From the NCBI GenBank assembly GCA_038087875.1, contig CM075986.1, forward strand, positions 15,872,001 to 15,936,000: 64,000 nucleotides of DNA, read 5' to 3'. Below are positions 1 through 64,000 of this stretch, in pieces (position 1 is the stretch's first letter; each line of letters starts with the position of its first letter). This stretch comes from Malacoraja senta (taxonomy: Eukaryota). Position numbers and translations under genes: made by a program. The notes under the pieces were generated by a model. It was given only the letters and a program-made list of their open reading frames with translations. It had not been told where the DNA came from and made no database searches.

Positions 1-399
1 AACGTCTTATCGTATCTGCTTCCACTGCCACTTGCTAATTAAAAAAAACTTGCCCTGCACCTCTCCTTTAAACTTGCCTCCCTGTACCTTAAACCTATGC
101 CCTCTAGTCTTTGACATTTCCACCCTGGGGAAAAAGATTCTGACTGTCTACCCTTTATTTTCCATTTCAGAATAACTTCAACAATGACTTCCTCTTTAAA
201 GGGTTCAGACTGACCTTTATGAGTTTAGGCGAATTATAGGGCGTTCATAACAATTGTCCCCTGCTGAAGAGTGAAAATCGTAATGTACACATAGTTACAG
301 TGCAAATTAACTGGTAACTGGCTCAAAGTTTACAGACTGCATCAATTGCCCGGCTATAGCAATATATAAGCATCATAAATAGGGGGAGGAATGGGCCCT

Positions 400-835
400 T
401 CGTGCCTGCTCTGTCATTCAAATCGTGAAGATGGAGTCAATAGGAGGACATCTTGTCCGTATGTCAGACTGGGCTACATCCACACCTCTCTGTAATGTTT
501 TGCAGATTTGGGCAGAGTTGTTCCCAAACCAAGCTGTGATGCAAGCCAGCAGTATGTTTCCTATAATGTATCTGTAGACATTTGTAAGAGTCATTGGAAA
601 CATGTTGAATTTTATCCACCTCCTCAGGCAGTAGAGACATTGGTTTGTTTCTTGGCTGTTGGCGCCATGTGGTTAGTCCACGACAGATTGTTGGTAATAT
701 TTACACCAAGGAACTTAGCTCTCAACCATTTCCACTTTGGCACCATTCAAGCTGATTGACCCTTGCTTTCTGAAGTTGATAACTAGCAACTTCATCTTGC
801 CGACATTGAGGGAGAGGTTGTTTGTGGAAATGTAG
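400..835 (-). mobile_element. Degenerate Rex1/Babar-type LINE fragment (RT C-terminal region)
   Basis: Minus-strand peptide NNLSLNVGKMKLLVINFRKQGSISLNGAKVEMVES resembles the post-YADD 'L.LN..KTKE...DFRK...NG..VE.V' motif of Rex1/Babar-type RTs; frame is broken. Confidence 0.6.
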
Positions 836-1459
836 CGCACTCTGAGCCAATTGTTATATTTCTTTAATAATAAATATGAAGTTACTATTGCACTACATGC
901 AGCCATTGTGTGCAGTTACAAACATCAGTGGCAGTGAGCTAACTCTTCAACCAGAAGAAAGCTGCAGTGTTACTGTCTGCCACCCTTAACAGGCAAATTG
1001 GCTTTGCACCGACACTCACTGCTGCGGTAATTGGACCTTGTTTCCTGTTTGTGTCCCTTGGTTCCTTCTGCTACTCGCAGATAGATAACTTAGATAGATA
1101 TACAGGCTGATAACTTGCCCATAGCTGTTACTGGTACTGCTTTATAAGTGGCCTGTAGCAAACTGTAGACAAGGAACCCAGGGGAGTTCCAGGCTTTACT
1201 CAACCCCTGAACACAACACCATGGCCTGGATGGGGAATGCCACATGTACAATGCAGATCTCATCCTCACTGCACTATGTACTGAAGGTCCCTGTACATGG
1301 TGTTGAATGCCAGTTATGAGCTTCTACTTATGATCACAAAGCAGGAGAATGTTCAAAAATAAACGGAATGGATTCGGCAACATTTTGATTCTGTGTGCAG
1401 AGGGTAATAGAAACCATTAAGATGGGTGCCAAGACCTTGTGTTAAAATTATTATTAAAC

Positions 1460-1740
1460 AAAGTCAAGTCAAGTCAAGTGAGTTTATTGTCATGTGTCCC
1501 TGATAGGACAATGAAATTCTTGCTTTGCTTCAGCACAACAGAACATAGTAGGCATTGACTACAAAACAGATCAGTGTGTCCATATACCATTCTATAAATA
1601 TATACACACATGAATCAATATACTGATAAAGTGCAAATAACAGTTAATTGGCTAATAAAGTTCAGTGTTTTGTCCGAGCCAGGTTTAATAGCCTGATGGC
1701 TGTGGGGAAGTAGCTATTCCTGAACCTGGTCGTTGCAGAT
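1460..1740 (-). mobile_element. LINE 3' end (Rex1/Babar-like) with (TTGAC)n tail
   Basis: (AAGTC)n at about 1460-1479 followed by tttattgtca (AATAAA on minus) and a LINE-type 3' UTR. Confidence 0.55.
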
Positions 1741-3647
1741 AGTAAAGGATATTTAAATAAGATATTTATGTAGGGGATAGAGTTCCTGCAGATTTTCTCA
1801 GCCACAAATGGTTACTGAATGAGAGTGCACATATTCTGTTACGAGAATAGTTACACGATAGCGTGGAATTAAGATGTGTGGCATCAAATGAAGTACTCAT
1901 GGGGAAAAATAGCAGCCCCGCGTTGATCTACAAGTTTCTGCATGACTAGATATGTGTTCAGAGAAGTGTTCTCTTGCTTAGCTGCAGCAATCTTGATAAA
2001 AGATCAGCAGGAATCTTGGATAAACTGGCAAAATTCTCAAAGCTGAACAGAAAGGTTCCCCTGAAAATCGTAGCATTAAATAATTCAGTGGTGTCTTTTA
2101 CACAAGAGGATCGGCAAAGCACTTTCAATTTTTATTACTAACTCTAATGAAATGAATAACCAGTGGCAAAATCCAAGCTGACTCAAGCAAACGGGTGCTC
2201 GGTCTTACTTATCTGCAAATTTTTACTTTGCATTGGTGTCATGCCGGTCCTGATTCCACGTTTAGACAATTGGCAATGAAACTGGGGAGCATGAAGCTGA
2301 ACCATTTAAAATCCTAGATTGATACAGCACAGGAGGGCCATTCAGCCCCTGACCTATACCTATTGTTCAGTAGTTAACTACTAAAACCCTCTCCCTATAA
2401 CTGTATATATTTTCTCCTTTAAATATTTAACCAGTTTTGCTTCTGCTTCCAGCGATCTTTTAATGTGTTCCAGATTATATTCATTGCATTTCTTGTTTTA
2501 AAATAAGTTTCCTCAAGTTGTCCCTGCTTCTTCTGACCAACATAAGTTTGTTTTCTCTGGTTAATGAAGCGTCTGACGTCTCTCCATATTTACTCTGTTA
2601 ACACTGTTCATAACTTAGAGCACCTTAATCCAGTCTCCTCATACCTTCGCTGCCTTTAAACAGAAATTCCCAGCTTTTCCAAGTTTTTCACATCATGTCC
2701 ATTCAGTTAAGTCCTCACACTGACGCTGCTGCGGTACAATTAAAATGAAGTGAAGGACGTGATTGCAGACAGGAGGAAACGATGGAAGGCTGCCCTCTTT
2801 TGGTGGACAAGCGATTTACTGGTTTTACTGGTTTATTATTTTTGTCACGTGTACCGAGATAGTGATATTATTCAGGCAAATCATATCATACGTGAATGCT
2901 TCAGGGAGTGCAAATGCGAAAGTAAACTGAGCACAGAATATAGTATTGCAGCTGCAGAGAAAATGCAGATTAAAAATGTGCCAGGATCACAACGTGGTAG
3001 ATTGGAAGATCGGCGGAATAATCAGGATGCGAATGGTCCTTGATGTTGTTGTCTGCTTTCCCAAGGCAGTGAAGTTTAGGTGGAGTAGTTGTAGGGGGAA
3101 GGCTTGTGTGATGGACTAGGCTACATTCACAACACTGCAATTTCTTTGCGGTCTTCTGCAGAGCAGTTGCCAAACCTGTGCTTTAAATTGCTTCTTTCTG
3201 AATTTACTAGAAATGCCTTGATAATTCTGGAAGGTCATTGCCTTGAAAGCCTAAGTCTACAAAGATGCTGTCTGGTCTGCTGAACATTTCTAGCATTATC
3301 TGCTTTTATATCAGATCTCCATTTTCTCCTATATTTTTCTTTGAGATAATTCCTAGGTTCAATGAGAGTAATATGCATGTCACTTCCAGAATCCATGCAG
3401 TGATGCCAATCCAGGGCATCAACATGTTCCCACTGTCAGGAGCATTCCCACATCCAAACCTATTGCCAAGCAATAGAAGTGATGAGTGTAGACTCATGCT
3501 GAGGGTGAGTTAAAGCCTGATGCCATCCCTGCCTGCTATTGATAAGGGTGAACGAGAGAGAATGCGAGGTAACATACTACCAGTCAAGGCAACTGTTTTG
3601 TTGAACAGATTCAATTTCCTGCTGTTAGGATGTACCTTGAAAAACAT

Positions 3648-3853
3648 CTCACAGAAGGCAGTGCAGGCCAATTCACTGGATGTTTTCAAGAGAGAGTTAG
3701 ATACAGCTCTTAGGGCTAACGGAATCAAGGGATATGGGGAGAAAGCAGGAATGGGGTATTGATTTAGGATGATCAGTCATAATCATATTGAATGGCGGTG
3801 CTGACTCGACGGGCCGAATGGCCTACTCCTGCACCTATTTTTCCATGTTTCTA
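3648..3853 (+). mobile_element. CR1/HER1 LINE 3' fragment
   Basis: Encodes QKAVQANSLDVFKRELDTAL...GIKGYGEKAG, followed by the gggccgaatggcctactcctgcaccta tail shared with 41230-42185. Confidence 0.85.
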
Positions 3854-4258
3854 AAACAGGAGAATTCTGTTTAGCTGGACGTGGTCGGACACATGGTGTC
3901 AGTGTAATTCTCAGAATGGTAATGAATGGAGAAGTGGTGAGTGCATAACCCTGGTCTTCAATCTGTACAGTGTTTGTGTACCACTGATGCCCATGGACTG
4001 CTGTCTCTTCCAGTCCACATTATCACTGTGGAAGCACGGAGGCACCCTTCATTCCAGCACTCTGACCAAGGTCTCAGTTCAGAGCTAGCGATTGAATTGA
4101 ATTGAATTGAATTTCTTTATTTGTCATTCAAAAACAAGTTTGAATGAAATTTCGTTGACATGCAGTCATTAGAGTAAAATAGCAACAAAACACACAATTA
4201 AACACAAACATCCTTCACAGTGACTCTCCAGGCACCTCCTCACTGTGATGGAAGGTAA

Positions 4259-4525
<267 letters not shown>

Positions 4526-7374
4526 TGAGATATGAAATTAAACTCTTGTAAAATTCTGCATTCAGCTCCACAATCTACGACACCAGCCACTGCACCAATA
4601 GCTCAGTTTAGCAGTAGGTAGAAGAGCAATTCACACCAGAAATCTTCCAGGTTAACTCCTGGTCTGTGCTGAGATATTAACTTGAACTGGCCTCATGCTC
4701 CATGAGGTACAAAGGTGGGTACAGCCAGCTGTAGGTGGTTATGGGTCAAGGTGCACATGGATTAGCAGTTCTGAGGATGTGATGCCCAACGCCAACACCT
4801 AGCTCACCAATCCGCCATAACTAATTGTGTGCATGGATGTTGGCTGCTGTAGTGAGGAACCTGCATTCACACCACCAAGATGGGACAGGAGCCAAAACAA
4901 AAACAAACAAAATCTGTTGTTGAAATGAATCATAGCCTCCAGGTCTCCAGGCTTTAAATGGTTAACTGCAGCTCTCGTCAATGACTTGCACCAACAGGTT
5001 ACGGGATTCTTGCTGCTTGAATAGTGATTTGTGAATTTTCCGCAGTGGGCATAGGTTAATGAGGTGTATGTATTTTATGTATTATATGTGAATCACTAGA
5101 TATTGTTAATAGAGCAGCTCCAGTAGTTTAGCGTTCATCTTCAGCATCTTTGCTGCTTGAGTAACTTTCTTTAGCTTACTCTTTCACTCCCAATCCACCT
5201 GCATGTTTCACAATTCCCTCCAGAAAGCATGGTTGCATGGAAAGCAAAAGGTTGTTACCAGACCCAAGGTCAGTGCCGCTCAGTAACTAATTATGGTAGA
5301 CTGTATTTGTAGCTCATCCAGTAGCTTTCCCTCCACTCATTGTTCATTGTGGAATTATGGTGGCTCGAAACAGCATTCTACATTTGCTTGTGGCCTCCCG
5401 GGCTTCTCCTGGGAACGTTTCTTTCACCAGAAGCTCTCATTTGGGATTATTATTACATTAATGCTAATTAATAGTAAAATAACACAAATGGGATATTCTC
5501 AGAGACTCCATGATAGGTGAACCTTCAGGGTCAGAATGTGCACTCCATTTCATCCAATTAGAAACCCAGTTGGGTAGATTCTGCATCGGCATGGTTTCAA
5601 GATTCTTAATCATTTCATTGATGCGTCAAAGTGTGGACAACATTCGCTCCCATCTTTGGAAGGGCGAAGGGCATGGAATGATCCCTATTTACCAACCACA
5701 AAAGGGTAAAGAGAGTGGTCAAGATATTGGGAAGAACCTGAAGTAACATTGATGATCGAGACAGATTGAAAACTTATTAAGAATGATCAGACTAGAAGCC
5801 ACTGCAAGTGATTTATTTAAAGTTCATTTTTTCACAAACTGGATTGTTAGCAAGGCCTACATTTATTCCTGACGATAAGCCATCTTCATAAACAGTTGAA
5901 GATGGTCTGGGGGTTGCAGTTCTAGGATTTAGACCCAGCAGCGATAAAGGATTAATGATAGATTTTGAAATCTGTATGGCGATCTGAAGGTGGTGGTTGT
6001 TCCCAGGTGCTTGCTTTAGGAGGTACAACCAGGGAAGTGGGAAATATTTCAGAGCAGTTCATCTTATCCATGAACCTGTCCAAATGTCTTTTAAACATTG
6101 TAATTGTACCTGCCTCTACAGATTCCTCTGGCAGCTCCTTCATATACCCACCATTCTCTGTGCAAAAAAACTCCACCTCGGGTTCCCTTTAAATCGTGCC
6201 GTTCTCGGCTTAAACCTATGCACTTTTGTTTACCTGTTTACCTTGAGAATAGGATTGTGACCACCCACCTTACTTTGAACACTCAACCTTGTTTCATTTG
6301 GCACAACTGTATCAAAAATCTGCCAAACTTTTTCAAAACGCCTATCTGGATTTTGTAATTTGAAGTTGTAATGTTTGATTCACCTGCAATGAATGAAATT
6401 CAACTGTTAAATAAATAGTTGTAAACTATTTTATTTAATATTGTGAATCACTTGACTTGGAAATATAATGCCACGGAATGTCAAGTGTAAGTGATCAAAC
6501 ACTCCCTTGTTAAAAATGCAATTGCTTGACACTTTAAGCCACAACTGTAAATTGAGACTGATCATTTCATGTTGTCAAAGTGTTGCCGCTATTGACTGCT
6601 TTGTTTTCAGAGGTTGAGTGGAATTGTATAATCATTAGCCCACTTATGACCCCATTATGGAAGACAAGCTCTTTGATGAAGCCGTGTAGGTTGAGCCTGT
6701 GGCATTGATCTAAGATACTCCTGAAATTAGGTTGTGGGCCTGGAATTATCAACTTCCAATAGCCTTCTTTGTGCAAAGTATGACTCCAACCATTGGCGTC
6801 AACCCCTTGATGCCCACTGACCTGAGATTTACTAGGACTCATTAATGCTACACTTGGTAAAATGTTCCCTTGATGTCACCTATGATACGATACAATAAAA
6901 CTTTATTCATCCCTGGAGGGAAATTGGGTCTCCCGACAGTCACAACACACAAAGTACACAAAAATGTGAAACTTGACATCCCAACTCAGCATCAGTAAGC
7001 AGGTTATTGGAGAGGAAGTGCTGTGCTTTAATGCAACAACACTTTCCATCAACTTGCTGGTGGAGAGTTGGCTGATTGGGCAGTAATTAGTTGCTTCGAT
7101 TTGTCCAATTTTCCACATCATTAGCTGGCTGCTGGAGATTCCATGTTACAAATGCTGGATGTGTTAAATCAAAATTCCCTCTGCTTCATGCCCTGCAAAA
7201 CCTCGGGTAGGAAAGAGTAGCCAGTCTTTATAACTCTTTGCTTGTGCTGCTGCAATGGGGTGAGCTCACTGCCACATGTGCCAGTGCTGACAACTTGCAA
7301 CGAGACAAGAAGGGAGGTATAGATAATGGACATCCCCTTGCTAGCTTGGTTTACCAATTGGATTTTGATTGTAA

Positions 7375-7578
<204 letters not shown>

Positions 7579-8898
7579 CCACGGCAGCATTGCTGGGGGA
7601 AGGAGCAGGTGGCTAGCAGCTAACCAAGCGGGAAGCACTGGCACCTCGCCTCTCTTTAACAAGGGGCACAGCAGCTGCGATTCGTTAATTTGCTTTAAAT
7701 AGCGTGTAATTTAGGGGCCATTGCTAACACGAGGGAAGGATTGCTGTTATTATTGTGGGTAGCGACATCATAAAAAAGGTCATGGGGAGGTAGTTACACA
7801 AACAACCAACGGATGTCTCGGTTTATAGCACCCATCCAGGAGTATCTAAACCTGTCCATGGACAACGGCAGGCCACTGGCCGAGGCATGCTCTGTTCATT
7901 GAAATCCCTGGTATTAACAATTATTCCATCTATTTAATAACGGAGGAAAATTGAAATGAAAGTAAAACTGGAACAGGGTCGCCAGAATTCCCCGGCCTGA
8001 TAACTTGTACATAACTGTAGTGCTACTTTAACCAGAGCAATTCTTCCCTCATTACACATTGCTATATCTTTGGATAGATAACCCACCCCAGTGGGAACAG
8101 TTTGCAACTGCACAGAATACTCTCAACGATATATCTCTTTAAAAAGGATGGTATGATGCAGCAGTCTGGTTATGCCAGATATTATAACTGTGCTTTATAG
8201 AAAAGACACAGTGCCAGTTACGCATCAGTTGTGACTGAATTATCTGCTACAGGATTCAGCAGAACCTTAAAAATCATAGTGCATCACCTGTACACCTTGC
8301 TACGTTGTACACTTCTCTCACTATCCAGAAGCCTACAACCCAACATAACTGTCCAGATCACTTCTCTGGAGCAGTTCCTTCTAGAGATAGAGCAGATCTG
8401 CAAGTGATTTCAACTTGGTGCCTTGAGCATTTTGTAGTCAGATATTTTAATCAGCAAATTGGACTGCAGTTCCACTGCAGACCCTTGCCTCATGCACCTC
8501 TCTTCTCACACACATACCCCCAACCTGTAGCTGTTTCAGAGAACATGCACCCCAGCTGTGAAGAGAGCCCTGTTACAGTGACCAGTTACCCTCCCCCATG
8601 AGTTATTGTCTACCTTGTCTCCCATCCTGGTGCTCTGCTAACCACTAGTTACCATGATGCAGGTCACTGCTGCTGCAAGTAAGAACTTAATTGTTCCGTT
8701 TCGGTACATATGACAATAGAACACTCTTGACTCTTGCTGCTCCATCTACCCACTGCATACTATGACTCGGCTCCGGAATGAAACATTTATCTCTATACAG
8801 AAAACAGACCTTCCCCATCACCACCCCCCACCCCCCTCCACTCTATCTCTACCACCCATTTCCATTTAATTGCTGGTTGAATAACCAAGGATTTTAAT

Positions 8899-8992
8899 CA
8901 GTCTGAAGAAGGGGTTTGACCTGAAACGTCCCCCATTCCTTCTCTCCAGAGATGCTGCCTGTCCCGCTGAGTTACTCCAGCATTTTATGTCT
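8899..8992 (+). mobile_element. Short Penelope-terminus insertion with hammerhead-like core; 15-bp flanking direct repeat
   Basis: accaaggattttaat at 8884-8898 and 8993-9007; CTGAAGA at 8903-8909, then GAAACGTC. Confidence 0.85.
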
Positions 8993-9305
8993 ACCAAGGA
9001 TTTTAATTGTCAGATTTAGTGATGGCTGTGTCATTTTCCCCAGCTTGGACTGTTTTTATAAAGCGAGCATGTGACTGAAGTGCGTGGGATTTCAGTTGTG
9101 TTAATTATCACAATGTGATATCACTGAATTTCAGGGGCATCCTGAATCACAGGCTCAGCAGATGGAATGCATTTTTTCAACTTAAACTGTGCTTCAGTAA
9201 TGAGTTACATATGAAGAATAATATTTTGGTACTTAAATGTTTACTGTTTGTGAGCCATTGCATTTTACATTACAGTTAATGAGTCATGGATCATTTCTGG
9301 GTTTC

Positions 9306-9311
9306 AATAAA
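9306..9311 (+). terminator. Probable polyadenylation signal of the LIMD2-type gene (3' UTR about 7579-9330)
   Basis: AATAAA after an AU-rich tract, with a T/GT-rich region downstream. Confidence 0.5.
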
Positions 9312-12300
9312 AACAAAATCACTGGTCTTTTATAAACAGTTGCTATGTGGCCAAGATTAGCAAACCATCTTAAAAATGCTCACGTCACTCTCCTCCATAC
9401 TAAAGATTGAAATGACTACTACTGAAGCCAAAGGACAGTGTGCTAGACCTGGACCAATGTCACTGTGATTAACAGATGTCCTGCGCTTCATGCATTCAGC
9501 AAAATGGTGACAGTGTAGCACTCATTAACACTGCCTCACTGTTCCAAGGACCCAGGATCCATCCTGGTCTGCAAAGTTTGTAAGTTTCCTCTAGTTCTCA
9601 TGCATATCCCACAGATGTGATGGTACATTAATTCATTATACTATATTCCCACTTTGTCTAAGTTTAAGACAAAACAAGAATCAAAGGCGAGAGTATACGT
9701 TGCACAGACAAATGAGAGGGGGAATGGGGATTTGTTTCCATGGCAGTTGGCCTGGACCAAATGACCTCCTCCTAATCAAAACAAGATCTCAATCATTCTC
9801 CAGTTCAGCAGCAGGCAAGACAATCAACACATGCCCTTCATAGATGTGGACTAGGAACTGGCCCAGATGACTTACACACTTCCATTTTCGTGGAAGTCTA
9901 GTGGCCCTTGCACTCTCATCCACCTCCCCTCCCCTTTCCCATAACTTCAAATTGCCGTCTATTTTGTGATATACGTTGCGATTCGAATGCCTGGGTATAT
10001 GCAGTGTAGATGGCATTAATGGATTGCTGGAAGCAATAGGGTGGCCGCTGGAATGAGTCAAGGTCCAAAACAATGGCAAGGTCACCATGTAGACATTATC
10101 ATCCACTATTTTCGTCTACTGCTTGCAGATGGTCAGCTTTGTATCTGAAACTTCACTTTTTGCCTGTGAACCAAGGACAATGAGAATTTCCACACTGGCT
10201 TAGCATTATGCCCATTTCCAAAGCTGTAGTTATATTTCAACCACTTTTAAAGGGGAGTGCGGGGCATTCCATATTCATGTTGTTCAGCTTCCCTTATTCA
10301 TGATTTCATGAGGATCGTACCAAAGGGAGATACTTGATTTCAGAGCTCAGGTTGAAAAACAATCAAATCCCCACAGGATTTCTATTTTGACCCATTTTCA
10401 TCTCAGACAATGGGGTGGATTAATTGCCTTGATGAGGCTGGTGTGTTCTGCATTCCCATCACCTGGCCCAAGTTCTTAAAACTCACAGTTCTACTTTCAT
10501 TGGACCGAAGTGATCCTGTTGCACCTCACAACGCCATCATTGATGTGCAGTCACATCTACTATCATCCATAAGGAAGTGACTATACAACCAGAGCCTTAA
10601 AAGTTCTTCCATACCACAACTTCTCCATGAAATAAATAGAAAATGCTGGACACACTCCTAATCAGACAGCATCGGTGGAAAGAGAACACAGAATTTTTAG
10701 TTGACATCAAAGACAATTGCTGTGCAGAATGGCAATCGAACACTCAATATCCACTACTCCTCACCTCCAAACCATCGTTGATTATGTGTATTCTGTGCAT
10801 CTGCGAGCTAAACACTCTCAGGTAAAACAATAGGGAGATAACAGGTAGTCATTCAGTCCCAGACCCGTTCTGCCATTGTAACATTATGGCTAGTTTGTAT
10901 AATAACTCAAATTTGCCTGTCTTCTCCATATTCCCTGAATGCTCTTAAGGTAATTGAAATTCTTTGATCTCAGGCTTGAAAATGTCAATGCCCCTTCATT
11001 TATGTCCCTTTTGTGGTGCTGAACTCCATCACTTCTTCTGCAAACATTTTTGCCTGATTTTACTCTAAACTGGCCCGTTACTAATTTTAAAGTTTACACG
11101 CTTGTTCTAGTTTCCCCACCAGATTTTCTCCCCGCCCAATAAAATACTCACCCTAAACTCAAACTCCTCTCACCAACTTGATGAGAAATGAAGTGTTTTT
11201 GCAGATTAAGATCAATGCAACCTGAAAACTGAGGTTTTTAAAAGTGTGATGTTATTTTGAAGAAAATCTTTACTGCATGCGTAAATCTGTGATCAGCATT
11301 TCGGGACTTGGTGGTATATGATGTTTCCCCAAAGTGAAAAATGTTGAGTGCTGTTTTGTAATGGTTGCATGAATTTATTATATTGGTGGTTCTTGTTGTT
11401 TAGACACTTTGTTCTCAACAATGGGATAAGTGGGTCTGGATCCCCCACTAACTACCCAGTTATATTGGATCTAATCAATATTGAAATTGGAAATTATTAA
11501 ATACAATAACCGCAGCTACACAGCTCAGTTACAGATATGCTGGCCTTTGCCTAGTACATCGCATAAATGAATTGCTAAGATAGAGTAATGATCTCCAAAC
11601 CCTCATGGGTGGGGCCTCAGAGTTGCCAAGATGGTACAGAAAACTTGCACAATGATCAATACTGCATGTTGATGTTAAACAAGGAAGAGATGGGGCTTGG
11701 CTTGATGGCCAAACAACCTGCAAGATGATTGTATTACTTACCTACTTAAGAACAGCCACAATAAACTGAGGTTCTTGATTCATGTGCAATTGCAGTTAAC
11801 CTTTTCAGGAGGAGGGAAAGATGAGAAAATACAATCATTTTCAGGTATTTGCTGATCGCACAATATTCGATCATGGTCAGAAAGAAACAGGCAATTTGCT
11901 CCAAGGCTTAGGTTTCAGACTGCAGTGATCTGGGGATTACTTACCAAACAACTTATGAAACAACCCTACATTATATACTTTGAATGTGAAGGCCTATTGC
12001 ATTTGGCCTGCACCAAGTATTAGTGGGCCACCATACACTGCATATTGAACTAATTCCACGTGATATACGGGTCTAAGTTTGTTAGTACGCATTGCACACA
12101 TTACTGTGAATTATATATTAGAGACACAAAATGTGATTAGAGACTGTAGTTTACAATCAGAGTCTGAACACATCTTGCTCTGTACATCAGTTATATATGG
12201 TTGTCACAATCGCCTCTTCTACTTGCAAATGTTTTGTTCTAACTTAATACATTTACATGTAAAACAATTCACTGCCTTTTTGGTCACTCTGTATTCCACA

Positions 12301-13445
12301 AACTCTCCTGAAGGAAGCTGTCACTGGCAGGTTACTGCATTTACTATATTTTTTACACAGTAGATATGCCCCCAATATACATGCCTTATAAATATTGTAT
12401 GTTTGTATCTTTTTTACTGTTTGTATATCTCTGATCACGACTGTTAAAAGTGCTGCTTTGAATCTGTGAATGCACCTCTGCTTTACAAATGTTAGAGTTT
12501 TAACATTAAATATCCATTGTGTAACCCTGTGTGCAAGATGCTACAAAATAAGGGGGGGGGGGGAGGGGGGCAGTGGTGAAAAGGTAAGACTCTCCACACC
12601 TTCCTTGATTTCTTTAATGTTCATTAGATGGTATCAATGTCCATAGAAAGATCAGTTGCCCAGAATATATATTTACATTTATGGTTCATTAGAGGCTAAT
12701 ATGAGATTCCAGAAGTGGTTTATAGTACTGATCCATTAATTAAACATAATATCAGAAACAGTGCTTAGTAAGCATTGGCTCCATGTCAGTAGAGAGACAC
12801 ACAGAGAAGGAACATTTAAAACAGAGTCCATTCAACTCCTGATCTGCCATTCCTTTGAATTATGAACGATTGACAACCTCATTTAGCTAAATTAGTCCAT
12901 AACCATTACCAATAAAAAAAAATGCTAAATCTGTATCTTTTTTAGGAGAGAATTCCATATTTATTTTTCTTTGTGAAGCCTACCCTTGTAGTCCTCATCA
13001 TATTAGGAAATAGATTTAATTTACTATTAGTTTATTATTTTTAACATTTTGTTCATATTACTCCATTACTTTCTATAAAGCATTTTACACCAAAACCATT
13101 TAAGCATGGTCATACATTTTTATTATGAATACTTTGTGTGTCTTATACACAGGGGTGGAACCAACATAGGTATACCCAACAGCTTGGAAGCTGCTGCAAC
13201 GCTATGATATAATGACCTTTGAAAATCAGTGGAGTAATCAATGGAAAAAGGACACCAAGTGCTAGGGTGCAGCAGCATCTCTGGAGAACATGGATAGGCG
13301 ACCCTTCAGGTCGGGACCCTCTGCAGACATAGTAATTCTAATTAGGAATGGACCTGCTTCATCATCCAAAGACTGCACTCAAATAAACTATTAATCCTGA
13401 CTTTGCCTGTTTCAGATGAGAGTGGTTGGTTAATGTTCAGAGGAA

Positions 13446-14420
13446 ATAGAGATACAAGAAACTGCAAATGCTGAAATTGGGTACAAAAAAACAAACTGTT
13501 GGAGGAACTCAGTGGGTCAAGCAATAACTGGAGGGAGAGGAACTGTTAACATTCCAGCTTGCGACTCTTCATCTGAGCTGAGAATGGAGAGGGAAGGTGG
13601 CCGGCGTAAAGAGAAGAGGTAGGTGAGACAGAACCCTTGGGTGATATGTGGACCAAGGGGAGGATGAGGAATGGAGGCAGGAAGGGTGGAGTTAGGAGGC
13701 AGAAACAGGTGGGTGATGGGTGGAACAGATGAGAGAAAAAAGAGAAAAGATGAGAGCGTCTCAAGAAGGGTCTCGCCCCGAAACGTCACCCATTCTTTCT
13801 CTCCAGAGATGCTGCAAGTTCCGCTGAGTTACTCCAGCATTTTGTGTCTACCTTTGAGAGAAAAAAAAGGCAGATTGAGCCAGGTGGGGGGAAGTGAAGG
13901 TGAAAACTGGATGGAGGATGTCAAGTAGGAGCACAAAGGCTGCCAGCGCTAGAATCATAAACAGAAGTGATGCTGGACACAATTTATGAGAGAGAGATGG
14001 ACAGATAAAAGCAGAGGGGGGGGGGGCATAGATCCAATGGGTGATTTTAGTGGATATGTAGGTGGATGGATCCAGGTGTGGAAAGGGTTAAAACAGAATG
14101 AAGGGGTGGCTGTATGGGAGGTCAAAGAATTCGGAGGAATCAGAAGAGAAGGGAAAGTAAGGGGTAAGGATTATCTTAAAGTGGGAAGTCCAATTATAAT
14201 ATTGAGTCATAAACCTCTCACACATAAAATTAGATGTTGTTCTTCTAGTTCACTTTTGGCCTCACCCTGGTAATGTAGAAGGCCAAGGACAGACAGTTTG
14301 GTGTGTATATGGGAAGGGGGGGTTAAATGGTATGCAACTGGAGCATGGTATGGCCATTGAAGAGCATAGGTGTTCTACAAACAGGTCGCCTGGTTTGCGC
14401 CTGGTCCCACCCAGCCCAGT
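13446..14420 (-). mobile_element. Older degenerate Penelope-like element 3' portion, with a younger terminus copy nested at about 13750-13853
   Basis: Similar to the GIY-YIG/3' UTR of 35280-35600; the nested copy is flanked by tgagagaaaaaa repeats. Confidence 0.6.
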
Positions 14421-14467
14421 CTCCTAGAAAAATGCAACTTCCTCATCCACACATAGGAATCCATCAA

Positions 14468-14566
14468 AGATAGACACAAAATGCTGGAGTAACTCAGCGA
14501 GTCAGGCAGCATCTCTGGAGAAAAGGAATAGGTGACGTTTCAGGTCGAGACCCTTCTTCAGACTGA
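14468..14566 (-). mobile_element. Short Penelope-terminus copy with intact hammerhead core
   Basis: Reverse complement reads tcagtCTGAAGAagggtctcgacctGAAACGTCacctattcc. Confidence 0.8.
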
Positions 14567-15205
14567 AATAATATAGATAAGGTAAGAAAGGATGTGTGCC
14601 TGTATTGCACTAAGTGAATAGTGAAATTACCTAAACTGATGCAATTCTTTGGATCTGATTAAAGAAGTGGACAGGAGAATGTTCATGGATTGAAAATCCT
14701 AGCTTGCTGGATTTCTAAAATAAAAACAGAAAATGCTGTAAACACTCCACATATCAGGCAGCATCAGTTGAAAGAGAATCATGTTATAATTCCCTTTAAC
14801 TATTCTCTTAGCACTTCTTGTAACACAGCCTGATTCTGTAACTCCAACATCCTGGATTGAAGGAGGCTGAAGAAATTGGTATAAATTGCACTGGCATACA
14901 GCACGGAAACAAGCCTTTCGGCCCAACTTGCCCATGCTGCCCTAGGTGCCCCATCTACACGAGTCCCACCTGCCTGCGTTTAGTCCTCTAAATCTTTCCT
15001 ATCCATGTACCTGTCCAAATGTATTTTAAATGTTATAGTAGCCGGCACAACGGCCTAATTTGGCAGCTGCTTGTTCCATATACCCACCACCCTCTGAGGA
15101 AAAGTTGTCCCTTTCCTTAGTTTCCTATTATTTTACCCCTCTCGCCTTATTTTCCCCCTCTCATCAACGGGATCTTCAGGAGCCATTGCATCAAATAGGT
15201 ACCCT

Positions 15206-15730
15206 TTCGGGTCGGGACCCTTCATCAGACTGAAATGTCTGACCCGAAACCTCACAATCCATGTTCTCCACACATGCTGCCCGACATGCTAAATTACTCC
15301 AGCACTTTAACGTCTACCCTCGTTGGTTCTTCGTGTTCTCGAAAAAATACATCTTATAGGGTCGCGACCCGAAACGTCGCCTGTCCCTTCGCTCCATAGA
15401 TGCTGCCTCACCCGCTGAGTTTCTCCAGCATTTTTGTCTACCTTCTTATATACTTTATCATTTACGAACTCTGGGAAGTTCAACAATATTCAATCCACTT
15501 CTTGTAGAACGACGGATGTTCTCCAGATTTGCTGCCTGATCTGCTGAGTTAGTCCAGCTTTTATGAAGGTGAATGGACACAAAAAGCTGGAGTAACTCAG
15601 CGGGACAGAGAAGGTCAGTCTGAAGAAGGGTCTCGACCCGAAACATCACCCATTCCTTCTCCCGCTGAGTTACTGCAGCATTTTGTGCCCATCTTCGGTG
15701 TAAACCAGCATCTGCAGATCCTTACTACAC
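15206..15730. mobile_element. Cluster of Penelope-terminus copies, some inverted
   Basis: Repeated gacccgaaac, gctgagttactccagc and gctggagtaactcagc motifs in both orientations. Confidence 0.75.
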
Positions 15731-15769
15731 ACTTCCGAATTCACTTATTGATTTTCAAAGCTGAAGTCC

Positions 15770-16260
15770 TCATCGCCCCAGCATCAAAGATACTAGAGGA
15801 GCTCTCCTCTAGTATCTTTGCACAGCATCGCCCCGCCAGAAGAGCGGCTGGTCCTCCAACAGATTCCACCATGTTATGACACCGCTGCCATCTTCTTCAC
15901 TTCTCCGCTTCCCTCTGCAAATTGGCTGAGGCAGCAAATGGCGTTAAAAGGGGGAAGAGATGAAGCAGTGGGTAAAGCGGGACCGGACACCCGGCGTCAC
16001 CTGTTTCTTTTCACCAGAGATGCTGCCTGACCCGCGGAGTTACGCCAGCTTTTTTGTGTCCATCTTCGGTTTAAACCAGCACCTGCAGTTCCTTCGTCAA
16101 ACCGCCCGCGTCAAGGAGAGAGGGACGTTGTCCGCGCGTGAGCGCACGCAGCGGGGCCGCGCACGTCAGAGTGAATGTCAGAGGTGCAAGTCAAGGAGCA
16201 GCGGTGGCGCGCACGTTAAGGTGAAGCGGGGGCGCGCACGCAGTGGCTGCTGAGAGCGGA
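15770..16260 (+). promoter_or_regulatory. CpG-rich promoter-like segment, probably the 5' end of the MAP3K3-type gene
   Basis: Dense CpG in a CpG-poor background; YY1-like gccatctt (15887-15894) and caaatggcg (15935-15943); ATTGG at 15921; four GCGCACG copies at 16142, 16159, 16209 and 16234; abuts the gap. Confidence 0.5.
15785..15820. mobile_element. 36-bp perfect palindrome, probable miniature hAT-type MITE
   Basis: caaagatactagaggag-ct-ctcctctagtatctttg (17-bp arms); flanks cccagcat and cacagcat match 7/8 as an 8-bp TSD. Confidence 0.65.
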
Positions 16261-16460
16261 NNNNNNNNNNNNNNNNNNNNNNNNNNNNNNNNNNNNNNNN
16301 NNNNNNNNNNNNNNNNNNNNNNNNNNNNNNNNNNNNNNNNNNNNNNNNNNNNNNNNNNNNNNNNNNNNNNNNNNNNNNNNNNNNNNNNNNNNNNNNNNNN
16401 NNNNNNNNNNNNNNNNNNNNNNNNNNNNNNNNNNNNNNNNNNNNNNNNNNNNNNNNNNNN
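16261..16460. other. Assembly gap (200 N)
   Basis: Run of exactly 200 N, typical of a fixed-size scaffold join. Confidence 0.99.
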
Positions 16461-19400
16461 AAGGCTGTGCCTACACTAAGATGACAACTTGTATTATCCC
16501 GGGTCATGCTATGAATCATTATTGTCATACAGTGGGGTAATGTTGATAGAGTATGCTTCATTTAATGAGTTGACTAATTTAGAATTTGGCATCAATGTGC
16601 ACTAACACAAATGTCATCTGTGCAGCTGTGAGGTTGATGTGACCTTGGTTTTGGAGTATAAGATGAATAGTTTCTCATATGATGAGATGCAGCAATGGAG
16701 TGAGAAAAAAATTAAAAGATAGACGCAAAATGCTGAAGTAACTTAGCGGGACAAGCAGCATCTCTGGATAGTAGGAATGGGTGATATTTTGAGTCTAGAC
16801 CATACACAATGTGTTGGGACAGTTGCACAGCCTAGCTTGACAAAGATCTGTTGCAGACCCAATGGTTAAGGCCTCAACATGCATGCTTTGAAGTAAACTA
16901 ATTGATGTGAGCAGCTGAATTTGAGGAGGGTGCTCCACAATTCCACCCAGTTGACAGTGAAAAGGCCATTTTTACTAATCTTGGCATTTTGCTTGGAGTT
17001 GTTATGTTGATGAGAATCATATCCACTTTGTCTAGATGGATAGAAACTATACTGAAATTCATGGAGGAGCTCTTTGACCACTGGGAGAAAGCATCTGCGG
17101 AACACCCTCGCAATGACAATGCTGGCAGTGAGCAGAGAGTTTCCTCTCTTGTTGCCACATTGCATTTCTTTCCTTTCCTGAAGTGGGCAAATGGGCATGT
17201 TTATAACATCTACAGTACATCCTCCTCTTCCCTGATGGGGAAGCTGAGATTACAATTACTCTTTGCTGAGCCTTAAAACTTCAGCTGGGATACTGTCTGG
17301 TTCAGAGGCCTTGCTTTTTAATTAATTTGTCAGAAATGGAGACAATGTTGGTCTGAATAGGTTGCTGTGGAATGGTCTTAAGGGTACTTGGGATAGAATT
17401 GCAGTTTGGAAGGTCATCAAAATATTCCTTCCTTTGAACATTGATTGTCTTTCTATCATGGAAAAGTTCACCTCTGCTCTTGATTCTCTGTGGGGAGGTG
17501 TCATGGGTGTTTGGGCTGCAGATGACCAATGAACAAAACTGAAGGAACTGCACTCTTTCCACTTGCTATCTGTTGGCTTTAGTTGACTGGTTTTCTGCTG
17601 GACATCGGTCTTCATGTGTTTGTTGAGCTGTTATTTTTTTCTTTGAGGCATGGTGAAACGTCCAAATAAGTAGTGTCTTGTATTTTGAGTTAATTGGTTG
17701 CTGGATCTTGTACCAATTCTTGTCCAACCAGTCTGGACAGAGAACCCAGTCACTTCATAGATGTTAATTATTGAGACTTAAATGTGGTCCATGTGCAGTG
17801 GGATCTCTGGGTTCTATTGGCTGGGAGTTGATAAGGAGTCTTTGAAGCACTGTCCTAGAGCTATCTTTGTAAAGAACAAAAGAGCTAAGAAATTGATTTT
17901 CCTTAGCAACTTTTCTGTTGCTGTTTTGGGACCCGGTTGCGGGGGTAACATAGCAGACTTAGTGGTGATCATTGCAACAGTTATTAGCACATGTTGTATG
18001 TGGGTGAAGCAGAAGAATAGCTGCAGCTGCCAGGATTGCAACGTGTGCTGATGCTGGTTGGTTCCGAGGTTAGAATGAACTGAAGGTTCATGAGCCATTC
18101 ACAAATTCTACATATTTTGTAGCTGAGACCTCTGATTAGCTTGTTCTTTATGGTGAAGCCATGAAAACAGCATTTCTTTTTCTTGAAGTTTGCCTTCACA
18201 GAAGAAGATAGGTATGCTTGCTCCTTTTTTGAGTTGACCATCTCTTGCCTATCATATCTTACAATGGGCAGCAATGCCATTGTATTGAGTTCCTTATCAA
18301 TGACGTTAGAGCAACGTTCAGGTTTGTATATTAGGGTTCATTCGGGTTCTGACATTCCAGGTCCCAAACATCATATTGATATGTGGGTGTTGTCTGTGTA
18401 TGATTTCTTTTTACGTGGCACAGCCATTACACGCACCTACCACATGGATTTGACAGGGAGAGGCCTTGATCTCGAGGAATCTTAGATGACAGAAAAGCAG
18501 ACTGCTGCATGGATGTTAATGCGCACACATTGGTGGACTTTCTCCTTGAGTATACCGCACTCCAGTCTGCCTTTATTTCAGAAATTGAGAGGCCTAGATT
18601 AACCAGACAGATGTTCAAATCCCATCAAAACAGCTGTGACATTTAAATTCAATGAATTAAACAATCTGGATCTAAAAAAAATCAGCTTCATAGTGACCCA
18701 TGAAACGACCTGATTTTTCTAGAATACCATCTTGTTCCTTATGCCCTTCACGAGAAATGACCTGCCAAGTGTATTGTGCCTGGCCTCCAAGTGATCTAAA
18801 TTCAGCATTGTGATTGAATTAGAGTAGTCTGAAAATGTCTGGCATCCTGCTGCATCATCAAAAATGCTGGTTTGCCTATACCACTATCTCTTCTAGGGCA
18901 GTTTGGAATGACAAGAAAAGGCAGGTTTTATCACTGATGCCGTAAATCTGGGAAAATGAGTAAGATTATTAATCATTTAAGATTATCTCAAACTTGATAC
19001 TTTAAGCACAAACTCGGATTGACAACTGGCAGCATCCGAAGCACTGAATTTGGACTTGCAAAAAGGTCACTCCCAGTCAAGTTCACCATGTAAATGACCC
19101 CATGACAACCTGGGTTACTGGTATTGGATTTGAGAGGCATTTGGACAGACATGTGAACAGGCAGGGAATGGAGGTTATGTAGACCACTTGCAGGCAGATG
19201 GGATTAATTCGGCACATATTATGGGCTGATGGGCCTGATGCTGTCCTGTGCAATATTCGATGAATAGTGTACAGTACATTGGAATAAATGCAAGTCATTG
19301 CAAAATCATTGCTTCACTTGGAAAGACTGGTTTCCTGTATATTGGGACGGAAAAGTATGAAAATACATGTTATACATCACTTGCTGTTGCAGGAGGAAGT

Positions 19401-20311
19401 GCTGTCATAAGATTGGCGGGAAGGGAAGAGAGGACCATAGAATCGCAAAGCGAATGGTCCTTAAGAAATTTTGAATGGGGTGGAGATGGGGAAGGTGGAA
19501 TTTCTTTGAAGGGGGCTGACATTGCAGAGAATTATCTGTTGAATAGAGGATGGCCAGCTGGAATATGATGACTGGGATACTTGATCCTTGTTCTGTCCCA
19601 GAGGGTAAGAACAGAGACATGTGAAAAGACTGGACTAGAGGAGAAATGATCGAGTCAAGGAAGAAATAAGTGGGGTAAGAGTGGCTGAAACATTGAGATT
19701 GCCAAAGCGATAGAAGCAGGCTGTGTGAGGCTGCAACACTAAGGCTGGAAGCTGTGGCAAGAGGTTTCCTGAAGAAATGAGGTCCATAACTGGGTGACCA
19801 TACCTGATAATAGCTATTGTCATGATCCAAAGGAGCTGTGAAGAGATGTCTGTCAGCTGATGTTTGGTCTCTACTAAATATAGGTAATTCACCAGATGAT
19901 GATAGCACCACCCTAGTTAGCATGTTTGATGACGATATCAGGGTTAGTTCGCGAGTGGAATGTTGCAAGTTCAGAAGGAGGTGGGTTAGAGCGTGACTAT
20001 CCGTGTGTTTCTGTCATTTCTGTTTGTAGGAAAAGTCCACACTGAGCATGATTTTGTTCTCTACTTTTTTTTGCTGGGAATGGGGACATGCCTAGCCTGA
20101 CCTGCCAGGCATGTCTTCCTGCTCTGCATTTCTTTTGCCTGTACTCATTCATGAACTTTCCCAATCACTCACTCATTGACCAGATAACACCTTGTTTACA
20201 ATTTATCCCCATGATTACCCTGGCATTCATCAAAGACATCTTCCCCCCCCCACCCCCCCCCATTTTCCCTGCAGATCGGCAAGATTTTTTTGTCTTCCCA
20301 GTTCAGGCGCA

Positions 20312-20613
20312 GGGTGGCATGGTGGCATAGAGTTGCTGCCTTACAGCGCCAGAGACCCGAGGTTGATCCTGACTACAGGTGCTGTCTGAACAGAGTTTGT
20401 ATGTTCTCCGCATGATCGCTTGGCTTTTTCCTGGCTGCCACGGTTTCCTCCCACACTCAAGGCATACAGGTTTGTAGGTTAAATGGCCTCGGTAAAAATT
20501 GTAAATTGTCCCTGATGTGTATGATAGTGCTAGTGTACGGGGATTGCTGGTTGGTGCGGACTTGGTGGGCCGGAGAGCTTGTTTCCACGCTGTATCTCTA
20601 GACTAAACTAAAC
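20312..20613 (+). mobile_element. tRNA-derived V-SINE (HE1-like) with (CTAAA)n tail
   Basis: tRNA-like head (ggtggcatggtggc...ggttgatcct), V-domain (gagtttgtatgttctcc...ggtttcctcccacac), HER1-type tail gggccggagagcttgtttccacgctgtatctcta. Confidence 0.8.
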
Positions 20614-20747
20614 CAGAAAGGTTGACTGTATTTCTCTTCACAAATGCGGCCTGACATGCTGAGTATTTCTGTCACCTTTGTCAAGACAATCTAATCGTTT
20701 TGGTCATTGTGACTAGTATTAGTTTACTTTTATTTCCAATTCATTAA

Positions 20748-21053
20748 AGGGCCTGTCCCACTATACAAGTTTACCCAAGAGCTCTCCCGAGTTAAAAAAA
20801 AACCATACTCGTGGTAAGTACGTATAATGTACGTAGCGGGTATGTCGGAGATCGGGACGTCTCTTAGCGGCTCGTAACGCTAACGGCAGGTACTCAGGAA
20901 ATGCTGTAAGCTCGTGAAGTTTTTCCAACATGTTGAAAAATGTCCACGAGAGCCCCGAGTACCTACGAACGGCTATCACCGTAATTCTCCGAGTTCGAGT
21001 CAGGGGAAACTCGGGAGAACTCTTGAATTACCTCGTACAGTGGGACAGGCCCT
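20748..21053. mobile_element. PIF/Harbinger-type MITE (306 bp)
   Basis: TIRs AGGGCCTGTCCCACT / AGTGGGACAGGCCCT; TAA TSD at 20745-20747 and 21054-21056; extended subterminal inverted match. Confidence 0.9.
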
Positions 21054-22122
21054 TAAATTAGTAATTTCCCCAACTGCTATGATGGTATTTAAACTTTTAT
21101 TTTCAGACAGCTATTTAATACCATTACTACCTTTAATACCATTCCTGGAACAATCCTACTTCTGAACTTTTGACTGGAGAGAATGTCATTAATGGCATGG
21201 ATTGGGGCTAGCATACTGTCCTTCAGTAGCTCCAACAAGCATAGCCATGTTCCTTTGTGCTGATTATGGCACCAGCCAGTGATGAGTCAACACCATTAAC
21301 TTCAATTTTACCAGGCTCTATGCCAAAATCAATCAAATGCGGCATTGGCTCACTTCTAATTTCACTCTTCCATGTTACCAGCTTCAGCCACTCGTTTGTT
21401 ACATGGTCTGAATTCACGTGGTGCTGAGCAAGATTTTGGCTCAATAGTATTGTTAATCAGCCACCTTTATTTTTGAGTGCCAGTTTATGAGATCATACCT
21501 GACTGCTTTGGATTTTTCCTTTTTATGGGCAGAGGATAACATTGAGAAATTCTCTGCTTGGGGAAGATGCTAGACTTGTAGCCGTACAGGGACAGCCTAG
21601 ACGAGATGCAACACATTTTTACCACAGCCTTTATATTGTCTGAGTCCTTAATCTTTTCTAGAAACCCACTGTTCCCCAGTAGGATTTGTGTACACATTTA
21701 GTAATAGGATTGTGTCCTTAATTTACAAAACTCCAGGTTTCTGACCACATGTGCATTTAAATGTTTGAATGATGAGAAAATGAAATTCCACATTTACAGA
21801 GTTAATGCCGAAAATAATGTAATATGCCAATGTAGGGTTCATCAAGCGAGTAGCTGTACAAAATCTCATAAGCTATTCATGTATGCTGACCTGGTGTAAA
21901 ATATTTTGTTATTCAAATACAAGTAAACTGAACTCTTATAAAAGCGCTATTGTATAGGACGGGTAATAAATCCTCCTAATGATTTGCAGACTAATAATTT
22001 GCATCCAATATATACCACAATATTAATTTGTGTGTACAGGACCTGGAAAATTACACCACTGCACAGTATTTAGTTGGATATATTAATGGATTTACTGATT
22101 ATGTACCTCCCTCTCCCCTGGC

Positions 22123-22217
22123 ATCAGTCTGAAGAAGGGTCTCAACCCGAAACGTCACCTATTCCTTCTCCCCAGAGATGCTGCTTATCCAGCTGAGTTA
22201 CTCCAGCATTTTGTGTA
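22123..22217 (+). mobile_element. Penelope-terminus copy with the cleanest sense-strand hammerhead core
   Basis: CTGAAGA 22129-22135, stem II gggt-ctca-accc, GAAA 22149-22152, CGTC. Confidence 0.8.
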
Positions 22218-23010
22218 CACGATACGATATGATAAACTTTATTCATCCCCGGAGGGACATTGGTCTGCCAACAGTTGCAACACACAAGATACACAAAAAG
22301 TTGAAATTAAAAGTGGAAAAAAAAAGAGAAGGACAAGCGACTGTTGGCTGGCTGCTGTATGCACAGCGCCTAAACCGGAATGAACGAACAAACAAATGAA
22401 CGCAGGCTTATCCCCTGGGCAGAGGATTCTAAAACAACAGTGCTCCTCCACACCAGGTCCCCCTTTGTTCTCCCACCGTCCCTCATGGCGGTCCCCCCAC
22501 GCTGGGTCCTCCACTGTTTGTCACGGTGGTCCCCCTACGCCAGATCCTCCATTGTTCTTCACGACGGCCCTCCTACGCCGGATCTCCATTTTCTTCACAA
22601 CGGCCCCCCTACGCCAGATCCTCCATTGTTCTTCACGACGGCCCCCCTACACCAGATCCTTCATTGTTCTTCACGATGGCCCCCCTACGCCGGATCCTCC
22701 ATTGTTCCTCACGGCGGTCCCCCCGCGCTGGGCCCTCCATTGTTCTTCACGGAGGTCCCCCACACCGGGTCCCCATTTTCTTCCACCCCCCCTCACGCTC
22801 CACCGCCACCGAGGCTCACGCTGTCGCAGCCTAGCTCCTGAGGCCCCCGATGCTGCTGAGGCTGCCGCCGAGGCTCCCCCAACGCCGCCGCTGCCGCTGT
22901 TGAGGGCTCATTCAGCTCAGGCAGGCCTCACCGCCGGGATTCTCGCAGTTCCCTGGGAGGCTTGTGGGGTGAGTCCGGCCTACCGGGGCTGTCTTGCAGC
23001 TATAGGCTGG
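22218..23010 (-). mobile_element. GC-rich non-autonomous retroelement with (TATCG)n-like tail and internal minisatellite
   Basis: gatacgatatgataaactttattcatcccc tail, also seen at about 6883-6975; CpG-rich body. Confidence 0.6.
22457..22785. repeat. About 38-bp minisatellite, 7-8 imperfect copies
   Basis: Unit cggcccccctacgccagatcctccattgttcttcacga recurs at about 22542, 22580, 22616, 22654, 22692 and 22731. Confidence 0.9.
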
Positions 23011-24425
23011 TAATCAAATAAGAACGTGGAATGCTTTGTGACCTAAGCTCAGCCAGGGCCAGGATGCTGATATCTAAATATGTCTGGGATGGTGAAGGGA
23101 AGAAACTGCTAGGGTAAATTAGGGTTCAGTAATTGAGTGTCTACATCAGACAGAACCCAGCTATAAAGCCCCCACTGTAAAGTGTAGAAATATTCAATTG
23201 CTAGTGTTATGGGTGAGATCAGAACCATGCAATTACTTTCTGATTGCGCTATGAAAGAAGTAGTGAAGAAAAGGTGAACTGAACACCCTCTCTTTATGGC
23301 AATGTTGCACTTAACTACTTTGAAACCTACATACATGCTGCCTTTTGAAGGGGCAGACTTTTGCATTCCAAAGCTAGGACTGATACCACATTTGCCAACC
23401 TAAATTGCTTTTGCTTTGTACTGTTGCAGTGATTTTGGTTCAAGCTACACTGGTCAAAATAAATTTGGATAACACTGAAAAAATGAATTGCTGTTGTATT
23501 TCTGGGACAAATTTTTTTAGGCTGGACGTCGATGGAGTCAACTGGGAATAGGCTATTCTAAATTTGGTAATATGCAATGAAAATGGATTAGTTATTAAAC
23601 TTGTTGTGCAGTGTCATGTAGGAGAGAGTAACCATTATGGTACAAGACTTAGTCATGTGCCCTCAACCTCTGCAATTGGACTAATTGTAGGTGGGGGAGG
23701 GGGAGGAAGAAAGCTGGAAGAGGGGTGGTGAGGGACTTTCTTCAACCCCACACTCAGTCTGAAGAAGGGTCTCGACCCAAAACTATGTTCTCCAGAGATG
23801 CTGCGTACCCAGCACTTTGTCCTTTGCTGTAGTACCCAGCATCTGGAGTTCCTTATTTGTACTGCCTGCCACCGATGTTCGGCTCGCCTGTCAACAAGGA
23901 AGAGGGGAAGTACATTTGTCATCCTCTAGTCATCCTCACTTGCGACAAACGGAAAGGTAAAATCTCAGCCAGAATGCCAGCACTCTTCCTGGCCCTCCCA
24001 CAGCAGCCTGGGATAAATTTCATCCAGCCCCGTTTGTTTACCTTTTATGCCCACTAAAGCATTGTGTATCTCTCTTTATTATTGGAGATGTGCAATAGAA
24101 TTTCACCACCTTTTTCACTGTTCTCCAACTACAAAGTTTGTTCCCTTTCTAAATGAAAAACATTTATTTAGGATTTTGCGTATATCTCTGGCTTCATGCC
24201 AGTTGCTCCTGTTATCACTAATGGGCTTTACTCTTTCCCTAAGTATTCTTTTTATCCTTCATATACGTAGTGCTAGCAGTTTTAAAGAATGGTTAAGGTG
24301 GATAATCCCCACGGTCTGACCAAGTGTATCTTCGAACATTATGGGACGCTAGGGCAGAAATTGGATCCCTGGCAGAGAGATTTGCATTGTGCAATTTTTT
24401 CTATAGAACAAAACTGAGTTTGTGA

Positions 24426-25260
24426 GTTCAAGGTTCAAGGTATTTTTTATTAGTCACATTCACATACACCCAGGTGTAGTGAAGTGAAATGCTTTTTGCC
24501 ATTAGCAGCACACAAAAAAAGAACAGACATAACACCAAGATAGTCTTAACACTGAACATCCCCCCACAATGCTCCCACCATGAGGGAAGGCACAAAGTCC
24601 AGTCCCCAACCCCAGTTCACCCATAGTCGGGCCTATTGATGCCTCCACAGTTGCCTCTACGGAGGCCCGATGTTCCAGGCCGTTCTCGCCAGGTGATGTT
24701 GCTCCGGCGTCGGGAGAGTCCTCCCAGCGGCCTGGGAACCCTGGAACGACCGCTTCCGCACTGGGAGACGCGGCTTCCGAAGCCAACAAGGCCGCGCCGG
24801 TTGGAGCTCCACAACTGGCGATCTCATCTAGAGATCCCAGGCTCCCGATGTAAAGTTCAGCGCCGCAGCTGGTCGCTCCACAGTCCCGCAGCTCCGCGAT
24901 GTTTTCCCCAGCGATCCTCAGCTCACCGGAGCTCCAGCGCGGCGACCCGGGCAAGGCATCGCCCGCTCCACGATAGCGCTCCAGCGCTCCGCCGCCGAAG
25001 CCGAGGTTCTGGGCGGTCCCCAACAGGAAACGCCGCTCCCGGCCCGCTGGTAGGCCGCGAGGACGGGTCGAAGCTGCAGCCCGGAGAAAAGCTGCCTCTC
25101 CGGCCAGGTAGGGACCCTGAAAGGTAGATTCCCCCTTCCCCCCCACACAAAAAAAAGTCTAGACCTCCAAACAAAACACTTAACTAACTAAAATAAAAAA
25201 ATAAAAGATGAAAGGACAGACAGCTGCTGGCTGGGCAGCTGCACACAGGACAGCGCCCCC
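24426..25260 (-). mobile_element. GC-rich non-autonomous retroelement with Rex1/Babar-like 3' tail
   Basis: (gttcaag)2 tail plus AATAAA on minus; body homologous to 42587-43266 (gaaggcacaaagtccagtcccc, aaggcatcgcccgctccacga). Confidence 0.7.
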
Positions 25261-26092
25261 TTCACAGTTGAGAAGGATGCAAAGAGGCAGGTTAAGAGAG
25301 TGATCGTACGCATGGTAGATACAATATAATGTGGTGTATATGTGAAGTAATAAAAGCCGAGATTTACTTAAGTCAATTGATTGTGAAGTGTTGATGTACA
25401 GATGATCTGTATGACTCTGTACACTTATCACTGCAAGCAAAAGTGTTGGTGTGGCAAACTGTTAAGATTCCAAATGAATTGTTGCCCTTCGTTGCACAAG
25501 GTTTTGATTATATAATGGCTAGAATGTTCTATAATAATTTACCGCACCTGCAGTATTAGTGTGCAATTTTGCCTCATGTATATTTGTCCGAGAGAAAGTG
25601 CAACAAAGGCTCACTATGCTGATTCCTCAAATGGCAAGACTGTCTTATGAGGAAGATTGGCTTGATTAGGTCTGTAGCTACTAGGGTTTAGAAGAATGAA
25701 AGATGATGTTATTGAATGTACACAAATTGGACACATGTCTTCCAGCAGGGAGGAGGATTTCCCTGGCTATGATGCCTGTAACCAGAGATGACAGTTCAAT
25801 ATATAGTTTTAAGATATTTAGAACCAAAGGTGATAAACCTGTGAAATTCTCAACCCCAGAAGGCTACAGAGACCGACCCACTGCGTTCATTTAAGAAGGT
25901 AGATGGAGTTCTAGTAAAGAGAGGGAGTAGGCATATGGTTTTGAAATAGAGAATCAACTGTGATTGGTGGCATGGACACGGAGTCAAACAACCTACACCT
26001 GTTATTTTTCTATCTTCTACACTCCCAGTTATCAAGTGTTTGAGTTTGCTCCATTGTTTCTGTCGCTAAATCCAACTTTACTGTTCAATTAT

Positions 26093-26303
26093 GTAGAAAG
26101 GTACTGCAGATGCAGTTTTAAACCGAAGATAGACTCAAAAAACTTGAGTAACTCAGCGAGACAGGCAGCATCTCTGGAGAGAAGGAATGGGTGACGTTTC
26201 GGGTCAGGCCCAGTCTGAAGAAGGGTCTCGACCCGAAATGTCACCCATTCCTTCTCTCCAGAAATGCTGCTTGTCCCGGAGTTACTCCAACTGTTTGTGT
26301 CTA
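26093..26303. mobile_element. Inverted (fold-back) pair of Penelope-terminus copies
   Basis: ggaatgggtgacgtttcgggtc...gacccgaaatgtcacccattcc, with arms of about 70 bp. Confidence 0.8.
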
Positions 26304-26798
26304 TTTACTGTCCAATTGGCAGACTTGTAGATGCAAGATCAACTGGCACCAATTTTTGCATTTGGGATTTAAAAAATGGGATTTATTCTTTAAATGCCAG
26401 CAGTTGGTTCAACGACACTGGATTTTTAGCATCTAAATTCAGTCGAAGTTAATTGATGTTGCACCAATTGCAGTTGCTTGACGTGTTTTTATAAATGTGG
26501 CATCTTGGGAAAATAAACATTTTGGGTATGAATATTTGTTTCCAAAATTGGAGGCTGAGGCTAACTGCACTGAACAAATTTTAAAAAGCGAGTGGAAGAC
26601 CATAACAATACCTTGTATTTATACTGTGCCTTTAACATTGTAAAATATCATAAATGCCTTGGCAAGAGTTTCATCAAATTAAATTTGACAACTAAGCTTA
26701 AGAAAATCTTAAGACATATATGACAAAAAGCTTGGAGATCTGATTTTGGAACGTGTCCTATACAAGGAGAGATTTTGAGTGGAGTTTGAACCTCTAGT

Positions 26799-27045
26799 GC
26801 GGTCTGGAGTTTGCACATTCTCCCTGTGACCCCGTGTGTTTTCTGTGGATGCTCCAGTTTCCTCCCACATCCCAAAGACTTGCAAGTTTGTAGGTTAATT
26901 GGCTTCTGTAAGTTGCACCATAATGTGTAAGAAGTGGGTGAGAAAGTGGGATAACATGGAACTAGTGTGAACGGGTGATCAATGGTCAGCCTGAACTGGG
27001 TGGGCGGAAGGGCCTGTTTCCATGCTGATTCTTTAAACTTAAACT
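26799..27045 (+). mobile_element. 5'-truncated V-SINE (HE1-like)
   Basis: V-domain ggagtttgcacattctccctgtg...tttcctcccacatcccaaagac and tail gggcggaagggcctgtttcc. Confidence 0.75.
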
Positions 27046-27157
27046 TTTGTGTGCAAAAGTAATAAACCAGTGAAAACTGGAGATTGTAACTATGGTAACG
27101 TCAACTTAAGAGGTACCAGAGTAAAATGTACAGAAAAAGTATGCTCAGAGAACATAA

Positions 27158-27700
27158 AGGGGCTGTCCCACTTCGTCGACCTAATTGGCGAGTTTGGGAG
27201 AGTTTGAAAAAAATGTAATGTTGAAGACCTCCTTCGACTATGTAGAAGAACTCCTTCGACCTCCTTCGACTATGTTGCAGACTGGCTTCGACTAACTTCG
27301 GGAAAATTGGACACCGAATAGTGGAGAGTGAAGACGATCACCTTCGACCTCCCTTCGACGTACCTTCGACTATGATGAAGACTATCTACGACTACTTTGA
27401 CTACCCTCAATTACCTACGACTAACATGTCGACCTACTATGACCTACTACGACTAAACCTATGGTGAAAAAAAAGTATCGCTTTTATTCCATGGCGACCT
27501 TTTTTTACTCACGGGCATTTTTCAACATGTTGAAAAATACGGCGCGACCTAGCTGAGGCCTCGAGTACGCGGAGACCACCCTCGAGCATGAAGGAGAGTT
27601 ACAAAGACCTCCTACGACCTCGTGTCAACCATGCTGCGAGTATGTCGAGGGAAAACTCGCCAGAACTCGCGGATTAGGTCGCCCAAGTGGGACAGTCCCT
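27158..27700. mobile_element. PIF/Harbinger-type MITE (543 bp), same TIR family as 20748-21053 but a different interior
   Basis: TIRs AGGGGCTGTCCCACTT / AAGTGGGACAGTCCCT; TAA TSD at 27155-27157 and 27701-27703; internal cgacct/cgacta short repeats. Confidence 0.9.
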
Positions 27701-28605
27701 TAAATTTGTTTTATTTAGCTCAGCAAGAGAAGGGTTCTTGCTGGATTGTGCTTTGGGAAATAAATTTTGGCATGTAGAAAAGGGGTCAAGAGGGATAGCA
27801 CATCTGAGACTAATTCAGTTAGATTTAATTCAGTTAGATTTAACGCAGTTATAAATTGGAGCAAGAAAAATGTTATTAAGATGAGAAATTATTTAGTAAA
27901 ACAATTACATGAAGATAAGTCAGAGTAAAGGGAGGAATTCAAGGAGGTGTTAATGAAGATACAAAACAAATATGCATTCAATAAAGAAATGGTGGTGCTT
28001 CTAATTCCCTTTGAAATCTCTGGAGATTTTTACCTGATTTTTTGGACAAGAGACTAACAAATCAATAATATGAAGGTTGGCATTAAATGGTGTGCTAAAG
28101 AAGTGGGGAAATTTGGGGGGATCACACAAATCAACATTTAGAAAAATACGAGTTTCTCAAGGTTAATCATCATTGATTGAACTTTTTGAGGTGGTAATAA
28201 GAAGCATTTATGACAATGCCCATGGAGGTTATCAAGATGTTTAGACAAATACACCCATTTGCTATTGGTCAAAAACATTAAAATCACCAAATGGAAAGTA
28301 ACAAATTGGTTTGGTGACAGAATGCTAACGATTGACTGGAATTGTCATGAATGGAGAGCTGTATACCTTAATGTTCTGCAGGGCTCAATGCAAGTTTTTT
28401 GTTTTACTTCTGTTCAAATAAGGTGGCTGCAATTAAGTTTGTTGCCAATTTGAAAATAGTTGATAGTGAGAAAAGGAAGTTCTAGCCTGATCAGATTGCC
28501 ACAAGATTTCTGCAAAGGACAAAAAAGACTAGAGAATATATGAAGATAGACACAAAATGCTGGAGTCACTCAGTGGGACAGACAGCATGAATGGAGAGAA
28601 GGAAT

Positions 28606-29206
28606 CATAATCGTAATTTATTAGCCAAGTATGTTTTGCAACATAGAAGGAATTTGATTTGCCATAGTCATACAAAAAAAGCAAAAAGACACACAACTAC
28701 ATAAAAATTTGACATAAACATCCACCCCAGCGGCTCCTCCACATTCCGCACTGTGATGGAAGGCAATAAAGTCTTATCATCTTTCCTCCTGATCTCCTGC
28801 GGTCAGGGGAATTGAACCATCTGCAGTCAGGGTGACGGAAGCCCCCGTGTCCTGGCGACGGAGGTCCTCGCGTCAGGGCGACAGACGCTCGGGGTGGTCG
28901 AAGCTCCTATGGCTTGGAGCTCCCGAAGCCAGCCCGTAACCAGGGACCGCGAGCTCCACAATGTTAAAGTCCGCAGGCTCCCGTGGTTGGAGCTCCCAAG
29001 GTCGATCCCCAGCAAGAGGCTGCCAGCGCGGACGGAAATATGACACAGAAAAAGTCACATCTCCATAAAAAAAGTTTCCCCCACCACCACCCACATAATA
29101 CAAAACTAAAGATAAACTAAAACATATTTTACAACAAACTAAAAACACAAAGAAGGAAAAAGACGAGACAAACCGTTGGCAAGGCAGCCATCGTTCGGCG
29201 CCACCT
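28606..29206 (-). mobile_element. GC-rich non-autonomous retroelement nested in a Penelope-terminus copy
   Basis: Splits the host consensus gaaggaat|gggtga (28545-28605 and 29207-29240); shares cactgtgatggaagg with copies at about 4091-4262 and 43935-44105. Confidence 0.7.
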
Positions 29207-29729
29207 GGGTGAAGTATTGGGTCAAGACCCTTCAGACTGACAGTCAGGAAACTAGAGAGAGTTAAATAGAGCTCTTAGGGCTAACAGAATCAAGGGGTAT
29301 GGGTGGAAGGCAGCAATGGGGTGCTTGAATGGCGGTGCTGGCTCGAAGGGCAGAATGGCCTACTCCTGCACCTATTGTCTATGTATCTAGTGATATGGAA
29401 GGGTAAGGTGTGAAAGCGACAGATCAAAGTAGACGATGAACAAGGAAATGTAAAAGGGCTCATTATTGGCTGAAGAGAAGGTGACAACGAGGCATACAAA
29501 CAGTAATATTAGTCGGGAGGATAGTGAAACTAGTCAGAGAACTAGGGTGGGGGGGGGGGGGGACAGAGACAGAGGAGTGCTTGAAAGTAGATACATTAAT
29601 ATTCATACCGCTAGGTTGTAAGCTGCCCAAGCAATATACGGTGGGATATTAAGGAATGCAGAGGAACATGGGGATCTTGAAATAATTGCCCATAAATCTC
29701 TGAAGAGAGCAGAATAGGTAGATAAGATG

Positions 29730-30046
29730 CCCCTCTCCCACTGTACGAGTTCATTCAAGAGCTCTCCCGAGTTTAAAAAAAAAAATCAAATTCGTGGTAA
29801 ACACGTAAAATGAACGTAGCGGGTATGTTGGAGCTCGGGGACGTCTCTTAGCGGCTTGTAACGCTAACGGCAGGTACTCGGGAAACGCGGTAAGCTCGGG
29901 AAGACGCGTGAAGATTTTTCAACATATTGAAAAATGTCCACTAGAGCCCCAAGTACCTGCGAGTGGCCATTACCGTAAATCTTCAAGTTCGAATCACGGC
30001 AAAACTCGGGAGAACTCTTGAATGAACTCGTACAGTGGGACAGGGT
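29730..30046. mobile_element. Degenerate copy of the 306-bp PIF/Harbinger MITE
   Basis: tcccactgtacgagttcattcaagag...ctcttgaatgaactcgtacagtggga inverted ends; interior homologous to 20748-21053. Confidence 0.85.
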
Positions 30047-33000
30047 TATTAAGAAGACAACTGAGTTTGTGCTAGAACTGTGCAAGACATTAGCCAAGCC
30101 GCAATGAGGTGCTATCTTTGATCCAAACTACAGGGAGGATGTAATAACACTGGTGAGAGTGCAGAGGAGATTTGAGGATGTTGCCAGGAATGTAATATAG
30201 TTACTGGTTACTCTGGGAGTGAAAATGGAGGGTGTAGATGAGTGGTGTTGGAGGTGATTTAGGAGTAGAGGTGTTGAGAAAAGGTCATTTTACTAAATGA
30301 GTTCCAGAGGGTGGAACTTGCTGCAGGAAAGAATGCAGAGGCAAAAAACCTCAACACATAAGGAACACCTGGAATAAGAACTTTAAAAACATGGAAACAT
30401 AGAAAATAGGTGCAGGAATAGGCCATTCTGCCTGCCAGCACTGCCATTCAATATGATCATGGCTGATAATCCAAAATCAGTACCCTGTTCCTGCTTTCTC
30501 CCTATATCCCTTGATTCCGTTTAGCCCTAAGAGCAATATCTAATTCTCTCTTGAATATACTTTAAACCATAATCTGCAAGGGTAATGCTCAATCTTTGGG
30601 AGATGAGATTAAATTGGCCCATGGGTACAATAAGGAAGTGACTCTTTCAATGGTGTAAATTTCTGTGAGTCTTGTGCTATCTTGTGCTTTCTGTATTATA
30701 TTTTGGGATTTGCTATTTTGTGCTTTTTGGATGAGAAGCCAGCATCTCCCAGCTTCTATTTAAAGCCCCTAAGCCACATATTTCAGTGGCACTAAAGACG
30801 GACAGTTGTATTTGTTTACTTTAAGAGTGAGGGTTTGAATATAATGCACAGTGAAATGTAGTTTTGGGCTGTGGCAAAATATTGATTAGCTGAGATGGAA
30901 TCAAAAGGGAAGTGGAGCTTGCTGAATGTTGAATATGTCATCTTAACATCAAGACCAAATTCCTCAATTTAAACTTGAAAGCATTCTATCTTTTATTAAA
31001 ATAGCAAACCTGACTGCAGGCTTTAGTCGAAAAATGTGCTATTCAGTCTTGGTCTCCGTACATTCCTGGCGCAAAATATATCAGTTTCCTGACCAGCACA
31101 AGCTGCCTTTTGTGAAGGGAGAATCTGAAATGGTATATTGCTGCAAAATGTGTCTTTGTAAATCTGCTTGTGCTCCCTTATGGTGGTGAGAAGAGGGAGC
31201 CTAAATCCTTCCAATCCTTGGGCTGGGCTTCATTGATGAACATTCTGTGGTAGTAATTAAGGAACAGTTGAAAGCCATCCGAAAACTAACAGATACTTTC
31301 AGTTGAGCCGAGAGAAGCTAAAGTCCATGATGAGAATATAGCGAATATTTAACATTGTCAGTGCCAACTGCCAGGTGCTTCTAAATATCTGTGAATTATG
31401 ATGCTCTAAGAACACAGATAGAATATTAATAACCTAGGAAATAAGAGCAACAGTAAGCCATTTTTTTCCTTTAAGCCTGCTCCAACATTCAAAATAAACA
31501 CGACCGTCCTTTCACTTCAGTACCCCGCTCCTGCTGTCTGAATATCCATTAATCCCTTTAGTATTAAGTAATATTAAGTAACATTAAGTAATATATGCAA
31601 TATATATCTGCCTCAGATATGTTTAATGACCTTTATTGCTTAAGTGGTAGAGAATTTTTCATATTCACTATTTTCTGGATGAATGTTGATCCTGATCTTG
31701 GTTCTAATCCCTCTTCATTCTTCAAAACGCCAATGATTATACTTCCAATCAACCCAAAATACCGTTTCATGTCAGCCCGTCATTTGGGAAATTTGTCCAA
31801 TGAACCATTATTGCACTTCACAGCCAGAACATTCTCCATCAAAAGGAGATGAAAACGGCTGGTTTAATGAACTTATGGCCATTAAAGATGAACAGTCTGT
31901 GTTTAGGACCAAGGTGGAAAATCTTACATTTAACCATGTATAATTCATCGATGCATTTGGCCATGGCTCAGCTTGTTAAAGTCATGTTGAAGCCTCTTTG
32001 CATCCTCTTCAGAGCTCACATTCCACCACCCATTTTGCTCACCAACCTTCAAGCTTTGTGTCATCCCAAACTTAGAAATAATACATTTTGGTTCTCTCAA
32101 TCAGGGATATGTGATCCCTGTAGGCATCCTGTTTATTACTGCCAACCACCCAGAAAAAAGATTAGTTTATTTCCAATCTGTTTCCTGTTTGTCAACAACT
32201 TCTCACTCTATGCCATTGTCACCGATCCCATGTGCTTGAATTTTCCCTCTTACAAGTGACCTTATCAGAACCCATGTCCAAATACACCACATCTAATTTA
32301 TCTACTGGTTCTCTCACCTGCTCTATATTTACATCTTCAAAATAAAAGTCCATTGGATCTGCAGAGCATGATTTCTCATGTCCCCATGGTGACTTTGTAG
32401 AATCCCACTAATGCTTTCCAAATATTTTTTTCAATTTTGTTTTCTACTTGAATTTAACATTTTACTCATTGCTGGTGTTTGGCTTACTGAACTGTATTTC
32501 CTTCTTTTCTCTATTTTTTAAGTAGTGGATTACAGTCCCCCTCCAATGTGTAAGAACTCTCTGGAATCCAAAAGATTTTGGCAGATGACTCAATGTATTC
32601 ACTAATTCCAGGTGCACTTCCCTTAGTGATCTGGGATGCAGATTATTAGGCTATGGGGATTTATCAGTCTTCAGCTCCATTAAGTTCCCTCACACCATTT
32701 CTTTAACACTGATTTCCTTTAGATTCTCCTTCTGAATAGACTCTTGTTCCTTAATGTATCTGGGGAATGTCTGTCTTTTATGAAGACAGAGCCAAAGTAG
32801 GTGTTTAATTGTTGTGAAATTTTTCTTTGTTCTCAATTGTGATTTCCCCCTTTCTTCTGCAGAGACCTACATTTGTAACCCACGACATTTTCTTCATCAC
32901 ATAAGCTTTTATGCTAATTTTTTAATATGTTGTCAGAAGGTTAAAGCGCATAGTGCATCTTCCCTTTGTTGACATTTTTGCCCATGCCACATTTCCTTAA

Positions 33001-33330
33001 CTTCTGTGGAAATCGAGGCATTGGAGTGCTTTCTTGGCCAAGATTGCAAGCTACTTTTTAGTCTTCACCTCAATTACTTTTTTTTGCACGTGAGCACAGT
33101 GTGTAAATGTGAAATATATCAGGCTAATGCAAAATATATTGCCACTAAGGGCTCTATGTTTATATGGGGAAACCTAGAGAATAGTATATATAATTTATCA
33201 TATAGAGAACTGGGACTGTAACTTCAGAAAAGCAAAGGGATTCAAAAGGATAGTAGGTTTTGCTAACACTGCTAGCAATCAGTGGTAGAGCCCGTCTACC
33301 CAACCGAAGTGCAAACTAACCAAATTAGTG

Positions 33331-33517
33331 TATAGAAAGGAACTGCAGATGCTGGTTTAAACTGAAGATAGACACAAAAAGCTGGAGTAACTCAGCGGGC
33401 CAGGCAGCATCTCTGGAGAAAAGGAATGGGTGATGTCAGTCTGAAGAAGGGTCTCAACCCGAATCGTCGCCCATTCCTGCCTGTCCCGCTGAGTTATTCC
33501 AGCTTTTTGTGTCTATC
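33331..33517. mobile_element. Inverted pair of Penelope-terminus copies
   Basis: gatagacacaaaaagctgga...tccagctttttgtgtctatc arms surrounding a CTGAAGA core. Confidence 0.8.
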
Positions 33518-34349
33518 TCCAAATTAATGTATGCTGAGATTAATTGGATGTATAGTCTGGAACATTCAGGCTTGGTTTGTCCTCTGCGCAGGTCTGTACT
33601 TTTAACAGGTGAGGGTGATTTGCTTCGTACTACCATTCCTGATAGATAGTGACAAATGTGCAGTAAAGCAAGTCTTTTCTGAAAATGCCTCTGGGTCTGG
33701 TCAAATGTAGAAAAGTACAAGGGACTCGAGAGATTGCCAATGATGGAATTTTGAGCAAAAAACAAAAGGCTGGAGAAACTCTATAGGTTAGTCAGCATCT
33801 GTGGAGGCAGGTGGATAGTGAATGTTTCCCATCAATGCCCTGCATCAGAACTTGGGAAAAGTTGATGTTTCAGGTCCAGACCCTATCAGGGGTTGAGTTG
33901 GGTTTGGATTAGCAGGGGTTAGGTTTGTTTTACTTGTGGTTAGATTGGGAACACAATTAATTTAATTCCTAGGTAGCCCCCTAATCAGTGAATCAAAAAT
34001 GATTACATTTGGCTTACCATTTTGGCAGTCTCTGCTTTACTAGGCTAGAAATAGACACCTCTATATTTTAGACTTATCAAGAAAATGCTTGTTAATGGGC
34101 TCTTTTATCATTTCTCTCACCACTAATCTAGAAATACTTAAATTTAACAATCTAAAAAAATGTTTAGAGGGATTAATCTGAAATTGATTGAACTGTTTTA
34201 TTCCCCCATTAATAAAAGTGAAACATAACCTGCTGCATTCCTAGTTTAATGAATACCTTGTCTGCTCTCATAGTTGCCGTAGATGCCTGTTGAACAGCAG
34301 AAGTTCCACACCGACGTGAACTGAATTCTGGGCATTGTCTGCTTCAAAC

Positions 34350-34353
34350 ATGG
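34350..34353 (+). CDS. MAP3K3: MAP3K3-type kinase, coding exon 1 (ATG G); exon probably spans 34274-34353
   Basis: aaacATGG|gtaagt; a 4-nt coding start as in MAP3K2/3; upstream acceptor ctctcatag ending 34273. Confidence 0.8.
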
Positions 34354-34538
34354 GTAAGTGTTTGAGGTCCTTTCTTTGCAACTAACCTCTTTTCCTCGAA
34401 TTATTTTAACTCCTTGAGGTGTATTTGATTGGAAGCAGTCTAGTGTTTAAGCATAACTGCATGGCTTTATTAAAGAGGGAAGAATCTACAGTGCTTTTTG
34501 TATGTGTTAAATATCTGCTGTCACTTTGAACTTTTCAG

Positions 34539-34660
34539 ATGAACAGGAAGCTTTAAAGTCCATCATGAAGGACCTTGTGGCCCTGCAAATGGGCCGAAGG
34601 AGCCGTATGAGCGGCTATGACGGTGTGAAGAGCAAAGGCAGCATCCATGCCAATAAGCAG
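34539..34660 (+). CDS. MAP3K3: MAP3K3-type coding exon 2 ([41 protein letters not shown])
   Basis: ttttcag acceptor and gtgaga donor; 122 nt; matches the MEKK3 N-terminus MDEQEALNSIMNDLVALQM. Confidence 0.92.
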
Positions 34661-34768
34661 GTGAGAAAATCACTGGAATAGATTGATGTTAATTTTGAAA
34701 TGAAGTAATATGTTTGCATGACTGCAGGAAACCATGTTCTCATCAAAGTGCACTTCCTTTTATTGCAG

Positions 34769-34809
34769 AATGATGTTCGAATAAAGTTTGAACATAATGG
34801 CGAAAGAAG
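34769..34809 (+). CDS. MAP3K3: MAP3K3-type coding exon 3 (NDVRIKFEHNGERR), start of PB1 domain
   Basis: ttgcag acceptor and gtatgt donor; 41 nt; matches SDVRIKFEHNGERR. Confidence 0.92.
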
Positions 34810-34964
34810 GTATGTAATTTTGCAATATCAATAAATTAGGACACTGTATAATATTTTTATATAATCGTAAATGGGAGTCTGTCAAACACAGTTAATTCCT
34901 ACATGGTTAACTTTTTTTTAGGATTCATAAATTATATATATTTTTGGAGTTTGGCACATCTCAA

Positions 34965-36331
34965 AGGTAGACACAAAATGCTGGAGTAACAGCGGGACAG
35001 GCAGCATCTCTGGAGAAGGAATGGGTGACGTTTCAGGTGGAGACATAGAAACATAGAAAGTAGGTGCGAGAGTAGACCACCAGGCCCATCGAGCCCGCAC
35101 CGCCATTCACTCATGGCTGAACACTAAACAGACACCCTTACCCACAAACAGTAGACACAAGACACAGAACACAAGACACTACCCTCCCCTTTATATCGCT
35201 ATCACCCCTCTCCACCCCAAGAACCGCGTGATCTCCTGGGGGAGGCAAAAAACCGGATAAAAACCCAGGTCCAATCCATTCTTCAGACTGATGTCGGGAG
35301 TGGGTGGGACAGAGATAGAATGTAGTCGGAGACAGTTAGACTGGTGGGGGAACTGGGGAGGGGATGGAGAGAGAGGGAAAGCAAGGGCTATTTAAATTTA
35401 GAGAAGTCAATGTTCATACCGCTGGGGTGTAAGCTACCCAAGCGAAATATGCGGTGCTGTTCCTCAAATTTGCGCTGGGCCTCACTCTGACAATGGAGGA
35501 GGCCCAGGACAGAAAAGTCAGATTGGGAATGGAAGGAGGAGTTAAAGTGCTGAGCAACCGGGTGATCAGGTATGGTAAGGCGGACTGAGTGAAGGTGTTC
35601 AGCGAAACGATCGCCGAGCCTGCTCTTGGTCTCGTCGAAGTACAGGAGTTGACACCTGGAACAGCGGGTATAGTAGATGAGGTTGGACGAGGTGCAAGTG
35701 AACCGCTGCCTCACCTGGAAAGACTGCCGGGGTCCTTGAATGGAGTCGAGGGGGGAGGTAAAGGGACAGGTGTTGCATCTCCTGTGGTTGCTGGGGAAAG
35801 TACCAGAGGAGGGGTGGTTTGGGTGGGAAGGGACAAGTTGACCAGGGAGTTGCAGAGGGAATGGTCTCTGCGGAAAGCAGAAAGGGGTGGAGATGGGAAG
35901 ATGTGGCCAGTAGTGGGATCCCATTGGAGGTGGCAAAAATGTTGGAGGATTGTATGCTGTATGTGACGGCTGATGGGGTGTTAGGTGAGGACAAGGGGCA
36001 CTTTGTCCTTGTTACGAGAGTGGAGCTGCGCCATATCGATGAGATCTTAGTGAGAGCCTCATCTATAATGGAAGAGGGGAACCTCCGTTTCCTAAATAAT
36101 TATGACAACTCCGATGACCTGGTATGGAAAACCTCATGCTGGGCGCAGATGCAGCGTAGACGGAGAAATTGGGATTACGGGATGGAGTCTTTACAGGAAG
36201 CAGGGTGGGAAGAAGTGTAGTCTAGATAGTTATGGGAGTCAGTGGGTTTGTAATAGATGAAGTTTGAGAAGTCATTGTTCCTTCTGCTGAAGATGAAGTC
36301 TGAGAAATCAATCTTTTTTCTTCTTACACAT
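34965..36331 (-). mobile_element. 5'-truncated Penelope-like element: RT thumb, GIY-YIG endonuclease and 3' terminal repeat; 15-bp TSD
   Basis: ORF 35388-35936 has RCNTC...FTCTSSNLIY..RCSRC.LLY..ET..RL..RF.EH...VAQHFN; upstream frame reads IYYKPTDSHNYLDYTSSHP; TSD tttggcac(a/g)tctcaa at 34950-34964 and 36332-36346. Confidence 0.92.
35044..35278 (-). mobile_element. CR1/HER1-tailed retroposon fragment nested in the Penelope 3' terminal repeat
   Basis: (catagaaa)2 tail and tgaatggcggtgcgggctcgatgggcc on minus; interrupts the host between ctgaagaa and gaaacgtc. Confidence 0.7.
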
Positions 36332-37175
36332 TTTGGCACGTCTCAAGATGTGTTAATGGTTGCATGAGTTCTGAGCTTAGAATATTCTACAAAATAGATT
36401 TTCTAAGCTGCCTTCCACAAATTTGCAACATTGATTTCAACAGACCTTTTTAGGGGCTCCATCCTTTTGCTGAGGTGACAATGTATTTTATGTTTTCCAG
36501 AATTTTATTAATTCCGGTTAACCTTTTACTCAATTTTTCTGGAGTATTCAAGTTACAAATATCTAAAATCTATTGTGCTCTGAAAGTATTCAGTAATGGA
36601 TGCTACACTATCCTTTTGTGTTACAAACTCCAAAGGCTCGCCCCATTCTGAGTGAAGAAATTGTATCTTCGGTCCTGAATGGTCAATCCTTTAATTTTAG
36701 ACTGATCTCTGTCTAGACACCCCAGCTGGAGGAAGCATCATTTCTGCCTCCAACCTCGAGCAATTTGAGATCATCTTTCATTCTTCTGAACTCAAATGAG
36801 CTTAGACCCAGTCTATTTAATCACTCTTAAGACATACTCACCATATCAAGAATCAGTCTGGTAAACCTGTGGTGCACTTTCTTAATTGCAAGTCTATCCT
36901 TCCTTGAGTTGCGAGACCAGTCCTGTATACACAAGAAACTGCAGATGCTGGAATCGTGAGCAAAACGCCAAGTACTGGAAGAACTCAGCAGGTCAGGGCG
37001 CATCTATTGAGGGAATGGACAGACAATATTTAGGGACTGGACCCTTCAGGTGACCTGTAACCAATATTCCAGATACATTTTCACCTAGGATCTATAGCAA
37101 AATATCTTTATTCTTGTATTTTAAAAATGAAGACCGTCCGCATTGTAGAGAGCATACAGAGTTAAAACCTGGGTT

Positions 37176-37311
37176 CTTCTTCTTTCATGTGGCGTACACA
37201 GCCTAAAGTTGTTGGACAACTTGTTCTATTTGATCTTCCGTTTGTGCACGTCGAGTTGATTGCATTAGTCGAAACAGGGCGGACCACGTGAAGGTTGCAA
37301 TCTTCCACCCC
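37176..37311 (-). mobile_element. 136-bp SINE-like retroposon with (GAA)n tail and 12-bp TSD
   Basis: aaaacctgggtt at 37164-37175 and 37312-37323; the minus strand ends ...cgccacatgaaagaagaag. Confidence 0.85.
37258..37311 (-). ncRNA. HDV-like (CPEB3-type) self-cleaving ribozyme, minimal P4
   Basis: GGGGUGG-AA-GAUUGCA-ACC-UUCACGU-GGU-CCGCCCU-GU-UUCGA-CUAA-UGCAAUC: P1 7 bp with G1.U wobble, P2 7 bp, P3 3 bp, catalytic-position C at 37268. Confidence 0.82.
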
Positions 37312-39551
37312 AAAACCTGGGTTAATGAATCACTACCATGAGCGATCAGTGTCCCTAGACATGAACCTGCCCCCTTCTCATTCATGCAATGAAACTCATT
37401 CCGATTAAAAAGCCTTCTGTTTGCCTTTGTACCGTTTTCCCTGCTCTGATTCTAATAAGAGTTTAATGTCTGACAGACTCTGGTTGTCAATATTCATTTT
37501 GCAACCTGATTTATTTGGACATTAATCCCAAACTGATTCAAATTAAGATAGTCCCAATATTGATGGCAGTGTCTTGTGAAACAAAACTCAAGCACCAGTC
37601 TCTGAGCCTTGTTCACTTTTCTGATTGTTTGCCCCAGGCCAGGTAATAATCTAGAAATTTTGAAACTTCGCTGTTCTGCTTTATAATTTGGATCTCATCA
37701 ACTTAGAGCCATGGCTATCAGCGTCTACATACCACAGCTGAAAAACATGCACTGCACTGTCCTGCCCTGCTTTATTTAAATTAATCATTTTGATTTCCCC
37801 TGTTTTACCCTTATCTCAACAAAATTCCTACACTGTATTCCTAAGCTACACTCAGAGGGTACCGTGCTTTTTAAAATAACTTTTCATTGGATTGGATGTG
37901 TCCTTAAATTACTTTCCAGTATATCATTCTTTCCGTGACATGAATTCAATGAACCATGTCTAGCTGGTTCCCAAATTACCTGGGAGTCTAAGTTTACTTG
38001 TTTACCACTTCAATCAAAAAGTATGTGGTTGTCAAATTCCACACTAAAGTCAATAAATGCTTTATGAAAATAAACTTTTCAAAATCTACACTATGTATGC
38101 TGCACTTTGAAAGACCATGCTAAAAATATACACTATTCTTTTGATGGTGCATTTCCAAATGCAACTATCCTCTGTTCATTAATGAGGTCTCTCATCCCTG
38201 GAATATCCTGGTAGCTCATTTCTGTAACTGTAACTGCTGATGCTTTACAGCTGAAAAAAAACAGAAAATGCTGGAAATATTCATAAAATAAGTTCTGATA
38301 TTTTATCAACTTGAAGCATTAACACTTTCTCTCTCAGCGACATCTGCATGATCATCCCGAGTGTTTACTGTTTTAAATCACCTCAGCATCCATTTTAAGG
38401 CATTTACTAATGTGATGCTCTGAACTGTCCATAATATAACAAATGAAATAGAAACCGTGAGAGCAAAGTTCTAATGTGGTTTTTTTTGCTTTTGTATTCA
38501 GTTCTTTTAATTATGAATAGCAGTAAACTGGAAGGTTTATTTATTATTTTATGAATGCCATCTTTTCAAATATTTTTTTATCCAAGAATTATCTGTTTAT
38601 TCTGCCTGAACTAACCGTTGAGCCTTCCTGAGGTGTCGTGGGCCTAACTCAACGAAACGCCAGTGAAGGGAGGTGCCCACTTGATATCCCCAATTATATG
38701 CATCTACACAATCGTTTTTTTAAATGTGCTTGTTAACTTGTAGGTAACTGATTATTGCATAAGTTTGTATAATCAGTTTAGATAGTGCTTTGGGCTTGGC
38801 TTTCTTGGTTGTTCACTTATGCTGGTGTTATAGCACAAGTACTTTGTGTTTTCATTGTAATTTGATGGGGAGGAGAAATGCAAGCCATTTATTGTTATTT
38901 TTTTTTAATAGTGTAAATACATATTTTGCTTGTTCAAGGATTTTTGAGAGCACAACAGATCTTCATAACAGGATTAGAGTTATAGAGCTCCGCAACATGG
39001 AAACAGCCTCTTTGGACAAACCTGTCCATGCTGATCAAGTTGGCATTTTGAGCTAATCCCATTTGCCTGCATTTTGGCCCATATCCCTTTAGACTCTTGT
39101 TTATTATATGATATTATTTACACAAAATACATTATAATCAAAATCCATTATAAAGAGGTCCATTAAAACGAGGGTTTACTAATGTAAATGTCATTATTAC
39201 CCTGCTAATTGCACTTAGTATTGCTGCATGCTGTAATTTCAACCATTGTGAAATATTGGTCTCCCTTGTATTTTACTGAGCGCTTTGCTTTATGTTGCAC
39301 AGAACTTGAGTTTGATAATCACACTAAGTAGATAGACCTCAGAAATATATTAGCCTGCCTTGGGCTAGGATATAAATCTTAGTGTAAAACATTTCAGCAT
39401 TGAATGGGATTAGGTGAATCCTATGATTCTTTGTTATGGCTTAAGAGAACGTTGACAATGGAAATAAAACAACCAGTGCGAAGTTAATGCCCATGACTTC
39501 ATCACAAAGCTGAAGGCTCTGAACTGAGGTGCAGAGCGTACTTAACAATAA

Positions 39552-39648
39552 GGTAGACACAAAATGCTGAAGTAACTCCGCGGGACAGGCAGCTTCTCTG
39601 GAGAGAAGGAATGGGTGACGATTCGGGTCGAGACCCTTCTTCAGACGA
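39552..39648 (-). mobile_element. Short Penelope-terminus insertion, 8-bp TSD
   Basis: aacaataa at 39544-39551 and 39649-39656. Confidence 0.8.
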
Positions 39649-41229
39649 AACAATAATGTTGCGTATTTTGTTTGCAACAAATAAACATATAAACTCACGC
39701 TGATCTTCAAATGCATTTAGTAAACTTGTTATGTTTTGCATTAAATGTTGCATAGTTTGTGTATTAAGGCGGCAAATATTTGTCTAAGAAAGAGTGCATT
39801 TCGCAAGGGGTGGGGTTCTAGTCTTGATTCAGTCAGATTCCCTGCCAAGTGAAATACCTTGGCTGGAAAAATAGTCAAATATTTCTGTTCAATTGCTTTG
39901 TTATAATTTTGATATTGATAAGATTGTTTAGGAGGAAAATATATATAATGTTAGTTCAGAGTTAAACAGGGGCTGGTGACATTCAAGTGTGAGGTTGGTG
40001 GCCGAGTCAGATTGTCACAGTCATTGTGTTAAATTTGGAACAGGCAATGTGGTTTGAGCAGGGATGCCATTATCCCACCACAGAAATGCAAGGTAGATGG
40101 AAGGAATTGGGGCTCAAGCACATAATTAAAAGGAAAAACCATGAACTTAAAAACAAAGTTCGCCATTGAATTGTGCACTAGTTGTGAAGCATGTATTCAT
40201 TTCCGAACATTTACAACTTGTGTTCTGAAAACAATTGCATCAGTAATTGCATCAACTATGCAAAACATGGGGAAATGTGAAAAACAAATTTGACCGACAA
40301 GAAGTAGAAGGCACTGGAATGCTTCTACTTCGAATATTTGTTTGGCAGCAGTCTTTGTGATTTGAAGGTAAAAGTGGAAGGATAGCCTAGTTTTAAGATT
40401 AATGAACTGTATATTGATATTGAACCATACATCAGAAGATCTGAATCCTAACTAACGTTCACTTATCACCATTACGCACACTAAATTTCATTGCTCCCTG
40501 TAATGTTTTAAATATTTTCTTTATGTAAAAATCTCTCCGAGGCTTTATCCTGCCTGTTTTCTATAACCCTCACCAATCGTACAATTATAATCCCCTGATT
40601 TTGGCATCCTGCCCCTTTCTCACTTTCATCCATTTACCATTGGTTTTCATAAACTTAGCACCCTTAACTCTAACCGATGGAATTCATGCCATCGCTTTTC
40701 AGCCTATCTCTTTTATAACCTGCTGATCAGAAGGTATTTCTTTGTCTAAGCTTATGGTAATAAATTCTAATATTTCCTCTTCAAACTTGAGAAATCTTTT
40801 ATCAGCTTCCCTGAAAAGTGTCTTGTAAAAATGTACCTTGACAAATATTGATCCTTTAAGGACAGCATTGAAATTTTAGAGGTGGAGTCTCTCCATATTT
40901 TGTTTAATAAAACCTACTGTTGCTTATAAATCTTGAACACCGTCAACCTGCTGACTTGCAGATCATGGCTTTCCATATATATACCCCCCCCCCCCAACCT
41001 AAATGTCTTTAGGCAGTCTTTAGACATTGCTGGTCCTCCTTCACTTGTGGGGATACCCTTGATAGCTAGGTCATGGTAGATCACACTACTCCTTTTGTTT
41101 TGGTTACGCAAGGGATGAGATGCCCACATTGATACATCAGATATGTATAGGGTGTCAAGAAAAGAGTTGGACTGAAATGGATATCATAGAAACCTAAAAT
41201 CTCACAGAATGAGATCACCATAGAACATT

Positions 41230-42185
41230 ATGGATGAAGGGATTCAAAGTAACATTAGCAAATTTGCAGATGACACAAAGCTGGGTGGCAGTGTGAACTG
41301 TGAGGAGGATGCTATGAGAATGCAGGGTGACTTGGACAGGTTGGGGGAGTGGGCAGATGCATGGCAGATGAAGTTTAATGCGGATAAATGTGAGGTTATC
41401 CACTTTGGTAGCAAAAACAGGAAGGCAGATTACTATCTAAATGGCGTCAAGTTGGGAAAAGGGGAAGTACAACGGGATCTGGGGGTCCTTGTACATCAGT
41501 CTATGAAAGTAAGCATGCAGGTACAGCAGGCCGTGAAGCAAGCGAATGGCATGTTGGCCTTTATATCAAGAGGAATCGAATATAGGAGCATAGAGGTCCT
41601 TCTGCAGTTTTACAGAGCCCTCGTGAGAGTATTGTGGAGTATTGTGTGCTGTTTTGGTCCCCTAATTTGAGGAAGGACATTCTTGCTATTGAGGGAGTGC
41701 AGTGTAGGTTTAAAAGGTTAATTCCCGGGATGGCAGGACTGTCATATGCTGAGAGAATGGAGCAGCTGGGCTTGTACACTCTGAAGTTTAGAAGGATGAG
41801 AGGGATCTCATTGAAACATATAAGATTGTTAAGGGTTTGGACACACTAGAGGCAGGAAACATGTTCCCGATGTTGGGGGAGTCCAGAACCAGGGGCCACA
41901 GTTTAAGAATAAGGAGTAAGCCATTTAGAACGGAGACGAGGAAACACTTTTTCTCACAGAGAGTGGTGAGTCTGTGGAATTCTCTGCCTCAGAGGGCGGT
42001 GGAGGCAGGTTCTCTGGATGCTTTCAAGAGAGATAGGGCTCATAAAAATGGCGGAGTCAGGGGATATGAGGAGAAGGCAGGAACGGGGTACTGATTGGGG
42101 ATGATCAGCCATGATCACATTGAATGGCGGTGCTGGCTCGAAGGGCCGAATGGCCTACTCCTGCACCTATTGTCTATTGTCTATT
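41230..42185 (+). mobile_element. 5'-truncated CR1/HER1 LINE (RT C-terminus, 3' UTR, (TATTGTC)n tail), frameshifted
   Basis: SKFADDTKLGG...QGDLDRLGEWADAWQMKFNADKCEVIHFG; TRGHSLRI...FFSQRVVSLWNSLP; tail cctattgtctattgtctatt. Confidence 0.95.
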
Positions 42186-42586
42186 ATGTCTCCATTTGCT
42201 TTATCAAAACTCATGATTTTGAAGACTTTCATTGATTCTTCTCTAAAACCTGTCTAAAGAGAATAAACACAATCTCTCCACATTTTGGTACGATTCTGGT
42301 GCAATAAAAACGGAGAAATACTCAGCAGGTCAGACCACATCTGTTGATATTGAGGTGTGGTCAAAGTTTCAGGTCAATTACCACATATTCTGATGAAAGT
42401 TCTCCAAACTGAAAGAAACTGCATTTCTCAAATGCTGTCTGACCGGAGTATTTTCAGCAATTTTGTATTGGTTTTAGTTATCACATATTAGCAAAATTCT
42501 GCTGCGCCTAAAATTCTAAACAAAATCTCTACTGCACCTACATAAAAATTGGTACCCTTCCTAAACCATGTTCCCATGTTTCATAA

Positions 42587-43266
42587 AAGATAAGATAAGA
42601 TAAGACTTTATTAATCCCCTTATTCAGGGGAAATTCAGATGGCCTTGCAGCACACTAATAAAAATACTACATAGTGTTCAAAAAGAAGTTCAACACAAAA
42701 ACATCCCCCCACAATGGTTCCCACTATGGGGGAAGGCACAAAGTCCAGTCCCCATCCTCTTGTCCACCCAGAGTCGGGCCCACTGAGGCTCCACAGTCCC
42801 GCCACGGCGCCCAATATTCTCGCCCAGGCTCCGGGATGCAACGCCCAGCGTCGCAGCTGGCCGCTCCACAGAACCGCGGCTCCACGATGCTCCCATCGGT
42901 GGCCCCAGCACACTGGAGTCCCAGCGCGGCGACCCAGGAAAGGCATCGCCCGCTCCACGACAGCGCTCCAGCGCTGCACCGCCGCCAAAGCCGATGTTCT
43001 GCGCCGCCGCCAAAGCCAGTGTTCTGGCCAGGTCCCCTCAGGGAAACGTCTGCGCCACCGCCAAAGCCGGTGTTCTGGCCAGGCCCCCCAGGGAAACGCC
43101 GCTCCAGGACCCGCCAGCAGGCCGCAAGGACAGGTCGAAGGCGCTGCTCGGAGGAAGGCAACCCCTCCGGGATGTAACGTTCAGCGTCGCAGCTGGCCGC
43201 TCCACAGAACCGCTGCTCCACGATGTTCCCATCGGCGGCCCCAGCATACTGGAGTCCCAGCGCGGG
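42587..43266 (-). mobile_element. GC-rich non-autonomous retroelement with (TCTTA)n tail, internally duplicated; related to 24426-25260
   Basis: (aagat)n tail; a segment of about 100 bp repeated at 42829-42929 and 43165-43265. Confidence 0.7.
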
Positions 43267-43480
43267 TGTTTAAATGTTTAAAGAAATAAAATGTTATGAA
43301 GTGTGGAACTGGAGAACTGGAGAATTAACTACATTTAATAGTTTGTAACTTTCATGTTCTGTGTTAATTGTCACTGAGCTGTTAATGCTGTTTAGCAACC
43401 TATTATTGTTGACATTGAAGCAGTCAAAGTTTCAACTGTCTTGAATTGCGTTTTAACATTTTGTTTTGTCCTCTTCTCAG

Positions 43481-43580
43481 AATCATACAATTCAGCCGTC
43501 CAGTCAAATATGAGGAACTGCACCAAAAAGTCAAATCAGTATTTGGGCAGCTAATGGACTTAAACTACACGAACAATGAG
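43481..43580 (+). CDS. MAP3K3: MAP3K3-type coding exon 4 ([33 protein letters not shown]), PB1 domain
   Basis: cttctcag acceptor and gtaatt donor; 100 nt; matches [33 protein letters not shown]. Confidence 0.92.
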
Positions 43581-45304
43581 GTAATTCCCAGCTCAAACTA
43601 CTTTTACACTTTTTAATTTCCTCAATTGAACCTAATGTCTTTGTCTGTTCATTCCTCCCCATTGTACTCTACTTTCTGGAAATGTCTCACTTCTCCAAGT
43701 TTCTGTTAAATAATTTAATTTGTGAGTGGTCTGCATGCTCTCTGAATCTTCTCTCTGGCTAGCATCTTGTCATCGGTTTCTCCTCATCACTCTCTTCCTT
43801 TTTCTTTTCTCACCCATTTTTCACTTTTTTTAAAAGATGTTATACTATTCTTTTTTTTAATAGATGTTTTAATATTCTCATTCCACAATCGGTCTCATAT
43901 GATATAACTTTTTTTTCTTTCCCAACATTCTTCATAAGATGATTTATTGTCACATACACCAATTGGTGTAGTGAAAGTGACTGCCCAGGTCAGTCATACA
44001 ATTTAAGAAAGCAACAGACTCAAATAAACACGTTTTAGCATAAACATCCATCACAGTGACTCCTACACATTCCTCACTGTGATGGAAGGCGAAAATAAAG
44101 TTCTTGAATGAGTTATTACAATCTGGCCATATGATCACTTCACCGCACGTGCTGCATTTCCTCAGAGATGCTTCTTGTACATTAATCTCCAGCCTTTGCC
44201 TCTCGTATGCAATAATTATTCTTCCTTAGTTCTGCAGTTGCAGTCTGTTTTCACGTGTCAAATGTGACTATATCTCTCCTCACAATTCATGACTCTAGGT
44301 TGTCGGCTCTATACCTCTTGCCAGTAAGAAATCCTGGACAAGTCATAGTTTCCTGCAACTTCACTTTAGCTCTTGCCCTGTTGCAAACTGTACCTTTTTG
44401 TACAAAATGTAATTCCATTCTCTCTGGCTTCTTCAGGCTTGCCCTTGAATAATACATTGGGCTTTTAACATCAAATCTGCCTCTACCAGCTGGACCATTT
44501 TCAAAGGAAAAAAACGTTCTAATTTCCAATATCTTTTAAGTTCTAAATGCATATCAGAATAATGGTTGGTGAGCTGAAAGTGACAATAGGGATGCAATAC
44601 ACTGATTCTATAACAAGGAGTGTTTAGCAGGTTATAAGAGAAGTGTTGAAACAAATGTTGATCATGAAGAGCATGGTGATCTATAATCAGTGTTGCACAG
44701 TTGAAATGAACCATATTTTAGTTGGGTTTTGATTTCAATCTGGGTTTCAACCTTGGTGGTAGCAGCTTTCAGGGCTGCTGCATGAATGGAGAAGTTCTGA
44801 ACCTATTGGCTGAATTCCACCATTGATTTTCTATCCATATTCTGTCACTGGAATCTAGTAGCAGAGTAAGAGATAGCTGGGATATTTCAGCATTTAAACC
44901 AGGGAATCTGATCATCTCTGATTCTGTGAGAAAGAAGGGTAAGGATTTTTTGTTGTTGTTGTTGTTTTTTTTTGGTTTTTTTGTAAATGTGTTGATTTAA
45001 TTGGGTGGGGTTTGACTGGCCAACCAATATCTCCATCAGGTGGATCACTTTTGAATAGAAACTTTCTAATATCCAGTATCTTTTAAGAGCCAAATACAGA
45101 TCAGAAATGTGGTCAGTGAGCTGAAAGTGACAATGAGAATGCAATACGCTAATTCTATAACAAGGAGTTTACCTTAGCTTCCCTAGTATTTCCAGGTAAA
45201 TTAAGTTCCTTACCCCCAGAATTATTTTGGTAAATTTCCTCTGCACATGATCCAAGCTGCCTTATCTTTTCTAGAGTCCAGAATATTTTGGTTGTGATCG
45301 ATCA

Positions 45305-45893
45305 AGTCATAGAGTAATACAGCACAGAAACAGGCACTTGTGCCCAACTCATCCATGCAGGCTAAAATGCTCCATCTAAGCAAGTCAAATTTGCCAGTGG
45401 TTGGTTGGCCCATTACTCTCAAAACCTTTCCTATCAATGTACCTGTCCAAATGTCTTGTAATGTTATTATTGTATCTGCCTCAACTAAGTCCGAGGGCAG
45501 CTTATTCCATATACCTACCTCTCCCTCGTCTTAAACCTCTAGTTCTTGATTCCCAACCATGGGGAAAAAGACTGAGCATTCACCCTACCATAGCGCATCA
45601 TGATTTTATATACCTCCATGAGAACATCCTCGCTGTCCTGTGGAATTTAAGTTCCAACCGACCCAACCTCTCTCTGTACCTCAGGCCCTCGAGTCTTGGC
45701 AACATACTCTAAAATCTTCTCAGCACTTTCCAATTTAATGGAGATCTTTTCTGTAGCAACATGACCAAAACTGAACATAATACTCCAAATACGACCTAAC
45801 CAATGTCTTGCACAACTGTAACATAACGTCCCAATTTCTGAACTCAATTCCCTGACTGATGAAAGCCAGCGTGCTGAAAGTCTTTACCACCGT
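45305..45893 (-). mobile_element. Degenerate CR1/HER1 fragment that resumes at 47105-47326
   Basis: Minus-strand peptide LAFISQGIEFRNWDVMLQLCKTLVRSYLEYYVQFW; HER1-type tail at about 45305-45345. Confidence 0.8.
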
Positions 45894-45896
45894 GTC

Positions 45897-46310
45897 ATCA
45901 TCATCATCGGCGGTCACTCGAAACGAGTACGACTGTCCCCTCATGGAGGACGCCTGTGCGTGACTTTGTTTAACGTGGGGAGACTGGTGCACAGACAGCC
46001 ACCACACGGTCCTTGACAGATCTGGGTCAGAATCCTGTGGCATGGAATCCAAGACGACCGGGGACCCTTTACTGCTGCAGCCTTCATCCGCCTTCCCAGC
46101 CGTTGTGACACTCCACTAAAGCCAGCCATCATCCTCCGCCTGTTCCACCGTTGAGGTCTTGGTTGGATTGCTCTTTGTCAGAGACCTCCCCCTTGACCGT
46201 ACCGCCATGGGTGGCCCTACCAGGAGCATAGCTCCAGACGGCATCGCTCTCAGGATCTCAGGATCACACAAGCTTCTCCACCATGACAAGGTGATAATCC
46301 ACGGAGAAGA
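45897..46310 (-). mobile_element. RTE (Rex3/Expander-like) short internally deleted derivative with (TGA)n tail
   Basis: (tca)n at the left end; the minus-strand 5' part caccttgtcatggtggagaagcttgtgtgatcc...ggtagggccacccatggc resembles RTE 5' UTRs. Confidence 0.6.
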
Positions 46311-46643
46311 CTGGTGACTGGTTAGCATGCAACAAAAGCTTTTCACTGATCCTCGGTAAACGTGACAATAAACTAAACTAAATGTACCACTGCTCCAAAA
46401 GGAAAGGTATTGTGGACAGCATCTGCCACTCACCAGGTCTCTGCATTTCCTTCTGTTTTATTTTCTCCTGATTCCTGAAGGGAATGCTGCATGTCCTCGT
46501 TGTATGTCTAGAAGCTAGTGATGTTGGCCAGCGCACGGAACCTGGGTCTGCTGGTGTCCCAGCGTTTCCTGCAATCCCGGAGGCATAGCTTAGTTTAGTT
46601 TAGAGATAGTGCGGAAAAAGGCCCTTCGGCCCACTGAGTCCAC

Positions 46644-47104
46644 TGTGCAGTGACAATCTCTTATGACCGCTCAAGGTTTTAACCCCCGATAGTGACTAAT
46701 TTGCTGACCATGGTTCAGAAGGTAATCTTACGCATTCTACGAGCTCTCCACGAGACATTCAAAGCCGTCGAAAGATGAATATTCCAGAAACAGTCTCTTG
46801 ATTAATAGTTTATTTATTGTGGTAGTACAAAACAGTAAAATCACTCATAAAAACGTCTTCTTGTATAAGTACATCGTCTTCCAGCATATATACGTTTCAA
46901 TCATACTCGTGATCATGGTCGATCACTATTTCCTCATGGTCTTCATCGAACTAAACTAAACTATCTGGGAGTCTGCGCCAGAATCCTAGCCACGAACGCG
47001 CCCCAGACTACGTATAAATCCCACCCACATAATTACAGGCAGATAAAAATTAAAGGTAACCAGATAGGATTACAATAAACTTTCTAAGCAAAATGGCTTC
47101 TACA
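46644..47104 (-). mobile_element. Solo-LTR-like segment
   Basis: TG...CA ends, about 460 bp, CpG-retaining, AATAAA on minus at about 46810-46818; no clean 4-6 bp TSD. Confidence 0.4.
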
Positions 47105-47326
47105 CACCGTATCTACTTGCAACACCACTTTCAGGGAACTATGTCTGTGTTCTCCTATATCCCTCTGCTTTACAATGCTTGCCAGGGCCTTGTCACTCAC
47201 TGTAATGATCCTACCCTGATTTTGACTTCATAAACATCCAACACTTTGCACTCGTCTAAATTGAACTCCTTTTGCTATTCCTCAGCTCACTTGCTCAGCT
47301 GTTAAAGATCCTGTTGTAATTCTTAA

Positions 47327-47428
47327 GTACAGTCTGAAGAAGGGTCTTGACCCGAAACGCCACCCATTTCTTCTCCCCAGAGATGCTGCCTGTCCTGCTG
47401 AGTTACTCCAGCTTTTTGTGTCTATCTT
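47327..47428 (+). mobile_element. Short Penelope-terminus insertion, 16-bp TSD
   Basis: ctgttgtaattcttaa at 47311-47326 and 47429-47444. Confidence 0.88.
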
Positions 47429-47575
47429 CTGTTGTAATTCTTAATAGTTTGATCAATTGATACCACCAATTTTTTTTAGTGTATGTTATGTAAAGTTTCT
47501 TCATGACTCATGGCTCACTTTTACGCGATTGCATATATCTATTCTGATTGGATTTGGTTCTCTGCCCTCTTCCAG

Positions 47576-47690
47576 TTATTAATTCCTTTACGAAGCCAGG
47601 ATGATCTTGATAAAGCCATTGATCTGCTTGATCGAAGCTTCAGCATGAAGAGCCTGAAAATCTTACTTGTAGCTCAGGAGGAAAAACCAT
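47576..47690 (+). CDS. MAP3K3: MAP3K3-type coding exon 5 ([34 protein letters not shown]...), end of PB1 domain; one base too long for frame
   Basis: cttccag acceptor and gtaagt donor; 115 nt where the downstream phase requires 114. Confidence 0.9.
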
Positions 47691-50482
47691 GTAAGTGATC
47701 ATATTTTCCTTTTCAAGATCCTGATTCTGAAATTGGGAAATCATTTGTGGAAATGTTGGGTGGTAATTTGAGTTTTGTTGTAAAAAAAAAATGTTTCATT
47801 TATAATTTTTGAGAAAAGTCTAGATTATAAATGTCCATTGTACAATCTCTCAGATTATATGAGATTGGCACGCCAGGAAATCACAGTTGCTGGCTGAAAG
47901 TGTGACATGATAGAAACATTGCAGTCAAGCTGCCGAGTTCCTTCAGAATGCTGCAGTTCAGTTTATTCAATTATTTGTTGTTATTGTACATGTGTCAACC
48001 ACTTTCTATGACAGCTCATTCCGTATTGGCAAAGTCCTTCTGAATGGAGAAGTTTCGTCAAATGTCTCTTTTAAACCTTTCCCCGCTCACTTTAAACCTA
48101 TGCCCTCAAGTACGTGGTTCCCCTTTCCTGGGAAAGAGACTGTGTGAATCCACACTATCTATGCCTCTCATGCTTTTATACACATGTATGAGGTCACCCC
48201 TCCAAGTAAAGGCCCTGGCCTGCTGACCTACCCCTGTAACTCAGGCCTTCTAGCCCTGGCAACGTTCTTGTAAATATTTGTTGCACTCTTTCTAGCTTAA
48301 TGACACTCTATCGCAGTGTAACCAAAACTGTACACAATACTCCAAGTGCAGCTTCAGCATAGACTTGTACAACTGCAACATAACTTCCATACTCAATTTC
48401 CTGACTGATGAAGGCGATTGTGCCGAATGCCACCTTCACCATCCTATCTTCCTGTAACCTTCAGGGAACTATTTACTTATGGTCTTGGGTCCCTCTCTTC
48501 TATGACACACCACAGGACCCAGCGTAAAGATTCTGTTCTGGATTTATTAATAAAAATGCAACACCTTGAACTAATCTGTCATTGAACTCTGTCAGCTGTT
48601 CCTTGGGCCACTTACCTAGCTGATAAAGATCCCACCATTTCATTGTCCACGAGACCCTGGAACAACTAGTCTTTTTGATTTGGTGCTGCCGGATGAAAGA
48701 ATGATACATACTTAGAATGCAGCATGGTTTTTTTCTATTAAACCTATGTGAAATAGAGTGTGACATTTACAAAACGTAGTTGATGAGGGATGTCAAATCT
48801 GTAATACCCTGCTTTTATTGTAAAAGCATTCAACAGTTTCAATGATCCTCGTTAATTCAGAGCATTTTAACCACATTTAGAAATATTTCAATTTTTTCAT
48901 TCAACCTGTTGTTATTGTGGAGTAATGCTGGAACTGAACATAATTCACGAGAGCTCCCCCATACTGATGATAATCTCTTTGGGTGTTTGCTGTACCACCA
49001 GTGGTTCCTGAGTGGCAGATTGCTTTCACTGGTTTATCCATAGTCTCAATGGCTGCCATCAAAATTTCACTTCATGAGAATAGTGTGCTTATGCTCACCT
49101 TTTGAATTGATGTAAATGAGTAATTCAGCAACATTTGGGTGAACAACATGTTGACTAATAATTGCCCTAATACTTGATCAGAACTAGTGCTGATTTAATG
49201 TTGATCTGGTATTTTGTGTCTTTGAAAGGGCCTGTACAATTACCCTCAATGGAGGAGCATTTTCTATAGCATAACATCAGTTCATAGAAATTCTCCTTAT
49301 TTCCACTCTTCAGGCAATTAATGTAAGCTTTTCCATCAAAACCTTCTCTACCCTGAGAAAACTCTCTTCTAACTTAAACCCTCTGCCTCACCAATGTCCC
49401 CCATCAAAGTACATTGAATTAAGACAGTATCCTTTGGCCCAATGATTTGTCATATAGTGGCTGCCTGTCACTGAGAAAATATCAAAAATATAATGTCACA
49501 AAAATCCACCAAGGATATCCAGGAATAACACACAGAAAAGTAGGGCTTATCACACAAGATGTAAGAGAGAGGGATATTAATGGGAGAATGGTTAATTTGA
49601 TATGAATAAATAAAAGAATCTTGGCATAGAGTTGTGCAGAGTGTAAACATCTCATAGAACAATTGGGATGGGTGCCCTGTGTAAAATGGGGCTTGTGAAA
49701 TGGGTACTAGTAGTAAATGGATACATTTCATACCAGGTGTTCCAATGAGTAAAGAAGATCAGAAATGAAATCCCTCCATGCTATAAATGTTACACATGGT
49801 ACCATCACAGACAGCTTATTTTTACAACAGACGTTTGCATTTCCACTGGAGCCCATCAGAACTCAGTTACTGTTTATCTTTCCGACAAAATGAGATTCGT
49901 TGTGAGCCGTGGTCCAGGATTTATTGCTTGATCCTGTTGTTCTCCTTCAGAATTCTCAGGTTGGTCAGTGCCAGAAGTGAGAAGGTTTTTTTTTCAGATT
50001 GCTGGCTGTTTTTTCCTTGTGCTGTGAGTAATGTAGAAACACATGGCAGGTTTTCACAGAAATCACTGTTCTTCTGTGAGCTGCTATTTCCTGTTCAGCA
50101 CAGAAATTTATTGAAACACTGTTATGTGTTTTTATTTTAAGCTTCTCTGCGTAAATTCTGTTGGCGGTCTATGTAAGTCACTGCATAACGTCACCTACAT
50201 CTGCTGACTAAACATTTTTTCAATAATATACAAAGTTTGTTTTATTGGTGGATTAAAAACAAGTTAAGGGACTAGTATATAGTGGGAATGGATACACAGT
50301 ATTCTCTTACTATTCTAATTTTCTCATTTTAGGAGGTTTAATTTTAGATTTGTGTGTGCCAGTAAAACACTACATTTGTGTTGTGCAAATAACGAAATCA
50401 GGTGTAGTGAGTGAATTTTGAGCAAAAATACATTTAACTCGTCAAAGAAATGTCAAAACCCATCATAATCATGATATTTCAG

Positions 50483-50620
50483 AGGGAACTGGAGCACCTG
50501 GAGAAAACTCACGCGGTTACAGGGAGAACGGACAAACTCCGTACAGACAGCACCTGTGGTCAGGATCAAACCCAGGTCTCTGATGCTGTAAGGCAGCAGC
50601 TGTGCTCTTGTGCCGCTCCC
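50483..50620 (-). mobile_element. V-SINE 5' part (tRNA head and V-domain)
   Basis: Reverse complement matches the head of 20312-20613 (gctgccttacagc...cagagacc...tgatcctgac). Confidence 0.75.
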
Positions 50621-51055
50621 AGTGTGTCAGCCACATTTTTGTGAGTTCAGAGGTTACACGTGCTTTGACCAGGCAAGATAATATATATTTACCCCTGTGG
50701 CGGCTAATAGCAAACCATTGCCACAATCTTTTCAGTTCTAATTATCAATTAACATTGTAGAATAACTGAATTTAAATTCCACAGCCTCATTGTGGGGCCT
50801 TTAAGTCTGGTTTCTAAATTGTTAGCCCAGGCCTTCGGTGTATGAGCTTGCTGGTAACTTCACCAATGTGCTATCACCAAATTACAATGAAGCGTGAGGC
50901 AGCTATGCCTTTCCTTGTGGTCAAGCATTATCCACTTGTTATGCTTGCTGGCAGCCGGGAATATGCAGAGAGTCTAGGACTGTAACAGATGAAGTTATTA
51001 GAAGGAACCAAAATCTTTGGTTGTGCTTATCTAATTTCTTTTTTCAAACTTTTAG

Positions 51056-51170
51056 ACAACACCTTCTGCTGTTACGAAACAGGTCCGCATAAAGGCCTCT
51101 CAGTCTGTCGGGGACATTCTCAACACAATCTACCAGCCGCCAGAGTCACGAGGCCGACATCTCTCTGTCG
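51056..51170 (+). CDS. MAP3K3: MAP3K3-type coding exon 6 ([38 protein letters not shown])
   Basis: cttttag acceptor and gtgagt donor; matches [30 protein letters not shown] when read from phase 0. Confidence 0.9.
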
Positions 51171-53289
51171 GTGAGTATTTAGGTATAGAGTCGTAGAGCT
51201 ATACAGCATAGAAACAGACCCTTCAACCTCACTCGTCCAGCAGATCAAGTTGCTTAACTGAGCTGGTCCCACTTGCCTGTGACAATCCCATATCCCTTTA
51301 TGCATGTACCTATCAAAGTGTCTTTTAGCTGTCATAATTGTACCAATCTGTGCCACTTGCCCTTAAAGCCCATATTTACACCACTCTCTGTATGATAATT
51401 TGCCCTTGGGTCCCTTTTAAATCTTTCCCCACGGTTCTTAAAACCAATGCCCTCTAATTTTAGATTCCCCTACTCAGCGGAAAAGACGGGTGGCGTTATC
51501 TTGGCCCTCGTGATTTTATACACCTCTTTAAGGTCGCTCCTACGCTTCAGGGGAAAAAGTCCTCTCGCTATCCAACCTCTCCTAACACAACACTCGAATA
51601 CTGACATCCTCATAAATCTTTGATGTGCCCTTTCCAGTTCAATCATACCTTACCTACAGGAGGGAGACCAGAAATGTGCACAGTACAGGTGGAATCCCTT
51701 TTTTTTCTTCTCTGCCATCTCTGTTCCAGAGCCTTTCTGGATTATCTGTTTTTCCGGGCCAACAGAGGTGACATGATAATGAAACAACAATACACCCAGG
51801 CTCGCTAATGACACCTCTCCCGTGTCTCTAAAGCACCATGGAGTGCCAGGAACTTACAAAAAAAAAACAAATATAGAATGTAAACTGAACGTAAATGAAA
51901 TGATCTGCTCGGCCGTTTAAAGTCCCGACTTCTGACCCACTTTCCGATGCATACCACTCTTGCAAATGACCCCTTGCATTTTTTATCTCTCCTAAATTTC
52001 CCAATTAAAAAAAAAATATTGAAAGAGAAACTACATTTGTTTTCTCAATGCCTCAAATTCAAGAATGCAAGATCCTAGCTTGTTGCTTTCTATCATCAGC
52101 CAATGAGCGGTAACTCCCCAACTGCTCTGCAGCGGTCCCACTGGCAAACCAGGAGTTCTTTCCTTTTTGCAAAATGGATCCCCACTTGTATTTCAATTCT
52201 GGGCTGGAATCGAGTCAATCAAGCTAGTATAGTTTGATTTTATTTTCTGTCAATATGTCAGATGGTATGGCTGCTCCTGGCACAGGGATAGACAATAGGT
52301 AGTGTGGTATATGATGCATGCACATTCTCACCTTGAGGGATCTTGCAATGCACCTTGCCAGATCTAAAAGAGGAATGTGCAAAGTATATCAAACCAGTAA
52401 ATACTACAGCATCACCTATTTGATACTGTTTTGTTATCTCTAGACTTCAGTAGCTGAATATTTAAGCATCTTCCTAATAGTATCTGGTGCTTTTGCTAGA
52501 TTAATCCTTGCTGATGATTTTTTTTTAAATTCCCACTAAGTGTCATGTTATGAATGTTATGCTTGTTTTACAGTGAGGGTTGGAAGAGATCTCAGAAGGC
52601 CTGTGATGCAGCAGTAGCATATTACTCAGCTGTGGTGTTTATCTGTGAACATGATATGAGTTTAGCTGCATTTGTATTTGTGGGAGAGATAAAGATCGAG
52701 CAGGATGAAAATGGTCCAGAGCTCAATGCCTCTTGTTTTTCCATCCACTTCCTTTGATATACATGGCTTTGCGAGACTTCCCCTTTCCTGTTAGCGAGAT
52801 GTTGTTTCCACAATAATATTTGGAGGGCTGGCCAATCAGATAAGGACTGCTTTTAGTATTGTGTGAAGGAGTGTTTGAGATGTGTTGGAAAAAGTGCAAG
52901 TTGTGGGGACGTAGTAATGCATTTGAGCCAAATGTTACATTATCTTGTTGGTTTGTTTCATTTGGAAGAGAATGAGAACGTTGAAATAAATATTTTGTAT
53001 TCCTGCACTGCCAGGAACCTCATGGAGTGCTGTTTCATTAGTCTAACTCTCCAGCTAGGAGATGACATTGTGAAACTTTTTAATGGCCACTTTTCCAAAT
53101 CACAGAAAAGAAAACTTTGATTTCAAAGTTCACACCAAGCATTTGGTGTATGAAGACTGCAGTGAAGAAAAAGATGACTCTATAAACCTCATTTGTCAAA
53201 TATTCCAGGCTACTCATTCTGGCCCTTGTGATTCATGGGTAAATGGTGTAATTAATTCTTAACTGTCTTCATTGTTAACAAATCATTGC

Positions 53290-54140
53290 CACTACCCCTT
53301 GTAACTGCATTTATCGCTTCACCTCTTCCCTTCCCATGATTCAGGGACCCAAACAGAATTATCTGTGAGGCGGTGATTTATTTGTACTTCAAAATCTCGT
53401 TTACTGCATTCTTTCTTTTAAAATCTTTTTATTTGTTTTTCCCCCCAAAAAACAAAAACAAAACAAAGACAGAGCAAAAAGAGTAATGATAAACATAACA
53501 ATGATATTGATACATAGGGATCAGGATTACATTAGTAACAGGTATAACCTAATATGAGTCCAGTGTCAAAATACACATTGAATATAGACCTCTATGTAAA
53601 TATAGTTAAATATTTAAAAGAAAACTTATATATGTAGAAAAAAAACACAAAGATAAAAAGACAAAAAAAGAGGAAAAAAGTGAAAAACAAAACAGAATCT
53701 GAACTGAGAATTTCAACAATTTGTCTGTTTGTCGTCAAGTCCGTTCCACCATATAGAGGTAAAATAGTTTTATAACGGTTAGAGAGGGAGCAATTTATGT
53801 TGTGTGAAAGTGTTGAATAAATATTCCCCAAGTCTTTTCAAATTTAACCAAGGGTTCAACAATGTCATTTACTGCATTCTGAGCTCACAATGTAGTCTCC
53901 TCTAATTGAGGGCAACCAAGTCCAGATTGAGTGATCACTTTGTGGGACACCTGCATTCAGTCCATAGGGGTGACCTTGACCTTCCCATTCCATGCCACTT
54001 TAATTTCCCATCCCACTCTGATCTATCGTGCTGTGGCCTCCTGCTCTCGGTGACACCCAACACAAGCTTATAGCACCTCATTTGTCTGGGCACATTTCAG
54101 CCTTCTGGACTCGATAATAAATTCTACAACTTTCAGATAA
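53290..54140 (+). mobile_element. Old Penelope GIY-YIG fragment interrupted by an L1 insertion
   Basis: Colinear similarity with the reverse complement of 35390-35770 (attcagggaccc, gccactttaat, cacctcatt). Confidence 0.6.
53413..53867 (-). mobile_element. 5'-truncated L1-type LINE (ORF2 C-terminus, 3' UTR, A-rich tail), 13-bp TSD
   Basis: tttactgcattct at 53400-53412 and 53868-53880; minus-strand peptide DIVEPLVKFEKTWGIFIQHFHTT*; T-rich UTR and AATAAA. Confidence 0.75.
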
Positions 54141-54602
54141 CTTCATTTCTCAGCCAGTATGTCATCCATCTGTAATATTGGCTTTTTTTTCCTCTGCAGT
54201 CGAGGCAAAGAGAAAATTGGAAACCAAAATCATACAATAAGCAGTTTAAAAATTGCTTATAGCTTCCACTGTGAAATCACACAAGAGGCACATTTAGATG
54301 CTAATTTGCATTATTCATTGAGAGGCTTGCAAAACACCAGCCCAGAAAAAGGATCTTGCAATATTTGTCTTTTCTCAAGTGAATAGGGTATAAAATGTCA
54401 AATTACCCTCAGATAACTTTCTGGATGCATTGACGATCCAGGAGAGATGTGTCAAACTCGACCCTTTATTGCACCGATCCTGCACAGTTACTTAAAACAT
54501 ATGCAAACTGAGCCTATTTTATTAGGCTTGACACAAAACTGGGGGGGGGGGGGGGGGGACAGATACAAAAACACATTAGCACAACAACAAAATTATACAA
54601 GA

Positions 54603-54689
54603 AGATAGATATAAAAATACTGGAGTAACTCAGCGGGTCAGCAGCATATTTGGAGAAAAAGAATAGGTGACGTTTGGGGTCGGAACCCG
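54603..54689 (-). mobile_element. Short Penelope-terminus insertion, 11-bp TSD
   Basis: attatacaaga at 54592-54602 and 54690-54700. Confidence 0.8.
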
Positions 54690-55061
54690 ATTATACAAGA
54701 TCTCTCATGATCATTTTAGATTGATTGTATGCCATCTTGCTCTATTAGATGTCTAGTTATTAGATAGCGATATAAATAGCTCTCACTCAACCACTTGACT
54801 GCATTAAACCCTTTGTTTATCCCCATCATGATTTTAGACTCCGGAGTGAGGGGCAGTGGCATGCCTTCATATTCCAAGTCAAGCCCCTTGGTCAATTTTG
54901 ATTGCACTCCCACTATTATTCTACAATACACTTCCGCTATTATACACCTGCTGTACCTGCACATCAACACCCAAGTCCTTCTGAACAACAATGCTGCAAT
55001 CTGGCCAATTAATAAATACGCTGCATGCTGACTTGTTTTACTCAGTTAGGTGTTTCTCTAT

Positions 55062-55198
55062 GTGTAGGAAAGAACTGCAGATGCTGGTTTAAATCGAAGG
55101 TAGACATAAAATGCTGGAGTAACTCAGTGCGACAGGCAGCATCTCTGGAGAGAAGGAATGGGTGTCGTTTCGGGTCAAGACCCTTCTTCAGACTGATC
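55062..55198 (-). mobile_element. Short Penelope-terminus insertion in the exon 7 polypyrimidine tract, 14-bp TSD
   Basis: aggtgtttctctat at 55048-55061 and 55199-55212. Confidence 0.9.
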
Positions 55199-55217
55199 AG
55201 GTGTTTCTCTATTGCAG

Positions 55218-55351
55218 GTTCTCAGAACACTGGTCGAAGCTCTCCGCCCCCAGGGTATGTTCCAGAACGGCAACAGCGGATAGCTCGCCAAGGGTCCTAC
55301 ACCAGCATTCACAGTGAGGGGGAGTTCATTCCTGAGAACATGGAACAGTGT
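55218..55351 (+). CDS. MAP3K3: MAP3K3-type coding exon 7 ([45 protein letters not shown])
   Basis: attgcag acceptor and gtgagt donor; 134 nt; near-identical to MEKK3 [40 protein letters not shown]. Confidence 0.93.
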
Positions 55352-58300
55352 GTGAGTAAAGATTTTGGCCAATAATGTGCACTGACATACAAGAAACAAA
55401 AGTCATGATTTCTTACAAATATTTTACCCCTTTGAGGATATTCATTACATCAGTGATTCCCAATCATTTAAATATATGGCCAACATGTTCACGCATTGTA
55501 AAATATGAATACCTTTTTGTTTACCCCGAAACAGTTTTTTTTTTAAATTCTGCTTGTCAATTCCAAAGTAGCTTTTAAGTTGTTCTGTATTTCCTGATGG
55601 AAATAATAATTTCATAGCGAATTTAACCCTGTAACACAGTGTTCCTAATTCATCAGTCGCGTTAGAGCCAATTTGCATTATGGAAATACACATTACAACA
55701 GCACTGCCTCTACCTCCTATATTCATATCCACACCATCAATGTATATGACAGTCATTAATGTATTTCAGTGTATTTATAGCAGACAGAGTCTCGCTCTTC
55801 AGCTCCTTGTATTCTGACTTAAGCTCCCGTGTTAAGGTCACAAAATTGAAGTGTGTCTGCAGTTGGAATTGCATTAGAATTACATGCTTCAAAACCTGCT
55901 TGTGCAGATCAACCTCACTCTACAGGAGGTCTGACCGGATACATCCTCTCAATTCAGCACTTGACCAGCCACGTTTTGGGCTTGCATTCGATAAAGGAAA
56001 ATTTTATTAAAAATTCTATCTTGTATTGATGCTTAATTTCTCTTCCAGTGCTATTCCCAAAAGGGCAAGAAATTTATAGCACGTATCAACGAGATAGCTA
56101 AAAGCATCGTGCAGAGAAGGAATTGCCAATGTTAAGAAAACCTAAACAATAGCTGGAACGTTGGAAATCTGACTCCCATGTGATGCGTCAAAAGCATCTG
56201 AGCAATGTCGACAGTTCTTTATTGACAAGATCTGACATCTCAGAGTTTTGTCAGAAATATTGCAAATGAGCCCCTTCCTAATGATTTCTCGGTGTGTGGT
56301 GGATCACTCAGCCAGCCTCATCAACCTTGTAAAGTCCTTATTATTTTTGCCTAAACTTCAATCCTTTGATACAGTTTATGATTCTGCAATTCACTTAAAA
56401 CACTGCCAAAAGAACAACTAATTGATCAACATGCTTGCTGAAATGAGGTCCTGATGTGCCAGTCTCAAGCAACTGAAAATTAACTAACTTTCTAAAAGAC
56501 AATAATTAAACATTTTCATGATTTTTATTTTTGCTCAGTTATTGCCATTAGTCCCAGTAATTGCTTTGTGGTTACTTATGTGGTGCAAATTAATGTCAAT
56601 ATTTACATGTACAGCAAGCAGACACCATGATGTTAGTACTTCATGCATTTCCATTGGCCAGTTACTGACAGTTTTACAATATCCTGGTTGCAGCCACTTT
56701 ATCCAGTAATTGTTCAATTTACAAATGTTCTATTTGCTCTTTTGCAGCAACGCTATTTTTGCTATAAAAATAGTGTGACTTTTTGACACGCACAATCTAT
56801 TAGAATGCGCTGTATTGAAATACCCAATCTTTAAAATGTTTTAAATAATTATGAAAGGTTTTCCAGGAACCCCTCTCTTTCGTAAATTGAGGAATGACTA
56901 TAGAGATTAGCAGCACTATTTGCCCTTTAAAAGGCAGGAAGGAAGTGTCCTCCAAGGCCCGTGAGGTTAAAGTGCAGCTTCTGCTGCTTCCCAAATAGGA
57001 GCTGGGAGTGTGACTAACTTGTTTTCATTGTGAGTGAATCATCCCAGGTGGGCCTCTGATTTCTGGCTCAATCTGCCTCTTGGCATCAAATTAATATCGG
57101 CTACAGTCTTAAAAGTGGAAACAAAATGGTATAGTTGGGAAGGGGAGACATCGAGAAAAAAGTGTAGCTGAATGTGAACAATTTGAGAATTCCACATGTA
57201 GCTGAGTAATTTCTGAATGGATGCTTGTTATGAGTCAATAGGTTTTATATAGACTCTGGAAGTCAGAGCCATACAGTTGGAAACAAGCCTTTCGGCCCAA
57301 TTTGTTCATACCAACCTAGATGTCCCATCCAAGCTTGTACTGTTGGGCAAATATGCCTCTAAAACTTTCTTATCCTTGTACAAGGCAAAATGTATTTTAA
57401 ATGTTGCAATTGTAGCTGCCTCAATAACTTTCTCTAGCAGCTTGTTCCATATACCCACTGCCCTCTGTGTGGGAAAATGTAGTCCCTTGAGTTCCTATTA
57501 CTTACCCTCTCACCTCTTAAATCTATGCCTTCTAATTCTTCATTTCCCCTTCTCTGGGGAGCAAGATTCAGATCATTTACCCTGGAAAAATTACACTGCA
57601 TTCACCCTATCTATTCCCCATTTAATTTAATACACCTGTTTAAAGTCACCTCTCAAAGTGTGCAACACAACAAACATCTATAAATGGCTGTGTCTTCATA
57701 ATTATTGAATCAATGACAACGGCAAGTCACTTATTCTACCATATTCAGCTCTTCCTGTTTATCCTTGTGCAATTGCTGTGAATAGTATTGAAGCTCACGT
57801 TGACTCTGAACATGTAGACTTGTTCCCACTCATGACTCTATCGTTTGTCTCCTTGCCACCATAAACTGGCTGCCTGTTATCTAAATACCTCTCTGTGCCC
57901 ACGGGTTTACTGGAAAGGCTGCAATTTATCTCTCTGATGTGAAGGCACCTACAGTTCCACAGTTCTGATGTTTTGCTGTTGTACTTTCTTATCCAAGTAG
58001 CCTTCCACAGCTTTCACTTCCTGTAACATTCTTCTACACAGAACGCGGACAGACAAGCTATCTGCTTGCGGGCCTCTGCTTGTACTGTAGATAGTGGGAC
58101 TCTGCCAGAACCGACCTCACTGACTCACCATCTGCTCTTTACCTCACTGAGAGTATATATACTTCATTCTTTCTGCATAATTTATTTACTCTGTCTGTGC
58201 TTGAAGGAAAAACTCATGTCATTTGCCATTTTAAAAGAAATCTGAACTCGCATTAGCACAGGACTTCTCATGACTTTGTGGTGCCCCAAACCACATCAGA

Positions 58301-60605
58301 ATCACTGAATTATTTTCGCTATCTTTGAAGTCCAGTCACTTTTACCACATAGGAAATTCAGCAAATAATTTAAGCACAGTAAAGATCCACATACAGCAGT
58401 GACATTGAGATTAGAATATATTTTTCAGTGATATTGGTTGAACATTAAATGTTGGCCAAATAAGCCTGAACCATGAGTTAACATTTAATATGCAACACAG
58501 CTTGTTGGGCAGTGCCTTGACTGGGGTGGGCCCAGAAGATTAGTCATGAAGGTGGTACGGGAAAAGGTGGAAGCCCTTCTGCTTTATGATATTAATTCTA
58601 ACCAGTATTGTGATGTTATCTTGTGTCTTCACGGATGACACTTCATAGAAAGCAAAAGACTGAGCTTATCTTCTGAATATGTGAAAGTGCTTGACACAAA
58701 AAAAATATTAAAGTCATTCTTCCCTTTTACTTAGCCAATCTGCACACAGCAAAATCCCAGAAATAGCCCGTGAGTTTTATTTTGTTGCCATTGATAATGG
58801 GGAGGTTACCGAGCACCACACCAGGAACATATTTTGTCCTTTCAGCCGTCTCGGGATAACTTGCAGTACACACACAGTTTAAGCACATCATTAATGGTGC
58901 ATCAGCAAACCTGGAGCTATTCATGAAACCTTTGCCTTTGTCTTTCTCTCTTGCAACTCAAACAGTTCACTCTCTTGAGCACCACTTTAACCATATAACC
59001 AAAGTTGCGATAACAACAAGAGAGATTTTTGTAAAGGATAGTAGTTTAATGATTTGTAAACTAAAAATGTGAGGTGCAGTTGGAGTTAGCAAGAGTGCAA
59101 GAAAAGAAGGTGCAGCAAATTATTTTGGGGTGAACTTAACTAAATTATAATGGTGCTCAATCCAGACGATGGAAATGCTTCTAAATTTTGTACGTATATA
59201 GCCAGCTATGTTCCACATGGTGAATCCTCAGTATGTGCAAGAATTTACATATAATTAAGGGAAATATTCATCGTTCTCATGCTGTTCATGTAAGATGGGT
59301 TAAATAATACATTTCAGGAGTTAGGATTCCATTCAAAAATGTTAAATCCAAAGGTTGCCTGTAAAGAGCAGATATTTTGAATGCACATTAATTGTATTCC
59401 CATAGGGGGGGAAAGGAAGAGCATTCAAAACTAGAGCTTCCTGGTTAAGTTGATTGAAATTGAAATTAATTAGTGAAAGTAGAACCCAAATGAATAAAAA
59501 GTACAGTGAACTGTGAAAGGAAATAAAAAGGCCAGTGAGGGTGTGTGAGCCTCGATTTATTGGTGACGTAGATGGGAATCCAAGGTATTTTATGAACATA
59601 TAAGTAATATAAAAGTAATGAAAGAGATGAGTTGAGCTAAAGCCAAAAAGTGATTCCTGTTATAGAAGCAGCGATAAGCCTGCGAAAGACAGGTGGGTAT
59701 TTTGCAGCAGTCTTCCATTTAAAATGAGAGAAGGTATCATTCTCACAATATGGGAGAAGGTTTAAAAGGTTATCAACACTAAAAGTAGAGGAAGAATGTG
59801 GAATTTTTTGGAATGTATCCTAGATTCCACACGTGGTAAAAGTGGAGACTGGAGAAGCTTTGGTTAAAATCTTTAAAACCTTCTTGGATAAGGCAATGCC
59901 AACAGATGTCTGGAGACTTGAAATTGTCATTCATGTGCTGGAAAAAAGGGAGAGGGATTAGCTTGCAAACTCATGTTTTAATTATCAAATAATATGATGA
60001 CATTTTTTGTTGTCGCTTTGATATTGTGATTGCCTGTTACATTTGAAAATGTTTTGAGCCACAACCAAATATGCAAAGGGTTAGAAGCACAGCATAGTGA
60101 TTTAACAGGTCTCAAATACATGGAAACATAGAAGAAACATAGAAAAATAGGTGCAGGAGTAGGCCATTCGGCCCATCGAACCAGCATCTCCATTCAATAT
60201 AATCATGGTTGATCATCTAAAATCAGTACCCGTTCCTGCTTTTTCCCCATATCCCTTGATTCCTTTAGCCCTAAGAGCGAAATTTAACTCTCTTGAAAAC
60301 ATCCTCATCGCATCCTCATTGCACCTGACACTGCCACCCAAATTTGGTTGTAGGAGAGGAAGATGATAACTGTCTCTGGCATATATTCCCCAATTCCTTC
60401 ATGCACCTCTTTTCCATCCCTCAAATCCACTCCCATATCTCCAGTGTCCTCTCTCCTTGCTCGCCAGCTTGTTGCATATGAATCAGGCGTATTAGTTCCC
60501 ACCCCATTACCACAGTCTATCACGTCTTTCAGAAACAAATTATTAAAATGATTACTTTTACCATGGCCCATTGTAATCTTAAGTTCATTATGTTTTTTCT
60601 TCCAG

Positions 60606-60679
60606 ATATATGAGCCACAGAGCAGTGCTGAAAACTCCATATCGAGCAGCTGCCAGTCTCTGGATAGGCGAGCAGATAG
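60606..60679 (+). CDS. MAP3K3: MAP3K3-type coding exon 8 (IYEPQSSAENSISSSCQSLDRRAD); the gene continues beyond the window
   Basis: ttcttccag acceptor and gtaagt donor; 74 nt; matches [24 protein letters not shown]. Confidence 0.9.
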
Positions 60680-60896
60680 GTAAGTGCAGGCAACAAGCTG
60701 TCCCTCTCAGTTGTTCTGTTGGCCCTTTGAATATTTTTTTTGCCAATATGGTGGCAGTAACTACATGGATTCATTACTACCAAAGCCAGCGTTGGCTAAG
60801 GCGTGATTAGTAATGTGAAACTATAATCCAGCAAGATTTGCTGACGGAATTCACCAAAGGAGTTATAACCAGCAGAAAAATTAAGAAGATCCCTTT

Positions 60897-61370
60897 TTAC
60901 AGGAATGATCCCAGGAATGAGTAGGTTAACATATAATGAGCGTTTGACGGCACTGGGCCTATATTCACTGGAGTTTAGAAGAATGAGGGGGGATCTCATT
61001 GAAACGTACAAAATAGTGAAAGGCTTGGATTGAGTCGATGTGGAGTGGATGATTCCACTAGTGGGACAGTCTAGGACTAGAGGTCATAGCCTCAGAATTA
61101 AAGGACATTCTTTTAGGAAGGAGGAGGAATTTCTTTAGTCAGAGGGTGGTGAATCTGCAATTCTTTGCCACAGAAGGCTGTAAAGGCAAAGTCAGTGGAT
61201 ATATTTACGGCAGAGATAGATAGATTCTTGATTAGTGTGGGTGTCAGAGGTTGTGGAGAGGGCAAGAGAATGGGGTTAGGAGCGAAGAGGTAGATCAGCA
61301 ATGATTGAATGGTGGAGTAGACTTGATGAGCTGAATGGCTAATTCTACTCTTTTCTCTTATGATCATGAA
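60897..61370 (+). mobile_element. CR1/HER1 LINE 3' fragment
   Basis: ggagtttagaagaatgaggggggatctcattgaaac...cagagggtggtgaatctg, homologous to 41720-42170. Confidence 0.85.
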
Positions 61371-61491
61371 GAAAATGCATGTTCCAGGGATCTTTTCTAA
61401 GAGCAGATCAAAGGTGATAATGCATCAAAAGTTTGTCAAATCCAAAATATTTTATTTTGTTGTCAAATGCAAAATGTTTCACCTTATAATA

Positions 61492-62417
61492 CAGCGTTTC
61501 TCAACCTTTTTACTCTTGCGGAACCCTTGAAATAATTTTCACATCTCAGGGAACCCCTACATTAAAATTATTATATATCTTTATTAATCTCTTTCTTTCT
61601 CTTTCATAAACTTAAAGTTCATAAGGCAAACATAATATGTTTTTCTGATAACTGGTTTAAGCAAAAAATAACTTGCGTTTTTCTCAAGTTTATTGACAAT
61701 GCAAAAACAATAACTGAAATCAAACTGCTTGTTCAAAACTGAAAATAATGGCAAACAGAACTAACCTTGGAGGAGAGAAAGAGAGAGAAAACACACACAA
61801 CCTTTTCATAAACTAACAAAAACATACATAAATAAACTTTTGATAAACTAACACAAATAAACATAAACGTACTTAATTTTTTTTTAATTCATATAACATC
61901 CCTAAATGATGGGTAAAAATTGCTAACTAACATGGGTGAATGAGGGACTGTACCTGCACGCCGGGAAGCACAGACAGGACTGATGGAGACCGTGCATGCG
62001 ACTGTACTCTCTTTTCAAGTGAGAGCTTGATAGGGCTACCAAAGATAGCAGAGTCGGGATAGGGAGAAGGCAGGAACGGGGTACTGATTGTGGATGATCA
62101 GCCATGATCACACTCAAAGGGCCGAATGGCTTACTCCTGCACCTATTGTCTACTCGAGTGACTCACTTGATGATACACAAATCCGTCATGTACAGCTCCT
62201 GTCCACTGACCACTAAAGGCCGTTTCACACTGGCGCCTTATAGACGTCGCTAAATATGCAGTACGTGTATAATAAAATTACGAATATGAAATTAAACACA
62301 ATATTGACTCAAATGCATTTACATATGATTAGCCTATTTATCACTATTTCTCTCGGAACCTCTAGTGACCTCTCGCAGAACCCTAGCGTTCCGGGGAACC
62401 CCGGTTGAGAAACGCTG
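61492..62417. mobile_element. hAT (Charlie-type) non-autonomous DNA transposon, with a nested CR1 tail at about 62008-62153
   Basis: Perfect 15-bp TIRs CAGCGTTTCTCAACC / GGTTGAGAAACGCTG; 8-bp TSD ttataata / ttataaaa (7/8); subterminal ggaaccc repeats. Confidence 0.9.
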
Positions 62418-62568
62418 TTATAAAAGTTGAAACCGGCAGAAAGTTGAAACTGCTTCTTCTAATTATTGCATCTGTCAGACAGGGGAATCCCAATTATGAG
62501 AGTTTGTCTACGACTGTTGCCCATTGTCCAAACTAGTGGCTCACGTTCTTCAACAACACCATAATAAA

Positions 62569-62975
62569 GATAATAATAATAATAATAATAACTTTATTTA
62601 TAAAGCACTTTAAACAACCACAGTTGCCACAAAGTGCTGTACATGAGAAATCACGAACAAAAAGCTATTACAAACAATTAAAAACCATAAAAAACCGTAA
62701 AACGAAGGACTATAAAAAACACACTAAAAATTAAAAGACATTAAAAGCACTAAAAACAGGGGCAATGCCTCAGCCAGTGTCGAAAGCCAAAGAATAAAAA
62801 TATGTTTTTAGGGAGGATTTGAAGATGGACAGTGAGGGGGCCTGTCTGATGTGCAGCGGCAAGGTGTTCCAGAGTGCCGGAGCAGCAACAGAAAAAGCTC
62901 TATCCCCTCTGAGCTTCCGCTTAGACCTTGGTACCTCAAGGAGCAGCTGATCAGCTGACCTGAGGCACCGGGCGT
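62569..62975 (-). mobile_element. L2-type LINE 3' end with (TTA)n tail
   Basis: (ATA)n followed by ctttatttataaagcacttt...caaagtgct stem-loop; ttccagagt...gcagcaacagaaaaagctct is typical of an L2 ORF2 end. Confidence 0.65.
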
Positions 62976-63375
62976 TTATCTTTAAAGATCAGCGATCTGT
63001 ATTGCACAAATCTTTTGGCCATTGCTTGAAAGACTGCAATTGCATGTACTGTTTAAGAAATAACTTAATCCAGCACGGATTGCCAGTGACACAAGCAGAT
63101 GGGTGGGACATGGTTTAGAACCTGCCAAATCTCTTCCAAGGAGTGTTACTATTTCTGTTTTGCACATAAATAGCCTTCCTTGGGGCACGTGGGGTTGCAA
63201 ACAAACACAAAAAAATAATAATTGACTTTTTAGTCTTGTGTCCATATCTTACCTTCAGATATTCTTGGTTTAGCAGAAATAATAATCATTTCACCAGTGG
63301 TGTTTGTTAAATCGCATTAGCTGTGAGGAGGTTATAGTCCACTATCTTGTAGATAAGGTGGAAGCTATGGTGTAG

Positions 63376-64000
63376 TTGCACTGTGGAAACTACAGAGGGG
63401 TCACCCTGCTCTCTGCCTCAAGGAAAGTCATTGCCAAGGACATCCTCAACCACAAGTGTGATTTGGAGTATGAATTATATCCATCCAGGGCCATCCAATC
63501 CATACTTGCATTTGTGTTCACTCAAAGGCTGAGCTCCGAGCATCTGCAATTCATTCACTGAGTGCATAATGACCTTCCAAACAATGCATGGAAGACAAAC
63601 GGCTCTCCGTCCCCATTTCTATACAATGCAACCTTCTAATTATGGCGAGTTCCTTGAAAACATGGACCACTTGTCTTGATATGGCAGTGGCATCTCAGCT
63701 GAGACAGACATTGATGATGAAATTCATCGTTGCCTTCAAAGCACCAGTGCAGCCTTTGTCAATTGAGGGAAAAAAAGGTGCCCATAGTTCAAGACTTCAA
63801 ACCCAGATAAAGCACATGGTCTAACAGTGATTTTGTGCTTTTGAGATCTGGACTGCAGCTACTTTAAGACTTTAGAAAGATGCCACCAATACTGCCTCTG
63901 CAAATTTTCCAAATTCATTGGAAGGTTAAATGATCCAATTCCTAGGCCAAACGCCCCAGCAATGACACTCTTATTGCACTTGTGTCTTCATGACAGAACG
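63376..64000 (+). mobile_element. Degenerate RTE-clade LINE RT fragment
   Basis: CGNYRGVTLLSASRKVIAKDILN and a broken frame reading ISAETDIDDEIHRCLQSTSAAF, both typical of RTE RTs. Confidence 0.7.

Follow-up and report, generated by a model that had tools for sequence, protein, structure and literature searches.

How does a retroposon of 136 bp obtain an RNA with an exact 5′ end? The locus that raises this question lies in a 64-kb window, by which we mean the whole stretch of 64,000 nucleotides of Malacoraja senta DNA that was analyzed. HDV-like ribozymes at the 5′ ends of LINEs are an accepted means by which promoter-less retroelements define their RNA; the known cases come chiefly from insects, trypanosomes, and other invertebrates and involve full-size ribozymes. 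Here, we suggest that the locus probably represents an abundant, nonautonomous “bipartite” LINE derivative that releases itself by means of a 5′ ribozyme and is mobilized in trans. An earlier note, made from this DNA alone, had read it as a promoter-less retroposon whose 5′ end is the predicted cleavage site, and this main reading is supported by the target-site duplication (TSD), the family ends at G1, the fold of the head, and R1, a covariance model of phage ribozymes.

Inspection of the sequence places the 136-bp insert at 37176-37311 (minus strand), bracketed by exact 12-bp TSDs. On the minus strand, the 136-mer has GGGGTGG at its start and GAAAGAAGAAG at its end, and its coordinates agree letter for letter with the 136-bp insert between 12-bp direct repeats, with a (GAA)n tail, that had been described before. 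Ribozyme positions are numbered as n = 37312 − coordinate, and G1 is the first base of the element. The boundaries and the 3′ part are as follows.

37164-37175, no strand assigned: TSD copy beside the 3′ tail, aaaacctgggtt; the empty-site joint in organisms B, C, D, and E
37176-37186, minus strand: short microsatellite tail, GAAAGAAGAAG, whose length differs from copy to copy
37187-37257, minus strand: 3′ domain, from ViennaRNA folds; presumed recognition module for the reverse transcriptase of a partner
37312-37323, no strand assigned: TSD copy touching G1, aaaacctgggtt again

In organisms B, C, D, and E, contigs join 37163 to 37312, with 148 bases skipped and 12 ambiguous, and the empty site in these four related organisms holds one copy of the 12-mer. 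In organism A, the site is filled, and a contig across 37286-37411 has 0 differences. Because a TSD at the filled site is accompanied by empty sites with a single 12-mer, the 136-bp unit is a true and recent retroposition. Searches of metagenome, prokaryote-genome, and viral contigs with a pattern from the tail domain and another from the head had 0 matches, which argues against contamination. No second copy was found in the 64-kb window by blastn (word size 7) or by a 3-mismatch pattern search, and (GAA)3+ runs within the window occur in the element tail only. A search of the window for a partner LINE found neither another GAA tail nor a 3′ end that resembles that of the element.

The 3′ domain folds in ViennaRNA into an outer long-range stem (37243-37250 with 37193-37200) and an inner 7-bp hairpin (37216-37222 with 37206-37212). 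The family-majority base at 37196 changes a G.U pair of the outer stem to G-C, and the variable sites 37212-37214 form the loop of the inner hairpin. On the minus strand, a reading frame is open from the first bases of the element to a TAG ~30 nt before the tail (37207-37311; …EDQIEQVVQQL*), and this frame may be the last codons of the ORF of the parent LINE, or chance.

The host gene encodes a MAP3K2/3-type kinase and lies on the plus strand (PDB MAP3K2/MAP3K3 PB1 chains, E about 1e-9), with later kinase exons at 47.6 and 55.1-55.4 kb. Two exons delimit the intron in which the element sits.

Near 34781, plus strand: host PB1 exon; with 43482-43586, brackets the intron of the element
43482-43586, plus strand: host PB1-domain exon, matched by PDB MAP3K2 and MAP3K3 PB1 chains

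With PB1 exons on the plus strand at ~34.8 and 43.5 kb and the element on the minus strand, the antisense placement relative to MAP3K3 given in the earlier note holds. Elsewhere in the window, coding exons for LIM domains precede the kinase gene, likewise on the plus strand (4259-4525 and 7375-7575), and, by our reading of the translation, would be LIMD2-like. Possible LINE reverse-transcriptase or ORF fragments (e.g., NYRGVTLLS) occur at 63376-63558 (plus), 62773-62988 (minus), and 45738-46115 (minus); these LINE-like open stretches share no sequence with the element. Positions 16261-16460 are 200 N, an assembly gap or a masked stretch.

The element is one of a large family. Contigs of eight public runs were placed on 37076-37411, and family variation was read from summed contig depth. 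The element was covered by 4,146 to 13,435 contigs per run in six differently labeled organisms, and the flanks were single copy. On the head side, contig exits cluster at 37311, 37312, and 37313; on the tail side, they cluster at 37174/37175, where the consensus of the loose ends terminates in TTCTTC. The sequence beyond the exits is A/T-rich, and its consensus has an agreement of just 0.32-0.39, which amounts to none. Thus, clustered head-side exits together with nonagreeing flanks indicate that one 5′ end, G1, is common to the copies. Copy number and clustering of 5′ ends had been put forward earlier as checks on the family, and both came out in its favor, with thousands of contigs per run and ends clustered at G1. 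The exits at 37312 and 37313 fit with flanks that start with A, as at this copy. About half of the 5′ junctions of the copies reach one base past G1, matching the plus-strand A, and this one-base excess, being larger than base composition gives, hints at a preferred T immediately upstream of the insertion on the sense strand of the element. In organism A (run X1), ~18% of the placed contigs are at least 99% identical to this copy, a share that suggests recent activity. Altogether, these observations suggest that the family is very abundant and recently active. In organism D (run X6), the summed depth over the ribozyme half (37256-37303) is ~2x that over the tail half (37196-37231), the others being similar; this excess hints that, in organism D, the same head is also carried by further element families or by the parent LINE.

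What, then, begins at G1? The first 54 nt of the minus strand are predicted to form the following structure.

37258-37311, minus strand: minimal P4-less HDV-like ribozyme fold of theta type, 54 nt, as predicted by the descriptor, by R1, and by RF02682 at 16 bits
37305-37311, minus strand: 5′ strand of P1 (G1-G7), partner 37276-37282; positions 1-7/30-36, with a G1.U36 wobble
37296-37302, minus strand: 5′ strand of P2 (GAUUGCA), partner 37258-37264 (UGCAAUC); positions 10-16/48-54, 7/7 Watson-Crick
37283-37295, minus strand: P3 (ACC/GGU) around L3 UUCACGU; P3 at 17-19/27-29, L3 at 20-26
37265-37275, minus strand: G37 (P1.1) at 37275, linker UUUCGA, and J4/2 CUAA with C44 at 37268

The head satisfies the nested double pseudoknot order P1-P2-P3-L3-P3′-P1′-P1.1-(P4)-J4/2-P2′, with the 6-nt linker UUUCGA in the position of P4, and P1, P2, P3, L3, G37, and C44 were each found where the earlier note had put them. 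Cleavage is predicted directly 5′ of the G at 37311, i.e., at the first base of the element. In the NMR study of the CPEB3 ribozyme, U20 and G25 of L3 form the metal-site wobble and C22 is the P1.1 partner of G37 (PMC4836649); the L3 columns U20, C22, and G25 are invariant in the phage set described below. The 54-mer has P1 plus P3, and nothing else, as its nested minimum-energy fold (−12.4 to −12.6 kcal/mol), leaving both strands of P2 free for a duplex of −7.4 kcal/mol. When the upstream flank of this copy is included, P1 pairs with upstream sequence instead in the minimum-energy fold.

We assessed the fold with a generic HDV descriptor, which requires a 7-bp P1, 0-4 nt in J1/2, a P2 that is 5-8 bp long, a 3-bp P3, an L3 of 7 or 8 nt whose third base is C, a G after P1, and C-N-R-A before the 3′ strand of P2. 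This descriptor was composed after the sequence had been seen, and its uniqueness and the shuffle odds are therefore somewhat generous: over both strands of the window (128 kb) it has one start site, 37311 on the minus strand, and when the 136-mer was shuffled 300,000 times with its dinucleotides preserved, the three helices appeared in HDV order from base 1 in 35 shuffles, 3 of which also had C22, G37, and C-N-R-A. Rfam at gathering thresholds gave no family anywhere in the window. At E up to 10, the sole match was RF02682 (HDV-F-prausnitzii), which covers 37258-37311 (minus) exactly and the full model, with 16 bits vs. a threshold of 44. The HDV, CPEB3, and drz models of Rfam gave no match even at E 10, and this was the outcome of the scoring against HDV and CPEB3 covariance models that had been proposed earlier as a check. 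The HDV-type models of Rfam (RF00094, RF00622, RF02682, and others) all expect P4.

Closer relatives were found in viruses. Scanning viral contigs with the P3-L3 core of the element gave 117 loci, on which the descriptor yielded minimal ribozymes of 54-55 nt. In one of them, on phage contig L075, G1 at 2833 (minus) adjoins a tRNA-Met at 2834-2905 (minus), the placement by which theta ribozymes are recognized. The surrounding region, L075:1788-4184 (IMGVR_UViG_3300045988_091192), is a tRNA array with three theta-type ribozymes, and each G1 directly follows a tRNA 3′ end (2833, tRNA-Met; 4112, tRNA-Thr; 1844, tRNA-Gly). A second viral scan used a core pattern in which P1, P2, and J1/2 were left free. 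It gave 16 phage loci, all 16 of which have a P1, not selected for, that is 7/7 paired, and a P2 of 5-9 bp. An alignment of ten phage sequences has its four helices 97% paired with 11 pairs changed on both sides, a result reached by 0 of 500 shuffles. From these 10 phage sequences only, we built R1. On the window, R1 matches 37256-37311 (minus) over model positions 1-56 of 56 with 44.9 bits (E 1.5e-10), a score that is in part circular because the pattern behind its training set also fits the element. This circularity does not extend to the pairing registers or the helices, nor to three phage examples that neither pattern had picked, whose core identity to the element is 21/25 to 21/26. Phage ribozymes outside the training set score 42.6-54.5 bits. 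The second-best R1 match in the window (24170-24230, plus; 11 bits, E 0.34), in which the outer stem has only 4 bp and the 3′ string is similar, was judged a chance match and rejected as a theta ribozyme.

In an alignment of 22 sequences (21 phage plus the element), P1 is 100% paired, with both partners changed in six of its seven pairs, and G1.U and C22-G37 never vary; P1 and P2 covary over the phage sequences and the element. The median identity between the element and the phage ribozymes is 61%, and that between phage ribozymes is 63%. The linker-plus-junction string UUUCGACUAA is common to the element and L003:6804-6861, and the P2 core AUUGCA/UGCAAU is common to the element, L130:4154-4208, and L054. 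By these comparisons, the closest relatives found for the head are phage ribozymes of the P4-less theta HDV-like class, and not CPEB3. The label “CPEB3-like” used in the earlier note stands for the L3 and the G-U after P1, but the nearest kin found are of theta type, and the CPEB3 model of Rfam is unmatched even at E 10. Four theta ribozymes have been shown to self-cleave in a Mg2+-dependent manner, and their C-to-U mutants are dead (Kienbeck et al. 2024, PMC10879173). By sequence and predicted structure, the head thus fits a ribozyme class that is proven to cleave.

Within the family, variants were counted at shares of 3-5% or more. Non-CpG variation in the head is confined to two positions, 8 and 45, both in joiners. 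Position 8 is A in this copy and G in ~65% of summed contig depth; position 45 is U in this copy, with G at 16-40% and A at 4-15%. The C at the catalytic position, C44, is altered in 0.5-1.7% of summed contig depth. The stem changes are CpG transitions only (G32>A, turning U.G into U-A; C31>U, turning G-C into G.U), and these preserve pairing but represent ordinary CpG decay and were given no weight as support. The stems are otherwise invariant, and the family consequently yields no compensatory evidence; of the conservation and covariation among copies that had been suggested earlier as a check, the former was found and the latter was not. The invariance is compatible with constraint but is no proof of it, and pairs that never change carry no information on structure. 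The head did not have a significant deficit of non-CpG variable sites compared to the rest of the element (2/54 vs. 7/82; Fisher p = 0.32).

These data bear on the idea that a GC-rich, self-complementary 5′ end resembles an HDV-type ribozyme by accident and that the element is just a short LINE-tail retroposon. The Rfam scores, which lie under every gathering threshold, and the invariant stems, which deprive the family of internal covariation, are as this idea would have it. However, only ~1 in 100,000 shuffles fits the descriptor, which is otherwise silent in 128 kb; R1, built on phage sequences only, recovers the head; the linker and J4/2 string is common to phage ribozymes that adjoin tRNA 3′ ends; and the fold begins at the very first base of the element. 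We regard such a coincidence as very improbable. The predicted HDV-type fold of the head is far beyond chance.

How is the element transcribed? In its size of 136 bp, its copy number, and its LINE-type tail, it resembles a classical Pol III SINE with an internal promoter. By contrast, the element has no tRNA, 5S, 7SL, or snRNA match in Rfam even at E 10 and no tRNA by ARAGORN, and the best matches to an A box and a B box carry 3 mismatches each. Thus, nothing points to a Pol III head, in line with the earlier description of a promoter-less element, and a Pol III SINE is hardly credible as an explanation. In a poly(A) RNA run (X23), many reads cross the 5′ junction, both junctions are crossed, and 93% of the placed RNA continues into unrelated flanks, indicating that the family is seen mostly within other transcripts. 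The library looks stranded, and in X23 reads whose first mate lies on the plus strand are only ~0.4-0.6 times as deep as those whose first mate lies on the minus strand, so that one orientation of the element is under-represented in transcripts. Sense insertions may have been selected against, or sense RNAs that were cleaved may have been lost, cleavage and insertion bias being inseparable here. No excess of read starts at G1 (at least a fifth of molecules) was found in this single poly(A) run, a type of run that would miss 136-nt nonpolyadenylated RNA, and we count this result neither for nor against cleavage.

The lack of an RNA-end pile-up at G1 in the poly(A) run is also what one would expect if the head were a conserved LINE 5′ end that is folded but noncleaving in vivo, with G1 as a transcription start. 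On this view, the head would bind a LINE protein, shield the RNA from 5′ exonucleases, or act, like Pr77 of L1Tc, as an internal Pol II promoter. There are precedents for each role: the R2 protein binds the ribozyme pseudoknot (PMC6765202), the first 77 nt of L1Tc are both promoter and ribozyme (PMC3383444), and protection seems tied to the fold and not to activity (PMC11331408). However, G1.U, U20, C22, G25, G37, and C44 are all kept and match a class that cleaves in vitro; the continuation of 93% of the RNA into unrelated flanks is as expected for cotranscripts and not for transcription units of their own; and the protein-binding, shield, and promoter roles are all compatible with cleavage. 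We therefore consider a noncleaving head improbable, if less so than a chance resemblance.

We favor a self-released, trans-mobilized element, and we suggest that it works as follows. The element would consist of a head (37311 down to 37258, minus strand) and a tail, with no coding region. Copies in sense orientation in transcribed regions would be cotranscribed as part of a host RNA. The head would then fold as a nested double pseudoknot and cut directly 5′ of G1, yielding an element RNA with an exact 5′ end whose 5′-OH is buried in a compact fold. This fold might, in addition, make the RNA harder for 5′ exonucleases to attack; protection by an HDV-like fold at the 5′ end has been proposed (PMC11331408). 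A LINE reverse transcriptase acting in trans would recognize the 3′ hairpin and the (GAA)n tail, and target-primed reverse transcription at a new site would generate a TSD of about 12 bp. We infer cleavage, read-through RNA as the source, mobilization in trans, and the identity of the partner. Judged from its bases, the head of this copy is intact. Because this copy is antisense to the host gene, it could be a source only if the opposite strand of that gene were transcribed, and the kinase pre-mRNA would remain uncut.

Elements that derive from LINEs and begin with an HDV-like ribozyme are known. Bipartite nonautonomous LINEs and their link to 5′ ribozymes were drawn explicitly by Kojima (PMC5786205; also PMC6765202). 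The R2 SIDEs are nonautonomous and retain the 5′ HDV-like ribozyme of their LINE (PMC3414825), as does NARTc of L1Tc (PMC4035085, PMC3383444), and 5′ HDV-like ribozymes are also known from RTE and baggins elements, which lack a promoter (Ruminski et al. 2011, as summarized in PMC6765202 and PMC5786205). The present element shares with the R2 SIDEs, NARTc, RTE, and baggins elements an ORF-less head plus tail, a ribozyme at the exact 5′ end, a defined or microsatellite 3′ tail, and TSDs, and would share cotranscription and use of a LINE enzyme in trans. It differs from them in its total length of 136 bp, in its 54-nt ribozyme without P4, and in its very many copies, scattered through a vertebrate genome. 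Hammerhead SINE-like elements of schistosomes and twister-variant non-LTR elements (PMC6765202, PMC8501958) are similar in that a self-cleaving RNA frees the element RNA from a longer transcript, as we suggest here, and different in ribozyme class and cleavage geometry. Vingi is absent from the list of ribozyme-bearing clades of Kojima (PMC5786205), and our literature search found no link between Vingi and ribozymes beyond Kojima 2018. The literature search, which covered sources other than Repbase and Dfam, where an earlier entry is possible, found no paper that joins HDV-like ribozymes with skates and none that prints the core of the element. The theta-type, 136-bp vertebrate version thus appears undescribed in the papers searched.

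The full L3, UUCACGU, is presumably identical in the mammalian CPEB3 ribozyme. The two also share the numbering to residue 38, U20, C22, A23, and G25 of L3, a P1.1 of one G-C pair plus U-U, and a 4-nt J4/2 led by the catalytic C (PMC4836649). CPEB3 differs in having a full P4 hairpin and in being single copy in one intron and confined to mammals, whereas here the P4 position is a linker and the host is MAP3K2/3-like. The likeness to theta ribozymes, and to drz-Mtgn (Riccitelli et al. 2014, as cited in PMC10879173), goes further: a length of 54-56 nt without P4; a P1 of 7 bp, a P3 of 3 bp, an L3 of 7 nt, a G after P1, a 6-nt linker, and a C-U-R-A junction; and the core letters CC-UUCACGU-GG, CCUGUUU, and ACUAA, with compensating differences in P1 and P2. 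What differs is the setting. Theta and minimal HDV-like ribozymes are found to ~99% in Caudoviricetes, ~58% of theta ribozymes are placed to cleave no more than ±5 nt from a tRNA 3′ end, an association that is typical of the class without strictly defining it, and a search of eukaryotes (RefSeq “complete” genomes, human, mouse, and protists) found none (PMC10879173). In contrast to these phage tRNA arrays, the present ribozyme sits in a vertebrate nuclear retroposon with a TSD, in an intron; ARAGORN found no tRNA near the element (36900-37600), and the sequence upstream of G1 is the TSD. The proposed task also differs, being to make the 5′ end of a retroelement RNA and not to trim a tRNA 3′ trailer.

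The head and the phage theta ribozymes might be homologous and not convergent, either because the lineage moved between phages or bacteria and animals or because animal retroelements are a reservoir. We hold this idea to be unlikely, yet worth stating for its consequences. If it were true, an active theta-type ribozyme would have a second, eukaryotic role in making retroelement 5′ ends, and, in the reservoir version, animal retroelements might be the source of minimal, perhaps CPEB3-type, ribozymes.

The origin of minimal HDV-like ribozymes has been called undetermined, and the present element puts one of theta type into an animal genome, where it would have a plausible role. With a 54-nt P4-less ribozyme and an 82-nt tail, it would be a near-smallest version of the 5′ ribozyme trick. 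Small as it is, it has reached copy numbers in the thousands in several related vertebrates, and insertions are so young that species differ in them. If the head is active, it would offer a compact natural 5′-processing module for RNA-templated insertion tools and a system in which to ask whether cleavage efficiency limits the spread of a retroposon, and its thousands of decaying copies would constitute a natural library of the changes tolerated by the minimal HDV fold.

What the first reader, a model, noticed from the sequence alone, without database searches (positions are those of the whole stretch)
55025..55217. Retroelement insertion duplicated the MAP3K3 exon 7 acceptor and created an in-frame 50-aa alternative extension
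Seen: the TSD aggtgtttctctat is the polypyrimidine tract itself (55048-55061 and 55199-55212). The upstream copy is now followed by gtgtag (AG at 55066-55067) and keeps the likely original branch point (tgctgac, about 55026-55032). An exon starting at 55068 is exactly 150 nt longer than the normal one (55218), has the same phase, and contains no stop ([50 protein letters not shown]). The native acceptor has lost its nearby branch point and may use gactgat (55191-55197) supplied by the element. Inference: either an exonisation in progress or an element-donated branch point.
Basis: partly seen in the sequence, partly recalled or inferred. Interest (0 to 1): 0.7.

Follow-up and report, generated by a model that had tools for sequence, protein, structure and literature searches.

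The report
Old SINE beside MAP3K3 splice acceptor
A short jumping element landed five bases before a MAP3K3 exon in an ancestor of skates and copied part of the splice signal, but the gene's messages still use the original splice site, so this is a tolerated old insertion and not a new protein segment in the making.

Summary
The sequence observation is correct. A full-length 137-nt member of a very abundant short retroposon family (55062-55198) is flanked by a perfect 14-nt target-site duplication (55048-61 and 55199-212). That duplication is the polypyrimidine tract of the MAP3K3 acceptor at 55218. The element's own 5' end (GTGTAG) puts an AG behind the upstream copy. An exon starting at 55068 would be 150 nt longer, in phase and without a stop.

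"Exonisation in progress" is not supported.
- The insertion is old. It is present with both duplication copies in Amblyraja radiata, Leucoraja erinacea and a third relative.
- In Amblyraja and Leucoraja the extension carries an in-frame TGA.
- The element varies about as much as the surrounding intron.
- RNA-derived contigs from Leucoraja and from a closer relative join 51170 directly to 55218.
- All listed elasmobranch MAP3K3 proteins have the normal junction.

Minor use of 55068 in the window's own species could not be tested.

The element-donated branch point is plausible but unproven. CTGAT (A at 55196, 22 nt before the exon) is the only yUnAy motif in the 177 nt before the native acceptor. 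This is a known kind of event and of modest interest.

The parts
51056..51170 (+). Upstream MAP3K3 coding exon; last base G, donor gtgagt at 51171
   Evidence: the RNA contig X2 record 1 covers 51062-51169
55027..55032 (+).
55036..55041 (+). TTTAC branch-like motif (A at 55040), my preferred candidate for the pre-insertion branch point. It would lie 27 nt before the pre-insertion exon start and lies 28 nt before 55068.
   Evidence: invariant in three species; its role is inferred
55048..55061 (+). Target-site duplication, upstream copy (copy of the polypyrimidine tract)
   Evidence: invariant in Amblyraja and Leucoraja
55062..55198 (+). Full-length 137-nt member of an abundant short interspersed retroposon family, in sense orientation to the gene
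55062..55067 (+). Element 5' end GTGTAG, which supplies the AG of the look-alike acceptor (AG at 55066-67)
   Evidence: the family 5' ends align as (G)TGTAG
55068..55217 (+). Potential 150-nt in-phase exon extension. It is open in the window's species and broken by an in-frame TGA in Amblyraja and Leucoraja. No use was seen.
   Evidence: native junction only
55192..55197 (+). Element 3' terminal CTGAT (A at 55196), candidate new branch point 22 nt before the native exon start
   Evidence: only yUnAy motif between 55041 and 55217; position matches the neighbouring acceptors; conserved; function inferred
55199..55212 (+). Target-site duplication, downstream copy; this is the working polypyrimidine tract of the native acceptor
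55218..55352 (+). MAP3K3 coding exon ([20 protein letters not shown]...), native acceptor AG at 55216-17, donor gtgagt at 55353
   Evidence: RNA contig joined to the upstream exon

Best explanation
An ancestor of today's skates acquired a full-length copy of a short non-autonomous retroposon. It integrated by target-primed reverse transcription into the polypyrimidine tract of a constitutive MAP3K3 exon, five bases before the acceptor AG. The staggered cut duplicated 14 nt of that tract, so positions -19 to -1 of the native acceptor stayed exactly as before. Only the branch point was pushed 151 nt away, behind 15 new AG dinucleotides. The native acceptor is still the one used. The most likely reason is that the element's last bases (CTGAT, A at 55196) sit where a branch point should be and took over that role. 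The old branch region, the upstream tract copy and the element's TGTAG form a look-alike acceptor at 55068. This is at most a weak cryptic or decoy site. That it is in phase and free of stops in this species follows from the insertion geometry and from the unmutated element sequence, not from selection.

Shown: the insertion, the duplication, its age, native-site use in relatives, and loss of the open frame in relatives.
Inferred: branch-point take-over, and low use of 55068 in the window's own species.
For: Insertion and duplication
- Perfect 14-nt duplication flanking a repeat whose ends equal the family's ends.
- Four other copies in the window have exact flanking repeats of 10-16 nt of their own: 47330-47429 with 16 nt, 13758-13857 with 12, 54601-54681 with 11, 8897-9006 with 10.

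Age
- Element, both duplication copies, GTGTAG and CTGATC are present and identical in Amblyraja radiata (L001) and Leucoraja erinacea (L002).
- They also appear in contigs of coded organisms B and C.

No sign of selection on the extension
- 8 of 137 element columns vary, against 9.6% and 8.0% in the flanking introns and 9 of 135 in the exon itself.
- Both relatives have an in-frame TGA in the extension.
- The same reading frame stays open in other copies of the family seen as short predicted ORFs.

Use of the native acceptor
- X2 record 1, a 1605-nt RNA contig, places 51062-51169 directly against 55217-55351.
- The Leucoraja Logan contig L003 encodes the full 626-aa protein and reads CTGTCG followed by GTTCTCC.
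- All ten elasmobranch MAP3K3 proteins examined read ...HLSV[G/S]SQNTGR.

Branch point
- CTGAT is the only yUnAy motif in the 177 nt before the native AG.
- It lies at -22, while the three neighbouring acceptors have theirs at -22 to -29 with an AG-free gap.
Against: - No lariat or branch-point data exist for this site, and many vertebrate branch points do not fit yUnAy.
- RNA evidence comes from assembled contigs of relatives, and contigs drop rare isoforms.
- The only raw-read RNA run (X29) had essentially no depth on the two exons. A few percent use of 55068 in the window's species is therefore not excluded.
- On paper the upstream site is a good acceptor: a consensus branch motif, 14 nt of the original tract, and TAG|G.
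- No outgroup with an empty site could be fetched, because the gene ranges were over 100 kb.
- Only 15 of the 30 cluster members were listed.
Confidence: 0.6

Rival explanations
1. Real alternative 3' splice site. The site at 55068 is used at a meaningful or regulated level. In the window's species it would add 50 residues to the linker between the PB1 and kinase domains. In Amblyraja and Leucoraja it would give a stop-containing, decay-prone isoform (unproductive splicing).
For: - The upstream site keeps consensus branch motifs (CTGAC at -37, TTTAC at -28), 14 nt of the original tract and TAG|G.
- GTGTAG and the upstream duplication copy are invariant in three species.
- The extension is in phase and open in the window.
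- Contig data cannot see minor isoforms.
Against: - Only the native junction is seen in RNA contigs of two relatives.
- No annotated or clustered isoform about 50 aa longer was found.
- No protein in 1.84 billion representatives joins element peptide to the exon.
- The open frame is lost in two genera.
- Conservation of the region is not above the intron background.
Confidence: 0.15
2. The native acceptor does not use the element's CTGAT. It uses a non-consensus branch adenosine elsewhere in the element's 3' half, or still uses the old distant branch point. The element would then be a passive passenger.
For: - Non-consensus branch points are common in vertebrates (general knowledge).
- CTGATC being invariant is not significant at this low divergence.
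Against: - Fifteen AGs lie between the old motifs and the native AG. By the first-AG-after-branch rule, the old branch point would select 55066-67.
- CTGAT is the only yUnAy motif in range and sits at the distance typical for this gene.
Confidence: 0.2
3. The 14-nt repeat is a chance match or an assembly artefact, and no insertion took place at this spot.
For: None found.
Against: - Only two direct-repeat families of 10 nt or more occur in the 601 nt searched, and this one brackets exactly a full-length family member.
- The same structure stands in two independent genome assemblies and in contigs of two further runs.
Confidence: 0.01

Closest known systems
Canine merle SINE insertion at the PMEL (SILV) intron 10 / exon 11 boundary
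   Same: A SINE landed at a splice acceptor and is flanked by a 15-bp target-site duplication that contains acceptor sequence. The result is a choice between the original acceptor and a cryptic acceptor supplied by the element, governed by the distance from the branch point (PMC7349775).
   Different: - The merle SINE is antisense. Its poly(T) acts as the tract, and its length switches splicing and causes a phenotype.
- Here the element is in sense orientation and has no poly(A). The insertion is old, shared by the three skate genera compared and silent.
- Here the cryptic site lies upstream and uses the host's old branch region, and the element may give the new branch point.
Exonisation of SINEs (Alu, MIR) and TE-supplied splice signals, including predicted TE-derived branch points (BLOC1S2 MIR/AluSp case)
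   Same: Transposable-element sequence supplies an AG acceptor and a predicted branch sequence (PMC6822395; PMC2330237 and PMC2766253 listed).
   Different: - Those cases have transcripts that contain the element. Here none was found.
- The would-be product is an extension of a conserved constitutive exon, not a new cassette exon.
- The pyrimidine tract comes from the target-site duplication, not from the element.
Intronic 3' splice-site decoys bound by U2AF
   Same: An intronic tract plus AG that resembles an acceptor and lies upstream of the real one (PMC5932609, abstract).
   Different: No binding data exist here. The idea is a lead from the abstract only, and I did not read the paper's body.
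Short interspersed retroposons of cartilaginous fishes
   Same: Short, non-coding and extremely abundant, with flanking repeats of 10-16 nt around five copies in the window and two sharply defined 5' ends.
   Different: - I could not name the family. A full-text search for a diagnostic 15-mer found no paper.
- Rfam and ARAGORN find no tRNA, 5S or 7SL head.
- It has no poly(A) tail.
- It is unrelated to the ribozyme-headed 136-nt element at 37176-37311.

Membership tests
SINE / non-autonomous non-LTR retroposon | Short, non-coding, interspersed, high copy number | tested here: met
   137 nt. There are 27 hits in 64 kb and 21-22 hits in each 73-kb orthologous locus. Summed contig depth on the element is several hundred thousand times that of single-copy flanks (this is not a copy number).
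SINE / non-autonomous non-LTR retroposon | Copies flanked by target-site duplications of variable sequence | tested here: met
   Exact flanking repeats of 14 nt (this copy), 16, 12, 11 and 10 nt at four other copies (also seen in alignment A1).
SINE / non-autonomous non-LTR retroposon | Internal Pol III promoter, or a head derived from tRNA, 5S or 7SL RNA | tested here: inconclusive
   ARAGORN finds no tRNA. Rfam finds nothing at E up to 1. By eye there are A-box-like (TAACTCAG..G) and B-box-like (GGGTCGAGACC in the consensus) motifs about 54 nt apart; this is a lead only.
SINE / non-autonomous non-LTR retroposon | 3' tail shared with a partner LINE, or a poly(A) tail | not tested
   There is no poly(A); copies end at CAGACTGA. 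No Pfam family, so no reverse transcriptase, was found in the six ORFs of 150 aa or more that were scanned, out of ten in the window. The partner was not identified.
Exonised transposable element / alternative 3' splice site | Spliced transcripts that use the element-derived acceptor | tested here: not met
   RNA contigs of organism A and of Leucoraja join 51170 to 55218 only. No longer isoform was found among the listed proteins. Depth in the window's own species is lacking, so rare use is not excluded.
Exonised transposable element / alternative 3' splice site | Reading frame kept open among species that share the element, if it is coding | tested here: not met
   In-frame TGA in Amblyraja and Leucoraja.
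TE-donated branch point | The branch adenosine used by the host exon lies inside the element | not testable with these tools
   Motif and distance evidence only. Lariat reads are needed.
MAP3K3 (MEKK3) gene | PB1 domain exons followed by this linker exon, with orthology to named MAP3K3 | tested here: met
   The exon is 44 of 45 residues identical to Hemitrygon MAP3K3. The cluster members are named MAP3K3 by NCBI. The coding exons for MAP3K3 residues 2-213, which include the PB1-domain part, map in order in the window.

The most novel reading that the evidence does not exclude
The insertion rewired the 3' end of this intron for good. The functional branch point of a conserved constitutive MAP3K3 exon has been transposon-derived (the element's terminal CTGAT) in all the skates compared. 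The orphaned ancestral branch region, the duplicated tract and the element's AG survive as a regulated upstream acceptor. That acceptor would yield a +50-aa kinase isoform in this species and a decay-targeted isoform in Amblyraja and Leucoraja.
Probability: 0.1. Interest if true: 0.5.

Novelty: new member of a known kind. Interest (0 to 1): 0.25.

Why it matters
This is a clean natural example of why some retroposon insertions right at a splice acceptor are harmless. The target-site duplication rebuilds the pyrimidine tract next to the AG, and the element's end happens to carry a branch-point consensus at the right distance. If lariat mapping confirmed A55196, it would be a documented case of a transposon-derived branch point serving a constitutive exon of a conserved kinase gene over a long evolutionary time. 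It also cautions against reading an in-phase, stop-free extension as incipient exonisation. Here the open frame is simply what the element had on arrival, and two sister lineages have since lost it.

Tried and rejected
- Raw-read RNA run X29 (organism H) gave about zero depth on both exons, so there are no junction counts. Read laying allows one call, so no second attempt was possible.
- Table 5 lists only 15 of 759 joints. The native junction is seen through the contig pieces (table 8), and absence of a 55068 joint among the hidden rows cannot be asserted.
- Protein searches for an isoform containing the extension:
  - The 116-aa read-through ORF against the 90% clusters returned only genomic ORFs of other vertebrates matching the exon part.
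  - A 58-aa query gave the same.
  - A search with the exon 6-7 region of full-length Amblyraja MAP3K3 found no separate longer skate cluster.
  - HMMER against 1.84 billion representatives gave exon-only hits plus 12 short ORFs made of other copies of the element, none joining both.
- Outgroup empty site: the Hemitrygon, Mobula, Scyliorhinus and Narcine gene ranges exceed 100 kb, so no DNA was returned. The Rhinoraja X2 and Pristis X2 products are not on record.
- Family identity:
  - Rfam found no hit and ARAGORN none.
  - The RNA fold is not better than shuffles, z = -0.87.
  - There is no similarity to the ribozyme-headed element at 37176-37311.
  - A literature search for a diagnostic 15-mer found 0 papers, and a keyword search gave no family name.
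  - No Pfam family matched any of the six large ORFs scanned.
- Splice-site strength scores such as MaxEnt and branch-point predictors were not available offline. I gave only qualitative comparisons and did not invent numbers.

Full report
**1. What is in the sequence**

Reading 54700-55500 and a repeat search confirm a perfect 14-nt direct repeat, AGGTGTTTCTCTAT, at 55048-55061 and 55199-55212. It brackets 137 nt (55062-55198).

- The downstream copy occupies positions -19 to -6 of the acceptor ttgcag|GT at 55216-17, with the exon starting at 55218.
- The upstream copy is followed by gtgtag|G, with AG at 55066-67.
- The upstream exon ends G|gtgagt at 51170.
- The interval 55068-55217 is exactly 150 nt. 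Of its three frames only the one set by the phase-1 intron is open.

**2. The insert is a retroposon, and the repeat is its target-site duplication**

- Two 18-mers from the insert occur 16 and 11 times in the window against 0 expected. BLAST finds 27 copies or fragments on both strands.
- Alignments (A1, A3) show a common 3' end...CTTCTTCAGACTGA, without poly(A).
- There are two sharp 5' ends. A long form begins (G)TGTAG.AAGGAACTGCAGATGCTGG, as this copy does. A short form begins about 33-36 nt further in.
- Laying contigs of four public runs on the stretch shows hundreds of contigs losing similarity at 55059-61 and raw RNA reads losing it behind 55196. These are exactly the ends of the insert.
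- Four other copies carry their own exact flanking repeats of 10-16 nt.
- The element is therefore a full-length member of a very abundant, short, non-coding retroposon family that inserts with 10-16-nt duplications.
- The AG at 55066-67 belongs to the family's conserved 5' end. It is not a mutation of this copy.
- I could not name the family or find its head. Rfam, ARAGORN, folding, comparison with the ribozyme-headed element at 37176-37311 and two literature searches gave nothing. Box-A-like and box-B-like motifs seen by eye are only a lead.

**3. The gene**

- The exon is 44 of 45 residues identical to Hemitrygon akajei MAP3K3.
- That protein's 90% cluster holds proteins named MAP3K3 by NCBI from many sharks, rays and skates.
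- The coding exons for MAP3K3 residues 2-213, which include the PB1-domain part, map in order at about 34.5, 43.5, 47.6, 51.1 and 55.2 kb.
- All ten elasmobranch proteins examined read ...RGRHLSV[G/S]SQNTGR across this junction, which is 51170 joined to 55218.
- The window's peptide is skate-like but differs from the three annotated skates, so it comes from another skate species.
- The exon number 7 was not verified.

**4. Age of the insertion**

- The look-up of encoding contigs returned the whole gene of Amblyraja radiata (L001) and of Leucoraja erinacea (L002).
- Window 54700-55500 aligns end to end with both, at 95.5% and 92.8% identity and without a 151-nt gap.
- In alignment A4 the element, both 14-nt copies, GTGTAG and CTGATC are present and identical in all three species.
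- Contigs of coded organisms B and C agree. B is essentially identical to the window. C is about 4.5% diverged. In B, a contig covering 54709-55080 crosses the 5' junction. In C, one contig covering 55172-55446 runs from the element's end through the duplication into the exon, and another covering 54623-55071 reaches 10 nt into the 5' end.
- The insertion therefore predates the split of these skate genera. It is not recent, and in the three genomes and two runs examined it was present every time.
- No outgroup with an empty site could be fetched.

**5. Is the extension under selection or in use?**

- In a three-species alignment of 54163-56600, 8 of 137 element columns vary. This compares with 9.6% of columns in the intron upstream, 8.0% in the next intron and 9 of 135 in the exon itself. 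The element is not distinguishable from neutral intron.
- Amblyraja and Leucoraja share changes (GCTGGAG to GTTGAAG) that put a TGA in the extension's frame. The window keeps the family-consensus state.
- Short predicted ORFs made of other copies of the family keep the same frame open. Openness is therefore a property the element brought with it.
- RNA evidence:
  - A 1605-nt contig of run X2 (organism A) places 51062-51169 directly against 55217-55351. Its exons differ from the window's at 3 of 243 positions, closer than Amblyraja or Leucoraja. By descent it should therefore carry the insertion.
  - A Logan contig from Leucoraja (L003) encodes the complete 626-aa protein and reads ...CTGTCG|GTTCTCC.... 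Seven such contigs are on record.
  - No protein cluster or listed isoform about 50 aa longer exists.
  - No protein among 1.84 billion representatives joins element peptide to the exon.
- Limits:
  - Contigs drop rare isoforms.
  - The only raw-read RNA run had no depth on these exons.
  - Minor use of 55068 in the window's own species therefore remains untested.

**6. The branch point**

- Between 55041 and 55217 the only yUnAy motif is CTGAT, with its A at 55196. It is made of the element's last bases and lies 22 nt before the exon. The single intervening AG is 3 nt after it, too close to be chosen.
- The three neighbouring acceptors of the gene each have one such motif at -22 to -29, followed by an AG-free gap.
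- The old motifs (CTGAC with A55031, TTTAC with A55040) are now 177-186 nt away, behind 15 AGs. By the established rule that the first suitable AG after the branch is used, they would select 55066-67 and not 55216-17.
- Since the native AG is the one used, a branch inside the element is the most economical explanation. This is inference.
- Of the two old motifs I prefer TTTAC as the pre-insertion branch point. In the window two AGs lie 13 and 17 nt after CTGAC.

**7. Comparison with known cases, and verdict**

- The closest case is the canine merle SINE at the PMEL acceptor. It has a 15-bp duplication holding acceptor sequence and a choice between the original and an element-derived cryptic site that depends on branch-point distance (PMC7349775).
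- TE-supplied acceptors and predicted TE-derived branch sequences are also described (PMC6822395).
- The case here differs in several ways. The element is in sense orientation and has no poly(A). The tract of the look-alike site comes from the duplication. The insertion is ancient and silent.
- Verdict: a real feature and a new member of a known kind, of modest interest. The one point worth an experiment is whether A55196 is the working branch point.

Noticed in passing
window 26092-26303; 33330-33527; 15576-15730: Copies of the same family lie as tail-to-tail inverted pairs, with a plus copy abutting a minus copy at their 3' ends. This could be nested insertion into the 3' end of an older copy or a palindromic derivative.
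   Followed up: no
window 55062 versus about 55094-55097, and the other copies: The family has two sharply defined 5' ends: a long form of 137 nt and a short form of about 102 nt starting AAGGTAGACA. This suggests two source genes or transcription starts, not random 5' truncation.
   Followed up: partly
window 53364-53979: Another very high-copy repeat in the same intron. It is strongly represented in poly(A) RNA raw reads of run X29, with depth up to about 940 and mostly one orientation, and A-rich loose ends at 53684.
   Followed up: no
window 55043-55044: The window has CA where Amblyraja and Leucoraja have TG. This creates an extra CAG between the old branch motifs and the upstream duplication copy. 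The old CTGAC motif reads CTGAT in the other two species.
   Followed up: partly
   Followed up: no
window 34538-34828: The N-terminal MAP3K3 residues 2-60 align over 291 nt with a gap. This suggests two small exons separated by a very short intron, or an optional segment.
   Followed up: no
L001 15345-21536 versus window 51171-55217 versus L002 17229-21058: The same intron is about 6.2 kb in Amblyraja, 4.0 kb in the window and 3.8 kb in Leucoraja, so lineage-specific insertions or deletions occurred further upstream in it.
   Followed up: no
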